From contig JAYZBV010000077.1 of the NCBI GenBank assembly GCA_036338595.1, positions 1 to 64,000 on the forward strand: a stretch of 64,000 nt of DNA. Direction: 5' to 3'. This stretch comes from Planctomycetota bacterium (lineage in GTDB: Bacteria > Planctomycetota > UBA8108 > UBA1146). Positions 1 through 64,000 of the stretch are shown piece by piece. The notes beneath the pieces were generated by a model. That model had not been told where the DNA came from, made no database searches, and was given only the letters and a program-made list of their open reading frames with translations. Positions within the stretch are counted from its first letter, which is position 1. Every line of letters starts with the position of its first letter. The position numbers were made by a program, and so were the translations under genes.

Positions 1-1
1 G

Positions 2-415
2 ATGATCATTCCGGTCGAGGGCGATTACACCTTCGGGATCGCGGTCAGTCCCGATGGGGACAAGATCTACGCCGCCAACAGCGGCTACCCCGGTCCCGCG
101 ATCGCGAACACCGTGAGCGTGATCGAGTTTCCGGCAGGGATGGTGAGCGGTCGCTTCGTCCGCGGAGATGCCAACGCCGATGGCGTGATCGACATCGGCG
201 ATCCGATCGCTCTGCTGGGATTTCTGTTCGGAGGAGGGGTCCTCAACTGTGCGATTGCCGGCGATACCAATGACGATGAACTGCTCGACATCGCCGATCC
301 CATCGCACTCCTCGCAGCGCTCTTCTCCGGCGCGCCGGAGCCCCCGGCACCGAGCAGTTGTGCGGCAGATCCGACGGCAGGAGGTCTCTGCTGTCTCGCC
401 GGCTGCGCACCCTGA
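2..415 (+). CDS. 5'-partial protein: end of a YncE-like beta-propeller plus C-terminal dockerin-like (paired EF-hand-like) module
   Basis: Runs in from the window edge. FGIAVSPDGDKIYAAN...NTVSVI resembles a propeller blade; it is followed by FVRGDANADGVIDIGDPIALLGFLF...C...GDTNDDELLDIADPIALLAALF...P..C..DPT. Confidence 0.75.
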   Translation: MIIPVEGDYTFGIAVSPDGDKIYAANSGYPGPAIANTVSVIEFPAGMVSGRFVRGDANADGVIDIGDPIALLGFLFGGGVLNCAIAGDTNDDELLDIADPIALLAALFSGAPEPPAPSSCAADPTAGGLCCLAGCAP

Positions 416-425
416 TGGGCGCTGC

Positions 426-1610
426 TCAGGAGGCGGATTCTCGATCCTGGATCAAACTTTCAATTTCTTGCTGAAGTTTTCCGAGGATCTCATCGTAGGG
501 GAAAGCACCGAGACTCTCTGCCCCGCGCTTGAGGTTGACGAAACTGGGAGCGCACCACAGGCCGAGATCGGCGTCATCGGTTTCTCCCGGGCCATTTACC
601 CGACACCCCATCACGGCGATGGTGATGTCGTGAGTGGAGTACTGCTCGGAGAGTTGCTTCACATCTTGAGCGAGATCGACGAAGGCCTCGTTCTCGACCC
701 GAGAACAGGAGGGACAGGAGATGATGTTGGGGCCGGAACGCTGGTATTGAACAACGCTGCGAACGCGGCCGGCTGCGATGTCCTTCAGGATCTGATGTCC
801 TGTATCGACCTCCTGGTACTTGAGTTCATTGGGAAGAGTCAGAGAAACGCGGATGGTGTCACCGATCCCCTGGGAGAGCAGTTGTTCGAATGCGACGCGC
901 GTCTTGATGATTCCATCGGGGGGAAGGCCGGCCTCTGTGACTCCAAGATGCAGAGGAACATCAGGTCGTTCGGCAGCAAATTGTCGGTTGGCGGCGATCA
1001 CCAGGTCCGGATCCGAATCCTTCAGGGAGACGACATATCGCTCAAATCCGATGGAGTCGAGGAACTCCACATGTTCCAGCGCGCTCGCCACCATCGGTGA
1101 AACAGAATCCCCCGCGGGCCAGGAATCTACCTTCGCCGGATCGACCGATCCACAGTTGACTCCGACCCTCAGGGCGGTGTCCGAGTCAGATGCCCAGCTG
1201 GCAATTCGCTCGACCTTATCCTGCCAGCAGACGGATGGTTCGTGGTGGTGGAGGTGGCCAGGGTTGTAGCGGATCTTGGCGACATGCGGGGCCAGGATCC
1301 TGGCCAATCGCCAGTTCTCTTGCAGGTCGACACAGATATTGGCATCGACCTGTTGGGCGATTTCGTTGGCTGCCTCGGCGTCCTTCTTTGAATCGACGGC
1401 GAGCCGTACGATTCCGGCACCTGCTTTCGAGAGCATCTGGGCCTGCCTGGCAGTGGTCACGACATCCCTTGTCGAGGTGGCACACATGCTCTGTACGACG
1501 ATCGGGTGAGGGCCCCCGAGCGAGGTGGTCCCGACCTGGATCGAGCGAGTGTCGTTTCGTGGCAGCAGATCGTCAGTGCGCAAGAACCCTCCTGTTGGCT
1601 CGTGGGACAC
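426..1610 (-). CDS. ispG: (E)-4-hydroxy-3-methylbut-2-enyl-diphosphate synthase (GcpE)
   Basis: Motifs [48 protein letters not shown] and [12 protein letters not shown] (4Fe-4S cysteines). Confidence 0.96.
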
Positions 1611-1760
1611 GATGCCCCGCTGCAGATGGTCTACCAGGCGGGAGGCATCAGCAAGCAGAACAAACGAGACCGATCGCGCTTCCAGAGCATCGAACTGGAC
1701 TGCGCCGCCGACGGCTCTGGAGTATGCTGTGAGTGACCAGCAGCCAGGCAGGGGGGAAAT

Positions 1761-1997
1761 GTGCGCATCGATCGAATCGGACGATTGTCAGCAATTCCGC
1801 TGCTACTCAGTGTGCTTCTGTGGCTATTTCCTGGCCAGACCCAGGGCCCTGCAGACTCACCCGATGCGATCGGTAGCATCGATGTCTGGCATCCGGGCAT
1901 CGAGTTACCGCTGATGGGCCTGGCCAGCTCGCTGCTGATCATCATCGTGCTTCGAGGCCAGGATCAACTTCAGGCGCGTGCTCACCGAAGCTGGTGA
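1761..1997 (+). CDS. Small putative membrane protein (78 aa)
   Basis: GTG start after a purine-rich GGGGGAA; two hydrophobic segments ([15 protein letters not shown] and [14 protein letters not shown]). No family recognised. Confidence 0.35.
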
Positions 1998-2294
1998 AGT
2001 GCCCGCAACTCGAGCGGGCGACGTGCGGAAGATGCCTGTGCACCTCGTCAGCGGCTGTTCGGGGCCACCTCTGTCAAGGGTTCCTGAATTGACGATTTCA
2101 TGGTCAAATAGACGGGTTCAGCGATTTACCCCCCCATTCGGGTTCCGTGGCATGGCTGTCACGATGGGGTCGGTCGAGAACGAGTCCTTCCCGGGTGTGA
2201 TGATTCCCATGTGTGATCAGTGTCTTCGGAGGGACCAGGATCTGAAGCGGATTCTCCATGCAGATGCCGTGAAGATCTTGAGGAGGTGTCGGTG

Positions 2295-4373
2295 ATGACG
2301 ACAGCACGACGGCCGATCAGGCTTCCGGTGATGACTCATCTGGTCTGGGTCATTTGTCTGGGCATCTCCTTCTGCTTCCCTTCCGATGTGCAGGCCCAGT
2401 TCAGTGAGCCCATCCTGCTCACCGATGGGATCGATGCCGTCTCCGATGCGCAGATCAATCTGGACACCAGTTGTCCCGGTTGCTCACCGCAACAGGTTTC
2501 GCTCTGTGCCAGGTCCAGCGATCAGATTCACTTCAGTGGTACCTTGCTCCAGTTCGAGACGATGATATCGGCCCTCGACTCCGCCAATGAGGTCGGATCA
2601 CCCTCTCTGACCCAGGGATTTGCGGCGCATTACCTCATCACTCTCGACGAGGGGGTGTCTGGCGGGCCAAGAACCATCTACCTGATAGAGAGTTTCGCAA
2701 CGGGGTTTGGAGATCCCGTGCAGATCAGTTCCTCAACGGATGATTGCCATGACTCCGACATCGAGATTCTCGACAGTGGGCACCGGGTCATCAGCTGGAC
2801 CTGTTCTGGTGCCAGTGGTGACAGTATCTGGATGAAGTATGGCGAGAGTCCAGCGGCAGAAGTTGGACCTGGAGTGGCGAGCCAGGTGCTTTCCGTGGGT
2901 GGCGATGCCACCTTGATCGTTTGGCTCGACGGATCGGTGCTGCGTGCTCGTCAGGTGGATTCTGGATCGATGGGGATGGCCTTTGATCTCTACGATATGC
3001 TCATCGTGCCGTTGCACTGGAGTATAGAGTCGGATGCTTCTGGCAATCTCCTGATCGCTACTCTGCTCGATGATCAACTCTTGCTCCTCGAGGGATCGAC
3101 TTCAGGCGGCATCACCAGCCAGCAAGTGATCAGCAACCGAGGAACAGGCACTTCACATCTAACCTTCACCAGCCTGTCGCAGCAGCGGTACTGCATCTCG
3201 TGGATTCAGGCCGGCATGATCCAGCGTCACTCCCTTCGGCCGGATGGATCCATCTCGACGGATGCACTGGATTTCATCGAAGGAGATCCCCAGGAAGTAG
3301 AAGTGGCGATAGATGCCGCCGGCAACGAGCACTTCATGGTGATCTCCGATGGTGAAGCGTGGTACACGCATGATACGCCTGCACCCACGGCTGACTTCGT
3401 CATCACCAGCGATGACGATGGAATCGCAGATCACACCGTCTCATTTCATTCCGACAGTACCGGAATGATATCGAGTCACCTCTGGGATTTTGGTGATGGG
3501 GAGTTCAGTTCCATGCCCCAGGGAGAGCACACCTATGTTGAGCCAGGGAACTACATCATCTCGCTGACGGTTACTGGACCCGGAGGTACCGATACGATGG
3601 TGTCCTCCGGTCCCATCGTGGTCGCTCCTCCTGCAACTTCGATGGCTCTAGCCGACATCGAGGTCTTTGCCGGGCAACCTGTGTTCCATCCGGTTCTTGG
3701 AACACATGAAAACTTCCTTCAGGGGTATCAAATTGCGCTTCGATACGATGCCACGATTCTCGACATGGCAGAGATCTCCCTGGAAGGGACCCAGGCTCAG
3801 GCGCTGATGCCGGAGTTCTTCATCACACAGATCAATCCAGCTGGTATCGACTCGACGATGTATCTGGCAGTCATCTTTGATACATTGCCGCCCTTTGATG
3901 GCAGGATGATGGAACCAGGTACTAATCAGACGCTTTGCACTCTTGACTACACCGTCCAGTTTGGGTTTCCCATGGGAACGTCGACGCAGATGACCTTCGC
4001 CGATGGAGTCGGAGATCCACCGATAAACACCATCTACGCCATCGAAGGGGGACTCTCCGAGGCTCCTTATCTGATCCATGGCACCGTGACCATCTCGCAA
4101 CAACCGCAGTTCCTGTTTGTCCGTGGGGATGCGAATTACAACCAGTCCGTCAATATTGCAGATGCCATCTTCCTGCTCGATTACCTGTTCATCGGAGGGG
4201 TTTCGAGCGTGTGTCCCGATGCTGCAGATTCCAACGACGACGGTTCGCTCAACATCGGAGACGCCATCAATCTGCTGAACTTTCTCTTTGCAAATGGCGA
4301 GACCATTCCCTACCCGTACCCAGGTTACGGCATTGACCCGACACCCGATGGACTCGCCGATTGCCTCCCCTGA
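2295..4373 (+). CDS. Secreted protein with PKD domain, cohesin-like domain and C-terminal dockerin-like module (692 aa)
   Basis: AGGAGG at 2281 before the ATG at 2295; signal peptide; PKD motif PTADF...WDFGDG...HTYVEPGNYIISLTVTGPGG; cohesin-like LQGYQIALRYDATIL; FVRGDANYNQSVNIADAIFLLDYLF...DAADSNDDGSLNIGD. Confidence 0.82.
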   Translation: MTTARRPIRLPVMTHLVWVICLGISFCFPSDVQAQFSEPILLTDGIDAVSDAQINLDTSCPGCSPQQVSLCARSSDQIHFSGTLLQFETMISALDSANEVGSPSLTQGFAAHYLITLDEGVSGGPRTIYLIESFATGFGDPVQISSSTDDCHDSDIEILDSGHRVISWTCSGASGDSIWMKYGESPAAEVGPGVASQVLSVGGDATLIVWLDGSVLRARQVDSGSMGMAFDLYDMLIVPLHWSIESDASGNLLIATLLDDQLLLLEGSTSGGITSQQVISNRGTGTSHLTFTSLSQQRYCISWIQAGMIQRHSLRPDGSISTDALDFIEGDPQEVEVAIDAAGNEHFMVISDGEAWYTHDTPAPTADFVITSDDDGIADHTVSFHSDSTGMISSHLWDFGDGEFSSMPQGEHTYVEPGNYIISLTVTGPGGTDTMVSSGPIVVAPPATSMALADIEVFAGQPVFHPVLGTHENFLQGYQIALRYDATILDMAEISLEGTQAQALMPEFFITQINPAGIDSTMYLAVIFDTLPPFDGRMMEPGTNQTLCTLDYTVQFGFPMGTSTQMTFADGVGDPPINTIYAIEGGLSEAPYLIHGTVTISQQPQFLFVRGDANYNQSVNIADAIFLLDYLFIGGVSSVCPDAADSNDDGSLNIGDAINLLNFLFANGETIPYPYPGYGIDPTPDGLADCLP

Positions 4374-4591
4374 TCTGAGATCCCGCTTCGGATTCATTCT
4401 GGAAGCACATGAAGTAGTTCCCACCCTCCTGGCCATTGCCTGTGCCCGATCCGTCTATATCAGCATGTCAGAATCGAGATCTGGTCCGTGTCAGAATTGC
4501 TGTTCCTCTGGAACAGTAGCGACTCCCTGTATCTAATACGGTCCCGGAACCGATTCGTGGAGGATCGGTTCCTCCGGCAAGGAGGATCAGA

Positions 4592-6154
4592 GTGAAGTTT
4601 CTGCGCAGCCATCTGATGGGCAAATGGATGGAGCCGGAAGAGGATTCCGGAGTTCATGTCATCGATCCAACCACCGAGGAAACGCTTGCGGCAGTGAGCA
4701 GTGCTGGAGTTGATTTCAAGGCAGCCGTGGACTATGCACAACTCGAGGGTGGAAGAGCGCTGCGTGAGATGACATTTGCCGAGCGCGGTGAGTTGCTCAT
4801 TGCGATGTCAAAAGCGATCCACAGCAGGCGAAACGAACTGCTGGAGTTGTCGATGCGGAGCTGTGGGAGTACGCGCAAGGACTCCAAGTTTGACATCGAT
4901 GGGGCTACCGGGACGCTGTACCACTACGGCGCTCTTGGAAAAGAACTCGGGGAAGCGCATAGACTTGCGGATGGTGAGGGAGAGCCGCTGGGGCGTAGTG
5001 CCATCTACTGGGGTCGGCATGGGCGTGTTGCAAAAGATGGTGTTGCTGTTCACATCAACGCTTTCAATTTTCCAGCCTGGGGATTTGCCGAGAAGGCTGC
5101 AGCCGCGATCCTTGCCGGGATGCCCGTCATCACCAAACCTGCTTCCAGCACATCCATCGTTACCGAGAGTTGCATCGAGGCAGTGGTGGAATCCGCTGTA
5201 CTACCCGATGGAGTGCTGGGGTTGATCTGCGGATCGATCGGCGACCTGTTCGACCACCTGACCGGTCAGGATGTGGTTGCGTTTACAGGATCTGCAGCGA
5301 CGGCGTTTCGCATCCGATCGAATGAGAATCTGCTGCGGCAGTCCACTCCGATCAATATCGAGGCCGACAGTCTCAATGCGGCCATCCTGGCTCCGGATGT
5401 GGAGCCAGGCAGTGAACTGTGGCGCCTCTTCGTCAGGGAGGTGACCAGGGAAGTGACGCAGAAGAGTGGCCAGAAGTGCACTGCAGTGCGGCGAATTTTG
5501 GTGCCGCACGACAGCATCTCGGATCTTCATCGAGACCTCTGCGAGGAACTGGCGACCAGGGTGGTTGGAAACCCCTTCGAAGAAAGCGTCAACGTGGGTC
5601 CGCTGGCAACATCGGATCAACTCAGCAGCGTGTTGGAGGGAACGGCAAGTTTGCGCGAGGTGGCCGATCTTGTCGCTGGAAGTGGCGAGAGGGTGGAGGG
5701 CATCGGTGCAGAGCCGGGCAAGGGTTATTTCTTCGCTCCGACCCTGCTGCAACTCAGAGATGGTGATTCCGATGACCTCATTCATGACCTCGAGGTGTTC
5801 GGCCCTGTCTCGACGATTTGTCCCTACGACGGCGAGGCTGCCACGGCGGCCTGTCTCAATAGCAAGGGCAAGGGGACGCTGGTGACCTCCGTGTACAGCG
5901 ATCAGGAGCAGTGGACCTTTGATCTTCTGCGGCGCTGTGGAGCATGGAGTGGACGCTTCTACCTGGCCTCGGAGAAGATGATCAGCCAGGCACCAGGATC
6001 GGGAGTGGCGTTGCCGCAGTCGGTGCACGGTGGTCCCGGAAGGGCGGGTGGTGGCGAGGAACTGGGCGGGATCAGAGCTCTCGATCTCTATACCCAGCGT
6101 GTCGCATTACAGGGATCCCGTCGATCCGTGGAAAGTTTCCTGTCGGAGCGGTAG
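4592..6154 (+). CDS. PaaZ-N/BoxD-type aldehyde dehydrogenase (3,4-dehydroadipyl-CoA semialdehyde dehydrogenase-like), no MaoC domain
   Basis: GVAVHINAFNFPAWG, KPAS, FTGSA, catalytic EADSLN and GQKCTA, EVFGPV, and the family-typical HGGPGRAGGGEELGG. Confidence 0.88.
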   Translation: MKFLRSHLMGKWMEPEEDSGVHVIDPTTEETLAAVSSAGVDFKAAVDYAQLEGGRALREMTFAERGELLIAMSKAIHSRRNELLELSMRSCGSTRKDSKFDIDGATGTLYHYGALGKELGEAHRLADGEGEPLGRSAIYWGRHGRVAKDGVAVHINAFNFPAWGFAEKAAAAILAGMPVITKPASSTSIVTESCIEAVVESAVLPDGVLGLICGSIGDLFDHLTGQDVVAFTGSAATAFRIRSNENLLRQSTPINIEADSLNAAILAPDVEPGSELWRLFVREVTREVTQKSGQKCTAVRRILVPHDSISDLHRDLCEELATRVVGNPFEESVNVGPLATSDQLSSVLEGTASLREVADLVAGSGERVEGIGAEPGKGYFFAPTLLQLRDGDSDDLIHDLEVFGPVSTICPYDGEAATAACLNSKGKGTLVTSVYSDQEQWTFDLLRRCGAWSGRFYLASEKMISQAPGSGVALPQSVHGGPGRAGGGEELGGIRALDLYTQRVALQGSRRSVESFLSER

Positions 6155-6214
6155 CACTCGAAACAGACACAGCGCGGACGCAGCCTCCAACTGGCGTGAG
6201 AATGCGGTCAACAG

Positions 6215-6250
6215 AACAGCCTGTAGACCCTCTGGGGCCTACAGGCTGTT
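6215..6250. terminator. Hairpin between the convergent aldehyde dehydrogenase and fusA genes
   Basis: AACAGCCTGTAG-(12 nt)-CTACAGGCTGTT, a 12-bp perfect inverted repeat with only short U tracts. Confidence 0.6.
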
Positions 6251-6284
6251 TCCGAAGTATCCGATCTGTTGACGATCCGCGGCG

Positions 6285-8369
6285 TTACTTCTTTGCTTCC
6301 TTCTCGGCGCGGAACTTCGCGACCAGTTCCTCCTGTACATCCCGAGGTGCCGAAGCGTAACAATTGAACTCCATGGTGAACTCTGCCTTGCCCTGGGTTA
6401 CTGACCGCAACGCAGTTGCATAACCAAACATCTCGGCGAGAGGGACATCAGCATCGATACGAACGAAGCCCTGCTCATCCACGGTGCCGTTGAGAACGCC
6501 TCGCCGTTGAAGCAGTGTTCCGACCATGTCACCCTGGAACTCCGTGGGTCCTTCGAGGCTCACCGTCATCACCGGTTCAAGGACCTCTGGCTTCCCGGAC
6601 ATGTATTTTTCACGGAAGCAGCCACGGGCTGCAGCCTGGAACGCCATGTCGGATGAATCGACATTGTGGTATGCGCCGTCCATCAACACGACCTCGAGTC
6701 CATCGATCGGAGCCCCGATCAGCAACCCGGTATCGAGACTCTGAGAGAAGCCCTTCTGTACCGATGGGATGTACTCCCGCGGTATATTTCCTCCCGTGAC
6801 CTTGCTATCGAAGGAGTACTCACCATCTTCACTCGGCGCCATGGTTCCGATGATCCTGCCGAACTGACCCGATCCACCGGTTTGCTTCTTGTGTGTGTAA
6901 TCAAACTCGACCAGGCGGGTGATTCGCTCACGGAAGGCGACCTGCGGGGCACCGACCTCGACCTCTGCCTTGAACTCCCGCTTCATTCTCTCGACATAGA
7001 CTTCCAGGTGAAGTTCTCCCATTCCAGAGATGATGGTTTCACTGCTGGCTGGATCAAAGGCGACCCGGAAGGTCGGATCTTCCTTGGTGAAGCGCTGAAG
7101 CGCCTTGGACATGTTATCTGTGGCTTGTCGGTCGACCGGCTTCACCGCAAGGTGAATCACCGGTTCCGCAACATGCATCGACGAGAGAACAAATTCCGTT
7201 CCCTGGGAACGGAAAGTATCTCCGGATGCACAATCGATTCCGAACAGGGCAACGATGTCTCCCGCACCAGCTCGGTCGATTTCGTCCATGTTGTCGGAGT
7301 GCATTCGAACGATCCGACCCAGTTTCACCTTCTTGCCGGTACGAGCGTTGTAGACGAACTCGCCCTTGACCAGTTCCCCCTGGTAAACCCGCACATAGGT
7401 CAACTGTCCGTAAGCGCCATCTTCCAGCTTGAAGGCGTAGCAGAGCAGTTCATCATCATTACTGTTGGTGACGGGGATGGTATCTTCCTCGTCATCCTGG
7501 TGGATTGCGATGTTCTCGACATCGGTGGGGCAGGGGAGGAATGCGTTGACTGCGTCCATCAGCGGTTGAACACCCTTGTTCTTGTATGCGGACCCACAGA
7601 ACACCGGGCACAATTCCAGTGAGATGACTCCCTTACGAGTGGCTTCGACGATCAACTCCTCGGTGACTTCACCCTCGAGCATCGCTTCCATCAGCTCATC
7701 GGAGAACATCGAGATGGCATCGAGCATCACTTCTCGGCGGTGATCTGCCTCCTCCTGCATTTCCGCTGGGATTTCGTCAATGCGAACTGTCTCTCCGTTG
7801 TCACCTTCGAAGTAAAGTGCTTCCATCCGGATCAGATCGACGACCCCCTTGTGATCATTTTCCAATCCGATCGGAAGCTGGAACATCACGGAGTTGAGAC
7901 GCAATTTTTCGCGGAGTTGGTCACAGACCTTGATCGGGTCAGCTCCTGTGCGGTCGCACTTGTTGACAAATGCGAGTCGGGGCACATTGTAACGTCGCAT
8001 CTGGCGGTCGACGGTGATCGACTGGCTCTGAACGCCGGAGACGGCACAGAGGATCAGGATCGCTCCATCGAGCACTCGCAGGGCTCGTTCTACCTCCACG
8101 GTGAAATCGACGTGTCCCGGTGTATCGATGATGTTGATGTGCTTGTCGTTCCACACGAGATATGTCGCTGCAGACTGGATGGTAATGCCACGTTCGCGCT
8201 CTAGGTCCATCGAGTCCATGGTGGCACCGACTCCGTCTTTTCCTCGAACCTCATGGATGGCGTGGATCCGGTCGGTGTAGAAAAGGATTCTCTCGGTGAG
8301 TGTTGTTTTTCCACTGTCGATGTGGGCGCTGATGCCGATGTTGCGCATCTCGCGGATGTCTAGGCTCAT
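6285..8369 (-). CDS. fusA: Elongation factor G
   Basis: [77 protein letters not shown]. Confidence 0.97.
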
Positions 8370-8613
8370 TCCAATTTCTCCTCGGGACAGGGTCCCGTTA
8401 GTTGCTGGCTCGTTCCAGCCCGGCAGCGTCCCTGCAGGGCACGAGACTCGCTCTGGGAGCCTCGAACCACGAGGATAGCGTTGAGGTGCTTGCGTGTAGA
8501 CAGATTCTGAAGGGAATGATCGAGGGAATCATCCGCAGCGAAATCGCCCCCGAAGGTAGCAAATGTGGGCCACAGCAGTGCTTGCGGCCTCCGCGGCAGG
8601 TCAGGAACAGGGA

Positions 8614-8976
8614 TCAAGAATCCTGGGATCGGGGAGGGATGGGCCAGCGATCGGCGGGAAGTACGTTTTTACCGCTCGAAGCAGGCTGATAGCGCAACTC
8701 CGAGAGCGGCGAGTCGTTGAGGATGGGGCCTTCCAGCAATCGGACCGCGTCTGCCTCCGTGACCCCGCAGTACCAGGTTCCGTCGGGCTCGATGGCGACC
8801 ATCGGGCCATGCCCACACTGTGCGAGGCAGCCCGACTTGACGATGCGGATCCTGTCCTGGAGTCCAGCTCGGGTCACTTCCTGGCGCAAGGCATCGCAGG
8901 TATCGAGCGATCCCTGTCGAGGACAACTTCGTCCATGGACACAGACGAACACCAGTTTCTGGTAAGGGCGAGCCAC
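8614..8976 (-). CDS. Thioredoxin-like [2Fe-2S] ferredoxin (120 aa)
   Basis: VFVCVHGRSC...KSGCLAQCGHGPMVAIEPDGTWY gives the four-Cys pattern. A GTG start at 8976 lies 4 nt downstream of the upstream gene's stop. Confidence 0.85.
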   Translation of the reverse strand: MARPYQKLVFVCVHGRSCPRQGSLDTCDALRQEVTRAGLQDRIRIVKSGCLAQCGHGPMVAIEPDGTWYCGVTEADAVRLLEGPILNDSPLSELRYQPASSGKNVLPADRWPIPPRSQDS

Positions 8977-8980
8977 CGAT

Positions 8981-10588
8981 CTACTCTTCGTGCAAGAGTC
9001 GGTTGATGATGGTGCGATACAGACCCTCATCCCAGAACATCGGGTCGATCACCTCCCACTGAATCAAACCATCTGCATCGATGGCCAGAAGCAGCGTGCC
9101 GCCGTGAGATCCAAGGTGCCGTTCGATGACTCCGGCTTCCTGTCCCGGTTGCACACCATAGGCCCAGCCGAGTAGGTGCTTGTTAGCGATGGCCGCCATC
9201 GAGGCGGCTTCCCTATCAGCACGCTCCTTGCGCAGGACGGAACTGATCCAGACGACACGAAGGCCGCGGGATGAGTATTCAAGTTCCAGTTTTTTCAGCA
9301 ATGCGATGAACCGGGCCTGGCGGCCACCTGCGCGACTCGAATCGCACAGAAGTCGCAATTCGATGGTCTTGTCCGGATCCATCTCCGGGGGAGGTTGAAC
9401 CCACTGCAATCCATCGAGTGGCGGGGCTTTCTTTCCGTGCAAGACATCGACGCGCTGCGCCATCGGGATCGACTGGAAGTCGAGATAGGTCTTTGTTGCC
9501 ATCGAGATCACTTCGCCACTGTTGATCCTTGTGTTGAGCGAATCGTTGAAGTCGAGAAACGCCCTCAATGCCAACTGACGCTCACCCAGTGCGAGCTGGT
9601 AGAAGCCTTCATAGAACCCGGCACGATCCGCGATCAGCCGGAAGTCGTTTTCCTTGCCGGTGGGAACTCGCCACTTTGCTTCGACACCTGGAATGGAGAT
9701 GGCTCCCCCCGATGCTCCGGCTCGTAGCACCGGTCCCCAGAGGCGCCATAGATCCCTGCCCTTCCTGAGCAGCCCCAGGTGGCGATGCGCCTTGTGGGTG
9801 AAGTAGACCAGATGTGGCAGGAATGGTGACCGAGGATGTTTCGCGAGTGTTTCGTTCCCCGCCTTGAGCATGTCACTGTAGCGTTCTGCAATCTCCAGAG
9901 ATTCGATCAACTTGATTCGCATCTCGTTGACGTCTTCCAGAGACGTGTCGAGTCGGAGTGCTCTCATGAACGCATCTGCAGATCCAGATGGGTTCCGCAT
10001 CTTGAGCAAGCAATCTCCAAGCAAGACCTCGAGCCGGCAGCGAAGACTCGGTTTCATCTCTGTTTCGAGTGCCTGCCTGGCCAACATTTCGACCTCGACG
10101 AGATACGTGAACTGTTCACTGAGGCGCTGCTCTGACGTCAGGGGCGCTCCAAATATCTTTGCTTCCTCATTCAACTCGCCAACATGGCGGTCGACATTGA
10201 GCACCAGCATCCGGCCCAGATCACAGAAAACGCCTGGATGGTCAGTTCCATCGGGGTGATCAGAGACATACTTGCGGCCGGCGGCGATCCCTTCATCCAG
10301 GATGAGAAAGATCCGGGGCAAGTCATCGCGCTTGAGGGTTCGGGGGTCGGGGATCGACTGCAGCTTTTCGTGTACGTACTGCGCCAGTTCATCGGCGGAT
10401 TTCTCGTCGAGATGGCTTGCGACCGTCTTTGACGGGTCTTGAGGGTTGGCAGTTGTTTGTCCCTGTCCAGGTAGACACAGCAGGACAAGCAGCAACATGA
10501 CCATCGACAGCATGACCATCGACCCGGGGAATATCTTCCTACCGGTGAATCGATGTGAATCGTCTCCACGGCAACGGCGCAGTTCCAT
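8981..10588 (-). CDS. Exported TPR-like helical protein with a degenerate C-terminal TlpA/redoxin-like domain
   Basis: Hydrophobic signal segment (true start may be downstream); helical repeats (LLGDCLLKM...AFMRAL); C-terminal GKKAPPLDGLQW...GLRVVWIS...LLAIDADGLIQW without a CxxC motif. Confidence 0.6.
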   Translation of the reverse strand: MELRRCRGDDSHRFTGRKIFPGSMVMLSMVMLLLVLLCLPGQGQTTANPQDPSKTVASHLDEKSADELAQYVHEKLQSIPDPRTLKRDDLPRIFLILDEGIAAGRKYVSDHPDGTDHPGVFCDLGRMLVLNVDRHVGELNEEAKIFGAPLTSEQRLSEQFTYLVEVEMLARQALETEMKPSLRCRLEVLLGDCLLKMRNPSGSADAFMRALRLDTSLEDVNEMRIKLIESLEIAERYSDMLKAGNETLAKHPRSPFLPHLVYFTHKAHRHLGLLRKGRDLWRLWGPVLRAGASGGAISIPGVEAKWRVPTGKENDFRLIADRAGFYEGFYQLALGERQLALRAFLDFNDSLNTRINSGEVISMATKTYLDFQSIPMAQRVDVLHGKKAPPLDGLQWVQPPPEMDPDKTIELRLLCDSSRAGGRQARFIALLKKLELEYSSRGLRVVWISSVLRKERADREAASMAAIANKHLLGWAYGVQPGQEAGVIERHLGSHGGTLLLAIDADGLIQWEVIDPMFWDEGLYRTIINRLLHEE

Positions 10589-10847
10589 TTAATAACCTTC
10601 CAGTCGGCCAGACAGCGATCGAGGGGGGAATGGGGCGCTCCACCTTGGCCACGGTCTCCAGGCAGGATTATTCCCATGAGCATGGTATCACATCGGCACG
10701 ATTGTTCGGAACGGAGCTGAACTCATGTGGCCAGGAAGTCGGTCCAATAGCTGAACAATTCTGGACCTCGATGGTACGATGATGCGTGTCAGGGAGATTC
10801 AAGGCCCGACGGGCGAGAGATCTGGACCCGAGTGAGAGGTACTGGAG

Positions 10848-11603
10848 ATGATTGCGTCAATCCCATTGTTATTGCTGTCGCTGCTGCTTCTGCCGCACCA
10901 GGAAGTTCCCACAGACCAGGAAGCTCCCGCCGCCGGCGAGCAACCCGCTGCAACAGAAGAGAAAACCGACATTTCACCCATCGCCCCGGCGATCTCACTG
11001 CTGGGAAACGATCATCCAGCGATGGTGCTCCCGGATACAACGGGCAAACTCTTCGATCTCGCCACTCTCTCCGACAAGATCGTGGTGGTGGAGTGGACCC
11101 AGCCTGATTGTCGATTCACACGTCGCCTCTACGCTCAGCACCGTATCATCCCGATGATCCGTCGCTGGGGTAAGCAAGATGTGAAATGGGTCAGCGTCAA
11201 TTCGACCTTCTATTCCCATCCGGAGAAGGTCAAACCCTGGCATGAAAAATACCCGATACAGCACCCTTACCTGCTCGATCAGAAGGGTACGGTCGCAGAA
11301 GCGTTCGGGGTCAAGATCTGTCCCACCTACCTGGTCCTCAACAGGGGCAAGGTCGTCTACCACGGTGCCATCGACGACGATGTGTGGGGGAGGAACGCAG
11401 GACGAATACTGTACCTCGATGAGGCGATCCGCCTCTCGGTGGAGGGCCTTGAGGTGGAGAACCCACTGACTCGTGCCTATGGCATGGAGATCCGTACTCG
11501 CCGACTCGAGGATATTCGCAGAGCGGCCCTCGAGAAGGCGCGCGCAGAGGTGCAGGTTCCGAAGCAGCCGAAGTCTCCTGATTCCGGAGGCGACGGCCGC
11601 TGA
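10848..11603 (+). CDS. Exported AhpC/TSA-family redoxin-domain protein
   Basis: Signal peptide; LPDTTGK..L....KIVVVEWTQPDCRF, WVSVNS, YLLDQKGTVAEAFG...PT, VYHGAIDD, YLDEAI. Confidence 0.8.
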   Translation: MIASIPLLLLSLLLLPHQEVPTDQEAPAAGEQPAATEEKTDISPIAPAISLLGNDHPAMVLPDTTGKLFDLATLSDKIVVVEWTQPDCRFTRRLYAQHRIIPMIRRWGKQDVKWVSVNSTFYSHPEKVKPWHEKYPIQHPYLLDQKGTVAEAFGVKICPTYLVLNRGKVVYHGAIDDDVWGRNAGRILYLDEAIRLSVEGLEVENPLTRAYGMEIRTRRLEDIRRAALEKARAEVQVPKQPKSPDSGGDGR

Positions 11604-11754
11604 TCGGGTCCTGGCGAGAAGACCATCGCAGCCGTGCCGAATCCTGCACCCATCGATGTGGCTCACCTTCTAGATGCTTCCCCACCCGAGTGCCGGCGGC
11701 TATCCTGCCCGTGGATCGGCTCTCGCCAGCGTCCGATCCGGGGGGGAAGTTTCG

Positions 11755-12855
11755 TTGCTCCACTGGCTCGGGTTCCAATTTGAACATCTCTGGGGGCCGA
11801 TCCGGCTGCTCCAGTCTCACCTGGTCCTCTGCACCCTGGGTGCGCTGCTGGCTGCAGTGGGGTCATTTCTTGTCATGCGCCGCTGGCTCGGCACGCTGCC
11901 GTGCGATCGAGGACGCGAGCACGCAGCCGAGTCGATCGATTCGATCGGCAAGCCGACCGGCGCGGGATCTCTCTTCATCCCTGTCACGGTTCTGGTGGCG
12001 TTACTCGTGGCACCGTGGGATCCCTATCGTGCCGTGATCCTGCTCGGTGTGTTGCTGGCGATGGGCGCAGGATTTCTCGATGACTGCAGTCCAGATGCCT
12101 GGGGCAGGTTGAGCAAGGGACTCATCGACCTGTTCATCTCGATGGGTGTGGCGTGGGCGATGATCGGCGGAGAGTCCAGCATGGAGATCTGGCTACCCTT
12201 CTTTGCACCGAAGATGGGGCAAGAGGCGTTGCTCGATGGAACCGCCGGGATGCTGGCACCGATCCTCTGCGAGCCGTGGTTGTACGGAGTGATGGCCACG
12301 ATGCTTCTCTGGTTCTCCATCAATACCACCAACTGTACCGATGGGGTCGATGGACTCTCAGGTAGTTTGCTGGCGCTCGCTTTTCTCTGCCTCGGTGGGG
12401 TCCTGTACGGGGTTGTCGGGCATGTTGACTCTGCCCACTACTTGTTGGTGCCCTTCTACGAGGATGGAGCCAGTTGGGCTGTCATCGTCGCAACGACACT
12501 GGGTACTCTCGCCGCCTACCTCTGGTTCAATGCATATCCTTCTCAGTTGTTGATGGGAGATGCGGGTTCGCGCGCCCTCGGACTTCTTCTGGGCGTCTTC
12601 GTGCTGGCGACGGGGAATCCATTCCTGCTGCTGGTTGTGGCACTGCTGATCCTCGCCAATGGGGGCACAGGGTTGTTCAAGGTCGGATTCATCAAGTTCC
12701 TTCGCATCCGCGTCCTCGAGAGTATTCGCTGCCCGCTTCACGATCATGTCAGGGAGAACTGGGGCTGGTCCAACACCCAGGTGCTGGTGCGATTCGTGAT
12801 CTTGCAAGCGGTGATGGCGCCGATGCTGATCGTGATCCTGTTGAAGGTACGCTGA
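11755..12855 (+). CDS. mraY: Phospho-N-acetylmuramoyl-pentapeptide transferase (366 aa)
   Basis: GKPTGAG, GFLDD, NTTNCTDGVDGL, WFNAYPSQLLMGDAGS, PLHDH, multiple TM helices. TTG start chosen after GGGGGGA; start uncertain. Confidence 0.88.
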   Translation: MLHWLGFQFEHLWGPIRLLQSHLVLCTLGALLAAVGSFLVMRRWLGTLPCDRGREHAAESIDSIGKPTGAGSLFIPVTVLVALLVAPWDPYRAVILLGVLLAMGAGFLDDCSPDAWGRLSKGLIDLFISMGVAWAMIGGESSMEIWLPFFAPKMGQEALLDGTAGMLAPILCEPWLYGVMATMLLWFSINTTNCTDGVDGLSGSLLALAFLCLGGVLYGVVGHVDSAHYLLVPFYEDGASWAVIVATTLGTLAAYLWFNAYPSQLLMGDAGSRALGLLLGVFVLATGNPFLLLVVALLILANGGTGLFKVGFIKFLRIRVLESIRCPLHDHVRENWGWSNTQVLVRFVILQAVMAPMLIVILLKVR

Positions 12856-12974
12856 CGCGCAACTCCTATTTGATGTGCTCGCCAGATCTTGATGGAGCGG
12901 GTTGGTCTCGAATCATTATTGGCACAGATCCACGATGGTACGGATCCACGCTGGAATCGCGCCGACTTCCGGAC

Positions 12975-13013
12975 AAAAAAAGCCCCCGGACGCTGAGCGT
13001 CCGGGGGCTTTTT
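12975..13013. terminator. Bidirectional intrinsic terminator
   Basis: AAAAAAAGCCCCCGGACGC-TGA-GCGTCCGGGGGCTTTTT: GC-rich stem with A and T tracts on both sides, between convergent genes. Confidence 0.9.
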
Positions 13014-13033
13014 CAGGTGACCTGCGGTCGGTT

Positions 13034-13750
13034 CTAGTAATCGACCTGACGGAAGGTTCCACCGTTCATGGCGGCGAGGTTGACGTAAAACTGCTCTTCA
13101 CCGGTGTAGAAGGAACTGGTGAAGTAGATGGTGTGAACCGGCAGGTTTTCGAAGTTGGCTGCCGTGATCGACTCCATGCAGATGTCAGCGTAGTTGCCTC
13201 CACCCGATCCGTTGCAGTACGGCTCACGGGCTCCGCAGATGATGACCTGCTTGTGAGCTCCCGGAGCTTGCTGGGCGAGGCCGAGGCCAGCCAGCGCTGC
13301 ATCGAGAAGACAATGGTTCTCTATCGGAGCCAGGGTGCCGAGCCAGGCCTGCGCCGAAGCCTTGTGCGGTGCCGAGGCGTGACAGCATTCCGGACGCCAG
13401 ATGTAGGTTGTGGAGTTGTATGCGACGATCGCAAAATCTACAGACGCCGATAACTGGTTCAGGGTCGCAGAAACTTCCTGGCGGATCATGTCGAAGATGA
13501 CGGTCTCTCCGCAGAAGCCATACGCAGGAACGATGAAGACGAAGCAGTCTCCCTCGAACTCACTACCGTAGAAGCGGATCGCTTCCGGGGCATCTTCTTC
13601 ATCATCGTCCTCACCCGCTCCACCCGCTGGAAGATCCAGAGGCTTACGCGCTGCTCCGATATCGTCTGCAGAGTAGACGGTGCCAATGGCCACCGGAGCA
13701 AAGATGAACAGCAAGGCGATCAGTAAAATGCCGCGAGTTTGCTTCGACAA
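13034..13750 (-). CDS. Secreted vWA-like domain protein
   Basis: AGGAGG before a TTG start; signal peptide; FYG...FVFIV...IRQEVSATLNQL...FAIVAYN...VHTIYF...LAAMNGGTFRQV is a vWA-type fold pattern, but the DxSxS motif is absent. Confidence 0.65.
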   Translation of the reverse strand: MSKQTRGILLIALLFIFAPVAIGTVYSADDIGAARKPLDLPAGGAGEDDDEEDAPEAIRFYGSEFEGDCFVFIVPAYGFCGETVIFDMIRQEVSATLNQLSASVDFAIVAYNSTTYIWRPECCHASAPHKASAQAWLGTLAPIENHCLLDAALAGLGLAQQAPGAHKQVIICGAREPYCNGSGGGNYADICMESITAANFENLPVHTIYFTSSFYTGEEQFYVNLAAMNGGTFRQVDY

Positions 13751-14052
13751 ATCGAGCCTCCTCTCGAGAGGGGTCTTCCCGGATCAACCGACTTGAGTCG
13801 TCCGGCATCCTGAAGGACGCCAGCAAGCCAGAATTCCCCCATGGAATCTCTGGGACATACCGTGCCCTCTCGGTTACGGCCCCAGTGTACGGGAGGGTGC
13901 CAGAATTTGCCACTACTAGTCAGGAGCCCACCTCTTGTGCCCTGGGAGGGGTGGGTTTACCGTTGGGTGGCTTACCATGAGAGTGCTGGAATCGCTCCAG
14001 GTGAGCCCATCCTGGACACATTCGGGCTAAATTGCCCTGAGGAGAGCTCTGC

Positions 14053-15414
14053 ATGATTAATGTTCCCATCCCGGTCACTGTTTCCCGTCGGGTGCTGGTC
14101 CTGATGCTGATGGTGGGGGTCCTGCTGATTCCCGGGCTATCGTTTGGCGTCCAGGATGGCGAGGAAGAGGTCGAGAATCCGTCTGCCAAGGCAGTCTGGA
14201 AGGTCGACCGTGTGCGTGGAGCTGAGTCAGTCCAGTACGAGGTAACGATTTTTCAGATCCCGGCTCCCGGTGGAAATCGCTGGGTTTGGCGAGCCATCGC
14301 TTCCGACGGGAGTTACCCGGGTGGATTCCCCATTGGATCGATGCTGATCCAGGGCAGTGGCAATCCTCGCCCGGAACTGTTTGATCCGCTTTCTCCCGGA
14401 GTGATGGAGATGTTGCTCTCTGTTCACGGCGCAGGATCCCAGGGGGAGGGGCTCGGCTGGGCCGATGGAACCTCGATTGGCCTGAGGCGTCAGATTCCCG
14501 TCGAGCGCACCGAAACGATGGATGCCGAGGGCAGAGTGACTCAGGTCGGAGTTCTTGCCGGGGGTACGACGCAGATCCGAGGCGGTTCCCGGGCTCTGAA
14601 GTTGAGCGAGTTCCAGGAGACGCTGCTGCTCGGGACAGGCGGTTCCCTGAAACAGGCCGAATGGACCGCGACCCTGCTACGGGGAAGCGAGGAATCTGTC
14701 ACCACCGAGAAGCGGGTTCTGCGAGTCGAACGCCTCGAGGCGGGGCTGATCGAGGAAGAGGAATCGAAGCAAGTTCAGGAAGGTTACGAGTTCCTGGCTC
14801 CTGTGGTGCGCGTGCTTCGAAAGGGGATGTCACTGGCAGCGGTGGAACTTGCCGAGACGATGTTCGAGAAGGGACGTAAGGACCACAAGCGAGGACCTCT
14901 TGGCGAGGTCGTGGAAGAAGTGGCCAGTCTTCTCAAAACGAGCAAGAAGGTCGCTTCGCAGCCCCTCGATCCAGATGTTCGAGCCAGGAAGATGTTTGGA
15001 AAGCCAGCCCCCGACTTCACCCTCGACGACCTGGAAGGGAAGTCAGTGAGCCTCTCTGACTACAGGGGCAAGACCGTGATGGTTGCCTTCTGGGGTTATT
15101 CGTGAGGGATCTGCCGTGCGGAGTCTCCGCACCTCAGCAAGATCCAGAAGGAGTTTCGCAGCAAGGATGTGGTGGTTCTGGCAATAAATGCCGACAACGA
15201 TGGTCGCGGAAGAATTCGAGAGTTCGTGGACGAGAATGACCTCCAGCAGCGGATGTTGTTGAGGGGCGATGGAGTCGGATTTCAGCAGTATCATCTGAAG
15301 AGACTTCCCACGGTCTACTTCATCGATCGCAAGGGAAATGTAGTTTCGCGAGCACCGGGCTATCAGAGTTATGAGCAACTGGAGAGTTCTCTTCAAAAGG
15401 CCCTCAAGAAATGA
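14053..15414 (+). CDS. Probable selenoprotein: exported protein with C-terminal TlpA/redoxin domain, UGIC active site (453 aa, Sec at codon 351)
   Basis: ORFs 14053-15105 and 15169-15414 are in the same frame, separated only by TGA at 15103-15105: APDFTLDDLEGKSVSLSDYRGKTVMVAFWGYS-U-GICRAESPHL...VVLAIN...LPTVYFIDRKGNV. Confidence 0.85.
15116..15132 (+). promoter_or_regulatory. Candidate bacterial SECIS hairpin
   Basis: GTGCGG-AGTCT-CCGCAC starts 10 nt after the in-frame TGA and has G near the start of the apical loop. Confidence 0.65.
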
Positions 15415-15467
15415 ACTGGTCGGGAATCCTGATTTCTGTCCTGATCGGTTTGCCAGAGGAGCGAGCC

Positions 15468-16601
15468 ATGAATTTGGATACCTTCATGAGGAACAGTGCG
15501 TTGGCGCTCTTTTTGGCGGCCACGATGCTCCTCGCCCCGCCCGTGCTGGAAGCCCAGACGGGGATCTGCTATGTCACCAATTTTCTGACCGTATCGGAAT
15601 CCGATGATGTCATCAGGACGGTGGACCCGGACACACTCGAGGTCATTGCTGAGGTAGCTCTGTCGATTCCAGGTGCGATCGAAATTGATGGTATCCGGGG
15701 AATTGCGATTCACCCGACCACCGGAAACTGGTTCATTCTTGCGATGACCTCGTTACCGCCCTCACCCGCGCCGGCTCCCTGGTTGATGGAGTACGACCCC
15801 ATCAACATCACTATCAATCCGTTGGGCTTCACCGTTCTCGATTTCAACGACCTCGATTTCAGAGAAGACGGTGATCTGCGTGCCATCACCAACACCCTTT
15901 CGACAGGCAGTTCAAATTACTGCGAGTTGAGTACCATCACGGGGGGTCCCAGCGATCTCTGTCAGTACCCTGGCAGTGAAGGTGGAGACACCATTGCTCT
16001 GGGATCTGGAGATGAGGTGTTCCACGCTTCCGGTGGCTACAGCGTCGGTGGGCCGGCAGAGTTCGAGCGTCCTTCCGCCAGTGGATCGAATAACTGCGAC
16101 TCCGCATTGATTTCCATCGGTTCGAACCTCTCCTCTGAACCCGTTCGATCGCTGACCTACTGGCCTGATGAGGATGTGTTTCTCTGGGTCCAGGGGGATA
16201 CAGCAAGATCAGCCTACCTGGTCACCGAAGATGGTGTGGATACCTTCCTCGGCACCTTCGATCACGACGTCAACGGAATCGCATTGATCGAGATCGCAAC
16301 CCCGTGCCCGCCTGGGGACAATTTCATCCGTGGAGATTGCAATCTCGATATGGGAGTCAATGTTGCCGATGCCGTGTACCTGCTCGGAAGCCTCTTCATC
16401 CCCGGAAGTCCGCAGGTGATGTGCGGCGATGCAGGTGACTGCAATGACGACGGCGGCATGAACGTTGCCGATGCAGTGTATCTGCTCGGAAGTCTGTTCA
16501 TCCCCGGGTCGCCGAGCATCCCGGAGCCGAATATCGTGAACGGTTGCGGCCCCGATCCGACCGATACAGACGCTCTCGACTGCAGCCAAACGGGCTGCTG
16601 A
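15468..16601 (+). CDS. Secreted beta-rich (propeller-like) protein with C-terminal dockerin-like module (377 aa)
   Basis: GAGGAG before the ATG at 15468; signal peptide ending LEA-Q; FIRGDCNLDMGVNVADAVYLLGSLF...GDCNDDGGMNVADAVYLLGSLF...CGPDPT. Confidence 0.75.
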   Translation: MNLDTFMRNSALALFLAATMLLAPPVLEAQTGICYVTNFLTVSESDDVIRTVDPDTLEVIAEVALSIPGAIEIDGIRGIAIHPTTGNWFILAMTSLPPSPAPAPWLMEYDPINITINPLGFTVLDFNDLDFREDGDLRAITNTLSTGSSNYCELSTITGGPSDLCQYPGSEGGDTIALGSGDEVFHASGGYSVGGPAEFERPSASGSNNCDSALISIGSNLSSEPVRSLTYWPDEDVFLWVQGDTARSAYLVTEDGVDTFLGTFDHDVNGIALIEIATPCPPGDNFIRGDCNLDMGVNVADAVYLLGSLFIPGSPQVMCGDAGDCNDDGGMNVADAVYLLGSLFIPGSPSIPEPNIVNGCGPDPTDTDALDCSQTGC

Positions 16602-16700
16602 GCACCACTTCCTCGAAGCAGGTGTAGCGATGCTCAGGATCGGCTATCCTTCCTCGTCCCCGGTCAGTTCTCATCAGCCGGGGCCCTGGAGGAAACCCGA

Positions 16701-19700
16701 ATGAGTGAAACCGGCAGTCCTTTTCAGTTCCCCGAGCCGATCTCATCCCCCGACTTCCCTGCGCTCGAAGCGCAGATCAGGGATTTCTGGCAAACGAACT
16801 CGATTCACCAGAAGGCTCTCGATGCACGTGCAGGTGCCGAGCGATATGTCTTTTTCGAGGGCCCACCCACTGCCAATGGAATGCCGCACCCCGGACACGC
16901 TCTGACGCGGGCGATGAAGGATCTGTTCCCTCGCTACCAGACGATGCGTGGACGGCTATGCGAACGGAAGGCGGGCTGGGATACCCACGGGTTGCCAGTA
17001 GAGACCGAGGTGTGCAAGGAGATCGGGATCCACTCCAAGGCAGAGATCGAAGAGTATGGCATCGAGCCGTTTGTTCGTCGTTGCCAGCAATCTGTATTTC
17101 GATACGTCAAGGAGTGGGAATCGCTGACTCGTAACATCGGATTCTGGGTCGATCTGGATGAGGCCTATGCCACCTACCATCAGGAATATGTCGAGAGCGT
17201 CTGGTGGGCCTTGAAACGACTGTTTGATCGGGGCCTCCTCTACCAGGGTGAAAAGATCGTGTGGTGGTGGGCACAGGGTGGCACCGGGCTATCGGCGGGT
17301 GAGGTGGGTGAGGGATATCGCGAGGTCGATGATCCGAGCGTGTTCGTTCGGATGCCTCGGTTGAAGGATGACGGCGAACCCGACGGCACCAGTTTCGTGG
17401 CCTGGACTACGACCCCCTGGACCCTGCTGTCGAATCAGTTCATCGCAGTGCATCCCGAGGTGACCTACTGTGTCGCTGTCGATGGCGAGACGGGGGAGCG
17501 GCTGATTCTGGCCGAGGCTCTCGTGGAGACCCTGGCTGGGAAATTGAAGCGCGAACTGACCATCGAAAAGACGATGCCAGGGGCAGATCTGGTGGGAGCT
17601 CGTTACCAGCCTCCCTTCGACAACTACTGGAAAGATCTGGCATCACTGCACGTCTCGAAGCGATCAGGCGCAGAGATGGTGGCGATGTGGCGGGTGGTCG
17701 CTGCCGATTTCGTCACGACCGAGAGTGGTACAGGTGTCGTTCACCAGGCTCCCGCCTTCGGCGAGGTGGACCACGACCTTCTCGTCTCTCAGAGGAAAGA
17801 ACTTGACGATCCAGAACAGCTGCCGCTGCTGTGTGCCGTCGAACCCGATGGATCCTTCTCGAAGATCGCCGGCCCCGACTTCGAAGGACGGTGGGTCAAG
17901 GACTGTGACCGTGATCTGATTCGTGCGATGAAGGAAGACGGCACGCTCCTGCACCAGGAGGTGTACCGCCACGACTACCCCTTCTGTCCCCGTGCACGAG
18001 AAGATGCACTGATCCAGTTCCCGCGACGCTCCTGGTTCATCCGGACGACAAACTTTGTCGACCAGATGCTCGCCAATAATCAGCAGATTCAATGGCTTCC
18101 AGAGCACATCCGAGATGGCCGTTTCGGTAAATATCTCGAATCAAATGTAGACTGGACCCTCTCCCGTGAGCGCTTCTGGGGGACTCCGCTTCCGATCTGG
18201 GTCTGCGAGCAGACCGGTCAGATGGAAGCGATCGAAAGCTACGATGAGTTGCTCTCCAAACCCGATGCCACGGGGCAGGAGGTATTCGCTGCTGCAAAGG
18301 CAGAAGATCCGCAGCTTGACGATAATTTGAGAGTACATCGCCCCTACATCGATGCCGTGACCTACTCCTCTCCGTTTGCAGAAGGTGCGCGGATGAGGAG
18401 GGTCCCCGATGTCATCGACTGCTGGTTCGATGCCGGTTGCATGCCATTTGCTCAGTGGGGATTCCCTCATGGCAATGTTGAACGCTTCACGAGCCAGTTC
18501 CCGGCAGACTTCATCAGCGAGGCGATCGACCAGACACGCGGTTGGTTCTATGCGCTGCTGTCCATCTCGACGATTTTGTTTGGACCGGAGGGAGCGGCTC
18601 ACGGGGACGATCGCATTCCAGAGGAGGTCTTTACAGACTGGCCTCAGCCATTTCGTTCATGCATCGTCCTGGGTCATCTGCTCGGCGAAGACGGCCTCAA
18701 GATGTCGAAATCGCTCAAAAACTATCGATCGCCCGACTACATCTTCGAGAAGGAGGGTGCCGATGCGATGCGCTGGTTCTTCTATGCCGGACAGGCGCCG
18801 TGGACCAGCCTTCGCTTCCAGGAGCAGCCGATCACGGAGGGGCAGCGTGAGTTCCTTCTGCGGCTGTGGAATGTCTATTCCTTCTTCAGCATCTACGCGC
18901 GAATAGATGGCTGGAAGCCGAGCGGAGATCTACTCGCGTCACCTGGAGACGAAGTCGAACTGTCAGAACTGGATCGCTGGGTGATGGCAGAGTTGCACGC
19001 CACGGTGGACAAGATGCGAACTTCCCTCGACGGTCTCGACAACCTGGGTGCTGCCACTGCACTCAACGACTTCGTCGATGGCCTGTCTAACTGGTATGTT
19101 CGTCGAGGTCGAAATCGCTACTGGAGTGAGGGGATGAACCCCGATAAGGATGCGGCCTACTCGACTCTCTATCACTGCCTGGTCACGACGACGCTCCTGG
19201 CAGCACCATTTGTTCCCTTCATCACGGAACACCTCTACGGTGTTCTGGTGGGTCCGAGAGGGGATGCGTTTCCAGAATCGGTTCACCTCTGTGATTACCC
19301 CGAGTCAGACAGCAACAGGCAAGACGATGCTCTTTGCCACCGGATGGCGATGATCCGTGAAATCGCTTCGCTTGGGCGCTCCTGTAGATCGCGCGAGAAG
19401 TTACGCGTCAGGCAGCCGCTTCCAGCGGTACGAATCGTTCTGGCCGATTCGTCGTTGGTCTCGGCATTGGCCTCCGATACCGAGTTGATCTCCGAGGAAC
19501 TGAATGTGAAGGGTGTCGAATTTGTCGAGGACGCTTCCGAGTATGTCTCCTATGAAGTGAAGCCTAACTTCAAGACGATTGGTCCTCGCTTCGGTTCCGA
19601 TGCTCGTTCGATTGCTGCGGCGCTGGCACAGCATCCGGATCCGGCATCCATTGTTCAGGCAGCGACCACAGGGGATCAGATTCCGTTACGCCTCGATAAT

Positions 19701-20081
19701 GATCGTGAGGTCCAACTGGAGGCTGCAGATCTCGATGTCAGGGTGAAGCAGAAGGACGGCTGGAGTGCTGCGGAATCACGAGGTGTCGTGGTTGTTCTCT
19801 CGACCGAGGTGACCCCTGAACTTCATCGTGAAGGTCTGGTGCGTGAGGTGATCAGTCTTGTGCAGGGGATCCGAAGAGATCTCGACCTCGGATATGATCA
19901 GCGGATACGACTCTCCGTGACAACGGAGGGAGACCTCGCCCAGGCGGTCGATGAACATGGCGAACATTTGAAAAAAGAGACGCTGACGGTGGAGATCCTG
20001 GCGGAAACTCCAGACAGCGGCGAGTTCCGGGACTTCGAGATCGATGGAACCGCAGTGCGGATCGGTGTCTTTCCCGTCTAG
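16701..20081 (+). CDS. ileS: Isoleucine--tRNA ligase, type 2 (eukaryote/archaea-like)
   Basis: FEGPPTANGMPHPGH, GWDTHGLPVE, WTTTPWTL, DWTLSRERFWGTPLP, DQTRGWFY, KMSKS, LSNWYVRR; long type-2 C-terminus (EELNVK, EGLVREV). Confidence 0.95.
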   Translation: MSETGSPFQFPEPISSPDFPALEAQIRDFWQTNSIHQKALDARAGAERYVFFEGPPTANGMPHPGHALTRAMKDLFPRYQTMRGRLCERKAGWDTHGLPVETEVCKEIGIHSKAEIEEYGIEPFVRRCQQSVFRYVKEWESLTRNIGFWVDLDEAYATYHQEYVESVWWALKRLFDRGLLYQGEKIVWWWAQGGTGLSAGEVGEGYREVDDPSVFVRMPRLKDDGEPDGTSFVAWTTTPWTLLSNQFIAVHPEVTYCVAVDGETGERLILAEALVETLAGKLKRELTIEKTMPGADLVGARYQPPFDNYWKDLASLHVSKRSGAEMVAMWRVVAADFVTTESGTGVVHQAPAFGEVDHDLLVSQRKELDDPEQLPLLCAVEPDGSFSKIAGPDFEGRWVKDCDRDLIRAMKEDGTLLHQEVYRHDYPFCPRAREDALIQFPRRSWFIRTTNFVDQMLANNQQIQWLPEHIRDGRFGKYLESNVDWTLSRERFWGTPLPIWVCEQTGQMEAIESYDELLSKPDATGQEVFAAAKAEDPQLDDNLRVHRPYIDAVTYSSPFAEGARMRRVPDVIDCWFDAGCMPFAQWGFPHGNVERFTSQFPADFISEAIDQTRGWFYALLSISTILFGPEGAAHGDDRIPEEVFTDWPQPFRSCIVLGHLLGEDGLKMSKSLKNYRSPDYIFEKEGADAMRWFFYAGQAPWTSLRFQEQPITEGQREFLLRLWNVYSFFSIYARIDGWKPSGDLLASPGDEVELSELDRWVMAELHATVDKMRTSLDGLDNLGAATALNDFVDGLSNWYVRRGRNRYWSEGMNPDKDAAYSTLYHCLVTTTLLAAPFVPFITEHLYGVLVGPRGDAFPESVHLCDYPESDSNRQDDALCHRMAMIREIASLGRSCRSREKLRVRQPLPAVRIVLADSSLVSALASDTELISEELNVKGVEFVEDASEYVSYEVKPNFKTIGPRFGSDARSIAAALAQHPDPASIVQAATTGDQIPLRLDNDREVQLEAADLDVRVKQKDGWSAAESRGVVVVLSTEVTPELHREGLVREVISLVQGIRRDLDLGYDQRIRLSVTTEGDLAQAVDEHGEHLKKETLTVEILAETPDSGEFRDFEIDGTAVRIGVFPV

Positions 20082-20145
20082 CATCCAGGATGCAGGGTAT
20101 TGATCCCAATGGGGATGACTGGCGGCGAATTGGATGGGGGCTGCG

Positions 20146-20730
20146 ATGGAGTACTGGCACGACACGATCGAGCAGGCGAGGCAGCACGCAGAAGCGGACC
20201 AGCGTCCAGTTCTCATCATCCTGGAGGCCCCCGGCTGACTCGGTTGCAAGCGCCTGGATGCCGTGACGTATCCAGATCCTGATTTCAACAGTGCCATCGG
20301 TGAACTGGTCTCAGCACTTCGCATCAATGTCACCGATCGGCATGATGATTTCAGAGATGCGTCGGTGATGACCAGGATCCCCTTCTCGCCTCGGTTTCGA
20401 TTCTTCAGCAGCGATCAGAAACGATTGTTACGGGACTGGACCGGCTGGTTGCCAACAGCGGAGTTGATCGCCGAGATGCATCTGGCTCGAGCCATCGATC
20501 TTCATGACAGGAAAGAGCCACTGCGGGCTGTGGGGGAATACGACCGAGCTCTGCAGGCGGCTCCCGAGGGCCCTGCCGTGGCTGAAATCCTGTACCGCAG
20601 GGGTATGGCGGCGTTTCTCGGCAACTCGTTCGACATCGAACTCCTCAAGAAGGACTGGCAGGCCGTCGTCGAGAATCATGCCGGCACCCGCTGGGCACTT
20701 CACGCCTCGGTGATCGCAGACGTTCAGTGA
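20146..20730 (+). CDS. Probable selenoprotein: thioredoxin-like domain with ULGC motif plus C-terminal TPR-like helices (194 aa, Sec at codon 31)
   Basis: ATG at 20146 (or 20134) is in frame with ORF 20263-20730: MEYWHDTIEQARQHAEADQRPVLIILEAPG-U(20236-20238)-LGCKRLDAVTYPDP; later AEILYRRGMAAF. Confidence 0.82.
20254..20275 (+). promoter_or_regulatory. Candidate bacterial SECIS hairpin
   Basis: CTGGATGC-CGTGAC-GTATCCAG, 8 bp including one G-U pair, starting 15 nt after the in-frame TGA. Confidence 0.55.
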
Positions 20731-20747
20731 TCTTAGACGTTCAGTGA
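20718..20747 (+). repeat. 13-bp direct repeat duplicating the 3' end of the gene
   Basis: AGACGTTCAGTGA at 20718-20730 and 20735-20747. Confidence 0.7.
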
Positions 20748-20847
20748 ACTTCGGATTCCGAGCGCAATGACCCAGCGAATACGCGTCAACAGGTCCACGC
20801 TGAGGGTACAGTATTCCACTCTCTGCCCCGTCATGAGTTCATCATCT

Positions 20848-21201
20848 TCATCGAATGAAACGGATGGTCATCGGGTAATGCCAGACCTCGCCGTTGTTCG
20901 CCTTCAGCCCGCCGATGATGGGGTATGCGATGTTCAGGATTCCGAGCACGATCAGACAGGGGATGCCGATGATCAAAAATACCAGGAATAAGCTGACGAC
21001 CGTATAGATGAAACTCGAGATGATCCAGTTGGTGACGAGTTTGCCGTGAACATCGACTTCTGGCAGTTCGTCCTTCTTGACCTGCCAGATGATGATGGGA
21101 GCGATGAAACCAGCCAACGGAATGGCAAATCCTGACAGCAGAGAAAGATGCAGGTACATCGACCACTCGCGGGTCGCCTTGTCCTCTTGTCGGTGTTCCA
21201 C
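20848..21201 (-). CDS. DUF4870-like small membrane protein (117 aa)
   Basis: GAGGAGG before the GTG at 21201; WSMYLHLS...APIIIWQVKKD...VDVHGK...NW...PIIGGLKANNGEVWHYP. Confidence 0.82.
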   Translation of the reverse strand: MEHRQEDKATREWSMYLHLSLLSGFAIPLAGFIAPIIIWQVKKDELPEVDVHGKLVTNWIISSFIYTVVSLFLVFLIIGIPCLIVLGILNIAYPIIGGLKANNGEVWHYPMTIRFIR

Positions 21202-21309
21202 CGAGATGCCCTCCTCTGCGTTTGACGATGACTCTGATTCAGTTTGCAAATCTCCTCCAACTCCGCTCAGCCCGACAGTCAGTATACCGAGCCACCGTGG
21301 CAAGGCAAT

Positions 21310-24300
21310 TCAGGGGCAACCGGGGGAAGGGTTGCTGCAATCGAGAGCATCCGCTGTCGGATCGACTCCGCAATCCGTTGGTCCCGGTGCTGCCGGTGGA
21401 GCATCGCCATTGAACAGGCTTCCCAGCATCGAGATGCCATCGGCAATGTTGAGATCGCCATCGTCGTTGGTGTCACAGGAGTCGTGGCAACCAGGCGCCT
21501 GGGCATTGGAGAAGAGGTATCCGAGCAGGAAGATCACATCTCCGATGTCGAAACTGCCATCGAAATTACACAGTCCCCTGCGAAAAGTTGGCGCAGGTGG
21601 GGCAGTCGGAGGTGTCGCCACCTCGGCCTCGATGTAGGGGATGGCAGAAGGGGAATGAACTCCGAGAATTGCGATGCCGGTTTCCGGTGCCGCATCCGCA
21701 TCGAAGCCAAAATTGTAGAGGAATCCCCATCGGATCGGATTCGCAGAGGCGCCGCTGGCATGGTCGGTGGTGGACCAGGTGATCCCATCTGCATCGCGAA
21801 TTGCTGACCAACTGTCGTTGGAGAAGGAATAACTGTGAAGGGTCGGAGCGAAGAAATCGATGTTGCTGACCTCGACATCGGATGCCACCGGCACCATGAA
21901 GGAACCTGCATTGCGTCCCATGTCGTGGTTGTAAACCGAGTACTCGTAGTGCCAGGTGCCATCGCCGTTGTCGGTAACCTTGTGTGCCAGGTAGCAGCGG
22001 CCATCGATCTGCGGGAACGGTTGCAGCGTCTCGATGGAGGCTCCGGGCCAGGCCGCCTGCACCGTTCCCAGCTGGCTCGGGGCGGACATGTTCATCGACC
22101 AGTTGCCGCCGGGAGATCCGGTGACACCGATCGGTTCCCAGGCATGGTTGGTGGTGTGGTCGATATCCCCCGGATGAACCACGCTCACCTCGGAGATCCA
22201 GGTCGATCCGGGGTGCAAGGCGGGATCGAGATCGTCATCCTCGACCGAGAGGCGTTCCTCGACCTGATCCCACGGCCCCGCATCGGACTGCAGGTAGGAC
22301 CCCTCGTAGACGAAGCCGCCACTCCAGGGATCGATCTCACTGCGCGGCCCCATCGTGTTCTGGTTGGCATTGCCGCTGGCGCCGTAGGTGTCGGAGCAAC
22401 CGACTCCGGTATAGGTACTGGTGGGGCTGGGGTTGCAGCCGAATCCGCAGGCGTTGGCCTGGGCCGATGACCAGCCGTGCTTGATCCAGGAGCCACCGAT
22501 CTGGATCAGCCGATCGGAATCGAGGCGAAACATGTTGAAGGCCATCATCGGGTGTCGGGGATCGGGGTTGGCGAACCAGTCGAGCGGTTCGGTACCCCCG
22601 TTACACATCACCGACTCGGAACCAAAGCTGGCCTGCGAGCCTTCACGGCCGACCATCACCAGGTTGTTGGAATCTCCGATGATCAGATCCTGGCCCGAGT
22701 TGGGCATCGGTGCCGTGTCGTAGATGCGAAGACACCACTCCTCGAGCATCCCCGTTTCACCCGTCATCTCATCGGAGACGGTGAGGGTCCAGTTACCGAT
22801 CGTGTTGGCACCCTTGAAGGAGGATAGACTTCCCAGCGGTTGCATCCAGCCACCGGAATCGTACGGAGGTTGGTTGGGAGATCCACTTTGCCACCAGGTC
22901 AGATCGATCCCTCCGGAAGCACCGGTAGGTTGATCATGAAGCGTCACCGTGATGCCATCGGGAGAAGTGAGTTCGACCACCAGTTGACTGGCATCGGGAT
23001 GATTGATGTGAGCCTCGACTTGAAGATCCCACAGAATGGTCGCGGGATCGCCACTGATGACGATGATGGATTCGATCGGCTCGCCGCCATCGGGAATATC
23101 GATGAGCGGTGCACTACAATTTTCCAGAGTGACCGGCCCGGTGACAGCGACTTCGTCGCAGAACGATGTACCGGGAGCACTTCCGATGTGCGGCGTGGCG
23201 CAGACCTCGATCATCGTCTGGATCGACGACACCGGGAGTGTTGCAGTGATGACATCTCCAGCGACAAAGGGACCGTTCATGGTCACCTGGCTGCTGCCCA
23301 ACAACCCTGCTTCGAACAGCACTGAATCACACGGTCCTGAGACCAGTGCCTCGCAATCGATCTCTGCACTGCCGGGCACCGAACTGAGGGCCAGGGATTC
23401 GATGAGCGCCTGGATAAATTGAACATTGACGTTACCGGTACCGTTTTGACCATCTCCCCAGCCACCAATGCGGATTAAATACTCCTCGCCGGCGGAGACT
23501 TGCAGACCTTCGACGACGGATGCGTAGGAAGCGCCGTTACCCTGCATCTGGCATTCTGACTCGTCGCCACTACAGGCGACTTCGATCTTGGATGTGCAAT
23601 CGCCGAGATAGATCACCAGGTCGGTATCGAAGTTGACGATGTCGCACATGCTGACAGTGAGAGAACCCTCACCCGGTGCGGTCCAGCGGTACCAGACATC
23701 CTGGTTCATCACTCCGAGAGCATTGCAATTGGTGCCGCTACTGTAGGGATCGATACTGTCGCTGGCTGAAGTGGTATCGATGGGGTTGTCGCCGAGTACC
23801 GCTTCGATGGCACCGCTGCACTCGTCATTAACAGGGGCTCCGGGTGGTGGCGGTGGAGAACTGGTCATCGAGATGTCGAATGTACCTCCTCCGATGTCGG
23901 AATCGCCCCAGCCACCGATGCGAATCCGAACGGTCTCGCCGGCATTCAGCGGCACGTTCTCGATGAGGCTGGCATAGTTGAGGGTGGTTCCCTGGACCAG
24001 GCAAGTGTCCCCGTTGCAGGCGATGGGGATCAGTGATCCGCAATCACCGCTATAGACGATGACGTCGGTATCAAAATCGACGGTGTCACAGGTGGTGATG
24101 GTCATCAGACCATCTTCTGCAGGAGTGAACTGGAACCAGACATCCGAATGGACACCGCCGAGTGCGGTTCCAGGACAGGTATCCACCGGGATCGGCTCGA
24201 CGCTGGTGGTCGCATCTCTGGTGTCGAGGGCGTTGGATCCGAGCACCGCGATGGTTGCTGTATCGCATTCATCATTTGGCGCCTGGGCACACAAGACTGC

Positions 24301-24342
24301 AGGCAACAACAACATGGCTGCCAGTAGAATGATTTTCCTCAT
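21310..24342 (-). CDS. Large secreted protein: two NDEC-type repeats, proprotein-convertase P-like domain, unknown domain and dockerin-like module (1010 aa)
   Basis: GGGAGG before MRKIILLAA; two PNDEC/VNDEC...DVW(F/Y)...FDTD...RIGGWGD repeats; LVVELTSPDG...GNWTLTVSD...GMLEEWCLRI (P domain); FRRGLCNFDGSFDIGD...DTNDDGDLNIADG...CGVDPT. Confidence 0.8.
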   Translation of the reverse strand: MRKIILLAAMLLLPAVLCAQAPNDECDTATIAVLGSNALDTRDATTSVEPIPVDTCPGTALGGVHSDVWFQFTPAEDGLMTITTCDTVDFDTDVIVYSGDCGSLIPIACNGDTCLVQGTTLNYASLIENVPLNAGETVRIRIGGWGDSDIGGGTFDISMTSSPPPPPGAPVNDECSGAIEAVLGDNPIDTTSASDSIDPYSSGTNCNALGVMNQDVWYRWTAPGEGSLTVSMCDIVNFDTDLVIYLGDCTSKIEVACSGDESECQMQGNGASYASVVEGLQVSAGEEYLIRIGGWGDGQNGTGNVNVQFIQALIESLALSSVPGSAEIDCEALVSGPCDSVLFEAGLLGSSQVTMNGPFVAGDVITATLPVSSIQTMIEVCATPHIGSAPGTSFCDEVAVTGPVTLENCSAPLIDIPDGGEPIESIIVISGDPATILWDLQVEAHINHPDASQLVVELTSPDGITVTLHDQPTGASGGIDLTWWQSGSPNQPPYDSGGWMQPLGSLSSFKGANTIGNWTLTVSDEMTGETGMLEEWCLRIYDTAPMPNSGQDLIIGDSNNLVMVGREGSQASFGSESVMCNGGTEPLDWFANPDPRHPMMAFNMFRLDSDRLIQIGGSWIKHGWSSAQANACGFGCNPSPTSTYTGVGCSDTYGASGNANQNTMGPRSEIDPWSGGFVYEGSYLQSDAGPWDQVEERLSVEDDDLDPALHPGSTWISEVSVVHPGDIDHTTNHAWEPIGVTGSPGGNWSMNMSAPSQLGTVQAAWPGASIETLQPFPQIDGRCYLAHKVTDNGDGTWHYEYSVYNHDMGRNAGSFMVPVASDVEVSNIDFFAPTLHSYSFSNDSWSAIRDADGITWSTTDHASGASANPIRWGFLYNFGFDADAAPETGIAILGVHSPSAIPYIEAEVATPPTAPPAPTFRRGLCNFDGSFDIGDVIFLLGYLFSNAQAPGCHDSCDTNDDGDLNIADGISMLGSLFNGDAPPAAPGPTDCGVDPTADALDCSNPSPGCP

Positions 24343-24433
24343 GGTGGACCGCCTCCCTGTTATCGTCGATTGTACATCGCTGCGGCAGGGGTGACAGTTG
24401 CAGATTTTGCACCAGAAATGGCGGGAGAGATCG

Positions 24434-25600
24434 ATGAGGTCGGTGGTCGTGCTCGGGGCAGGGATCGTGGGACTTGCGCTGGCGAGGGAACTGAGTGGTC
24501 GTGGGATCGCTGTAGATCTGCTGGACTCCAGACGCATAGGCACTGGAGCGACCGCTGCATCGACTGGAATCCTGACCCCCCCGCAACACACCCGCACGCC
24601 CTTCTATCAGCTGCGTACCCTGGCCTGGCAAAGGTGGCCACGCTTCGCCGATGACCTGGCCAACGAGACAGGGATCGATGTGGGGTACCGTCGCTGCGGA
24701 GGCATCGATATTCGCGAGCGGACGATGCGGAATCCGCAGCGTGAAGTGAAGAAGCTTCGTGACTCTGGTGGCAAGGTCGAGATTCTCCCTGGTGCCAGGA
24801 TCAGCCAGCTCTTGCCCGAGATGGTCCGCACACCCGAGGCAGGACTGCTCGTCGAGATGGAAGCGAGGATCGATCCACGCGCCACCATCGAGGCATTGCG
24901 CCAGTCGTGTCTGGCATCTGGGGTGCGGATTCGCGAGGATCTCGGTCCAATTCGCATCGAACCGCAGGGGGATGCAGGGATCCATCTCACTGGCCCACAG
25001 GCACTGGAACTGGAACAGCCATCGGAGCACCGGATGGTGGTTCTCGCAGCGGGCTGGGAGAGCGCCACCGCAGCACTTGCGGTACCGCCATCGCCACTAC
25101 CAGTGGAGCCGGTGCCCGGCGAGGCGATCGCTCTCGACATCGAGGCACCTCCACACCTGGTGCATTTCAATGTCGCTCTTTCGGGCTTCAGAGATGCGGC
25201 AGGTAATCGTTCGATCTACTCGTGGATCCCTGCACCGGATGGCAGTTCCTGGCTTGGCAACAGCGTCGCCGGTGGACATCGAAACGGTGCCGATGACGTG
25301 CCGCCGCAGGAAGCCGTCGAGCCGACGCTCGAGGGGCGCGCGGAACTGGTCGAGGTGGCGATATCGATGTTCGGTCCCGGTGTCGAAAACAGGATCTCCG
25401 ATCATCGGGCAGGGATCCGACCGAAGGCGACACGCCATGGCGGCCCGTTGCTGGGAATGTGGCCCGGGCGGCCACAACTGTGGGTGGCGACCGGCCACTA
25501 TCGAGCCGGCTTGCTCATCGGACCCGCCACCGCAACGATGATGGCGGATGCGATGCTGGATGGCGCCGTGATCCCCGAGGAGTTCTGTTTGCCCGGCTAG
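24434..25600 (+). CDS. FAD-dependent oxidoreductase, glycine oxidase ThiO/DAO family (388 aa)
   Basis: VVVLGAGIVG (GxGxxG), GATAASTGIL, VLAAG, AGIRP, VATGHYRAGLLIGPATA. Confidence 0.85.
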   Translation: MRSVVVLGAGIVGLALARELSGRGIAVDLLDSRRIGTGATAASTGILTPPQHTRTPFYQLRTLAWQRWPRFADDLANETGIDVGYRRCGGIDIRERTMRNPQREVKKLRDSGGKVEILPGARISQLLPEMVRTPEAGLLVEMEARIDPRATIEALRQSCLASGVRIREDLGPIRIEPQGDAGIHLTGPQALELEQPSEHRMVVLAAGWESATAALAVPPSPLPVEPVPGEAIALDIEAPPHLVHFNVALSGFRDAAGNRSIYSWIPAPDGSSWLGNSVAGGHRNGADDVPPQEAVEPTLEGRAELVEVAISMFGPGVENRISDHRAGIRPKATRHGGPLLGMWPGRPQLWVATGHYRAGLLIGPATATMMADAMLDGAVIPEEFCLPG

Positions 25601-26763
25601 ATTCCACCGGAGCCAGGACCGGAGCGAAGGATCCATGCGACCTGTTTCTTGCCGTGTCTCAGCAGTGCCAGGATCAAATCACCCCCCGATCCGCGCAGTC
25701 TCCTGCGCAATCTTGCAGGATCCTCCGAGACGCCACGGGTCTTGACGATCGCGATACCCTCACCGTGGGATCGCAGCCAACGCCGGACCTTTTCCTCCCG
25801 CCAGGGCATCCGCTCCACCACTTCAAAACTGTGCAACCACGGCGACTCGATCGGATCATCACCGGCCAGCCAGCCCAGTCCCGGATGCAACTCTCCCAGT
25901 GTGTGGCGAGACAGCAGTTGCGCGACCAATCCAGATCTCTCGAGTACAGCCACCGGCTCGTGAAGCCATCTCGGTTCGGTTCCGGAATAGGATACGAGTA
26001 GGGAAGAATCACCACTGATGGTTTCCTCTTCAGGAAGCAATGTCGCACGGCGTCGCTGGCCGCCGTCAAATGCACCTCGCCACAGAGTCGCCTCGACCAG
26101 GTCCCCCCGATCCTGGATGAACTCGACCTCACCCGCAGGCAGATCATCGATGTCGACACCGGGACCGCACTTCAGTGCAAGATCTGGAACTCGCTCCATC
26201 AGTGGTTCCAGCACATCGGGACCGGGCAACATCTGTGGGTATGAATGTCGGCGACGCCCGTCGAGGCGACGATCGGGGTCGATGTGGGTCGGTAAGGGGG
26301 AGAGTGGCAGCGAACGGACATCCGCTTCCACTGCCCATCCCCGTCCACCACTGGCGGTGACATTGGCCTGCGCCAGAGCCAGCCGCAGTGGGTCTCGATC
26401 GACCATCACCACGGGGCCGCCCCGAGACAGAGCCGTCGCATCGCTGCCGATGCCGCAGCAGAGGTCGATCACTGGCGATTCGCCACAGGCGCGCCGGATC
26501 CGGTCAGCCTTGTGTCGAGCGACACTCGAGCGAGTCGCTTGCTGGAGTGCCTCGGCGGTGAGCCACCATCGATGCGCATCTTCGAGGCGACCCTCGGCGC
26601 GGCGGCGCGCATCCCAGATGGAGAGGACAGCCGATACCTCTTCACGGCTGCCGTGTTCGCGTAGTTTTTCCAGCGAACCGAGATCGCCCGGCTTCACCGT
26701 GCGTGCGGCTTCCAGCAGGGGTGCCAGTTCACCCGCCAGTATTCGTGTCCAGATCGGTTCCAT
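25597..26763 (-). CDS. Class I SAM-dependent methyltransferase with C-terminal THUMP-like domain
   Basis: EALQQAT...VARHKA, VIDLCCGIGSD, HIDPDRR, KCGPG, IVKTRGV. Confidence 0.8.
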   Translation of the reverse strand: MEPIWTRILAGELAPLLEAARTVKPGDLGSLEKLREHGSREEVSAVLSIWDARRRAEGRLEDAHRWWLTAEALQQATRSSVARHKADRIRRACGESPVIDLCCGIGSDATALSRGGPVVMVDRDPLRLALAQANVTASGGRGWAVEADVRSLPLSPLPTHIDPDRRLDGRRRHSYPQMLPGPDVLEPLMERVPDLALKCGPGVDIDDLPAGEVEFIQDRGDLVEATLWRGAFDGGQRRRATLLPEEETISGDSSLLVSYSGTEPRWLHEPVAVLERSGLVAQLLSRHTLGELHPGLGWLAGDDPIESPWLHSFEVVERMPWREEKVRRWLRSHGEGIAIVKTRGVSEDPARLRRRLRGSGGDLILALLRHGKKQVAWILRSGPGSGGI

Positions 26764-26819
26764 GGCCAGATCGTATGGATTTCAGCCATCAGGTGGTGGA
26801 ATTGGCGGACTATTTTTTT

Positions 26820-26835
26820 GTTTGGGTTGCCAAAC
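26820..26835. promoter_or_regulatory. Candidate DtxR/MntR-family operator upstream of feoB
   Basis: GTTTGG-GTTG-CCAAAC, extendable to TTTGTTTGG-GTTG-CCAAACAAA; an identical 16-mer occurs at 30851-30866. Confidence 0.75.
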
Positions 26836-26990
26836 AAACTTCCTCGTGGTCCCTTGCCCGCCCCGAATGAGATCGAGTCCTGGGGCCGGATGAGTTCGAT
26901 TCAGTGGGCTGCAGAGCCCGGAGATGAGGGCAGGGTGAAGTGCCAGGCAGCGACTCGATCGGAGTGGATGAATGGCGGCGAGGCCCCCTG

Positions 26991-28934
26991 ATGGTGGAAG
27001 ACTCCACGGCTACCACGCTTCATGTGACGCTGGCAGGCAATCCGAATGTCGGCAAGAGCACCCTTTTCAATTCGATGGTGAGTGGAAACTCCCGGGTCTC
27101 GAATCATCCCGGGATCACCGCTGAGTCGGTCGCTGGATTCCGCGAAAGGGACAAGGACCGGCTGCTCATCACCGATCTGCCCGGAACCTACAGCCTGCAC
27201 CTCGACCTCCCGGAGGCAAAACTATGCCGTCGGCATCTGGAACAGGATGCAGAACTGGCCGTGTTGATCATCGTCATCGACGCCATGGGACTCCGACGCA
27301 ATTTTCAGTTGTTCTCTGAATTGACGCAACTCAGGATCCCGATGGCTGCGGTGGTGACCAAATCTCGCGAGGCCGAGTTACGCGGATATCAGATCGATCT
27401 GCAGTTGCTCGAAGATCAGCTGGGGATTCCCGTGATCGGCGCAGCTGAGAGATCTGATGTCAGGTCACTGGATATCGATGAGCTGATCGATGCCGCACGC
27501 ATCCCAGCGCAGATTCCCGCACAGGGACGGACGATCGAGCAGTGGGGAACAGACCTGCTGGCGAAGGTGAGCAAACCTGTCCATCCGGAGCAGGCCAGGA
27601 GAAGGCGGTTGCGAGACGATCGGCTCGATCGTCTGCTGATTCATCCGATTGTTGGTCTGGCCTTGTTCCTGGTCGCGATGACGCTTCTGTTCGGTTCGGT
27701 GTTCTGGATTGCCCAGTACCCGATGGAATGGATCGATGCGCTGTTCGGAAAATTGGGGGCGTGGATCTCGTCACGGATGGACGATGGAGCACTCAGAGGC
27801 TTGCTGGTCGATGGGGTCATCGGAGGTGTCTCCGGGACCCTGGTGTTCCTGCCGCAGATCGTGACCTTGTTCTTCCTCGTCTCGTTACTGGAGGAAACCG
27901 GGTACATGGCGCGTGCCGCATTCGTTGCGGACCGCTGGCTAAGGCCCTTCGGGTTACCCGGGCAGGCGTTCGTGCCACTGCTCTCGAGCCATGCCTGTGC
28001 GATTCCAGGGATTCTCTGTAGCCGCCTGATCCCCGACCGAAGGGATCGGCTCGCCACCATTCTGGTGGCACCCTTTCTCTCCTGCTCTGCCAGACTGCCG
28101 GTGTACATCCTGATGGTCGGTATCTTGTTCCCGGATCGCCCCCTCGCTGCGGCAGCTGCCTTCATCGGCTGTTACTTGCTCGGTGCTGTGGCGGCGGTGG
28201 GAACTGCCGGGTTGGTGAGAAGGACGCTGTTGCCAGGTCGAAGTCTTCCGATGGTGCTGGAACTGCCGCCATACCGTGTCCCTTCAGTGATGGAAGCACT
28301 GCGCGTCGCACTCGATCGAGGCATGTCGTTCCTGACCAACGCCGGGACCGTGATCCTGCTGATCTGTATCGCCCTGTGGTGGTTGAGCAACTACCCGGGT
28401 ATTCCCGCAGGAGCGGAGGTCACCGCACTCCGCGAATCTGCGGCCGAGCAATCCGATCCGATCGAATCCAACTCGCTGCTGGAGAGAGCCCAATCGTTGC
28501 AACTGCGGGAGTCTGCGCAGGCATCCTACGCCGGGAGATTGGGTCGCTGGGTCGAGCCTGCGTTGGCCCCGGTCGGAGCGGATTGGCAACTCTCGGTTGC
28601 CATACTGGCCAGTTTTGCGGCCAGGGAGGTGTTCGTCTCCTCGCTCAATGTGATGGTGGGTGTTGGGCAAGATTCGGAGGCTCCCACCTCGCTCGCAAGG
28701 ATCCGTGGCTCGAAGCGAGATGACGGCTCTCCTCTGCTGCCACCCGCATCCGCAGCCGGGTTGCTGGTCTTCTATGTACTGGCGATGCAGTGCTTGCCTA
28801 CTCTTGCTGTCACCCGCAAGGAAACTGGCGGCCTTCGATGGGCGCTGCTGCAGTTGACCTGGATGACAGCTGTGGCCTGGACCCTGGGCGCCGCAACTCG
28901 CTCGGTGATGCTGGCGATGGGCTTTTCAGGATGA
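26991..28934 (+). CDS. feoB: Ferrous iron transporter B (647 aa)
   Basis: GNPNVGKS, NHPGIT, DLPGTYSL, VFLPQI, LEETGYMARAAF, ACAIPG, SCSARLPVY, ELPPY, FAAREVFV, QCLPT. Confidence 0.95.
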   Translation: MVEDSTATTLHVTLAGNPNVGKSTLFNSMVSGNSRVSNHPGITAESVAGFRERDKDRLLITDLPGTYSLHLDLPEAKLCRRHLEQDAELAVLIIVIDAMGLRRNFQLFSELTQLRIPMAAVVTKSREAELRGYQIDLQLLEDQLGIPVIGAAERSDVRSLDIDELIDAARIPAQIPAQGRTIEQWGTDLLAKVSKPVHPEQARRRRLRDDRLDRLLIHPIVGLALFLVAMTLLFGSVFWIAQYPMEWIDALFGKLGAWISSRMDDGALRGLLVDGVIGGVSGTLVFLPQIVTLFFLVSLLEETGYMARAAFVADRWLRPFGLPGQAFVPLLSSHACAIPGILCSRLIPDRRDRLATILVAPFLSCSARLPVYILMVGILFPDRPLAAAAAFIGCYLLGAVAAVGTAGLVRRTLLPGRSLPMVLELPPYRVPSVMEALRVALDRGMSFLTNAGTVILLICIALWWLSNYPGIPAGAEVTALRESAAEQSDPIESNSLLERAQSLQLRESAQASYAGRLGRWVEPALAPVGADWQLSVAILASFAAREVFVSSLNVMVGVGQDSEAPTSLARIRGSKRDDGSPLLPPASAAGLLVFYVLAMQCLPTLAVTRKETGGLRWALLQLTWMTAVAWTLGAATRSVMLAMGFSG

Positions 28935-29074
28935 GCGATTTCCCGATCGAGGATCCCCAGTTCTGGATCGTATCTGTGCTGGCGATCGGTGCCGTTATTC
29001 TGCTCCTGTGGTCGAGAAATAGCCGCAAGAAGCGTGATCAGGGTGGTCCCTGCGGGGGTTGCAAGCCCGAGTGA
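28931..29074 (+). CDS. FeoB-associated Cys-rich small membrane protein (47 aa)
   Basis: ATGA overlap with the feoB stop; MSDFPIEDPQFWIVSVLAIGAVILLLWSRNSRKKRDQGGPCGGCKPE has one TM helix, a basic patch and CGGC. Confidence 0.75.
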   Translation: MSDFPIEDPQFWIVSVLAIGAVILLLWSRNSRKKRDQGGPCGGCKPE

Positions 29075-29193
29075 TTTCAGCGGTTGTCTGCTGGTATTCC
29101 TGGATCTCGGATGATCTGATGATCCTCAAGCCTCGGGCCGGATGCGCCCGGGTTCAATATCGCGCTTCTGAAACAGCAAAGGAGATCAGAAGG

Positions 29194-30348
29194 ATGCCCA
29201 TTTCATGGATCTTGACCCTGTCCGTCACCTTGTCGTTGACAGCACCCCTTCCTCCGTCCTTGCATGCGATCGGTGCAGACGATACTCCTCGGGGTGAAGT
29301 GACCGAGGCACAGCAGACTGCTGCATCCGCTGCGCTGACAGAACTGCAGGCGCGAATCAATGCGGCGTGGGAAGAATACATGCTTCCTTTTCGGGAAGCC
29401 AAGACGGACGAAGAGCGAGACGCGATCCAGCTCGATCCAAAGAAGAGCCCCACGGTGGTCTTCTTGCCAGAGATGCTGGAATTCACCAGAACTCATGCGG
29501 GTACCGATGCGTGTCTCGAGGCACTTCAAGAAGTGATGATGATGGCGTCCAGGGATGAAGAGAGCGGCTGGGTTCTCGAAAAGGTGGTCGATACGGTTCT
29601 GGTCGATTACATCGAAGCTGAGGGCGTCAAGGATCTGGTTCGCTTTGCCCACTACCAGCCGCCGTCAGCTGCCAATCTGAGGCTCCTGCGGGCGGTGGCC
29701 GATCGCTCCCCCCATCGCGAAGCGAGAGCTTCTGCCTTCTACGCTCTGTCGAAGATCCTGGCAGTCGAGAAGGGGACCAGAGCAGAGTCGAGGATACTCC
29801 TGGGCCGGCTGCTCAAGGAATATGCAGATGTGACCTTCGTCCGTCAGACCACTTACGGCGACCTGGTGAAGGGAGACATCTTCGAACTGGAGCATCTCCA
29901 GATCGGTCATGTAGCTCCCGAGATCATCGGCAAGGAGATCGACGGAAATCTGATGCAACTCTCTGCATTCAGGGGAAAGGTGGTGCTGCTCGATTTCTGG
30001 GGTGACTGGTGAGGGCCCTGTCGGGCGATGTACCCACACGAGCGGTCGCTCGTGGAGAAGCACCCTGCAGATCAGTTTGCCATCGTCGGAGTCAACTCGG
30101 AGAGTTCCGTCGAGGCCGCACGAGATGCAGTGAAGAAGAACAATCTGACCTGGAAGAACTTCTACGATGGTGGAACCAGCGGCGCCATCTCGACACGATG
30201 GAATGTCAGCGGCTGGCCCACCACATACGTGATCGATTCCTCTGGAGTCATCCGATACAAAGATGTTCGTGGTGATGATCTTGACGAAGCGATCGAGGCT
30301 TTACTGGCCGAGATGAATGCTCGCAAAGATGAAGAGGGAACTCGCTAG
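29194..30348 (+). CDS. Probable selenoprotein: exported helical domain plus TlpA/redoxin domain with UGPC active site (384 aa, Sec at codon 273)
   Basis: AAGGAG before the ATG at 29194; IGHVAPEIIGKEIDG...FRGKVVLLDFWGDW-U(30010-30012)-GPCRAMYPHERSLV...IVGVNSE...WNVSGWPTTYVIDSSGVIRY. Joins ORFs ending at 30012 and starting at 30028, which share a frame. Confidence 0.9.
30037..30054 (+). promoter_or_regulatory. Candidate bacterial SECIS hairpin
   Basis: CACGAGC-GGTC-GCTCGTG, a perfect 7-bp stem with a G-started loop 31 nt after the TGA. Confidence 0.7.
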
Positions 30349-30683
30349 GGACCGACCGGGATGGCCATGATCGACCGGGCCACCTGTCTGCTGATTCCGA
30401 GACGGCTGCCATCGATTTCGATGATGCAGGTACCGCTCGCCTGGCAGATGTGGAGATCGCAGTCGTTGCAGAGTCCCATCGCCTCGAGCAGAGGGCGGTG
30501 AGTCGAAGGCAGTGAATCGGTGACCAGTCGGACGCGCTGGCCACGCTCCATCGACATCAAGCACCGCACTTCGGCGCCGGCTTCGGAGCCACGGGGGGAC
30601 ATGTCGGGGGACTTGTCCGAGTCGGATGGACCGGAATCGAGCGGCGATATCGGGCTCGTCTCTGCCAGGACACCTCGAAACAT
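30345..30683 (-). CDS. feoA: FeoA-domain protein
   Basis: AGGGAG before the ATG; LMSMERGQRVRL...LLEAMGL...CIIEIDGSRLGISRQVARSIMA is the FeoA SH3-like pattern; near feoB. Confidence 0.78.
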   Translation of the reverse strand: MFRGVLAETSPISPLDSGPSDSDKSPDMSPRGSEAGAEVRCLMSMERGQRVRLVTDSLPSTHRPLLEAMGLCNDCDLHICQASGTCIIEIDGSRLGISRQVARSIMAIPVGP

Positions 30684-30850
30684 CAGTTTCTCCCTGTGAG
30701 GGGCTCGTCAGCGATAAATCGCCACCGGACACCTGTAGCATGTTGATTGTCTTGCAGCGCTGGTGCCGCTACCCTGCTCCGATACCGGACCGGAACCGAT
30801 GTGGCGACCTCGGCGGCAGTGTAGCGATCTGTTTGCACCCCCGTCAACAT

Positions 30851-30866
30851 GTTTGGGTTGCCAAAC
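30851..30866. promoter_or_regulatory. Candidate DtxR/MntR-family operator between the divergent feoA and regulator genes
   Basis: GTTTGGGTTGCCAAAC, identical to 26820-26835. Confidence 0.75.
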
Positions 30867-30960
30867 TCATCGAGTTCGATGGGCCGATTTGAGCCCAGGA
30901 AGAGCCCAGGAAGAGCTCGGGAGAAGCATCTGGCGACGGAAACAGGGGAAGTATGGAGGT

Positions 30961-31509
30961 GTGGTGAGCGACTGGCGAGAATTTGACCAGAACCCGGTGA
31001 GCCACTCTGCTGCGCATCATCTGACCACCATCGGTGATCTTCACGACGAGGTGGGATACGCACGCGTTTCCGATGTAGCGAGGCATCTCGGGATCACCCG
31101 CGGCAGCGTCTCCGTGACCCTCAAGGGACTGCGTCATCGCGGGCTGGTGGTGGAGGATGAGCACAAGCATCTGAGCCTCTCGGCAGAGGGCCAGCGCATC
31201 GCTCGCGGGATTCGCACGAAAAGGATCCTGATCCAGGCGCTCTTTCGCGATGTGCTGGGGGTTCCCGACGAGATCGCTGAACAGGACGCGTGCAAGATTG
31301 AACACCTCATCAGCGACCTGACTGCGGAGGCGGCCGCTTCACTACTGGAAGGTCTGGAGGAGACGAGCGAGACCGGACGGATTCAATCGTTGCTGAAATC
31401 GGCGCGAAGTTCCACCGACGCTTCCTCTCCCTTCCCTGGTACTGCAACTCAGCAGATTGCGGACCGCCTCCTGAAAAAAGCAGTTGAAATCGAGAGTGAG
31501 GACTCATGA
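30961..31509 (+). CDS. DtxR/MntR-family metal-dependent transcriptional regulator
   Basis: GGAGGT before GTG (start 30961 or 30964); ARVSDVARHLGITRGSVSVTLKGL (HTH), LSAEG, AEQDACKIEHLIS (metal site). Confidence 0.9.
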   Translation: MVSDWREFDQNPVSHSAAHHLTTIGDLHDEVGYARVSDVARHLGITRGSVSVTLKGLRHRGLVVEDEHKHLSLSAEGQRIARGIRTKRILIQALFRDVLGVPDEIAEQDACKIEHLISDLTAEAAASLLEGLEETSETGRIQSLLKSARSSTDASSPFPGTATQQIADRLLKKAVEIESEDS

Positions 31510-31958
31510 GTTCGAAGATAACCCGTGAAGAAACCATCGCCAGGCTCAACGCACTGCTCGCTGAAGAGCTGGAAGCGTCGATTCGTTACCTTCATCTCGG
31601 CTCGATGGTTCAGGGGATCGATCGCCTGATCGTTCAAAAAATACTTCAAGAAAACCACGAGGAGACGGTAGAGCATGCTCAGCAGATCAGCGAAAAGATC
31701 TTGCAACTCGGAGGCAATCCTACGCCCAGGATCCAGTTGAATCTCGACGGCAAGAGGTATTCTGGACAGCAGGCGATTGCAGAGGCGCTGCTCTTTGAAC
31801 AGGCAGCCCTCGATGGCTATCGCGATCTGCTGGAGCAGGTGGATGCCAGCGGAGATGTGGTGCTCGAGGAGTTCGCGAGACAACAGGTTGCTGTCGAATC
31901 CGAGCATGTCTCTCAACTGCAGATGCTGCTGGTGGAGTCGCCTGTTGGCGATCAGTGA
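31506..31958 (+). CDS. Ferritin-like/bacterioferritin-family protein
   Basis: ATGA overlap with the regulator; LNALLAEELEASIRY, EHAQQISEKILQLGGNP, FEQAALDGY, ESEH four-helix pattern. Confidence 0.85.
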   Translation: MSSKITREETIARLNALLAEELEASIRYLHLGSMVQGIDRLIVQKILQENHEETVEHAQQISEKILQLGGNPTPRIQLNLDGKRYSGQQAIAEALLFEQAALDGYRDLLEQVDASGDVVLEEFARQQVAVESEHVSQLQMLLVESPVGDQ

Positions 31959-31971
31959 CCGCCCCGGGGGG

Positions 31972-32421
31972 ATGACCTCTCTCGCTTTCCTGAATGGATT
32001 TTTTGCACTTGCCAGCGTCGGCCCGGCGCTGGGGCGAATCATCAATTCATACAACCTGCAGTCATACATCCAGGATCCCGAGCAAACCCGTGGACGCTGG
32101 CTCCGAGTGGAGATGCAATCCCTACTCGATGCGCAGGTTGCCCCATTTCATCTGCAGTGGCTTGGCGTGCTCGGTGTTGTGGTGACCTTGTTGCTCGTCA
32201 TCTCGGTGGTGGGATTGTTGAAGCGATCCCGTTGGGCAGGAAAGTGGTGTTCGACACTGGCTGCGCTGGGGATGATATCGGTTTCACTGCTGGCGCTGAA
32301 GATTCTGCCAGATGACGAGTTGCGGGCGGTGGGAATGGATCTGGTGAGGCAGTTGTTCTACCCGCTGTTTCTGTTGTTCATGGTGCAGGTGATCTTTCGT
32401 AAGGATCTGGGGAAGCGATGA
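31972..32421 (+). CDS. Hypothetical membrane protein (149 aa)
   Basis: Three to four hydrophobic segments; ATGA overlap with the downstream permease. Confidence 0.6.
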   Translation: MTSLAFLNGFFALASVGPALGRIINSYNLQSYIQDPEQTRGRWLRVEMQSLLDAQVAPFHLQWLGVLGVVVTLLLVISVVGLLKRSRWAGKWCSTLAALGMISVSLLALKILPDDELRAVGMDLVRQLFYPLFLLFMVQVIFRKDLGKR

Positions 32422-33341
32422 GTCGTATTTCTCAAATACTCCTTCATGCTCGAAACTCGATGTCCCATTCGCTTCGATCAGGGTCGGGGATTGCCTTCAT
32501 CGTATTGACGATGATGACGGGGTTGGGAGTCGCCAGCCTGGTATTCATGCCCATCGAGTTGGAGATGATCACCCCAGAAGAGTTCAGAAATAGTGCTGCC
32601 CAGGCAGTGGGCTTCTTTCTCGCCATGGCGACGCTGCAGGGGGGAACCTTCAATACCATCTCGCAGCGGATGGAGGCGGGAGACCTGGTCGAACTGGCGA
32701 CCTGGGGGAGATACCTGGTGCTGGACCATCCGGTGCTGCTGTCATTGACGGTGTTGCTACTGGGTCTGCTGCTTCCGATCCTGCTTCCACTCGGTTCTTT
32801 TGCTTCCATATCGGGTGATGTCCAGCATCGCTCGATCCGATACCTGTTACCGAGAACAACCCGAACATCGCTGCTGCTGGGTCGGCTGCTGGGAGCATTG
32901 GTGCTTTCCTGGACCCTGATCACCCTGCTTCAGGGAGCCATCGTCTTGTACCTGGGTATCGTGTTGCCCCTCGATGGCTGGAGTGAGCTGGTGCCGTGGG
33001 GGATTCGAACGCTGGGCGTGTTGATGGTGCTGTGCGTTCCATATGTTGCTCTGGGAGTGCTGTTCAGCACGCTCTTCAGGGTACCGATGGTGGCTTTGCT
33101 GGGATCCGTTGGGTTCACCGTCGCTGTTCCAGTGATCTCCTTGAGTCTCAGACGAGCCGCAGAAGAGTGGGAAGGTCTGGGTTTTCTGGGCTATCTGATG
33201 TACCTGCTACCCTGGGGGTACTCCCACAACTTGCTGTCGCCGGATGGGCAGACGGTTGCCTGGGCGGTGTTGTTTTGCCTCGGTCATGGCTTCTTCTTCA
33301 CCGTCGTGGCATTGCTTCGATTTCGAAGGATGGACCTGTGA
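32418..33341 (+). CDS. ABC-2 type exporter permease
   Basis: ISGDVQHRSIRYLLPRTTRTSLLLGR motif, about six TM helices, C-terminal FRRMDL. Confidence 0.85.
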   Translation: MSRISQILLHARNSMSHSLRSGSGIAFIVLTMMTGLGVASLVFMPIELEMITPEEFRNSAAQAVGFFLAMATLQGGTFNTISQRMEAGDLVELATWGRYLVLDHPVLLSLTVLLLGLLLPILLPLGSFASISGDVQHRSIRYLLPRTTRTSLLLGRLLGALVLSWTLITLLQGAIVLYLGIVLPLDGWSELVPWGIRTLGVLMVLCVPYVALGVLFSTLFRVPMVALLGSVGFTVAVPVISLSLRRAAEEWEGLGFLGYLMYLLPWGYSHNLLSPDGQTVAWAVLFCLGHGFFFTVVALLRFRRMDL

Positions 33342-34303
33342 ACCGATCGCATCACCAACTTCGGATTCAGGGGCTGAGCCACAGTTTTGGCGACAAGGTC
33401 GCCATCGACAACATCGACTGGAGTCTCCCCGATCGAGGTGTTGTGGGTCTGGTGGGACCCAATGGCGCCGGAAAGACGACACTCTTCTCATTGATCGCAG
33501 GATTTTTGAAAGTGCAGCAGGGCTCGATCGAGGTGCTGGGAACTGCGTCTCCTGGACATCCAAGTCTGGTGAGCCGGGTTGCCGTGATGCCTCAAGACGC
33601 GATCTTTGCTCGAGATGTCTCGATCGGCGATCAACTGATGTTTCTGCGAGCTCTAGATGGAGTTCGAGGGGTCAGAGCACATCAAGATGTGGTCTCCACG
33701 ATGGAGAGTGTAGGACTGGCTGACGAACTCGATCGAGGTGCTGCAGTCCTCTCCCACGGAATGGGTAAGCGCCTCGGAGTGGCGCAGGCTCTGCTCGGAT
33801 CACCGGAGTTGATCCTGTTCGATGAACCCACATCTGGACTTGATCCTGCCAATGCGAAGCAGGTGCGGGAACTGATTCGAGAACTGGGCAAGTCGGCGCT
33901 GGTCATCGTGTCATCTCATAATTTGCTGGAACTGCAGGACCTCATCGATGAGATCGCTGTGATCGCCGACGGCAAGATGATCGAAACTGGCACCATCGAG
34001 GAAGTGACCCGAAGAGACCGTCGCTTCGAGATTCGAGTGGGGCGACAGGTCTCCGAAGATGAGAGTCAGCAACTGGAGCAAACAGAGCACGTCCGCAAGG
34101 TGAGCCCGGACGGGAATCGGATCACGGTCGACCTGGATGGCGGTGGCGAGGGGGGAATCGATGCGGCTCTCTGCGCACTGCTCGGAGGATTGCTGCAACT
34201 GGACCTGCCACCTCACGAGATGCGCGAGGGTGCGAGTCTCGAGGAGGCGTACCTGAGGATCACAGGGGATGAGGGGCCAGAGGAAGAGGAGCAGGAGGAG
34301 TAG
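33338..34303 (+). CDS. ABC transporter ATP-binding protein (321 aa)
   Basis: GTGA overlap; GPNGAGKTT, LSHGMGKR, LFDEPTSGLD, SSH, SLEEAYL. Confidence 0.92.
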   Translation: MNRSHHQLRIQGLSHSFGDKVAIDNIDWSLPDRGVVGLVGPNGAGKTTLFSLIAGFLKVQQGSIEVLGTASPGHPSLVSRVAVMPQDAIFARDVSIGDQLMFLRALDGVRGVRAHQDVVSTMESVGLADELDRGAAVLSHGMGKRLGVAQALLGSPELILFDEPTSGLDPANAKQVRELIRELGKSALVIVSSHNLLELQDLIDEIAVIADGKMIETGTIEEVTRRDRRFEIRVGRQVSEDESQQLEQTEHVRKVSPDGNRITVDLDGGGEGGIDAALCALLGGLLQLDLPPHEMREGASLEEAYLRITGDEGPEEEEQEE

Positions 34304-34320
34304 TGCCACCGCCTGTGTAG

Positions 34321-36258
34321 TTACTGTCGCTGCAGTTGCGCTCTTTCCCTGAAACTCCGTGCCTCGGCGTTGATACCCGCCTCTTCGAGAAGTTTTGCGA
34401 TGTCCAGCAGTAGCTGCGGTTCCTCGCCGACCCAGTCGATGAGGGCCTGTAGATGCCGAGCCGCGGCTTCCGGATTTCCCTGACCGACGGCATTGAGGGC
34501 CTGTCTTCTGGCGAGGTCCCCACGAAGATTGAGCAGAACGATGCGGTTTCCGAGCAGGATTCGCTGTTCATCGAGCCAGTCTGCCAGCGCCTTCGGCCCC
34601 GAAGCCCCTTCACCCGTGATCTCGATCAGTTGGCCGAAACGCATCAGCAGGTCATCGGTCGGGTTTTCTTCCAGCGCTCGGGTCCACCAGGATCTGGCCG
34701 CCTCCAGATCACCGGAGACGGCACTCATGTATCCGAGCTTCTCCTCCAGGACGGTCCCGGCCGGTTCGAACAGGGCCAGGCCCCCTCGGCCGATCCTGAT
34801 CGTCTGCTGCAGGTGCCAGATGGCGCGGCGAGCGGAAGCCTTCACCTCGGTGGCAACAGGCTCCTGCTGAGGAAGCAGCACCCGATCAAGATTGACCCCT
34901 GCCAGGGCAAAGTGACCATCCGCAAGGTGCTGGTTCCAGCGGGTATGACCCGCTGACACGGTCAAGAGTGCGCAGAGAATCGCGCTCGCCAGCAGCAGAT
35001 GGGCGCGAGTCGTCGATGTCCCATCGCGACGTAGTGGCTGTCGATGTAGAGAGACATCGGGCTTCGTGAGTATCTGGTAACTCTTCCAGCACAAGAAGGT
35101 GATGGTGAGTGCCATGCCGGTGGCCATCAACATCGGGATCTGCTGTGCGACTCCTCGCCAGCATAGCCATGTCACCGCAAAGATGACCGCCAAGATCCCC
35201 TCACCAGCGAGAGACAGATCAGATGTGCGTGTGGATGCCTTTCCTTTCGAAGTGCCCGAGATCAGACTTCCCATGCCGGGTCCGTAGGAAAGAACTCCGT
35301 TCGGGCACACATCGACACAGTCGAGGCATTTCATGCAACCCGGATCGACGACCTGAGAATGGATGCGGATCTCGCGCGAGATCTGCACGTTCGAGGTGCA
35401 GTTGGCAGTGCAGAGCCCGCATGTATTGCACGCATCCAGGTTGGCGATTATTCGCATCGGAGCGATGCGATCTGCAACCGAGAAGAAGGCTCCATAGGGG
35501 CAACCGTAACTGCAGAAGCCCTTGGCCCCCAGCAGATAGACGCAGGCGAATCCACAGATGAGAAAGAAGGGGATCGCCACCAGCAGCGACGGAAAGGTGG
35601 CCCAGAAATCGGTCACCATCAGATGGTCTGAAAACCCTGGCCAGGGAGTGACCGGACCCAACCAGCTGGCCACGGAAACGAAGTGCTGCTCGAGCCAGGG
35701 AGATGTCCATCGCTTCAGCGATGGCCACAGGAACATGTAGAAGGCGAGAATGTAGGGAACGAAACCGAGCAGGCGGGAGCGAAAGGGGCGTGGGCGGACG
35801 CCGACCCTTCGCATCATCCAGCCGCATAGATCTTGCAGCGCGACCATGTGGCAGGCCCAGCCGCAGAACCATCGTCCCAGGACGGCGGTCGAGAGGATCG
35901 CAACGATGAAGAAGATGAAGCCTGCATTGACCTGACCATTCTCCAGCGTGTACATGCTCTCCGATGGTTCGACAGGGGAGAGGGTGTTGCCGGTGATGAT
36001 CCAGTGGAGCAGGTGGCCAGCGATGATCAGATGGACCAGACCGAGAAAGACGGCCCGGCGACGTCCGGATCGCCCCGGATAACGTTGGGAGGAGCGGCGA
36101 TAGCCTTCGCAACCCTCGCGTGGTTTCCCGGAACTCGCCAATCGGCCCCCCGTCGCCGGGATGATAGCCGCAGGACCTCGTCGGGAGAATGGCAACGCCA
36201 TGATCGCCGTGTCGATATTGAGGAGGGGGGCAAGGTGTCGCAAGGGAAACAGAGCCAT
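34321..36258 (-). CDS. Membrane 4Fe-4S-binding protein (NapH/CcoG-like) with C-terminal TPR-like region
   Basis: GRWFCGWACH, FCSYGCPYG, CNTCGLCTANC, CMKCLDCVDVCP, several TM helices; start uncertain. Confidence 0.8.
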   Translation of the reverse strand: MALFPLRHLAPLLNIDTAIMALPFSRRGPAAIIPATGGRLASSGKPREGCEGYRRSSQRYPGRSGRRRAVFLGLVHLIIAGHLLHWIITGNTLSPVEPSESMYTLENGQVNAGFIFFIVAILSTAVLGRWFCGWACHMVALQDLCGWMMRRVGVRPRPFRSRLLGFVPYILAFYMFLWPSLKRWTSPWLEQHFVSVASWLGPVTPWPGFSDHLMVTDFWATFPSLLVAIPFFLICGFACVYLLGAKGFCSYGCPYGAFFSVADRIAPMRIIANLDACNTCGLCTANCTSNVQISREIRIHSQVVDPGCMKCLDCVDVCPNGVLSYGPGMGSLISGTSKGKASTRTSDLSLAGEGILAVIFAVTWLCWRGVAQQIPMLMATGMALTITFLCWKSYQILTKPDVSLHRQPLRRDGTSTTRAHLLLASAILCALLTVSAGHTRWNQHLADGHFALAGVNLDRVLLPQQEPVATEVKASARRAIWHLQQTIRIGRGGLALFEPAGTVLEEKLGYMSAVSGDLEAARSWWTRALEENPTDDLLMRFGQLIEITGEGASGPKALADWLDEQRILLGNRIVLLNLRGDLARRQALNAVGQGNPEAAARHLQALIDWVGEEPQLLLDIAKLLEEAGINAEARSFRERAQLQRQ

Positions 36259-36372
36259 GCAGGATCATGGCTACAAGTCAGAAAAGTGGCCGGATCCGTC
36301 AGGACCCGGCCACAGGTTATTGATCGCGATGCATCCGCCGACGATCACGCCGATGCGTTGCCGGACCGCGTT

Positions 36373-37332
36373 CTAGTGGTCCGGTACGCCGTCCCCATCG
36401 TGATCATGACCAGCTCCTGCTTCGGGGTCTTCGTCGAGGCGCTTGAGCGCGTCCCCGATCATCTTCTGTCCCTGCTCGTTCCCCTCTAGCAATGGGTCTG
36501 CCAGCATCCGGCTGAGGAACTGCATGGCGACCTCCTTCTCTCCCGACTCCTGCAAGTAGCCCTGGCTGTACCAGAGCGCATTGAGAACTTCCGAACCCTG
36601 GAGATCCGGGTGGTCCTTGAGAAATTTTACCAGCGCAGGGAAATCTGGTTCTTCAGAGTTCATCAGTGCCATCAGGTCGCTGCGAGCCCGGTGCTTGGCA
36701 ACCATCTTGACCAGTTCCTGATCGCTCGACTTCGCCGCCATGTCGAGGAACTTCTTGAAGTCCGGGTAGCCGAGCAGTTCGTGTTCGGCGAGCACGGCAA
36801 ACGCATCAGCGAGAAGACCTTGCTGCTCATCTTCCTTGGCCGAGAGCAGTGCCTTGATCTTATCTCCGGAGCCGCGCAACTCGGAGAGATGCTCGAGGTA
36901 CTTCTCGGGACCACCCTGCTGATAGCCGGTTCTTGCGTAGGGCCGCATCTGGCTGTCTGCCAGGATGATGGTCGGGAAGCCATTGACTCCCATCTCCTCG
37001 CGGCTCTTCGAGTTGAGGGCTTCATCGATGACCTTGGCCTTTGCCTCATCGGATCTCGGGAAGTCCAGATACAGGTAGATGTATTGCTTGCCTGCACTTT
37101 CATGAAAACTCGGGGTGGAAAACACCTCGCCATCGAGACGTTTACACCATCCGCACCAGTCGCTGCCGGTGAAGTTGATGAGGATGTCTTTCCCCTCCTT
37201 TTGGGCCAACTCCCTGGCGACACCGATGTCCATCACCCACGGAAGTGGTTGTGCGGCTGCGGGGGCGGTGGGTTCGTCTCCGGTGGTCAACGGTGACCAG
37301 GCCATCAGGACCGTCAGGATGATCATCGACAT
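36373..37332 (-). CDS. Exported thioredoxin-family protein (WCGWC) with His/Asp-rich tail
   Basis: Signal peptide; ILINFTGSDWCGWCKRLDGEVF, LDFP, GFPTIIL, YARTGY; tail GHDHDGDGVPDH. Confidence 0.88.
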   Translation of the reverse strand: MSMIILTVLMAWSPLTTGDEPTAPAAAQPLPWVMDIGVARELAQKEGKDILINFTGSDWCGWCKRLDGEVFSTPSFHESAGKQYIYLYLDFPRSDEAKAKVIDEALNSKSREEMGVNGFPTIILADSQMRPYARTGYQQGGPEKYLEHLSELRGSGDKIKALLSAKEDEQQGLLADAFAVLAEHELLGYPDFKKFLDMAAKSSDQELVKMVAKHRARSDLMALMNSEEPDFPALVKFLKDHPDLQGSEVLNALWYSQGYLQESGEKEVAMQFLSRMLADPLLEGNEQGQKMIGDALKRLDEDPEAGAGHDHDGDGVPDH

Positions 37333-37622
37333 GAAACTTCTCCTTGCACTGGAGATGGATTTCTCCAGGTAATCTGCATCTTGAAACCGGCGGTATCATC
37401 GGTCGCTTCCCTCGAGAGGGTTGCACCACGAAGGGTCCAGGATACTCCACTCCAGCCGGATCGGAAACCCAAAGGAGAGGGGTCCAGAGCGGTTCTGGAG
37501 GCGAAACGAGCGTCTCGGAGCCGCAAAAATTGCTCCGGAATCTCGACATCGGCAGCGCCACGAGCGACAACATATCGGAGCAGTCACCTCTCCCTGGTGT
37601 TCGAGGTGGGCAGGAGAATCCG

Positions 37623-37949
37623 GTGGCGCTGGAAGTGGTGTGGAGTTCGGCCTCGGCAGAATAGTGCGAGGGTTGCAAGCAAGGAGCAGGAGAATGCCAG
37701 TGTCGGAAGCGAGTTCCCGTGGGAGTAGCTAAGATTCGCATCGAAAAGAGACGTGGTAAGACCGTCACCGTCATCGCTGATCTTGCGCTCGAAAAATCAG
37801 ATGTAAAATTGCTGCTGAGGGATCTGAAGAAGCGCTGTGCCACAGGAGGAACCAGCAAGGGGACATCGATCGAACTTCAGGGAGATCAAGTCGATGTTGT
37901 GAGGCAGTGGCTCGACGCGTGCTCCATCGCCCACAGGGGATGGAACTGA
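37623..37949 (+). CDS. yciH: YciH/SUI1-family translation initiation factor, interrupted by an in-frame TAG (37662-37664)
   Basis: CAGGAG before the GTG at 37623; VVWSSASAE*CEGCKQGAGECQC...KIRIEKRRGKTVTVI...LKKRCATGGT...IELQGD. The stop-free part is ORF 37719-37949. Confidence 0.8.
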
Positions 37950-37953
37950 TCGC

Positions 37954-39591
37954 TCAGTCTCGCTCGGCTGCAGAGGATTTGCTGTCTGCAAGATCCGTGT
38001 CACTCCAGGGTCTGGAGATGACACAGGCGTTGATGCCGCCGACTCCCATCGAGAGTTTCCCTGCATATCCCTCGGGTAAGGGTGAAGCAGTGTCGCCAAC
38101 AAAGTTGCCATGCACCCGGGCGATCTCTGGATTCAACTCCTGGTCACCGAGATCGGTAGGAGGGACCATCCTCTCCTCGCCAGAGAACATCTGAGCCGTC
38201 AGTTCCCAGCCGCCACAACTGCCCATGCCGTGTCCGAATGTGCCCTTGCGGGCGGTCATCAGCACATCTTCATCGAGGATTCGGCGCGTGTTTTCCACTT
38301 CCAGATAGTCGCCAGGAGTCGCGGTACAGTGCAGATCCCAGGTGGCGATTTCGCTCGGATGGGCTCCTGCGCTGGCCATCGCCTTCGTGATGGCTTCCTG
38401 CGGTCCCTCGGCGCTGGGTGTGATGATGTGGTCTGCATCGGCTGTCAAGCCCACTGCGATCGGCTCCATTCCGATCGGCTGAAAACCACGAGCACGCATC
38501 TTTTCAAGGTCTCCGATGATCCAGACGCAGGATCCGCCACTGACATGAGTTCCTCGCAGGCCCGTCAGAGGTTTCGAGACGCTTCCATCACTGGAGAGAA
38601 CCTTGGCCGCGCTGAAGGCGCCGACCGTCAGAGAGCATGGGGCAGGATCAGTGGCTCCGATCACGACCGCCTCTGCTTCCTCCCTCTCGATGGCATCGAT
38701 CCCCAGTTTGAGAGAGACACCGAAGGTGGAGCATGCGGCGACAGGAGCGAAGCAAGGTCCGGTGATTTTTCCCATCATGGAAATCTGGGTCGGAGGGCTG
38801 CTGTGGATGTTCCACAACACATTGGAACTGATGGATGCCCACGGTTCTGGCGGTGCTCCCCATTCCTTACGCAGCGAGGCCGCGCGCTTCATCTTTTCAC
38901 GAAGTACCGACGATTTCCCTGCCTCCACCTCACCCTCGACACTCAGGTTCTCGATCTCTCGCAGGGAAGCCAGGTACTCCTGCAGGTTGGATGAGTGAGC
39001 GGCCCAGAACGAATTCCAGATCCGCCTCGCTTCCTCACTCGCAGCAGCTTCCATTGAATCGGGATCGGCGGGTGCCTGGTCGCGCAACTCGGGTGGAGAA
39101 TCTCCTGCATCGTGCGCTGCTCGTGCCGGGCAGCGTTCAGGATCTGCCCAGAAAGCATCCCATTGCCTCTGTGCCCGATCTGCCTCGAGAGTGATCTGGG
39201 CGATGGTGGGGATATCGCCGAGCCCGGTGCCGACATAGACATGTGCGTCGCTGCCCATCTCCTGCAGAGCTGCTTCAATCCCGGGATTCTGATCGAGAGC
39301 CTGGATGAATGAGCCCACGGCATAGAGCGTGGGTTGCCCCATCTTCGATTGCAACTGCGAGAAACGGCTTGGAGGGAAGCGCTCTTCGATCCAGCCGTGG
39401 TACTTCTCGAAATCGAAGGAAGGGTTTCCTACCAGGAAGTTGCTCGGCCCGAAGTCGCTGAAGGGCTCCAGCCAGGAGCCGCCATCCGCGAGCCGCCTCC
39501 GGAAACTGTCGACATCCGGACAGCCAGGAGCGACCACTCCCCAGCCGAAGATGCCGATACGACGGTTTGCTGTTCTGGCCGGGAGATTCAA
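37954..39591 (-). CDS. Beta-ketoacyl synthase (FabF-like) with a large internal insertion
   Basis: IFGWGVVAP, VYVGTGLG, catalytic AACST, DADHIITP, DLHCTATPGD, KGTFGHGMG, SMGVGGINA. Confidence 0.85.
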   Translation of the reverse strand: MNLPARTANRRIGIFGWGVVAPGCPDVDSFRRRLADGGSWLEPFSDFGPSNFLVGNPSFDFEKYHGWIEERFPPSRFSQLQSKMGQPTLYAVGSFIQALDQNPGIEAALQEMGSDAHVYVGTGLGDIPTIAQITLEADRAQRQWDAFWADPERCPARAAHDAGDSPPELRDQAPADPDSMEAAASEEARRIWNSFWAAHSSNLQEYLASLREIENLSVEGEVEAGKSSVLREKMKRAASLRKEWGAPPEPWASISSNVLWNIHSSPPTQISMMGKITGPCFAPVAACSTFGVSLKLGIDAIEREEAEAVVIGATDPAPCSLTVGAFSAAKVLSSDGSVSKPLTGLRGTHVSGGSCVWIIGDLEKMRARGFQPIGMEPIAVGLTADADHIITPSAEGPQEAITKAMASAGAHPSEIATWDLHCTATPGDYLEVENTRRILDEDVLMTARKGTFGHGMGSCGGWELTAQMFSGEERMVPPTDLGDQELNPEIARVHGNFVGDTASPLPEGYAGKLSMGVGGINACVISRPWSDTDLADSKSSAAERD

Positions 39592-39701
39592 CAGGGGCCC
39601 CTTTTCAACGACTCCATCCTGCAGATTCCGGGGGCGGAAGGAAGCGATCCTGCGGATGTTTTGCCCCGCTGGCGCACTAAATACGGCTCACAAGCGCCAG
39701 A

Positions 39702-40274
39702 TCAGAGTTCCAGGAACCAGCGGTGGACCTGCGAATCAGTCGTCAATTCGGGGTGGAAGGTGCAGGCGACGCAGCGTCCTTGCCTCACGGCGACCGGTTC
39801 CTGTGCTCGTGTCGCCAGGATCTCCACATCGGCGGCGGGTCGATCGAGACGCGGTGCCCGGATGAAGACGCCCTCGCCCACTCCGGATCGAGGGCCCGAG
39901 ATCCACTCGACGTCACCGATGAAGGAATGGACCTGGCGACCATATCCATTTCGCTGCACCCCGATGTCGATCAGATTCCAGCGCCGTGGCGCTTCGCCAT
40001 CGTCGCGCCCCAGCAGGATCGCTCCGGCACAGGTGCCGAGCACTGCGAGGTCTTCAGCCACAACACGGTCGATGATCATCCTCGACAGGGAGTGGAGATG
40101 GAGCAAGTGGCTCAACGTGGTGCTCTCGCCACCCGGAATCACGAGGTGAGTGATGTCATCGAGTTGGTCGGGGCGACGCAGTTCGAACGGCTCCGCACCC
40201 GCTGCCGACAACGCACGAAGATGCGGCTCGACAGAACCCTGTAACGCCAGAACTGCTGGGCGGACCGATGGCAC
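39702..40274 (-). CDS. pdxT: Pyridoxal 5'-phosphate synthase glutaminase subunit
   Basis: VLALQG, IPGGESTT, GTCAGAILL, RNGYGRQ, FIRAP, FHPELT. Confidence 0.95.
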   Translation of the reverse strand: MPSVRPAVLALQGSVEPHLRALSAAGAEPFELRRPDQLDDITHLVIPGGESTTLSHLLHLHSLSRMIIDRVVAEDLAVLGTCAGAILLGRDDGEAPRRWNLIDIGVQRNGYGRQVHSFIGDVEWISGPRSGVGEGVFIRAPRLDRPAADVEILATRAQEPVAVRQGRCVACTFHPELTTDSQVHRWFLEL

Positions 40275-40276
40275 GG

Positions 40277-41203
40277 TTACCAGCCTCGGACCTGGAGTCG
40301 TTCATCCTCGGGAAGTTTGGTGGCATCCATTCCCTGCATCGCTTTTGGAAGTCCGCTCGAAGCCTCTGCCAGTTCGACCGCGTCATCGAAATGTGCAGTG
40401 GCATGGACGATGGCTGTAGCAGTCCGTATTGGTTCCTCGGATTTGAATATTCCAGAACCGACAAAGACTGCCTCGGCACCGAGTCGCATCACGAGGGCTG
40501 CGTCTGCGGGCGTGGCGATCCCTCCTGCGGCGAAGTTGGGGACAGGCAGTCTGCCCTCCTTGGCGACCTGGCACACCAGCGAGTAGGGGGCGGCCAGATC
40601 CTTTGCAATGCTCATCAATTCCTCGGGACTGGCCTGGGTGATGGCCCGAATCTGGCTGCGGATCAATCTCAGATGCCTGACCGCTTCGGTCACATCACCG
40701 GTGCCCGCCTCGCCCTTGGTACGAAGCATGGCAGCTCCTTCTGCGATGCGGCGTAGCGCCTCACCGAGATTAGTGGCTCCGCAGACAAAAGGCACCTGGA
40801 AGCGGCTCTTGTCGATGTGGTGGGCATGGTCTGCAGGGGTCAGAACTTCCGATTCGTCGATGAAATCGACTTCCAGTGCCTGCAAGATCTCGCCCTCGAC
40901 GAAGTGGCCGATTCTCGCCTTGGCCATGACGGGGATCGAAACCGTTTCCTGGATCTCTCGAACCTTGTCCACAGGTGACATCCGAGCGACGCCTCCGTCT
41001 CTGCGAATGTCAGAGGGAACCCGTTCGAGTGCCATGACGGCAACGGCTCCTGCCTCCTGTGCTGTCCTTGCCTGATCCGCAGTGGTGACATCCATGATGA
41101 CGCCGCCTCGCAGCATCTCGGCGAGGCCGACCTTTGTGCGAAACTCATCATCGGACCCGTTGGCTCTCAACGGAGTGGTGGACTGATCGTTCAAGGCTTC
41201 CAT
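40277..41203 (-). CDS. pdxS: Pyridoxal 5'-phosphate synthase lyase subunit
   Basis: [67 protein letters not shown], terminal RGW; start approximate. Confidence 0.96.
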
Positions 41204-41668
41204 CCTCTCTCTCGATGCAAAGGGTGCGGTGCACCCCCGCAGGCGGAACCCGATATTGCCTCTTCTGCGGTGCAGATGCGAGTGGATCGAGGCCCAGAGA
41301 GGCCCTTTCCGAGCCACCGGGTAGCCGTTATTCTGATGCCAGAACTGCCGGGAATATGGCGAAGATCAGAGGTGCCTGGGAAAGACTCCGGAAATCCCGG
41401 AGAAGGGGACCGATATGAGGCAGACTCCCGGATCCAGTGGCATGTGCTGCTGGATCATCGTCGACAACTCAATTTGTTCGGGGATTCCTTGGTTGAGGTT
41501 CGACTGGCCAGGTCCTGATGGCTGTCGATTTGCCTCGCTGGGTTCTGTACACCGAGCCAGAAGACCGAAGGAAAAACCCCGACGATGATGCCGAGTTGCT
41601 GTTATTCCGCACATGAAGTCCAGCGCGCCAGGACAGAGACGGTTCGCCTCGCCGGGCCCTCTCCCAGG

Positions 41669-43024
41669 ATGAGGACTCTGACCCTGGCTTCCCTTTCATC
41701 ACTGGTATTGCTGATCGGTGGATGGGGACAGGACAATTTGCAAGCGCAGATCTTCGAGCGCGCTCTCGTGCTCGAGGGAGTCCATCTACCCGCACCGGAC
41801 GGAACGGTGCAGGAAAATGCCAACATCATCCTGAGGGGCGGTCGGATCGCCGAGATGGGGCCCGATGCGGATGCTCCAATGATGTCCCGCAAGATGAAGG
41901 TCAAGGGGCTCTTTGCCACCGCAGGGATGACGGATCTCTTCTCTACCCTGACCCTGGATGCGGTGAGCTCGGCAAGCGCTGTTCATAGTGCATGGGATGG
42001 ATTCGACCGATACGACTCGGAACGGATCATGCAGGTGCTCTCAAATGGCGTGACGAGGGTTCACCTGGTTCCGATGGGTGCCGGTGGAATCGTTGGACGT
42101 GCCTGTTCTGTTTCTCTCGGTGAAAGAGAAGGCGGCGGCCATGGGAATCTCGATGCTGAGGATGTTGCGCTCTGTATCGATCTGGATACCGGAACTCCAC
42201 TGCAAAAGATCCGAACCTTTGAAAAGGTGAGATCAGCATTCCTTGCTGCGGAGCGTCGCCGCGACGCCTTCGATGATTACTCCAGTGATCTGGAGGAGTA
42301 CATCAAGGAACTCTCCGAAGCCGCCAAGAAGAAGGCAGAATCAGAGGGCAAGGAAGAGAAGGGCGACGACAAGAAATCCGACGATGAGGAAGAGAAGGAT
42401 AAGGAAAAGGACAAGGATAAGGACAAGGAAGAGGAGAAGGGGCCCGAGAAACCCGGTAGACCTGAGCGCAATCCCGCCTCCGATATCCTGCTTCAGGCTC
42501 TGGACCATGAGTTGCCGGTGATGATCACTGCCCGAAGGAGCCAGGATTTGCAAAATGCCCTCGACCTGATCGAGGAGTTCGGTTTTATCGCCACGATTCA
42601 GGGAGCGGACGAGGCTCACCTGATGCTGGAGGCACTGCAAGAGATGGATCATCTGTCGATCCTGCTCGATGTGCCGCGAACTCCGCTCGAGCGGGGCTCT
42701 GCTCCTCGTCAGGATGCTGCACTGATCTCGAGGCTCGAGGATTCGGGGATCGAATGGTCAGTGGCCAGTGGCGGCGAAAGTACATCTCTCTGGAGGTCGA
42801 TCCAGATGATCGCCGGGCAAGCCGACGGAACCTCTCCACTTCAACTCGCTCTCGCTCAGGGGGCTCGAGGCCGGGGGGCTGGATGGCTTCGTCGGGGTAG
42901 TTCGGAAGTGGTTCTCTGGGACAAGAATCCGGTGCTGGATCCGCTCGCAAGACCTCAGCGTGTGATCATCGATGGTACCGTCGTCTGGCAGCGGCCGGCC
43001 GGCACCCGGGAAGGTAGTTTTTGA
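41669..43024 (+). CDS. Secreted amidohydrolase-fold protein 1 (metal ligands absent)
   Basis: Signal peptide; ILRGGRIAEMG, ATAGMTDLFSTL (no HxH), NGVTRVHLVP, VLWDKNP...RVIIDG; long E/K/D-rich insert. Confidence 0.8.
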   Translation: MRTLTLASLSSLVLLIGGWGQDNLQAQIFERALVLEGVHLPAPDGTVQENANIILRGGRIAEMGPDADAPMMSRKMKVKGLFATAGMTDLFSTLTLDAVSSASAVHSAWDGFDRYDSERIMQVLSNGVTRVHLVPMGAGGIVGRACSVSLGEREGGGHGNLDAEDVALCIDLDTGTPLQKIRTFEKVRSAFLAAERRRDAFDDYSSDLEEYIKELSEAAKKKAESEGKEEKGDDKKSDDEEEKDKEKDKDKDKEEEKGPEKPGRPERNPASDILLQALDHELPVMITARRSQDLQNALDLIEEFGFIATIQGADEAHLMLEALQEMDHLSILLDVPRTPLERGSAPRQDAALISRLEDSGIEWSVASGGESTSLWRSIQMIAGQADGTSPLQLALAQGARGRGAGWLRRGSSEVVLWDKNPVLDPLARPQRVIIDGTVVWQRPAGTREGSF

Positions 43025-44178
43025 TGAGAACTCGCCTTCAACGCGGAACCCTGCTGATCAGTAGGCTTGCCATGGTCGGATTTTTACTGCTCGGCCCATT
43101 GCTGCTGGCAGCGTCGATGGCTGATGACGGTACTTTCGTGATCTCTCCCGTCGGAGTCGTGGGCCCCGATGGAAGTATCTGTCAGCAGATGGCGGTGGTC
43201 ATCGAGCCTGACGGCACCATCGCCGCAGTCATTCCAGCGGATCAGGCAGATCCGAAACTCTCCACCTTCGCCGCCGCATCAGGGGCGGTACTCACGCCGG
43301 GCTTACACGATCTGCTCGGATCTCTGGGTGCCAGGGGTTCCCTGACAGCAGGAACGGTTCTCATCGATAATGAACTGGCTGCTGCGGATGCGTTCGACCC
43401 GACAGATCCGGAACTGGATCGAGCAGCGAAACATGGTGTGCTCTACAGCACCATCGCTGCACTTCCCGCCGGCGTGCTCAACGGCACCACCGCCACTTTC
43501 ATCTGCCGAAGCTCCATCGAAGCCACATCTGTGGCCGCCGGAAAACCATGCTTCGCACTGTCGGGAACCGTTCTCAATTCGTCACGTGAGCCGACCAGCC
43601 GCTCGGCGATGGTCTCGATCTGGAAGGACTGGCTCAAAAGCGGCGACTCCGCACTTCAGAGCCCCGGAATTCTCTTCTGCCCCGATGCCATCGATCTGCG
43701 CCAGACGCTGTCGCTCGGGTGGAAGTCATTGCCAGTGCTGGTCCACTCCGGAGATGCGAGATCTCCCGTCGGGAGGCTCGCAGGCCGGGATGCGATGATG
43801 GTGGTGGGCCCCTTCCTCGAAGGGGGAGATCCGGCAGTGGTGTCGACCGCGATCCGGGCAGCTCGCACCGGAACGGAGCTCGCCTTCAAGGGTGCCTTCG
43901 GTGGAGGTCCTGCAGATCAACTACGAGGTAGTGCCGCGATAGCCGTGTCCGCAGGACTCGACGGCGATGCAGCCAGACGAGCACTTTTCTCCAACCCTGC
44001 CCGGGTCGCCGGTTGCAGCGGTGTGGGAGTCATCGAGCCCGGGGCTCGCGCAGATCTGGTGCTGTTCTCCACCGACCCACTCGATCCAGGAGCGAAAGTG
44101 CTTCAGGTGTGGATCGGAGGAGTCCAGATGCGCTCGGAGCCCACCGGACACATCCGGCCACTGAAAGGAATCCGATGA
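43024..44178 (+). CDS. Secreted amidohydrolase-fold protein 2 (metal ligands absent)
   Basis: TGATG overlap; LTPGLHDLLGSLG (no HxH), PTSRSA, NPARVAG...GVIEPGARADLVLFSTDPL. Confidence 0.8.
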   Translation: MRTRLQRGTLLISRLAMVGFLLLGPLLLAASMADDGTFVISPVGVVGPDGSICQQMAVVIEPDGTIAAVIPADQADPKLSTFAAASGAVLTPGLHDLLGSLGARGSLTAGTVLIDNELAAADAFDPTDPELDRAAKHGVLYSTIAALPAGVLNGTTATFICRSSIEATSVAAGKPCFALSGTVLNSSREPTSRSAMVSIWKDWLKSGDSALQSPGILFCPDAIDLRQTLSLGWKSLPVLVHSGDARSPVGRLAGRDAMMVVGPFLEGGDPAVVSTAIRAARTGTELAFKGAFGGGPADQLRGSAAIAVSAGLDGDAARRALFSNPARVAGCSGVGVIEPGARADLVLFSTDPLDPGAKVLQVWIGGVQMRSEPTGHIRPLKGIR

Positions 44179-45755
44179 AGAAGCAAACCCCGACGAGACA
44201 GCCCTCTGGATTCTTCATTCCAACTTCGATGGCATGGCTGCTGGCTGTGGTGCTGACCGTGTCGCTGGCTCCTGCAACGAGCGCCGCGGTTGTGGCGGGA
44301 GATGCCGAGAAATCGGAAGTGGAACTGGTCAAGGATGTGACCATCCGTGCAGAGCGTGCGCATATCGGAGATGGACAGATCGTCGAGGACGCTCTGATCG
44401 TCATCAAGGATGGCATCATCCAGAGTATCGTCAGCGGTGGTGAGGCCGAGTCGGAGGAAAATGTACTGGTCGTCTCTGACATCACACCTGGACTGATCGA
44501 CGCCAACGCCAGGATCGATGTCGCCGATGCGCTTTATTTCCCGGGAGAGGACCCCAGGCTGCAGATTCTCCGGGTGATGGGTCTGGAAGAACATTTCCAC
44601 GGCGGGGATGTCTGTCCCTGTGGCACGGTTTGCCCCGCCATGACTTCCCATATCGCCGACGAGATGTGCCTTTACTGCGGTTGGCCCGATCACGACCCTC
44701 ACCCTCATGATCCAGGCGATGAAATCGCTGCGGATGCAATTGCGGGTGATCGAGCGGCTGGAGTGCCCGCTCCCAGTGGAGTCGTCAATGAACAATCGAG
44801 TGAGGTCGTGCCTCACTTCGAGGTGCTCGATGCGATCGATCAGGGGTCGGATGATTTCGACCGATTACTCGAAGAGGGAGTGACGACCATCTATGTCAGC
44901 CCCGACTCCTCGGCGGTGATTGGAGGCAGGGGGTCCCTGATGAAGACAGGTGGACCCATTGGAGCCAGATACCTGGGAGCCGGTGCGGTCAAGGGTGTCC
45001 TTGGAAGCGATGCCTATCGATACGGTTCGCGTAACCGCAGCCCATTTCGCACGCTGGTCTCCGTCTACACCAGACGCCCCGATTCCCGGATGGGAGTGAC
45101 ATGGGTGTTTCGCAAGGCGTTCCACGATGCGTTCCTGCGCGCCAGTGGTGTGCAACCCAGCGGCGCGGATACATCCAGTCCCAGTGCCTCGAGAGTGCTC
45201 TCGCAGGTTCTCGCGGGCGAGGTGCCACTGCGGATCCAGGCTCGTACAGCGCCTGATATAGAAACTGCTTTCAGACTGTGCGACGAATTCGGCCTGGATT
45301 TTGTACTCGAGGATCCTGTCGAGGCGTGGAAGCGAGTCGACCTGCTCTCGGAGAGTGGCGTCGATGTCGTGTTCGGGCCGGTTTTTGATGTTCCGAGCGG
45401 AATTCTGGCAGGCACCAGTGAGAGCAGGGGTGCACGTCTGCACACGCTACGTGATCTGGTTTCATCCGGAGTTTCCGTGTCGCTGAGCGCTCAGGACCTC
45501 AGAGGTGAGGAGGGGCTCTCCCGTCAGGTGATGCTGGCGATCCGACATGGAGTCGATCCTGCGATGGCCTTGAAACTGGTGACGCAAAATCCAGCCCGGT
45601 TGCTCGGGATCGATGCCCAGGTGGGAACCATCGAAGCTGGAAAAAGAGCTGACCTGGTCATCTGGAGTGGCACACCCTTCTCCTCTCTGTCACAGATAGA
45701 AAAGGTCTACCACGAAGGTGTGATCTCTTTCATCCGAGGCGGAGCCAATAAATGA
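44175..45755 (+). CDS. Secreted amidohydrolase-fold protein 3 with Cys/His-rich insert (metal ligands absent)
   Basis: ATGA overlap; IKDGII, ITPGLIDANARI (no HxH), EGVTTIYVSP, PDSRMG, NPARLLGI...GTIEAGKRADLVIWSG. Confidence 0.82.
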   Translation: MKKQTPTRQPSGFFIPTSMAWLLAVVLTVSLAPATSAAVVAGDAEKSEVELVKDVTIRAERAHIGDGQIVEDALIVIKDGIIQSIVSGGEAESEENVLVVSDITPGLIDANARIDVADALYFPGEDPRLQILRVMGLEEHFHGGDVCPCGTVCPAMTSHIADEMCLYCGWPDHDPHPHDPGDEIAADAIAGDRAAGVPAPSGVVNEQSSEVVPHFEVLDAIDQGSDDFDRLLEEGVTTIYVSPDSSAVIGGRGSLMKTGGPIGARYLGAGAVKGVLGSDAYRYGSRNRSPFRTLVSVYTRRPDSRMGVTWVFRKAFHDAFLRASGVQPSGADTSSPSASRVLSQVLAGEVPLRIQARTAPDIETAFRLCDEFGLDFVLEDPVEAWKRVDLLSESGVDVVFGPVFDVPSGILAGTSESRGARLHTLRDLVSSGVSVSLSAQDLRGEEGLSRQVMLAIRHGVDPAMALKLVTQNPARLLGIDAQVGTIEAGKRADLVIWSGTPFSSLSQIEKVYHEGVISFIRGGANK

Positions 45756-47383
45756 AATCGAGAGTCCCCGGAGGCGAGGAGCCGATGTTTTCGATGAACT
45801 TCAATAATTTACGCCCACTACCATGGGTCATCGTCACGGTGTTGTTCCTGATGACAACACCGATGGCGCAGGCGAATGGAAACAAGGTTGCTTTCACAGG
45901 AGGGACGGTGTTGACCGTCTCCGGACCTGTCATCGAGGGGGGAGTGATCCTCGTTGAAGACGGCATCATCACTGCAGTCGGCGAAGGGGACACGGAGATT
46001 CCCTACGATGCGATGGAAGTCGACTGCACCGGCATGATCCTGGCTCCTGGATTTGTCGACCCTCACAGTGCGGATGGCCTCGACATTCCCAATGAGAACC
46101 TTCCGAAGGCGCCATTTGTCGACGTCTTCGATGCCATCGATCCATCCAGGTTCTTCTTCGAGGATTCGCTTCGAAATGGTGTCACGACGATTCACGTCAT
46201 GCAGGGCAACAACTGCGTTGTCGGTGGTGTCAGTCGCATCGTGCATCCGATCGGACTCTCTCCACATGAGATGTCACGCCAGGCTGGTGTGGCCATGAAA
46301 CTCTCGACATCTCCTCGACAGGGTTACGATCGATTGAGGCAACTCGCAGAGTTGCGCGAGGTGTTCTCGGAATACGACCGCTGGAGAGAGAATCTTGCAG
46401 AGAAGCGATTCGAGCAGGAGGCGAAAAAAGACGACGATCTGGAGCCCTTGCCCCCCGAGGAGGCGCGCCAGAAGGGGGAGGAGTTGATCCGTGATGAAGA
46501 TCTGGATGATCAGCACCGCAATCTCGCCCACCTCGTCGATGGACGTCTGGGAGCGTGGATATATTGTGGATCGGCCTCGGATGTGGCTCCTGCGCTGGCC
46601 CTCATCTCCGATAGAGGGTGGCAGAAGAACTCGGTGCTGGTGCTGGGAGGAGATGCCCACCTGGCGGTGAGCGAGATCGATGACTCCAACCTTGCCGTGA
46701 TCCTCGATGCGGATCTGGTGTACAGAAAAAGGGACCCCATCCACGGCGAACTGATCGAGACCTTCATCCCGGATATCTACCGCGGTGCAGGGGTGAAATT
46801 TGCCATCCAGCCTTCCAGGACCGGATCGATGCCGGAGAGATTCCTCGGCTACCAGGCAGCTCGCCTGGTCCGCTCGGGAGTGTCTCCAGAAGATGCGTTG
46901 CGCATCGTCACTCTCGGTGCTGCGGAGATCTGTGGCGTCGCGGATCGCTATGGATCGATCGAGGTCGGCAAGGTCGGCAATCTTGTGATGTGGACCGGTG
47001 ACCCCCTCGATCTGACATCCTGGGTCCAGAAGGTCTGGGTCGAGGGCATCCTCGCCTATGATCGTGAAAAGGATGCCAGGCTGGAGAGGCTCTTCCCGGA
47101 AGCTGCCGAGGAACCGGAACCTCCCGCTCCCCTCGATGATGCCGAAACCTCTGAAGAGGATGGAGATGGCGACTCCGCTGCAGAAGACGGGGATCAGCCG
47201 AAGGGTGACGAGGCCGCTGATCCTCAGCCCTTGAAGGAAAAGTCGACCGAGAAGGACAAGAAAGAGGCTCCCGACAAGAAGCCCGTCCCTCCGGACGACA
47301 AGCCGGATGACAAGCCGGACGACAAGCCGGACGACAAGCCGGACGACAAGCCGGACGACAAGCCGACGGTCGGAGAGGTCTAG
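45752..47383 (+). CDS. Secreted amidohydrolase-fold protein 4 (partial metal site) with acidic repeat tail
   Basis: ATGA overlap; VEDGIITAVG, LAPGFVDPHSAD (one His only), NGVTT, GSIEVGKVGNLVMWTGDPL. Confidence 0.82.
   Translation: MKSRVPGGEEPMFSMNFNNLRPLPWVIVTVLFLMTTPMAQANGNKVAFTGGTVLTVSGPVIEGGVILVEDGIITAVGEGDTEIPYDAMEVDCTGMILAPGFVDPHSADGLDIPNENLPKAPFVDVFDAIDPSRFFFEDSLRNGVTTIHVMQGNNCVVGGVSRIVHPIGLSPHEMSRQAGVAMKLSTSPRQGYDRLRQLAELREVFSEYDRWRENLAEKRFEQEAKKDDDLEPLPPEEARQKGEELIRDEDLDDQHRNLAHLVDGRLGAWIYCGSASDVAPALALISDRGWQKNSVLVLGGDAHLAVSEIDDSNLAVILDADLVYRKRDPIHGELIETFIPDIYRGAGVKFAIQPSRTGSMPERFLGYQAARLVRSGVSPEDALRIVTLGAAEICGVADRYGSIEVGKVGNLVMWTGDPLDLTSWVQKVWVEGILAYDREKDARLERLFPEAAEEPEPPAPLDDAETSEEDGDGDSAAEDGDQPKGDEAADPQPLKEKSTEKDKKEAPDKKPVPPDDKPDDKPDDKPDDKPDDKPDDKPTVGEV
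47291..47362 (+). repeat. In-frame tandem repeat, 6 x 12 bp (CCGGACGACAAG), encoding (PDDK)6
   Basis: Five exact copies plus one with a synonymous C>T. Confidence 0.95.
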
Positions 47384-47384
47384 A

Positions 47385-50117
47385 ATGCGATTTCCGCTGA
47401 TCCTGATCGGGATCCTGACACTGTCATGCGCCCAGCCGGCGGGTGCGCAGAGCGCAGGGGATGACTTCGTGCTCCGTGCAGGTACCGTCCACACGGGGAT
47501 TCGAGAGATTCCCGATGGAGCGATCGTGGTCCGCGATGGCAAGGTGGTCGCATCCGCCGCATGGTCGGAACTGCAGGACGATGCCAGTCTCGATCAACTT
47601 CCGCTGGTCCACTGGCCCGATGCCTATGTCACTCCCGGTCTCGTTGCCGCAGCGAGTGGATTGGTCCCTGCGCACTCATCGCCTGAGAGCATCTCCGCTG
47701 CTTTCAGAGCCTCGGATGGGTTCGATCGTTACGGCGACTACCGCCCGCTGTTGAAGACCGGGGTCACCACCGTCCACCTGAGTCCGGGAGAACATCGCCT
47801 CGTCAGCGGCCAGGGTGCTGTGGTCAAACTGGTCGGGGACGCCGACGACCGGATCATCAAATCGAGCTCTGATCTCTCCCTTTCGCTCACCGACGATGTG
47901 GATGGTCCGGGTGCTCTTCTCAAGATTCCATTTCCAGCCTCCAGCGATGTGGCGATCACTGCGCCGGTTCCACAGCGGCCTCGAAGTCGCATCGGCCGTC
48001 TGTTGGCTCTCGGTGAGGCGATCGAGAAATCGACCGAGGATGCTGCAGCCCACGGCGAACTGGCCCAGGCCTGGCAATCGGGATTGCCCCTGAGAGTGGC
48101 CGCTCGCAGAGCACCGGAGATCCTCGCAGCGATCTCCTTCATCCGCGGCAAGGGACGAGAAGGATACATCGTGGGGGGAACAGAGATCGCCGAAGTCTCT
48201 CCAGCGCTGGCTGCTGCGGGAATCCCTCTGGTCCTTCGCATCCAGCTGGTCGGTGGAGATGTGGGATTTTCAGCGAGGGAGCCGATCGAGGGCCTGACCC
48301 ACTGGCCCGATCTGGGAAGCGAAGGACTGCTGGCTCTTGCTCCTCCCGATAACGATCTGGCGCTGCTGCGATGGGCGCTGGTGGAAGCAGCCTCACACAT
48401 GAAGAACCCCGGGGATTCCATCGCACTGGTGACACACAATGCCGCTCGCATCCTCGGAGTCGAGGATCGTGTGGGAAGTCTGCAAGCGGGTGCAGATGCG
48501 GACATCGTGGTCTGGAACGAAGCACCGTGGAACATCAGTGCGCACCCACTTGAAGTGGTTGCCGGGGGCAGGAGCGCCTGGCAGCCGCAGGACAGTTCCG
48601 CAACGGTGATTCGCGCCGAAACGATCTGGCTCTCCCCCGAGGTTGCGATCGCTGATGGCGAGATCCTCCTCGAGGATGGAAAGATCGCATCGGTGGGTCG
48701 AAGAGTTCCGCACCCTCCCCATTCAAAGGTGGTCGATGCGGGGCCGGGCAGTTTTGTCGTTCCTGGTTTCATCGACAGTTTCGGTCATCTCGGATTGCGA
48801 GGTGATTCTGGAGCTGCGGGTACAGGGGATCGCCTTTACAGACTGATCGGATCCGCGGATGAACCGGAACACCGGGTAGCGCGTGCGGGTGTAACTTCAC
48901 AGTTGCTGACTCCGAAGCGGTTGCAGCGTGGTGCTGCCACTGCAGTGATGGTCAAAACTGCGGGCCGGAGCAGAGCAGATCGTGTTGCCCGGCCAGTGTC
49001 TGCGTTGCTGCTGGAAGCGAGTGGCCATCCGGATGAAGCTCTCGGTGGAATCACGCGATTGCTCGGGCAGGGCCAGAAATACCTCGATTCCTGGAAGAAG
49101 TACGAAAAGGAACTTGCAGAGTGGGAAGAAAAGAAGGCCGCGGGTGAAACGATCGAAGCCAAGGAAGAGGTAGAGGAAGAGGTGGTGGAAGAAGGGGGGC
49201 CGGACCCACTCACCGGGATCTGGGAATTGACCATCTCTGGCGGCCCACTTCCTGATGCCGAGACGGTTTCGATTTCGATTCAACTCGAAGGAGACAAGTT
49301 CGAGGGTCGAATCGTGGAGCCTATTCCTCCCATTCCGGTGCGGGTGGTGGGAACCCTCTCCGGGACCACCATCGAAGCGACCATCGAGATCGAAGATGGA
49401 GTGATTCCAGATACTCCCAAGATCGAAGCAGAACTGACCGGAGAAGACGCCCTGTCGGGAACCATCTCGGTGATGCAATTCTCTGCGGATGTAATGGGTA
49501 CTCGCACCAGCAAGGAAGCCAAGACTTTCAAGGTGGAGCGGCGCAAGAAACGAGACGATGACGGTCGTCCCAATCCGCCAAAGGTCAATCTGGCGATGGA
49601 GCCGGTCCGAGATGTACTCGAGAAGAAAATTCCAGTGGTGGTGACTCCCAGCGGTCTGGAAGTCGCAGCAAAGGTCATCGAGTTCTTCTCGAAAAAGAAG
49701 ATCCCCTTGACCCTCAGGCTCGGTCCCGAGATGCGACACTACGGTGATCTTCTGTCGAAAGAATCGGTTTCGGTGATTCTTCCGAAGCAGGTGTCCTATA
49801 CCGTCAATAGAGAAGAATTCGTCCCCGCTACCTTTCTCAGTCGCGCAGGAATCAATGTGGCCTTCCAGAGTCAGGCTTCCGATGGAGCGCGTGCCCTACC
49901 CCAGCAGGCTTTGCAGGCGGTAGAGAGGGGCATGGGAGCCGACGATGCTTTGTATGCACTGACCCGAGGAGCCGCTGAAGCGCTGGGAGCTCAAGATCGA
50001 GTCGGATCGATCGAGAAGGGCCTCGACGCAGACCTGTTGATCTGGAATGGACATCCCCTCGAGGCGGGTAGCACTCTGCAGAGGGTATTCATCGATGGAG
50101 AGGAGGTCCCGAGATGA
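47385..50117 (+). CDS. Secreted double amidohydrolase-fold protein 5 with inserted beta-rich domain (910 aa)
   Basis: Starts 1 nt after the upstream stop. Domain 1 VTPGLVAAASGL...GSLQAGADADIVVW; domain 2 VVPGFIDSFGHLG...GSIEKGLDADLLIWNGHPL; neither has HxH. Confidence 0.82.
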   Translation: MRFPLILIGILTLSCAQPAGAQSAGDDFVLRAGTVHTGIREIPDGAIVVRDGKVVASAAWSELQDDASLDQLPLVHWPDAYVTPGLVAAASGLVPAHSSPESISAAFRASDGFDRYGDYRPLLKTGVTTVHLSPGEHRLVSGQGAVVKLVGDADDRIIKSSSDLSLSLTDDVDGPGALLKIPFPASSDVAITAPVPQRPRSRIGRLLALGEAIEKSTEDAAAHGELAQAWQSGLPLRVAARRAPEILAAISFIRGKGREGYIVGGTEIAEVSPALAAAGIPLVLRIQLVGGDVGFSAREPIEGLTHWPDLGSEGLLALAPPDNDLALLRWALVEAASHMKNPGDSIALVTHNAARILGVEDRVGSLQAGADADIVVWNEAPWNISAHPLEVVAGGRSAWQPQDSSATVIRAETIWLSPEVAIADGEILLEDGKIASVGRRVPHPPHSKVVDAGPGSFVVPGFIDSFGHLGLRGDSGAAGTGDRLYRLIGSADEPEHRVARAGVTSQLLTPKRLQRGAATAVMVKTAGRSRADRVARPVSALLLEASGHPDEALGGITRLLGQGQKYLDSWKKYEKELAEWEEKKAAGETIEAKEEVEEEVVEEGGPDPLTGIWELTISGGPLPDAETVSISIQLEGDKFEGRIVEPIPPIPVRVVGTLSGTTIEATIEIEDGVIPDTPKIEAELTGEDALSGTISVMQFSADVMGTRTSKEAKTFKVERRKKRDDDGRPNPPKVNLAMEPVRDVLEKKIPVVVTPSGLEVAAKVIEFFSKKKIPLTLRLGPEMRHYGDLLSKESVSVILPKQVSYTVNREEFVPATFLSRAGINVAFQSQASDGARALPQQALQAVERGMGADDALYALTRGAAEALGAQDRVGSIEKGLDADLLIWNGHPLEAGSTLQRVFIDGEEVPR

Positions 50118-51352
50118 GGAAACTGACGCTGTTTCTCGTCGCTTTTCTGACGCTGGTCAGTTTCGCCGATGATGTTGCTGCCGCCGATGTCACGGTCTTT
50201 CGAGTCGGCAAGATCATCACCATGGATGATGATGACCGGGTCATCAACAACGCTGTCGTGGTGGTTGTCGATGGGAAGATCACATCGTTAGGTCGATCAC
50301 GAGATATCGAGATCCCCGACGGAGCAGAGGTCATCGACCGGCCACAACTATGGTTGGTCCCGGGAATGGTCGAGTGCCACAACCACACCGGAGGGTCCAG
50401 CCCTGACCTTCACGATTACATCTACCTGACCAATCCTGGCCTGCGAACCCTCGAGTCCGTGGTCCCTGACGGTAAGGAGATGGAACGTGCCAGGGCCGGA
50501 GGAGTCACCACCGTGCTGACGATTCCGGGCAGCGGCAATAACATGTCTGGCTTCGGCACCATCTTGAAGACAGCAGGCACCGGCACGGTCAAGGAAGCTG
50601 TACTGAAGGCTCCTGGATCGTTGAAGATCGCCCAGGCAGGGAACCCTGAGCGATACTTTTACGGTGTGGGTCGATCCTTCATGAACTTCAATACACGCCA
50701 GACCCTGCGCAAGGCGAGAGACTACCACCTCGCTCGAACGGCGTGGGAAGAGGGGAAACTGGCTGCTGAACCTCCGAAGGATCTTCACTGGGAGGAGTTC
50801 CGACCGCTCTTTCGCAGAGAGACGGTCGCATCGGTGCACACCCAGATTTTCCAGGTGCTGATGACCACCGTGAAGATGGTCGCAGGAGAGTTCGGAATTC
50901 GTACCGTGCTCGACCACTCCACCTTTGACGCCTGGAAGGTGGCGAGGCTGGTCAATGAAGACGAGAGCATCTACACCATCAACGGGCCGCGTCAGATTCA
51001 CTATGACCGTACTCAACGTCGGATCATGGGGAATGCTGGGCGCTGGTGGCAGGGAGGCGTGCGACGACTGGGGATCAATACCGACTCTCCGGTGATCCCC
51101 CAGGAGGAGTTGTTCTATCAGGCAGCGATGGCTTGCTACTACGGCTGGACTCCCTACGAGGCTCTCAAGGGGGTGACACGGATTCCTGCAGAAGCACTGA
51201 TGATGGACCACCGACTCGGCAGTATCACGGTAGGCCTGGACGCGGATTTCTGCCTCTGGACAGGCGACCCGATCGATCCTCGTTCATCGTGCGAACTGAC
51301 CATCATCGATGGCAAGGTGACCTACGACGCCAGCGGAAAGCGGGTCTTCTGA
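50114..51352 (+). CDS. Secreted amidohydrolase 6 with an apparently intact metal centre
   Basis: ATGA overlap; LVPGMVECHNHTG (HxH), SLKIAQAGNP (Lys), SVHTQ, LDHST, INTDSP (Asp), GSITVGLDADF. Confidence 0.88.
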   Translation: MRKLTLFLVAFLTLVSFADDVAAADVTVFRVGKIITMDDDDRVINNAVVVVVDGKITSLGRSRDIEIPDGAEVIDRPQLWLVPGMVECHNHTGGSSPDLHDYIYLTNPGLRTLESVVPDGKEMERARAGGVTTVLTIPGSGNNMSGFGTILKTAGTGTVKEAVLKAPGSLKIAQAGNPERYFYGVGRSFMNFNTRQTLRKARDYHLARTAWEEGKLAAEPPKDLHWEEFRPLFRRETVASVHTQIFQVLMTTVKMVAGEFGIRTVLDHSTFDAWKVARLVNEDESIYTINGPRQIHYDRTQRRIMGNAGRWWQGGVRRLGINTDSPVIPQEELFYQAAMACYYGWTPYEALKGVTRIPAEALMMDHRLGSITVGLDADFCLWTGDPIDPRSSCELTIIDGKVTYDASGKRVF

Positions 51353-52692
51353 TGGGTGGTCGAACTCAACTCCTCCCGAGGTGGGCAAGCTGTTTGATGG
51401 TGTTGCTGGTTGCACTGCCAACTCTACCAGCGCAGGCGACTGACGATGCGGATCGTGTCACGGTGATTCGAGCCTCGCGTGTCATCACAGGCACCGGAGA
51501 GATCCTTGAACCAGGCGAAGTTGTTTTCGAGGACGGCAAGATCTCATTGGTTGGAAATCAACTGGAGTATCCCAAGAATGCCAGGATCATCGATGCCCGG
51601 GGGCAGACGCTGATGGCAGGGATGATCCTCGCGCGCTCCAGGCATGGTCTCAGCAATCTTTCGCGAAATGGGATCCATTGTGATTGGTCGCCGTTGCGAC
51701 AGCTGAATGATCAGGAGATGCCCTGGGCTGAATTTCTGGAAGCCGGCATTGTTGCCGCTTCGCTGGTTCCTGCTGGCTCAGGATTTCCAGGACATGCAGT
51801 GGTGGTCAACACAGCGCCCGAGAGTACTGACCGAATCCTCAATGAATCCGCCTTCTTGCCCCTCAATGGAAGAACATCATCTGGACTATACGCCTCGATC
51901 GACAAGGCGTTTGGTGGTGCGAGAGGTGAGATAGAGAAGGTCGAGAAGGCAAGAGAGCAGTGGGACAAGGAACAAGAAGAGGCGAAGAAGAAGGCTGAAG
52001 AAGAATCCGGGAAGAAGGATGGGGAAGCGGCCGAGGAGAAAAAGAAGGATGGGGAAGCCAAGGATGACAAACCCAAGGAGTTCACCCCACCCGAGATGAA
52101 TCCTTCGGTCGTCGAACTGGTCAAGATTCTTCAGGAAAAAGATGACGCTCTTCCGATCGTATTTGATGCGAGCACGCCTGGATTGATCCTTCACTTCGAT
52201 GCTGCCATGGCAGATGTGAAGGAATTGAAGGACCGCGACCCGTTGGGGATCTTCATCCTGCCCGGCACTCGAAATGGTGCCTTCCATCAGGTGGTGGAGA
52301 TGCTCGCCGAACGAAAGGCCACGGTGTTGATTCCGCCTGGTCTCAGTGCTCTTCCCGATACCTACACGAGGATTTCGATTCCCGTGGCGCTGTCTCGTGC
52401 CGGTTGCACTCTGGTGACGATACCGCGCACAGACAATCCTGAGGGGATGAGGAACATCCCTGGCATGCTGGCAGAGCTGGTTCGATATGGTCTCAGCCGC
52501 GAGGCCGCACTGGCCTCGGTCACTACCGAGCCCGCCCGGTTGCTTGGACTTGGAGATCGTATGGGAACCGTCGAGGCAGGTAAGGAGCCGCACTTCGTAC
52601 TCTTCGATGCCGACCCCCTGGAGCCGGGGGCAAGGGTGATGAAGACCATCATCGCAGGCGAGGTGGTCTGGGATCGAGAGGACAACCGATGA
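51352..52692 (+). CDS. Secreted amidohydrolase-fold protein 7 (metal ligands absent)
   Basis: TGATG overlap; FEDGKISLVG, IIDARGQTLMAGMILARSRHG (no HxH), EPARLLGL..RMGTVEAGK; E/K-rich insert. Confidence 0.8.
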   Translation: MGGRTQLLPRWASCLMVLLVALPTLPAQATDDADRVTVIRASRVITGTGEILEPGEVVFEDGKISLVGNQLEYPKNARIIDARGQTLMAGMILARSRHGLSNLSRNGIHCDWSPLRQLNDQEMPWAEFLEAGIVAASLVPAGSGFPGHAVVVNTAPESTDRILNESAFLPLNGRTSSGLYASIDKAFGGARGEIEKVEKAREQWDKEQEEAKKKAEEESGKKDGEAAEEKKKDGEAKDDKPKEFTPPEMNPSVVELVKILQEKDDALPIVFDASTPGLILHFDAAMADVKELKDRDPLGIFILPGTRNGAFHQVVEMLAERKATVLIPPGLSALPDTYTRISIPVALSRAGCTLVTIPRTDNPEGMRNIPGMLAELVRYGLSREAALASVTTEPARLLGLGDRMGTVEAGKEPHFVLFDADPLEPGARVMKTIIAGEVVWDREDNR

Positions 52693-54083
52693 GCACGAAA
52701 ATGAGAGCCTCTCTGGTGATGCTGGCGGTCTTCTTCATGGTGACCGACATTCCGATCAACTTCGGACATCGAGTCCAGATGGCCGGAATCTCGGAGGCAC
52801 AGGACCCGCCACGCCGTCGCCGGCGTGGGCGCCGACCACCGCCCCCTGCGCCAGCACCTGAACCGGAGAAAGAGGAGACGGAGCCAGAGGATCCCGGTGG
52901 CGAGTACCTTGCCATCGTGGGTGCCACCATCCACACCATCACGGGGCCAGTGATTCGCGGCGGAACCGTGTTGTGCAAGGATGGGAAGATCATCTCCATC
53001 GGGGAAGACATCGTGGCGCCCTCGGATGCTGAAAAGATCGACGCTACCGGACACCATCTCTATCCGGGCCTTGTCGCCTTTCGGTCCAGTGGCCTTGTCG
53101 GCTCAGGGGAGCCGGAAAAGACCCAGGATCCGTTTGCGCTCGGCACGGTGATGGGGCTGGCAGCAGGAATCACCTCGACGTGGAACGGCAGCCGTGTCTG
53201 TAAGTTGATTCGAGGCGAAGTCAGCGACCTGACGCTTCGAAACAAGGCCTTCACCTCGATCAGCTATAACAGCAGGAACCCATCCGGGAAACGCGAACTT
53301 CGCGAAGCGCTCGAGAAAGTCCAGGAACACCTCAGGGAACTGGAACGGCACGAGAGTGACAAGAAGGAAAACCCGGATGCGAAAGCTCCCGACGAGAAGT
53401 GGATTCGTGGCCTTTTCTCTACAGCACGCAATTTGCTGACCGGCAAGAGTATTGCACTGACCCGGGCCTCGACCATCTACGATCTACGTGAGGTTTGTGA
53501 GCTGGCCAGGCGGTTTGAATTCGAGATGGTCATCGAGGGAGCTGAAGAGGCATGGATCGAACCCGGAGTGCTGGCGCGCTGCAGGGCATCCGTGGTGTTG
53601 ACTCCTCGTAGTCGCCGAGACCGGGATGAGAGCCGTGGGGCTGCAGGGGGATCCAGCATCGAGAATGCCAGGATCCTGTACGAGCATGGAGTGCCCGTGA
53701 CCATCATGCCGGGCAGTCGAGGAATCGCCTTGTGGGGTCTCGCAGGCCGGGATCTGTCGCACCTACCCCTGGAAGCGGCATTTGCCGTCAGAGGTGGATT
53801 GTCTGAGGATGTGGCGGTGCAGTCGATCACCATCGAACCCGCACGTCTGCTCGGAGTGGCGGATCGAATCGGGTCGATCGAGGTGGGAAAGGATGCCGAC
53901 TTCATCATCATGGATGGCGACCTCCTCTCGTACATGTCTCATGTACGGTGGGCTGTCATCGACGGCAAGATCCAGTACGACAAGGCTGAAGAAGGCCTTC
54001 TGGATCACATACGCCCCGCCGGTGAAGATGAACCCAAGCCTCCCGAAGACCACTGGCCGCGTCGACTCGGAGATCCTCTCTAG
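52689..54083 (+). CDS. Secreted amidohydrolase-fold protein 8 (metal ligands absent)
   Basis: ATGA overlap; KDGKIISIG, IDATGHHLYPGLVAFRSSGL (no HxH), EPARLLGVADRIGSIEVGKDADF. Confidence 0.82.
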   Translation: MSTKMRASLVMLAVFFMVTDIPINFGHRVQMAGISEAQDPPRRRRRGRRPPPPAPAPEPEKEETEPEDPGGEYLAIVGATIHTITGPVIRGGTVLCKDGKIISIGEDIVAPSDAEKIDATGHHLYPGLVAFRSSGLVGSGEPEKTQDPFALGTVMGLAAGITSTWNGSRVCKLIRGEVSDLTLRNKAFTSISYNSRNPSGKRELREALEKVQEHLRELERHESDKKENPDAKAPDEKWIRGLFSTARNLLTGKSIALTRASTIYDLREVCELARRFEFEMVIEGAEEAWIEPGVLARCRASVVLTPRSRRDRDESRGAAGGSSIENARILYEHGVPVTIMPGSRGIALWGLAGRDLSHLPLEAAFAVRGGLSEDVAVQSITIEPARLLGVADRIGSIEVGKDADFIIMDGDLLSYMSHVRWAVIDGKIQYDKAEEGLLDHIRPAGEDEPKPPEDHWPRRLGDPL

Positions 54084-54233
54084 AGCTTCTCCGATTCATC
54101 TCCCTTTCCTGTCCCACGCTAGCCTCGAACGGTTGCGTGGATTGACAGTATTCGCTGTGCCGAGACTATAGAGGTAGAACCTTTTCTCCTGCTGTCACGG
54201 GAGGAATTTTCCCTCGTCTCGAAGGACAGTTCG

Positions 54234-56291
54234 ATGCCATCCATCCCCAGCCGATTGCCACTGGTGAACCTCCGCATGGGGGCCCTGGTGGCACTGCTAT
54301 TACTGGCTGGTTTTGCCCCGGTTCAGGGCCAATGTGCCACCGGAGAGATCGAGTTGTTTGGCGTCAGTGCAGGGGATGGTCTTGGCCGATCAGTGGCCAT
54401 TTCGGGTGGGCGAACCTTCATCGGAGCCGTAGGTGATGATGATGGTGGGCTGCTCAGCGGCAGCGTGCGAATTTTCCAGCGAAATTTGAGTGGCTATCAA
54501 CTCGAAGAAGTATTGGTCGGACAGGCGGGTAGCCAGCTCGGCTCCTGCCTCGCGGCAGACGGCAAACTTCTGGCGGCAGGTGCCTCGGGTGCCGGGGCGG
54601 TAGAGATGTGGCGTAGAGATCGCCTCCAGTGGACCCAGATTCAGGTACTCAGTGACCCGCAGGGTCAACCAGGAGACGGTTTCGGCACCTCACTGTCACT
54701 GCACGGCGACCTGCTGGCTGCAGGAAGCCCCTATTTCGAGACCGCCCAGGGTCAGGTCGGCTGTGTCACTCTCTGGAGATTCGACTCCGCGGTGGGGTGG
54801 GAGTTGCAGGAGAGATTGCTCGCTACCGATCGTGTTTCTGGGGATCAGTTCGGTACGGCGGTTTCGCTCGCGGATGGATCCCGCTTGCTGATCGGTGCGC
54901 CAGGTAGAGATTTTCTCGGATCCGATACCGGTTCAGCGTACCTGTTCACCGGTGGAACTGACGGTTGGGTCGAGGAGTTTGACATCGGCACCGGGGCTTC
55001 TGCACCTGGTGATCGGCTGGGAACCTCGGTCGCCATCTCGGGACAGCATCTGCTGCTGGGGTCGCCATATTCGGACATCGCGGGTCCTGATGCGGGAGCG
55101 GTCGTCAACTATCAACGGGTCGGAGACATCTGGGTTCTCGGATCTCATCTGGTCCCACCTTCTGGTGCCAGTGGGTGTGCATTCGGAGCGGTTCTCGATC
55201 TCGATGGGAACCTGTTGACGGTGGGGGCTCCCACCGATACCGGTGGCGAAGCGTTTCCAGCCGGCTCCGTCTCCGTCTATCGCTGGCAGGGAAACTGGCA
55301 ACTGGTGGAATCGCTGACAGGAAACTCCAGTTCCTTCCTCGGTAGTTCGATAGCCGTGCATCGTGGCGTTGTGATCTCGGGTGCTCCCTTCGATTCTACT
55401 CTGGCACCTGTTGGCGGAAACGCCGTACTGGTGGTTCATGGAGATGAGGATTGCGATCTCGACGGGGAGCCGGATTCATGCTCGATAGCCTCAGGGCTGG
55501 TCGAGGATTGCGATCTGGACGGTGTCATAGATAGTTGCGGGATCTCGCAGGGACTGTCGATCGACTGTGATGGAGATGGCATCCCGGATTCCTGCGCAAC
55601 GCTGGAGGGCACCGTTGCCGATTGCGATGGGGATGGAGTTCCCGATATTTGCGCCATCGATTCAGGCCTTGTCACCGATTGCGATGGCGACGAGATCCCC
55701 GATGTCTGCCAGGTGGATTGCAATCAGAACCTGATCCCGGACGCGTGCGAGATCAGCCAGGATGGATTCCTCGATTGCGACAGTGATGGCTTGCTCGATA
55801 TCTGCGAACTTGAGACGGGAAGTGAACCCGATTGCGATGCCAACGGAATCATCGACAGTTGCGACCCCGATTGCAACGGCGACGGAACACCCGATGAGTG
55901 CGAGTTCCTCGAAGGAATGGCGGAAGATTGCAACAGCAATCACATTCCAGACGAGTGTGACCTTGCAGAAGCGAACAATGACACCAACTCGAACGGTCTG
56001 CTGGACTCCTGTGAAGCTGGTTTCATTCGTGGTGAGGCAGATGGGGTTGAAGGAGTTGGAATCTCCGATGCGATGCTACTGATCGCAAGGGTATTCGGCG
56101 ATGTTGCGATTCCCGATTGCCCGGAGGCCGCAGATGCAAATGCGGATGGTTTGCTGGACATCTCTGATGGACTGTATCTGCTCTACTATCTTTTCATGGG
56201 CCAGCCCGCACCCGTCTCTCCCTTTCCGGAATGCGGGATCCTACCTGTTGATGCGGTATTCAACTGTGAGATGCATCCGTCTTGTCCCTAG
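54234..56291 (+). CDS. Secreted FG-GAP beta-propeller protein with Cys/Asp calcium-binding-like repeats and C-terminal dockerin-like module
   Basis: Repeated (F/L)G.S(V/L)A..G....GAP blades; about ten DCDxDG(I/V)PDxC units; FIRGEADG...ISDA...AADANADGLLDISDG. Confidence 0.82.
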   Translation: MPSIPSRLPLVNLRMGALVALLLLAGFAPVQGQCATGEIELFGVSAGDGLGRSVAISGGRTFIGAVGDDDGGLLSGSVRIFQRNLSGYQLEEVLVGQAGSQLGSCLAADGKLLAAGASGAGAVEMWRRDRLQWTQIQVLSDPQGQPGDGFGTSLSLHGDLLAAGSPYFETAQGQVGCVTLWRFDSAVGWELQERLLATDRVSGDQFGTAVSLADGSRLLIGAPGRDFLGSDTGSAYLFTGGTDGWVEEFDIGTGASAPGDRLGTSVAISGQHLLLGSPYSDIAGPDAGAVVNYQRVGDIWVLGSHLVPPSGASGCAFGAVLDLDGNLLTVGAPTDTGGEAFPAGSVSVYRWQGNWQLVESLTGNSSSFLGSSIAVHRGVVISGAPFDSTLAPVGGNAVLVVHGDEDCDLDGEPDSCSIASGLVEDCDLDGVIDSCGISQGLSIDCDGDGIPDSCATLEGTVADCDGDGVPDICAIDSGLVTDCDGDEIPDVCQVDCNQNLIPDACEISQDGFLDCDSDGLLDICELETGSEPDCDANGIIDSCDPDCNGDGTPDECEFLEGMAEDCNSNHIPDECDLAEANNDTNSNGLLDSCEAGFIRGEADGVEGVGISDAMLLIARVFGDVAIPDCPEAADANADGLLDISDGLYLLYYLFMGQPAPVSPFPECGILPVDAVFNCEMHPSCP

Positions 56292-59200
56292 AGGGTCACC
56301 AGTTCGCCGCTCTTGACCAGCAACACACGGCAGTCGATCCTGTCCATTTCAATTCCCCAGGTTCTCGAGACTGCCAGCTTGTAACTCTCCATTTGATCGG
56401 CGTGTTTCTCCGCGGTCTGCTGCGATGATCCATTGATCTGATCCGTCTTGAAATCGATCACCTCGGCTGCCACCGATCGCCCATCTCGTTCCAGAATCAC
56501 CAATCGGTCGATGATGCCATTCAGCAGGTCGTCTCCCGTGTTGCAGCAGAAAGGTACCTCTCGTTCCAGCACCAATTGATCGCCATCACGCTTGCCGAGT
56601 CTCTGCTCCGTTTCCGCTCGGTCAAGTGTTGCCCGCAGCCCTGGCTCCTGCACCGCTTCGGTGAGTAATTTGACTGTCTCCTCGATGAAGGGAGACAGCC
56701 GAGGGTACTCCCTGGAGAGAAGTTCCTCGATGTCCGGAGGCAAGTCTGCTGTCCACTCGAGTTGTTCGAATGCAAGGTGAACCAGGGTGCCGATCGAGCG
56801 GGCACGAAACGACGCTTCGCTGGAAAAGATCGCAGAGTGTTGAGAAGGAGTTTGAACAACACCGACCGAGGGGGTCGACAGTTGTGGAACCTTCGCCTCC
56901 TGCGAAAGCGTCTCTGGCTCTCCGGGGATCAGTGCCGGACAGCCGGCATCTCCTCGCTCGTAAAGAGTGGCGCCCGGCGTGAGGGGCTGCCCCTCTCCGA
57001 GGGTATGCAGAAGTAGATGCGCAGCGGATGCTTCGGGAGGTTTTTTCGCGGGGAGAATCATGATCAAGGATCGTCTCGCCCTGGTCATCGCTACATACAT
57101 GACACTGAGGGCTTCCTGTAGCTGAGTCTGGCGAGCCTGGCGATTCATCTCGAGATACGGTTCGCCAAGGATCTGCCGATCCCGTTTGGAGATGTAACGG
57201 CTGATCCACCGTTCCCCTTGAGGATCAGTGGTCGCCCTGCGCTCGAGCAACTTGGGAAGCACCTTGAACCAATCGGGAGCCAGCTCGGGAAGGATCACCA
57301 CATCCCTTCCAAGGCCTTTCGCCTGATGCACCGTCATCACCTCGACCCGGGATCCACTCGGGGATGAGAGGTGATGAGTGCGCAGGTGAGAGATCAACTC
57401 CTCCAGGCGGCAGCCGCTAAATCGCCGGATGTGGATCTGCTCCATCATCTGACGAATTCTGACCCTGTCCTCTGGCGAACAGATCTGCGCCAATCCCTCG
57501 GCAAGGGGAGCGATCGCCTCGGTGATGCCCAGCTGGTGGATGCGGCTGCGCAGGGTATCCGAGATTTCTCGGGCGATCTGAGGATCGTTCCAGTCGCCGT
57601 CAGGATACCCGCCGATGCTCCGTGCGACCTCTGGCAGTGGCGAACGTGCCACGGCAAAGCGCATCGTCGAGTCTCCTGGATGCTCGACCAGTTCCAGCAG
57701 CGCGACCAATCTGCCCACTGCTGGAGAATCGACCAGGGGGTTGCCGCCCTCCTCACTGGCATCGATACCTCGTTCCCTGAGCGCTGCCACCATCCGGGCG
57801 ATGTTCTGGTTCTTGCGCACCAGTATCGCGATGGAGCACTCGGTCGAGATCCCGATGATTCGCTCCACTTCATCGATGGCATCGATGTAGGGGCAGACTG
57901 CGATCTCGCGGTCGGGGTGTTGCTGGGCGACCTTGAGGACGATGTGTCCTGGAGCATCTCCAGGACCACCGGCGGCACTGACATGATCATGAAAATTATC
58001 GCCCCAGTTACTGATGGCCTGGCGGTCGGTGCCGAGCCAGCCCGCAGGTGGAAGGCTGCCAAATACCGTGTTGACGCCGTCGAGGATCTCCGGCGAGGAG
58101 CGGTACGACTCGTCGAGGGTCTGGTCCGATCCTGGTTTCAAGAAATCCTGAAGCAGGTCGAGCACTTCTGCTCTGCCTCCCCGCCAGCCGTAGATCGCCT
58201 GTTTTGGATCCCCGACACAGAAGATCGATCGACCGCCATCGGAATCGCTGGCGACTTCCTCGATGAGTGGGCGAAGTGCAGCGAACTGCAACAGGGAGGT
58301 GTCCTGGAACTCATCGAGCAGCAGGTGACGCGTCGAAGCGTCGAGCCGATACAGGATGGTGTCTGCGGAGGCGAGAACGCTGGCGACCGCCAGAGCCTGA
58401 GGAATATCCTGAAACGCTACGCCGCCTCTGGTGTGCATCCCGATGCGTCGGAATTGATCGTAACTCGCCAGCAGATCACGGGTGGCGATGTTCTGGGCGC
58501 GGATCGTGCCCGAGATGTGGGCTCGCGCCATCTCGATGATGAGTTGTACCGAGATGTGGATTCTCTCGGGGATCTCGACGCGGTCGAACTTCGGCTCGCC
58601 ATTGAGGACCGCCAGAGCCAGCCCGGATTTGAACAGGCCCAGCGCATCGGCTCCGTTCGGGTCATCAAACCACGTGCCCAATCGGGCCAGCGCCCCCTCC
58701 CAGTTCTTCTTCGGAGTTCCCGCCTTTGTCAGCGGACACGCCACTGAATTGAAGAGGTCCTGCACCTTTTGAACTCGTGCATCATCCGGCCTGGTACACA
58801 TCTGGGGGTTTTGCCACGCCGAGTAGGGAAACTCGATGAACTTGTCATGGGCGTGGGAGACGATCTGCTGCAGTTGATCCGCCACCTGACTCGTTGCCTT
58901 GCCACGGCTCAAGCGGTGCATCAAGATTCGCGCATCGACCTGGCTGCCGACCGACAGGATCTGCTGGATGGCTGCCGCCTGCACCGCTTCTAGCTGGTCC
59001 TTCTCCAGGATGGTCCAGCCGGGGGGTAGCCCGCACTCGAAGGTATGGGCGACCGCAAGCCGTGCAAAAAATGCATCCAGCGTCGAGACGCCACAACGAT
59101 GCAACTGGTCGACGAGTCCTCTGAGGGCGACCTCGATCTGCGGGGAACTGGCAGGCTCGAAGCCCGCCTCGACGAGCGAGTCTTGCAGTTGTTTCAGTGC

Positions 59201-59401
59201 CTCTGGATCGACCGTTGCGGTCAGCATCCGAAGTAGCACCCGTTCCATGATTTCCCCTGCAGCGCGACGTGTAAAAGTCACTGCGAGGATCCCAGCGGGG
59301 TCCTCACCACTGGTCAGCAATCCGATGAAGCGGCTGGTCAACTGGTGCGTCTTGCCGGAACCGGCGCTGGCTCGAATCAGCAGGTGAGGTGAAAAGGTCA
59401 T
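56288..59401 (-). CDS. addA: AddA/UvrD-family helicase with C-terminal PD-(D/E)XK nuclease
   Basis: ASAGSGKT, VTFTRRAAGE, LLDEFQDTS, VGDPKQAIYGWRG, SYRS, MTVHQAKGL, YVAMTRAR, GIIDRL...IDFKTD. Confidence 0.88.
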   Translation of the reverse strand: MTFSPHLLIRASAGSGKTHQLTSRFIGLLTSGEDPAGILAVTFTRRAAGEIMERVLLRMLTATVDPEALKQLQDSLVEAGFEPASSPQIEVALRGLVDQLHRCGVSTLDAFFARLAVAHTFECGLPPGWTILEKDQLEAVQAAAIQQILSVGSQVDARILMHRLSRGKATSQVADQLQQIVSHAHDKFIEFPYSAWQNPQMCTRPDDARVQKVQDLFNSVACPLTKAGTPKKNWEGALARLGTWFDDPNGADALGLFKSGLALAVLNGEPKFDRVEIPERIHISVQLIIEMARAHISGTIRAQNIATRDLLASYDQFRRIGMHTRGGVAFQDIPQALAVASVLASADTILYRLDASTRHLLLDEFQDTSLLQFAALRPLIEEVASDSDGGRSIFCVGDPKQAIYGWRGGRAEVLDLLQDFLKPGSDQTLDESYRSSPEILDGVNTVFGSLPPAGWLGTDRQAISNWGDNFHDHVSAAGGPGDAPGHIVLKVAQQHPDREIAVCPYIDAIDEVERIIGISTECSIAILVRKNQNIARMVAALRERGIDASEEGGNPLVDSPAVGRLVALLELVEHPGDSTMRFAVARSPLPEVARSIGGYPDGDWNDPQIAREISDTLRSRIHQLGITEAIAPLAEGLAQICSPEDRVRIRQMMEQIHIRRFSGCRLEELISHLRTHHLSSPSGSRVEVMTVHQAKGLGRDVVILPELAPDWFKVLPKLLERRATTDPQGERWISRYISKRDRQILGEPYLEMNRQARQTQLQEALSVMYVAMTRARRSLIMILPAKKPPEASAAHLLLHTLGEGQPLTPGATLYERGDAGCPALIPGEPETLSQEAKVPQLSTPSVGVVQTPSQHSAIFSSEASFRARSIGTLVHLAFEQLEWTADLPPDIEELLSREYPRLSPFIEETVKLLTEAVQEPGLRATLDRAETEQRLGKRDGDQLVLEREVPFCCNTGDDLLNGIIDRLVILERDGRSVAAEVIDFKTDQINGSSQQTAEKHADQMESYKLAVSRTWGIEMDRIDCRVLLVKSGELVTL

Positions 59402-62187
59402 GGGGAGCCCTCTTCTTCATCCTTGTCGGCGATTCCATCGAGGCGAGATGCCGCTTCGACGGTGGTTCCGGCGAAGGCCCGCTGCCACGGGGACTTCAGC
59501 ACCGAGAGGGGCTGTTCTGTGCCCTTGAAGAGCTCGGAAACGATCGCTTCCGACAGTTCTCGTGCGAGGTCCAGGTCATCCGGACTCCACCGAGCGATCT
59601 CGATGCGGGTCTCCGCTGGAGTGGCCGGGAGCAAGCAGAAGCCACTCTCCATCTCGGAGTCGCGGGTCAAGCCATCGATCTCCAGTTGATGGGCAAATTG
59701 AAGATAGAGGGGTAACTGCAGCCTCACCCAGGACTTCATGTTCCTGGTTCCCCTGCGATGGTCCTGATCGGGGGTCTTGCCCGAGTCTCCGGTCTTGTAG
59801 TCGAGGAGTCGCCAGCGCTGAGTCTGTTCGTTGTAGTCGATGCGATCGATACGGCCCGACAGCCCCATTTCTCCGCCGGGTACCACGATGCGACATTTCT
59901 TGTGATCCAGTTTGACCTCTGCGTCGACCAGTCGCCAACCCAGAGCTCGTTGGGTCGCCTGAACGGATGCCCAGGCATCGAGGCGTGCTCTGGCCTGTTC
60001 CAGCTGGACCAGCACGGCGGCTCTGGCGGGGTCTGCGATCCGCTGCGTCCTGTATCGATCGAGCAACTGGTGCAGCGCGTCACGAATCTGGTCCTCGTCG
60101 GTCAGTTCTCGAAGGTCGACATCCTTGCCATAGTATTCGAGCACCTTGTGGATCAAGGATCCAAAATCTGCATGGTTCAGCTGGCGATCACGGTCGTGGC
60201 AATCCTGGAGTCGCAGGACCCTGTTCATCTGGAACAGTACGGGATCTTCGATGTAGTCGGAAAATGATGTGACGGCGATGGTATCTGGCGGTGGCAGCAG
60301 CACACTGCTCGGCGGGCCGAGGGAATCAGGACTGTTCGTGACCTGTTCCGGTTCGCGGAGGTGGTAGCGGTGCCTTTTCTTTCGATCCAGAAAGTTGGAC
60401 AGCCGATCGAGGCCATCCGTTCCTTGCAGCAACAATCGACTGGGAAGCAGCGGATCGCCTTCACCGCTGCGGGCGCACAGGGCGACGACGGTTTTCCTGC
60501 GGCCATCGAGTAACGAGTGGAGCAGGTGGTTATCCCTGGCACCCACCTCGCGAGGCCCAGGCAGTCCCAGTTCCTGGCGGACACCGTGAGGAAGCAGCGG
60601 ATCGCCCGATGGCGCCGGTGAAAGTTGTCCTTCGGTTGCACCGGTGAGCAATAACACATCGGAAGAATCGAAGGAGAGTTCCAGCCAACCGAGCAAGCCG
60701 ATGGATGAGTTTTGCTGTCGATCCGGTATCGGAGACTCTTCGAGCAAGTCGATGATCAAGGCGATGGCATCGCTACCAGAGAGCGGATCCTGGTCACGAT
60801 CCCCGATTCGACTCAACCTTTCCACGGCAGAGATCAACCCGTCGAGACCCGATGCTGGAAGGGCGGGTTGGGCGGCGTCGCCAGATCCCACCAGATCGAA
60901 GAAACACTGTAGAAGTTGCTGCACCCGGTCGGAACAACTCCCCGTGTCAGCACGCAAAGGCTCGATGGCCTTACCAATGAACTCGACAGCCGGTGGTGCG
61001 AGAGGATCACTGGCCAGGATCGGTTGCCTCTTCGATGACCAGCGATCGATGGATTCTATGGGAGCGAGTTCCGTGCCGTTCCTGAGTGTCAGTCCGGGCA
61101 ATCGGATATGGATGGCAGGGTGTCTGGCCAGCGCCGCCACCGAGCGTCGAGAGAAGGACTCGACAGCGCAGTGGAGGTCTGCCAGCAGTCGCCCGCAGGA
61201 GGATTCGGCATGGGGAGTTCCGGAGGCGATGTGTAGCGGGATCCCCGAGCGGCGAAATCCTTCCAGCAGCCAGGGCGAGAGTTCCTGGTCGAGCAGTCCG
61301 ATGGTGATCTCATTCTCGGCAGACTCTGAAGAGTGCTGGTGAATCTGTTGCAGTAACGCCGCAGCGAGTGACCGAGGATCGTCGGTCACGACCAATTCAG
61401 CGGGTGCAGGGCCTTCGATGGATTCCCACTCGTCGGGGATGGGGCAACCGAACTCGTCATAGCGATGTTGCAGTGCCTCATCTGCATCGATCCACGCCTG
61501 GGCCTGGCAATTCTGTTGCAACCATTGTCGCATCCGCGCCGGAATCTCGAGGATTCCTATCAGCACGATGCGCTGCTCCTGCCTCGCTGGATTCGAGTTG
61601 AACTCACCGGTGTCGGTGAGACCCAGTTCGCGCAGCCTCGCCGAACGGATCGCCTCGATCCGCTCGACGGTACGCAAACGAAGTGCGGCGTTGGGGTCGT
61701 TTCGAGCGGTCGTCTCGGCGGCTTGACCGAGCGTGATCCCTTCTCTGCGCAGGTCGGAGCAGAGGCGCGAGAGCAGCCGTGCCAGGGCCAGCAGCGCAGA
61801 CGCACCGAGAGCCGCCGATTCGAGTCCGATGGTGGCGAGCAGGTCGGGGGGGCAAGATCTGAGCGCCTGGATCCAGGCGATGCGGTCCTCGAGCGCCGTC
61901 GCAAACGGCTGGTCGGGAGCACAGAGCAGTTGTTCCAGATGACCCGGGGTCGTGATGCGAGGGGGCAGCAGCCCGCGCCCGAGGGCGTCGGCGTGTTGCA
62001 CCAGGACTCGCCTCAATCGCCTTCCCGCCTGGCGTCCAGGAACCACCACGATCAGTTCTCTGAGGTCGAAGGGGCAGCCGCTGGCGGATGGTGGTGCAGA
62101 TTCGAGAATCTTGGCGGCGGCGCACTCCAGTGCGTCATCTTCGGTTCCCAGGAAAATACGATTCAAACTGACAATCTCCTCGCCCAC
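59398..62187 (-). CDS. addB: AddB-like partner with C-terminal PD-(D/E)XK nuclease
   Basis: 4-nt overlap with addA; VVVPGRQAGRRLR, LGWLE, FGSLIHKVLE, SGRIDRID...LLDYKTG, QLPLY. Confidence 0.8.
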   Translation of the reverse strand: MGEEIVSLNRIFLGTEDDALECAAAKILESAPPSASGCPFDLRELIVVVPGRQAGRRLRRVLVQHADALGRGLLPPRITTPGHLEQLLCAPDQPFATALEDRIAWIQALRSCPPDLLATIGLESAALGASALLALARLLSRLCSDLRREGITLGQAAETTARNDPNAALRLRTVERIEAIRSARLRELGLTDTGEFNSNPARQEQRIVLIGILEIPARMRQWLQQNCQAQAWIDADEALQHRYDEFGCPIPDEWESIEGPAPAELVVTDDPRSLAAALLQQIHQHSSESAENEITIGLLDQELSPWLLEGFRRSGIPLHIASGTPHAESSCGRLLADLHCAVESFSRRSVAALARHPAIHIRLPGLTLRNGTELAPIESIDRWSSKRQPILASDPLAPPAVEFIGKAIEPLRADTGSCSDRVQQLLQCFFDLVGSGDAAQPALPASGLDGLISAVERLSRIGDRDQDPLSGSDAIALIIDLLEESPIPDRQQNSSIGLLGWLELSFDSSDVLLLTGATEGQLSPAPSGDPLLPHGVRQELGLPGPREVGARDNHLLHSLLDGRRKTVVALCARSGEGDPLLPSRLLLQGTDGLDRLSNFLDRKKRHRYHLREPEQVTNSPDSLGPPSSVLLPPPDTIAVTSFSDYIEDPVLFQMNRVLRLQDCHDRDRQLNHADFGSLIHKVLEYYGKDVDLRELTDEDQIRDALHQLLDRYRTQRIADPARAAVLVQLEQARARLDAWASVQATQRALGWRLVDAEVKLDHKKCRIVVPGGEMGLSGRIDRIDYNEQTQRWRLLDYKTGDSGKTPDQDHRRGTRNMKSWVRLQLPLYLQFAHQLEIDGLTRDSEMESGFCLLPATPAETRIEIARWSPDDLDLARELSEAIVSELFKGTEQPLSVLKSPWQRAFAGTTVEAASRLDGIADKDEEEGSP

Positions 62188-62288
62188 CGTCGATTTGGTG
62201 TCTCTGGGCCACCCTGAGGCCTGAAGAAGTCCAGGTCAACCCGGGGTGAGTCGTGGCCCGGGACGGTCCCGGCAGTTAGATTCACAAC

Positions 62289-63815
62289 ATGGATTCCCGC
62301 AATGACCGCTCCTATGGATTCGTCATCGACAATCGGCGCTGCATCGGTTGCCACGCATGCACGGTCGCCTGCAAGACGGAGCATTCGGATCCGGTCGGGG
62401 TCAACAAGACCTGGGTGCAGTATCTGGAGCAGGGAGTGCATCCTCGTGCCGAGCGCTCCTTCCATGTCCTGCGATGTAACCACTGTGAGAATGCCCCCTG
62501 TGTCGAGATCTGTCCCACTGCGAGCCTGACGGTGCGCAAGGACGCGATCGTCGATTTTGACTCGAGCCGCTGTATCGGCTGCAAGGCCTGCATGCAGGCG
62601 TGCCCCTACGATGCCATCGACATCCATCCGGAAACGGGTACGGCGACCAAGTGCAACTACTGTTCTCACCGGGTCGATGCAGGTCGGGAGCCCGCCTGCG
62701 CAGTGGTCTGTCCGACCAACGCCATCATCACCGGTGATCTGGCTGATTCAGGTAGCCGGATCGCACGTCTCGTGGCCGGGCAACCGACGATGGTCCGGAA
62801 ACCAGAGAAGGGGACCGGTCCCAAGGTGCATTACATCGAGGGGCATCGAGAGGCCCTCGATCCACTGGCGAGCCAGCGCAGCGTCCGCACCCTCTGGGGC
62901 GAGCGGCCACGCGATGCCACCGATCCTCCCGAAGGAATGGAGCCGGCACTTCAACGCGGGGCTCCCCATCGAACCTACGATATCCATCAACGGCACGCCG
63001 CCAGCTGGGGCTGGAAGGTGAGTGCCTACCTGTGGACCAAGTCGATCGCTGCGGGTGCGGTGATGGTACCGGCGATGTTGGTGCCGTTTCGAGCGCCGTC
63101 ACTCATCGATGAATCGATCGATCTCGGGTGGATCGTTGCGCTGCTCTTCCTTGCCGTCACCGGAGTGCTACTGGTCTCCGATCTCAAACGTCCGGAGCGA
63201 TTTCTCTGGGTGTTACTGCGGCCGCAGTGGTCCTCATGGCTGGTGAGAGGTGCCTACGGGATCACCTTCTTCGGGGGTGTGGTGACACTCGGTTGGTGGC
63301 ACGGAGATCCCACCGATTCGTGGCTGGGGTTGCTGCTGCTATCGCTGGGCGGTCTCGGTGGAACCTTCGTGGCGATCTATACCGGCTGGCTCTTTGGTCA
63401 GGCAAAGGGACGTGATCTGTGGCAGTCGGCATGGTCGCCGATTCACCTGGGATTCCAGGCACTGGTCGCCGGTGCTGCTGTGCTCTTGCTGATCCGTCCC
63501 GTGGCACTGAGCGACTTGCATGGTGTACTTGCCATCGCGCTTCTGATCGAACTGCCTTTCATCTTGCTCGAGGTATTCGGTAAGCACTCGACCGAGGCCG
63601 CACGTGTTGCCGCGCGCTCGATGACGCGGGGAGCGAGAGGATGGTGGCTCCTGGGTGGGGCGATCGGTGTCGGGAGAATCGTGCCACTGATTCTGCTGTG
63701 GGCAATACCGGCAGGAGAGCTGGCACATATCGTGTCTGGAGCGCTGGCACTCGTGGGCATCGCCATCTGGGAACATCTATGGGTAGAGGCGCCTCAGCGT
63801 CTCCCGTTGGCCTGA
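62289..63815 (+). CDS. Fused NrfC/PsrB-type 4Fe-4S subunit and NrfD/PsrC-type membrane anchor
   Basis: CIGCHACTVAC, CNHCENAPCVEICP, CIGCKACMQACP, KCNYC...PACAVVCP; then WGWKVSAYLW, DLKRPERF...SWLVRG, YTGWLF. Confidence 0.9.
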   Translation: MDSRNDRSYGFVIDNRRCIGCHACTVACKTEHSDPVGVNKTWVQYLEQGVHPRAERSFHVLRCNHCENAPCVEICPTASLTVRKDAIVDFDSSRCIGCKACMQACPYDAIDIHPETGTATKCNYCSHRVDAGREPACAVVCPTNAIITGDLADSGSRIARLVAGQPTMVRKPEKGTGPKVHYIEGHREALDPLASQRSVRTLWGERPRDATDPPEGMEPALQRGAPHRTYDIHQRHAASWGWKVSAYLWTKSIAAGAVMVPAMLVPFRAPSLIDESIDLGWIVALLFLAVTGVLLVSDLKRPERFLWVLLRPQWSSWLVRGAYGITFFGGVVTLGWWHGDPTDSWLGLLLLSLGGLGGTFVAIYTGWLFGQAKGRDLWQSAWSPIHLGFQALVAGAAVLLLIRPVALSDLHGVLAIALLIELPFILLEVFGKHSTEAARVAARSMTRGARGWWLLGGAIGVGRIVPLILLWAIPAGELAHIVSGALALVGIAIWEHLWVEAPQRLPLA

Positions 63816-63823
63816 GGAGCGAT

Positions 63824-64000
63824 ATGAGTTCAAAGCGGAACTGGATCGAGAAGGTTGCCGTCGAGATGGGGCTGGTGCCGAGGCAAAAGAAGTCGGTTCC
63901 GCCATCTCGCTACGGCGAGGATCTCCAGGACTACCCGCCCTTCGATCGCTGGCTCGAGGTGGAGGAACTGGATGCCTCACGGCGTTCACGTCGCATGGCG
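63824..64000 (+). CDS. 3'-truncated CDS, probably the molybdopterin oxidoreductase catalytic subunit
   Basis: GAGGAG before the ATG at 63824; open to the window end (MSSKRNWIEK...LQDYPPFDRWLEVEELDA). Product inferred mainly from its position after the NrfCD fusion. Confidence 0.55.
   Translation, partial: MSSKRNWIEKVAVEMGLVPRQKKSVPPSRYGEDLQDYPPFDRWLEVEELDASRRSRRMA

Follow-up and report, generated by a model that had tools for sequence, protein, structure and literature searches.

Results

Organization of the operon

The window, i.e., the whole 64,000-nucleotide stretch of planctomycetal DNA analyzed here, contains a same-strand run of eight open reading frames that encode nine amidohydrolase domains (D1 to D9), with no gene of any other type between them. 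This layout had been predicted from the sequence, and the coordinates were re-read as follows ("dead" denotes domains without the complete set of metal residues):

41669..43024, + strand: gene 1, D1, dead, 451 aa, with a long charged insertion behind barrel strand 4
43024..44178, + strand: gene 2, D2, dead in the window, 384 aa, with the site nearly complete in a few remote lineages
44175..45755, + strand: gene 3, D3, dead, 526 aa (Pfam match, ligand check, orthologue counts)
44592..44708, + strand: Cys/His-rich insert in D3, directly past the lost HxH
45752..47383, + strand: gene 4, D4, dead, 543 aa, with the first His and the Lys alone usually retained
47385..50117, + strand: gene 5, D5 and D6 fused by a short linker, both dead, 910 aa
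49215..49511, + strand: beta insert in D6, eight strands on a helical stalk (secondary structure of the model)
50114..51352, + strand: gene 6, D7, active-type, 412 aa (H89, H91, K171, H242, H268, D324)
51352..52692, + strand: gene 7, D8, dead, 446 aa (Pfam match, ligand check, orthologue counts)
52689..54083, + strand: gene 8, D9, dead, 464 aa (ligand check, orthologue counts)

The junctions read TGATG, ATGA, ATGA, a 1-nt gap, ATGA, TGATG and ATGA, matching the predicted series at every position. Overlaps of -1 or -4 occur at 6 of the 7 junctions, compared to 157 of 582 close same-strand pairs of long ORFs genome-wide (P ~0.002), and in orthologous operons an overlap is present, depending on the junction, in only 29/149 to 124/161 cases. 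A promoter and terminator scan at the operon gave results at chance level (1 vs 3.1; 11 vs 8.1). The export signal claimed for every gene was found as an N-terminal hydrophobic stretch in 8 of 8 proteins (11-residue Kyte-Doolittle mean of 2.5-2.8, a heuristic); past residue 60, the same heuristic yields no strongly hydrophobic 19-mer in any of them (maximum of 1.1-1.7).

Two of the inserts were followed across orthologues. The insert loop of D3 contains at least three Cys in 55 of 144 orthologues (a script count, with two of them mis-parsed) and is possibly a separate metal-binding module. D6 exceeds 470 aa in 142 of 160 orthologues, and most of its beta insert is without a match in Pfam.

Metal sites and fold

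The motifs at the HxH position of all nine domains agree with those listed in the original prediction, and gene 6 is, as proposed, the only gene in the window with all six metal residues. In D7, His-x-His, Lys, His, His and Asp are found at strands 1, 4, 5, 6 and 8 in 280 of 280 copies. The six-residue set is absent from genes 1-5, 7 and 8 in the window and present in 1 of 1200 orthologous domains, namely a D2 (6/6 residues in one of 141 D2 orthologues, at locus L239, with 5/6 in two more, L190 and L048). All 137 D1 orthologues retain 0-2 of the six residues; in D4 orthologues, the His is kept in 118/149 and the Lys in 126/149, with never more than four of six.

Pairwise identity among the nine domains in the window is 14-26%. 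Genes 3-8 reach the cut-off of the Pfam amidohydrolase models, gene 2 falls below it and gene 1 is unmatched; genes 1 and 2 were assigned with a profile derived from the domain set itself, together with weak NCBIfam matches. All nine domains belong to a subfamily of amidohydrolases whose closest structure is PDB 3OOQ, an uncharacterized protein of Thermotoga maritima MSB8 with 10 chains in the entry. This structure is the best match to active and dead domains alike, and carries H-x-H, K, H, H and D at the equal positions. D7 matches 3OOQ with E 3e-41 by sequence, the next-best structure being the carboxypeptidase Cc2672 (E 1e-14), and the predicted D7 model matches it with TM 0.83; for D4 the match is E 2e-30. 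The AlphaFold2 model of D5+D6 (pLDDT 93, pTM 0.81 over 886 residues) is consistent, by its pTM, with a fixed packing of the two domains; the result list of the fold search with this model was filled by D5 matches, with Z 39.8, rmsd 2.5 A and 346 aligned residues for 3OOQ and Z 22.9 for the next match. The D7 and D5+D6 models thus match 3OOQ in the fold of the amidohydrolase superfamily, a TIM barrel with an N/C-terminal beta-sandwich.

Gene 6 remains far under the curated NCBIfam cut-offs, with 34 vs 298 bits for TIGR01224 (imidazolonepropionase HutI) and 72 vs 500 bits for NF051886 (Caulobacter-type Xaa-Pro dipeptidase). The cog1228 peptidases (Cc2672, PDB 3MTW), Xaa-Pro dipeptidases and ochratoxinase share the superfamily and the six-residue binuclear site; however, the cog1228 peptidases differ in having ~16% identity in structural alignment and TM 0.57, and we know of no dead partners of peptidases of this type. 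According to PMC13081902, 3MTW has a ligand set of this type with dinuclear zinc. We infer that D7 is a binuclear hydrolase with a carboxylated Lys. Metal-dependent bile salt hydrolases, reported in two 2026 preprints (PMC13081902, PMC13081988) and marked by closeness to 3ICJ/NfdA-type hydrolases and by taurine-binding residues, probably form another, 3ICJ-like subfamily; the structures named for them are 3ICJ and 3MTW, and the best match of the operon is 3OOQ.

Conservation and selection of the dead domains

D7 is carried by ~110 of 401 sampled Planctomycetota genomes. The order of six dead domains, D7 and two dead domains is found at 140 of 175 distinct loci, and 31 of the remaining 35 stop at a contig or locus edge. 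Of the 110 genomes in which a D7 orthologue was detected (E<1e-100), 109 match a dead-domain profile that is not strictly D8-specific, and the last one (L234) has D1-D8 in place. The eight dead domains are single-copy at their positions in the loci examined. As to distribution beyond the phylum, two of the best 80 of 536 stretches bear other NCBI labels (L071, L095), and in the ESM Atlas one cluster close to D3 consists largely of Acidobacteriota sequences.

The dead domains are subject to purifying rather than relaxed selection, with dN/dS of 0.04-0.33 for all of them in 8 genome pairs. The positions also form their own groups, as had been anticipated: D4, D7, D8 and D9 are single clades in both trees, and D1, D2, D3, D5 and D6 need 1-3 changes. 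D9 shows a weak affinity (SH-aLRT 78) to the dead members of the pair and triple systems described below. One might argue that the dead copies are decaying duplicates without joint function, given that their catalytic residues are lost and that frameshifts occur in a few loci. Purifying selection, phylum-wide order and confident folds contradict this, in line with the earlier claim that these are not decaying pseudogenes, and we regard decay as hardly credible.

D7 is the most conserved member: its dN/dS is the lowest, or close to it, in the genome pairs, and 58 of its columns are at >=88%. This bears on the idea that the assembly serves mainly a structural or regulatory purpose (an envelope cage or sensor), or that the chemistry of the dead domains is independent of metal, the activity of D7 being secondary. 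Long charged helical extensions and the inserts of D6 and D3 would fit such a role; conversely, the conservation of D7 and the lack, in the conserved columns, of any alternative catalytic constellation common to the dead domains make it very improbable.

Genuine fusions join dead domains 5+6 in every locus, 1+2 in three loci, 1+2+3 in three and 8+9 in one; D7 is never fused to an operon neighbor among the loci examined. Apparent fusions D4+D5+D6 (L037) and D3+D4 (L056) were discarded as assembly artefacts, as their reading frames cross N gaps.

Variation of the active gene

The dead set is constant and single-copy, while the intact D7 multiplies and diverges. In 140 complete loci, a sample enriched for one multi-copy family, D7 is found in one copy in 93, two in 16, three in 12, four in 18 and five in 1. 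Among all 112 genomes scored in that family, 1 has no D7, 4 have one, 23 two, 40 three, 40 four, 4 five and none more. A hard ceiling of four copies was ruled out by L201, which has five; the drop from four to five may reflect a common ancestor with about four paralogues, given that kin are not independent. Copies within one locus are tandem and 32-69% identical, with different pocket loops. In addition, 15 loci have orphan D7 genes with no dead neighbor within the examined flank, and in one genome (G182) the operon is split at D6/D7 (L175, L271) with all nine domains kept. Gene number and order, which the original prediction proposed to test, are conserved for the dead domains, and "one active subunit" is not a fixed number. 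A strict 1:8 machine becomes merely one option; the orphans and the G182 split further indicate that D7 need not be translated together with the scaffold and may work alone.

Smaller systems of active and dead domains

The operon is not an isolated case: the same subfamily forms two-gene pairs (one active and one dead domain) and triples (dead-active plus dead), and one D2 has a complete site. Both systems are found in the genome of the window (C109, C86) and in 10 and 16 of the retrieved loci. Such smaller systems can link an active domain to a dead one within a single polypeptide; in L251, all three domains are fused. These pairs and triples (dead-beta-active plus dead) resemble the operon in the division into active and dead domains, in export and in the adjacency of genes, and differ in having one or two dead domains versus eight. 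Profile scores did not discriminate between pair and triple dead types for the dead domains of the operon, and we found no characterization of these systems in the literature.

The existence of two- and three-domain versions suggests another arrangement, in which the operon strings together pair or triple units (e.g., D1-D2-D3, D4-D5-D6 and D7-D8-D9) that assemble separately or mix. Consistent with it, genuine fusions never span 3|4 or 6|7, the G182 split is located at 6|7, and D2 occupies the central place of a fused triple, as the active domain does in L251, with ligands retained in some lineages. However, units without an active domain are never lost singly in complete loci, G182 retains all nine, and the four fused junctions would all miss two boundaries by chance with a probability of ~0.2. 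We consider several small complexes improbable.

Gene neighborhood and substrate

The flanking genes of the operon are not conserved across the phylum and thus provide no pathway context to fix the substrate. Orphan D7 genes adjoin S9 peptidases in 5 of 13 loci (three of these orthologous), an M81 peptidase is near the orphan at L219, and an M28 peptidase is downstream of the operon in 4 related loci; peptidases are common neighbors by chance. The second-best structure match of D7, the carboxypeptidase noted above, was counted as a further substrate hint.

The dead domains could also be free periplasmic ligand-binding proteins, with the pocket retained and the metal lost, that capture substrates or present them, either to D7 or for transport, and form no stable complex. 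Such a function agrees with polar and aromatic residues that are conserved in a position-specific manner in D3, D4, D6 and D9, and with the fact that D7 diversifies and can be an orphan. Yet the number of binding proteins would be expected to depend on the niche, whereas the eight are single-copy and the enzyme varies, and no transporter family recurs in the annotated flank clusters (9 ORFs scanned of 30 clusters). This alternative likewise appears improbable.

Discussion

The dead paralogues are co-encoded, conserved and under selection, as expected for a hetero-oligomer with pseudo-enzyme subunits. The dead-domain order, the positional groups and purifying selection make the hetero-oligomer the best reading, so that this part of the original prediction passes its own tests of conservation and selection, albeit as an inference and with an active count that is not fixed. 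We believe that the operon likely encodes an exported hetero-oligomer, in which a fixed pseudo-enzyme scaffold carries binuclear amide hydrolases that can be exchanged and whose probable substrates are peptides or N-acyl amino acids. The chains would be exported by Sec-type signals, probably to the periplasm, and would assemble through oligomer surfaces inherited from a homo-oligomeric ancestor, each dead domain taking a defined position and the eight together forming a constant scaffold. D7-type subunits would plug into one or more slots of this scaffold, and would cleave an amide bond by means of two metals bound at His-x-His, a carboxylated Lys, two further His and Asp. Short peptides and N-acyl amino acids are the most likely substrates. 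Additional D7 genes, whether duplicates or orphans, would bring alternative specificities to one scaffold.

Among the candidate subunit numbers, 12 (8 dead and 4 active) is slightly favored, at well below even odds; 10 (8 and 2) and 9 or 18 (one of each) follow closely and are equally likely, and any other number is a little less likely still. A complex prediction for D7-D8 (77-row alignments) scored 0.00, which counts neither for nor against contact; a later tree suggests D9 as a better choice than D8 to pair with D7 in such a prediction. Covariation between domains (132 and 86 loci) was uninformative: within-domain contacts recur, and the between-domain signals come down to hub columns and to the overlap at the D5/D6 boundary. 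A bolder version of the hetero-oligomer, which we regard as quite possible though short of probable, is a phylum-wide exported cage of eight pseudo-enzymes with plug-in catalytic slots, reprogrammed in specificity as further D7 paralogues arise inside the operon or at other sites in the genome, as an amidohydrolase-fold counterpart of proteasome subunit exchange. Four slots are possible in such a cage, giving a dodecamer, which would also fit six pairs or four triples.

The proteasome, chloroplast ClpP/ClpR, CRMP hetero-tetramers and archaeal TET hetero-dodecamers are homo-oligomers diversified into paralogous subunits, some of them dead and some exchangeable, as in the immunoproteasome. These complexes have other folds or are eukaryotic; to our knowledge, none of them is a bacterial particle that is exported and combines eight dead subunit types with a variable catalytic gene. 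In 3OOQ, one sequence makes up all ten chains, in contrast to nine paralogous exported domains, eight of them dead; a literature search found no paper naming this structure. Nor did we find a description of the operon in the literature, in a search that covered subscription papers and bioRxiv supplements thinly. In the Pseudomonas aeruginosa ATCase-pseudo-dihydroorotase dodecamer, a dead chain of amidohydrolase fold is an obligatory scaffold for the active enzyme (PMC7053772); this complex is cytoplasmic, with one dead chain type, an enzyme of another fold and no series of paralogues.

Members of the 3OOQ subfamily are automatically annotated as imidazolonepropionase-like, and as eight domains here are dead, 8 of the 9 such annotations are probably wrong. 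The series of one-, two-, three- and nine-domain systems, with the half-dead D2 and the still-expanding D7, is a test bed for the change from a homo-oligomer to a fixed hetero-oligomer. If the proposed particle is real, about a quarter of the sampled Planctomycetota devote 12 kb to a particle in the periplasm whose subunits are for the most part dead enzymes, the ratio of pseudo-enzymes would be extreme for a bacterial complex, and the 3OOQ subfamily would gain its first function.

Conservation of the operon

The amidohydrolase operon (eight + strand genes, 41669..54083; domains D1-D9, with D5 and D6 fused in gene 5 and the active-type D7 as gene 6, 50114..51352) is real and conserved. The window is contig C77 of a 2.9 Mb genome. 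Re-reading of it bore out the eight open reading frames, the seven junction sequences, the hydrophobic stretch at each N-terminus and all nine motifs at the HxH position on which the original prediction was built. Overlaps of -1 or -4 occupy 6/7 operon junctions, compared to 157/582 comparable gene pairs genome-wide (P ~0.002); thus, translational coupling is above the genome background, but ordinary in kind.

Gene 6 orthologues served as anchors for fetching loci, which came from close kin, from the phylum at large, and from a single multi-copy family, and the domains were typed with position profiles; 175 of 211 loci with matches were kept after dropping duplicates and loci without D7. The window order, i.e., six dead domains (those without the full set of metal ligands), D7, and two dead domains, was found in 140/175 loci, so that gene number and order are, as suggested, kept elsewhere for the dead domains. 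Among the remaining 35, 31 run into the end of a contig or locus; the last four are two orphan D7 genes (without dead-domain neighbours), a split operon, and a locus in which no adjacent D9 is recognisable, for which a D9 candidate lies on another contig. The operon of genome G182 is in two pieces, D1-D6 and D7-D9, on two contigs (L175, L271), and all nine domains are kept. In an even sample of the phylum, the D7 profile was matched at 1e-60 by 148/401 genomes and at better than 1e-100 by 110/401 (table tally); of these 110 genomes, 109 also matched the D8 profile, at a cut-off that is not specific to D8. Named relatives of gene 6 among the best 80 of 536 matches are almost all Planctomycetota MAGs.

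Trees were built by FastTree and IQ-TREE, using subsets of 190 and 101 rows; position alignments exclude domains of <300 residues, as well as four loci that contain broken pieces. The expectation that each position forms its own clade held by both methods for D4, D7, D8 and D9, and only partly for the others: for D3 and D6, FastTree gives single clades and IQ-TREE requires two changes; for D1, D2 and D5, two or three changes are required. Relaxed selection on the inactive copies, named at the outset as a point against the system, was not what we found, the dN/dS in eight genome pairs being 0.04-0.33 for the dead domains and 0.01-0.13 for D7. That the dead domains are simply decaying duplicates is highly improbable.

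Other features of the operon and its surroundings:
44592-44708, in D3: insert rich in Cys/His with a C-x2-C-G motif, present in the window lineage and many Phycisphaerae loci, missing in others
49215-49511, in D6: predicted beta insert of eight strands, resembling by eye the segment between the dead and the active domain in the protein on contig C86 of this genome
52809-52860, in gene 8: run rich in Arg/Pro (RRRRRGRRPPPP) downstream of the signal region
54234-56291, 3' of the operon: exported FG-GAP repeat protein, its repeats rich in Cys and Asp; 23 loci, most of them from the window's own family, have such a gene 3' of the operon, and it is not conserved phylum-wide
39702-41317, minus strand, divergent to the operon: SOR/SNZ (PdxS) gene, presumably with a PdxT partner

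Fold and metal site

The top PDB match of both gene 6 and gene 4, far ahead of all others, is 3OOQ, an uncharacterised Thermotoga maritima MSB8 amidohydrolase structure; in the NCBIfam scan, no model reached the cut-off. Gene 6, as modelled by AlphaFold2 (pLDDT 86), has a TM of 0.83 to 3OOQ, and its six putative metal ligands (H89, H91, K171, H242, H268, D324) align to those of that structure. According to PMC13081902, the same six-residue set coordinates a pair of zinc ions in 3MTW-type enzymes, the Lys being carboxylated. Gene 6 is predicted to bind metal and to be active. For the gene 5 fusion, the model (pLDDT 93, pTM 0.81) matches 3OOQ in its D5 part (Z 39.8), indicating that, as modelled, the whole fold is retained by the dead domains.

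The predicted single-active pattern stands insofar as all six residues are present in 280/280 D7 copies, and fails insofar as the active gene occurs in 1-5 copies and D2 of locus L239 has all six residues. Three or fewer are found in 1193/1200 non-D7 domains. Five are present in D2 of L190 and L048. The H-x-H motif is retained by 11 D2, 6 D4 and 1 D6; these ligand-retaining domains suggest that D2 was probably the last of the dead domains to die. In some distant lineages (L190, L170, L048), position 2 retains the majority of the metal residues.

Smaller systems and copy number

Two smaller systems of the subfamily occur in this genome:
C109:9962-12561: active and dead pair, two genes; 10 similar loci (L057-L066)
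C86:3-3817, minus strand: three-domain version, a dead-beta-active gene with a dead gene after it; probably continues on C89:2-982

The triple pattern was found in 16 fetched loci (L241-L256), permuted in L250 and fully fused in L251. The active types of operon, pair and triple cluster in the tree (SH-aLRT 95); the grouping of D9 with the dead partners in these two smaller systems is weak (SH-aLRT 78).

The dead domains are single-copy, and D7 stands in 1, 2, 3, 4 and 5 tandem copies in 93, 16, 12, 18 and 1 complete loci, respectively, in a sample enriched by the choice of loci. In the multi-copy family, D7 counts of 0 to 5, orphans included, were obtained for 1, 4, 23, 40, 40 and 4 of all 112 scored genomes. 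Copies within one locus are 32-69% identical, sort into old subtypes and local duplications, and differ at loops around the pocket. Intact orphan D7 genes were found in 15 loci, from genomes chosen for also having tandem D7 copies. Among the dead domains, 5 and 6 are always fused, and fusions 1+2, 1+2+3, and 8+9 also occur; no D7 fusion was found among the fetched loci.

A probable scaffold with exchangeable catalytic subunits

Number, order and selection are constant for the dead set, which also has internal fusions with short linkers, as predicted for a stoichiometric scaffold; D7 multiplies, diversifies, never fuses, and can relocate, as predicted for a plug-in catalytic subunit. We consider a fixed scaffold of dead domains with plug-in D7 subunits the probable arrangement. 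That the dead domains act as free binding proteins is unlikely, and a structural or regulatory role is less likely still. A dodecamer would fit the pair (x6), the triple (x4), an 8+4 composition, and the drop from four to five D7 copies; however, shared ancestry can also explain this drop, and five D7 copies in one locus and the ten chains of 3OOQ run counter to a dodecamer. Separate small complexes instead of one particle are an unlikely alternative, slightly ahead of free binding proteins.

Diversification of paralogues with dead or exchangeable subunits is familiar from the proteasome, ClpP/ClpR, CRMP and TET. A literature search, with most subscription journals outside its scope, found no description of the operon. 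A dead scaffold of amidohydrolase fold is already known: the pseudo-dihydroorotase of the P. aeruginosa ATCase dodecamer (PMC7053772).

The cog1228 relatives, the export, and the peptidases beside orphan D7 and one operon group tip the balance slightly toward short peptides or N-acyl amino acids as substrate, a reading weakened by flanking genes that are not conserved. Downstream of an orphan D7 in L219:11484-17583 lie genes for DUF1611, a PLP protein resembling alanine racemase, and an M81/MlrC peptidase; DUF1611 is linked to D-amino-acid N-acetylation. In L261, L267 and L270, an S9 peptidase lies directly 3' of orphan D7, with a Gfo/Idh/MocA-epimerase gene on the other side in L261 and L270. 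In the scaffold arrangement, the operon products would be exported, the exported chains would assemble, and D7 would fill the slot or slots of the scaffold and hydrolyse amides.
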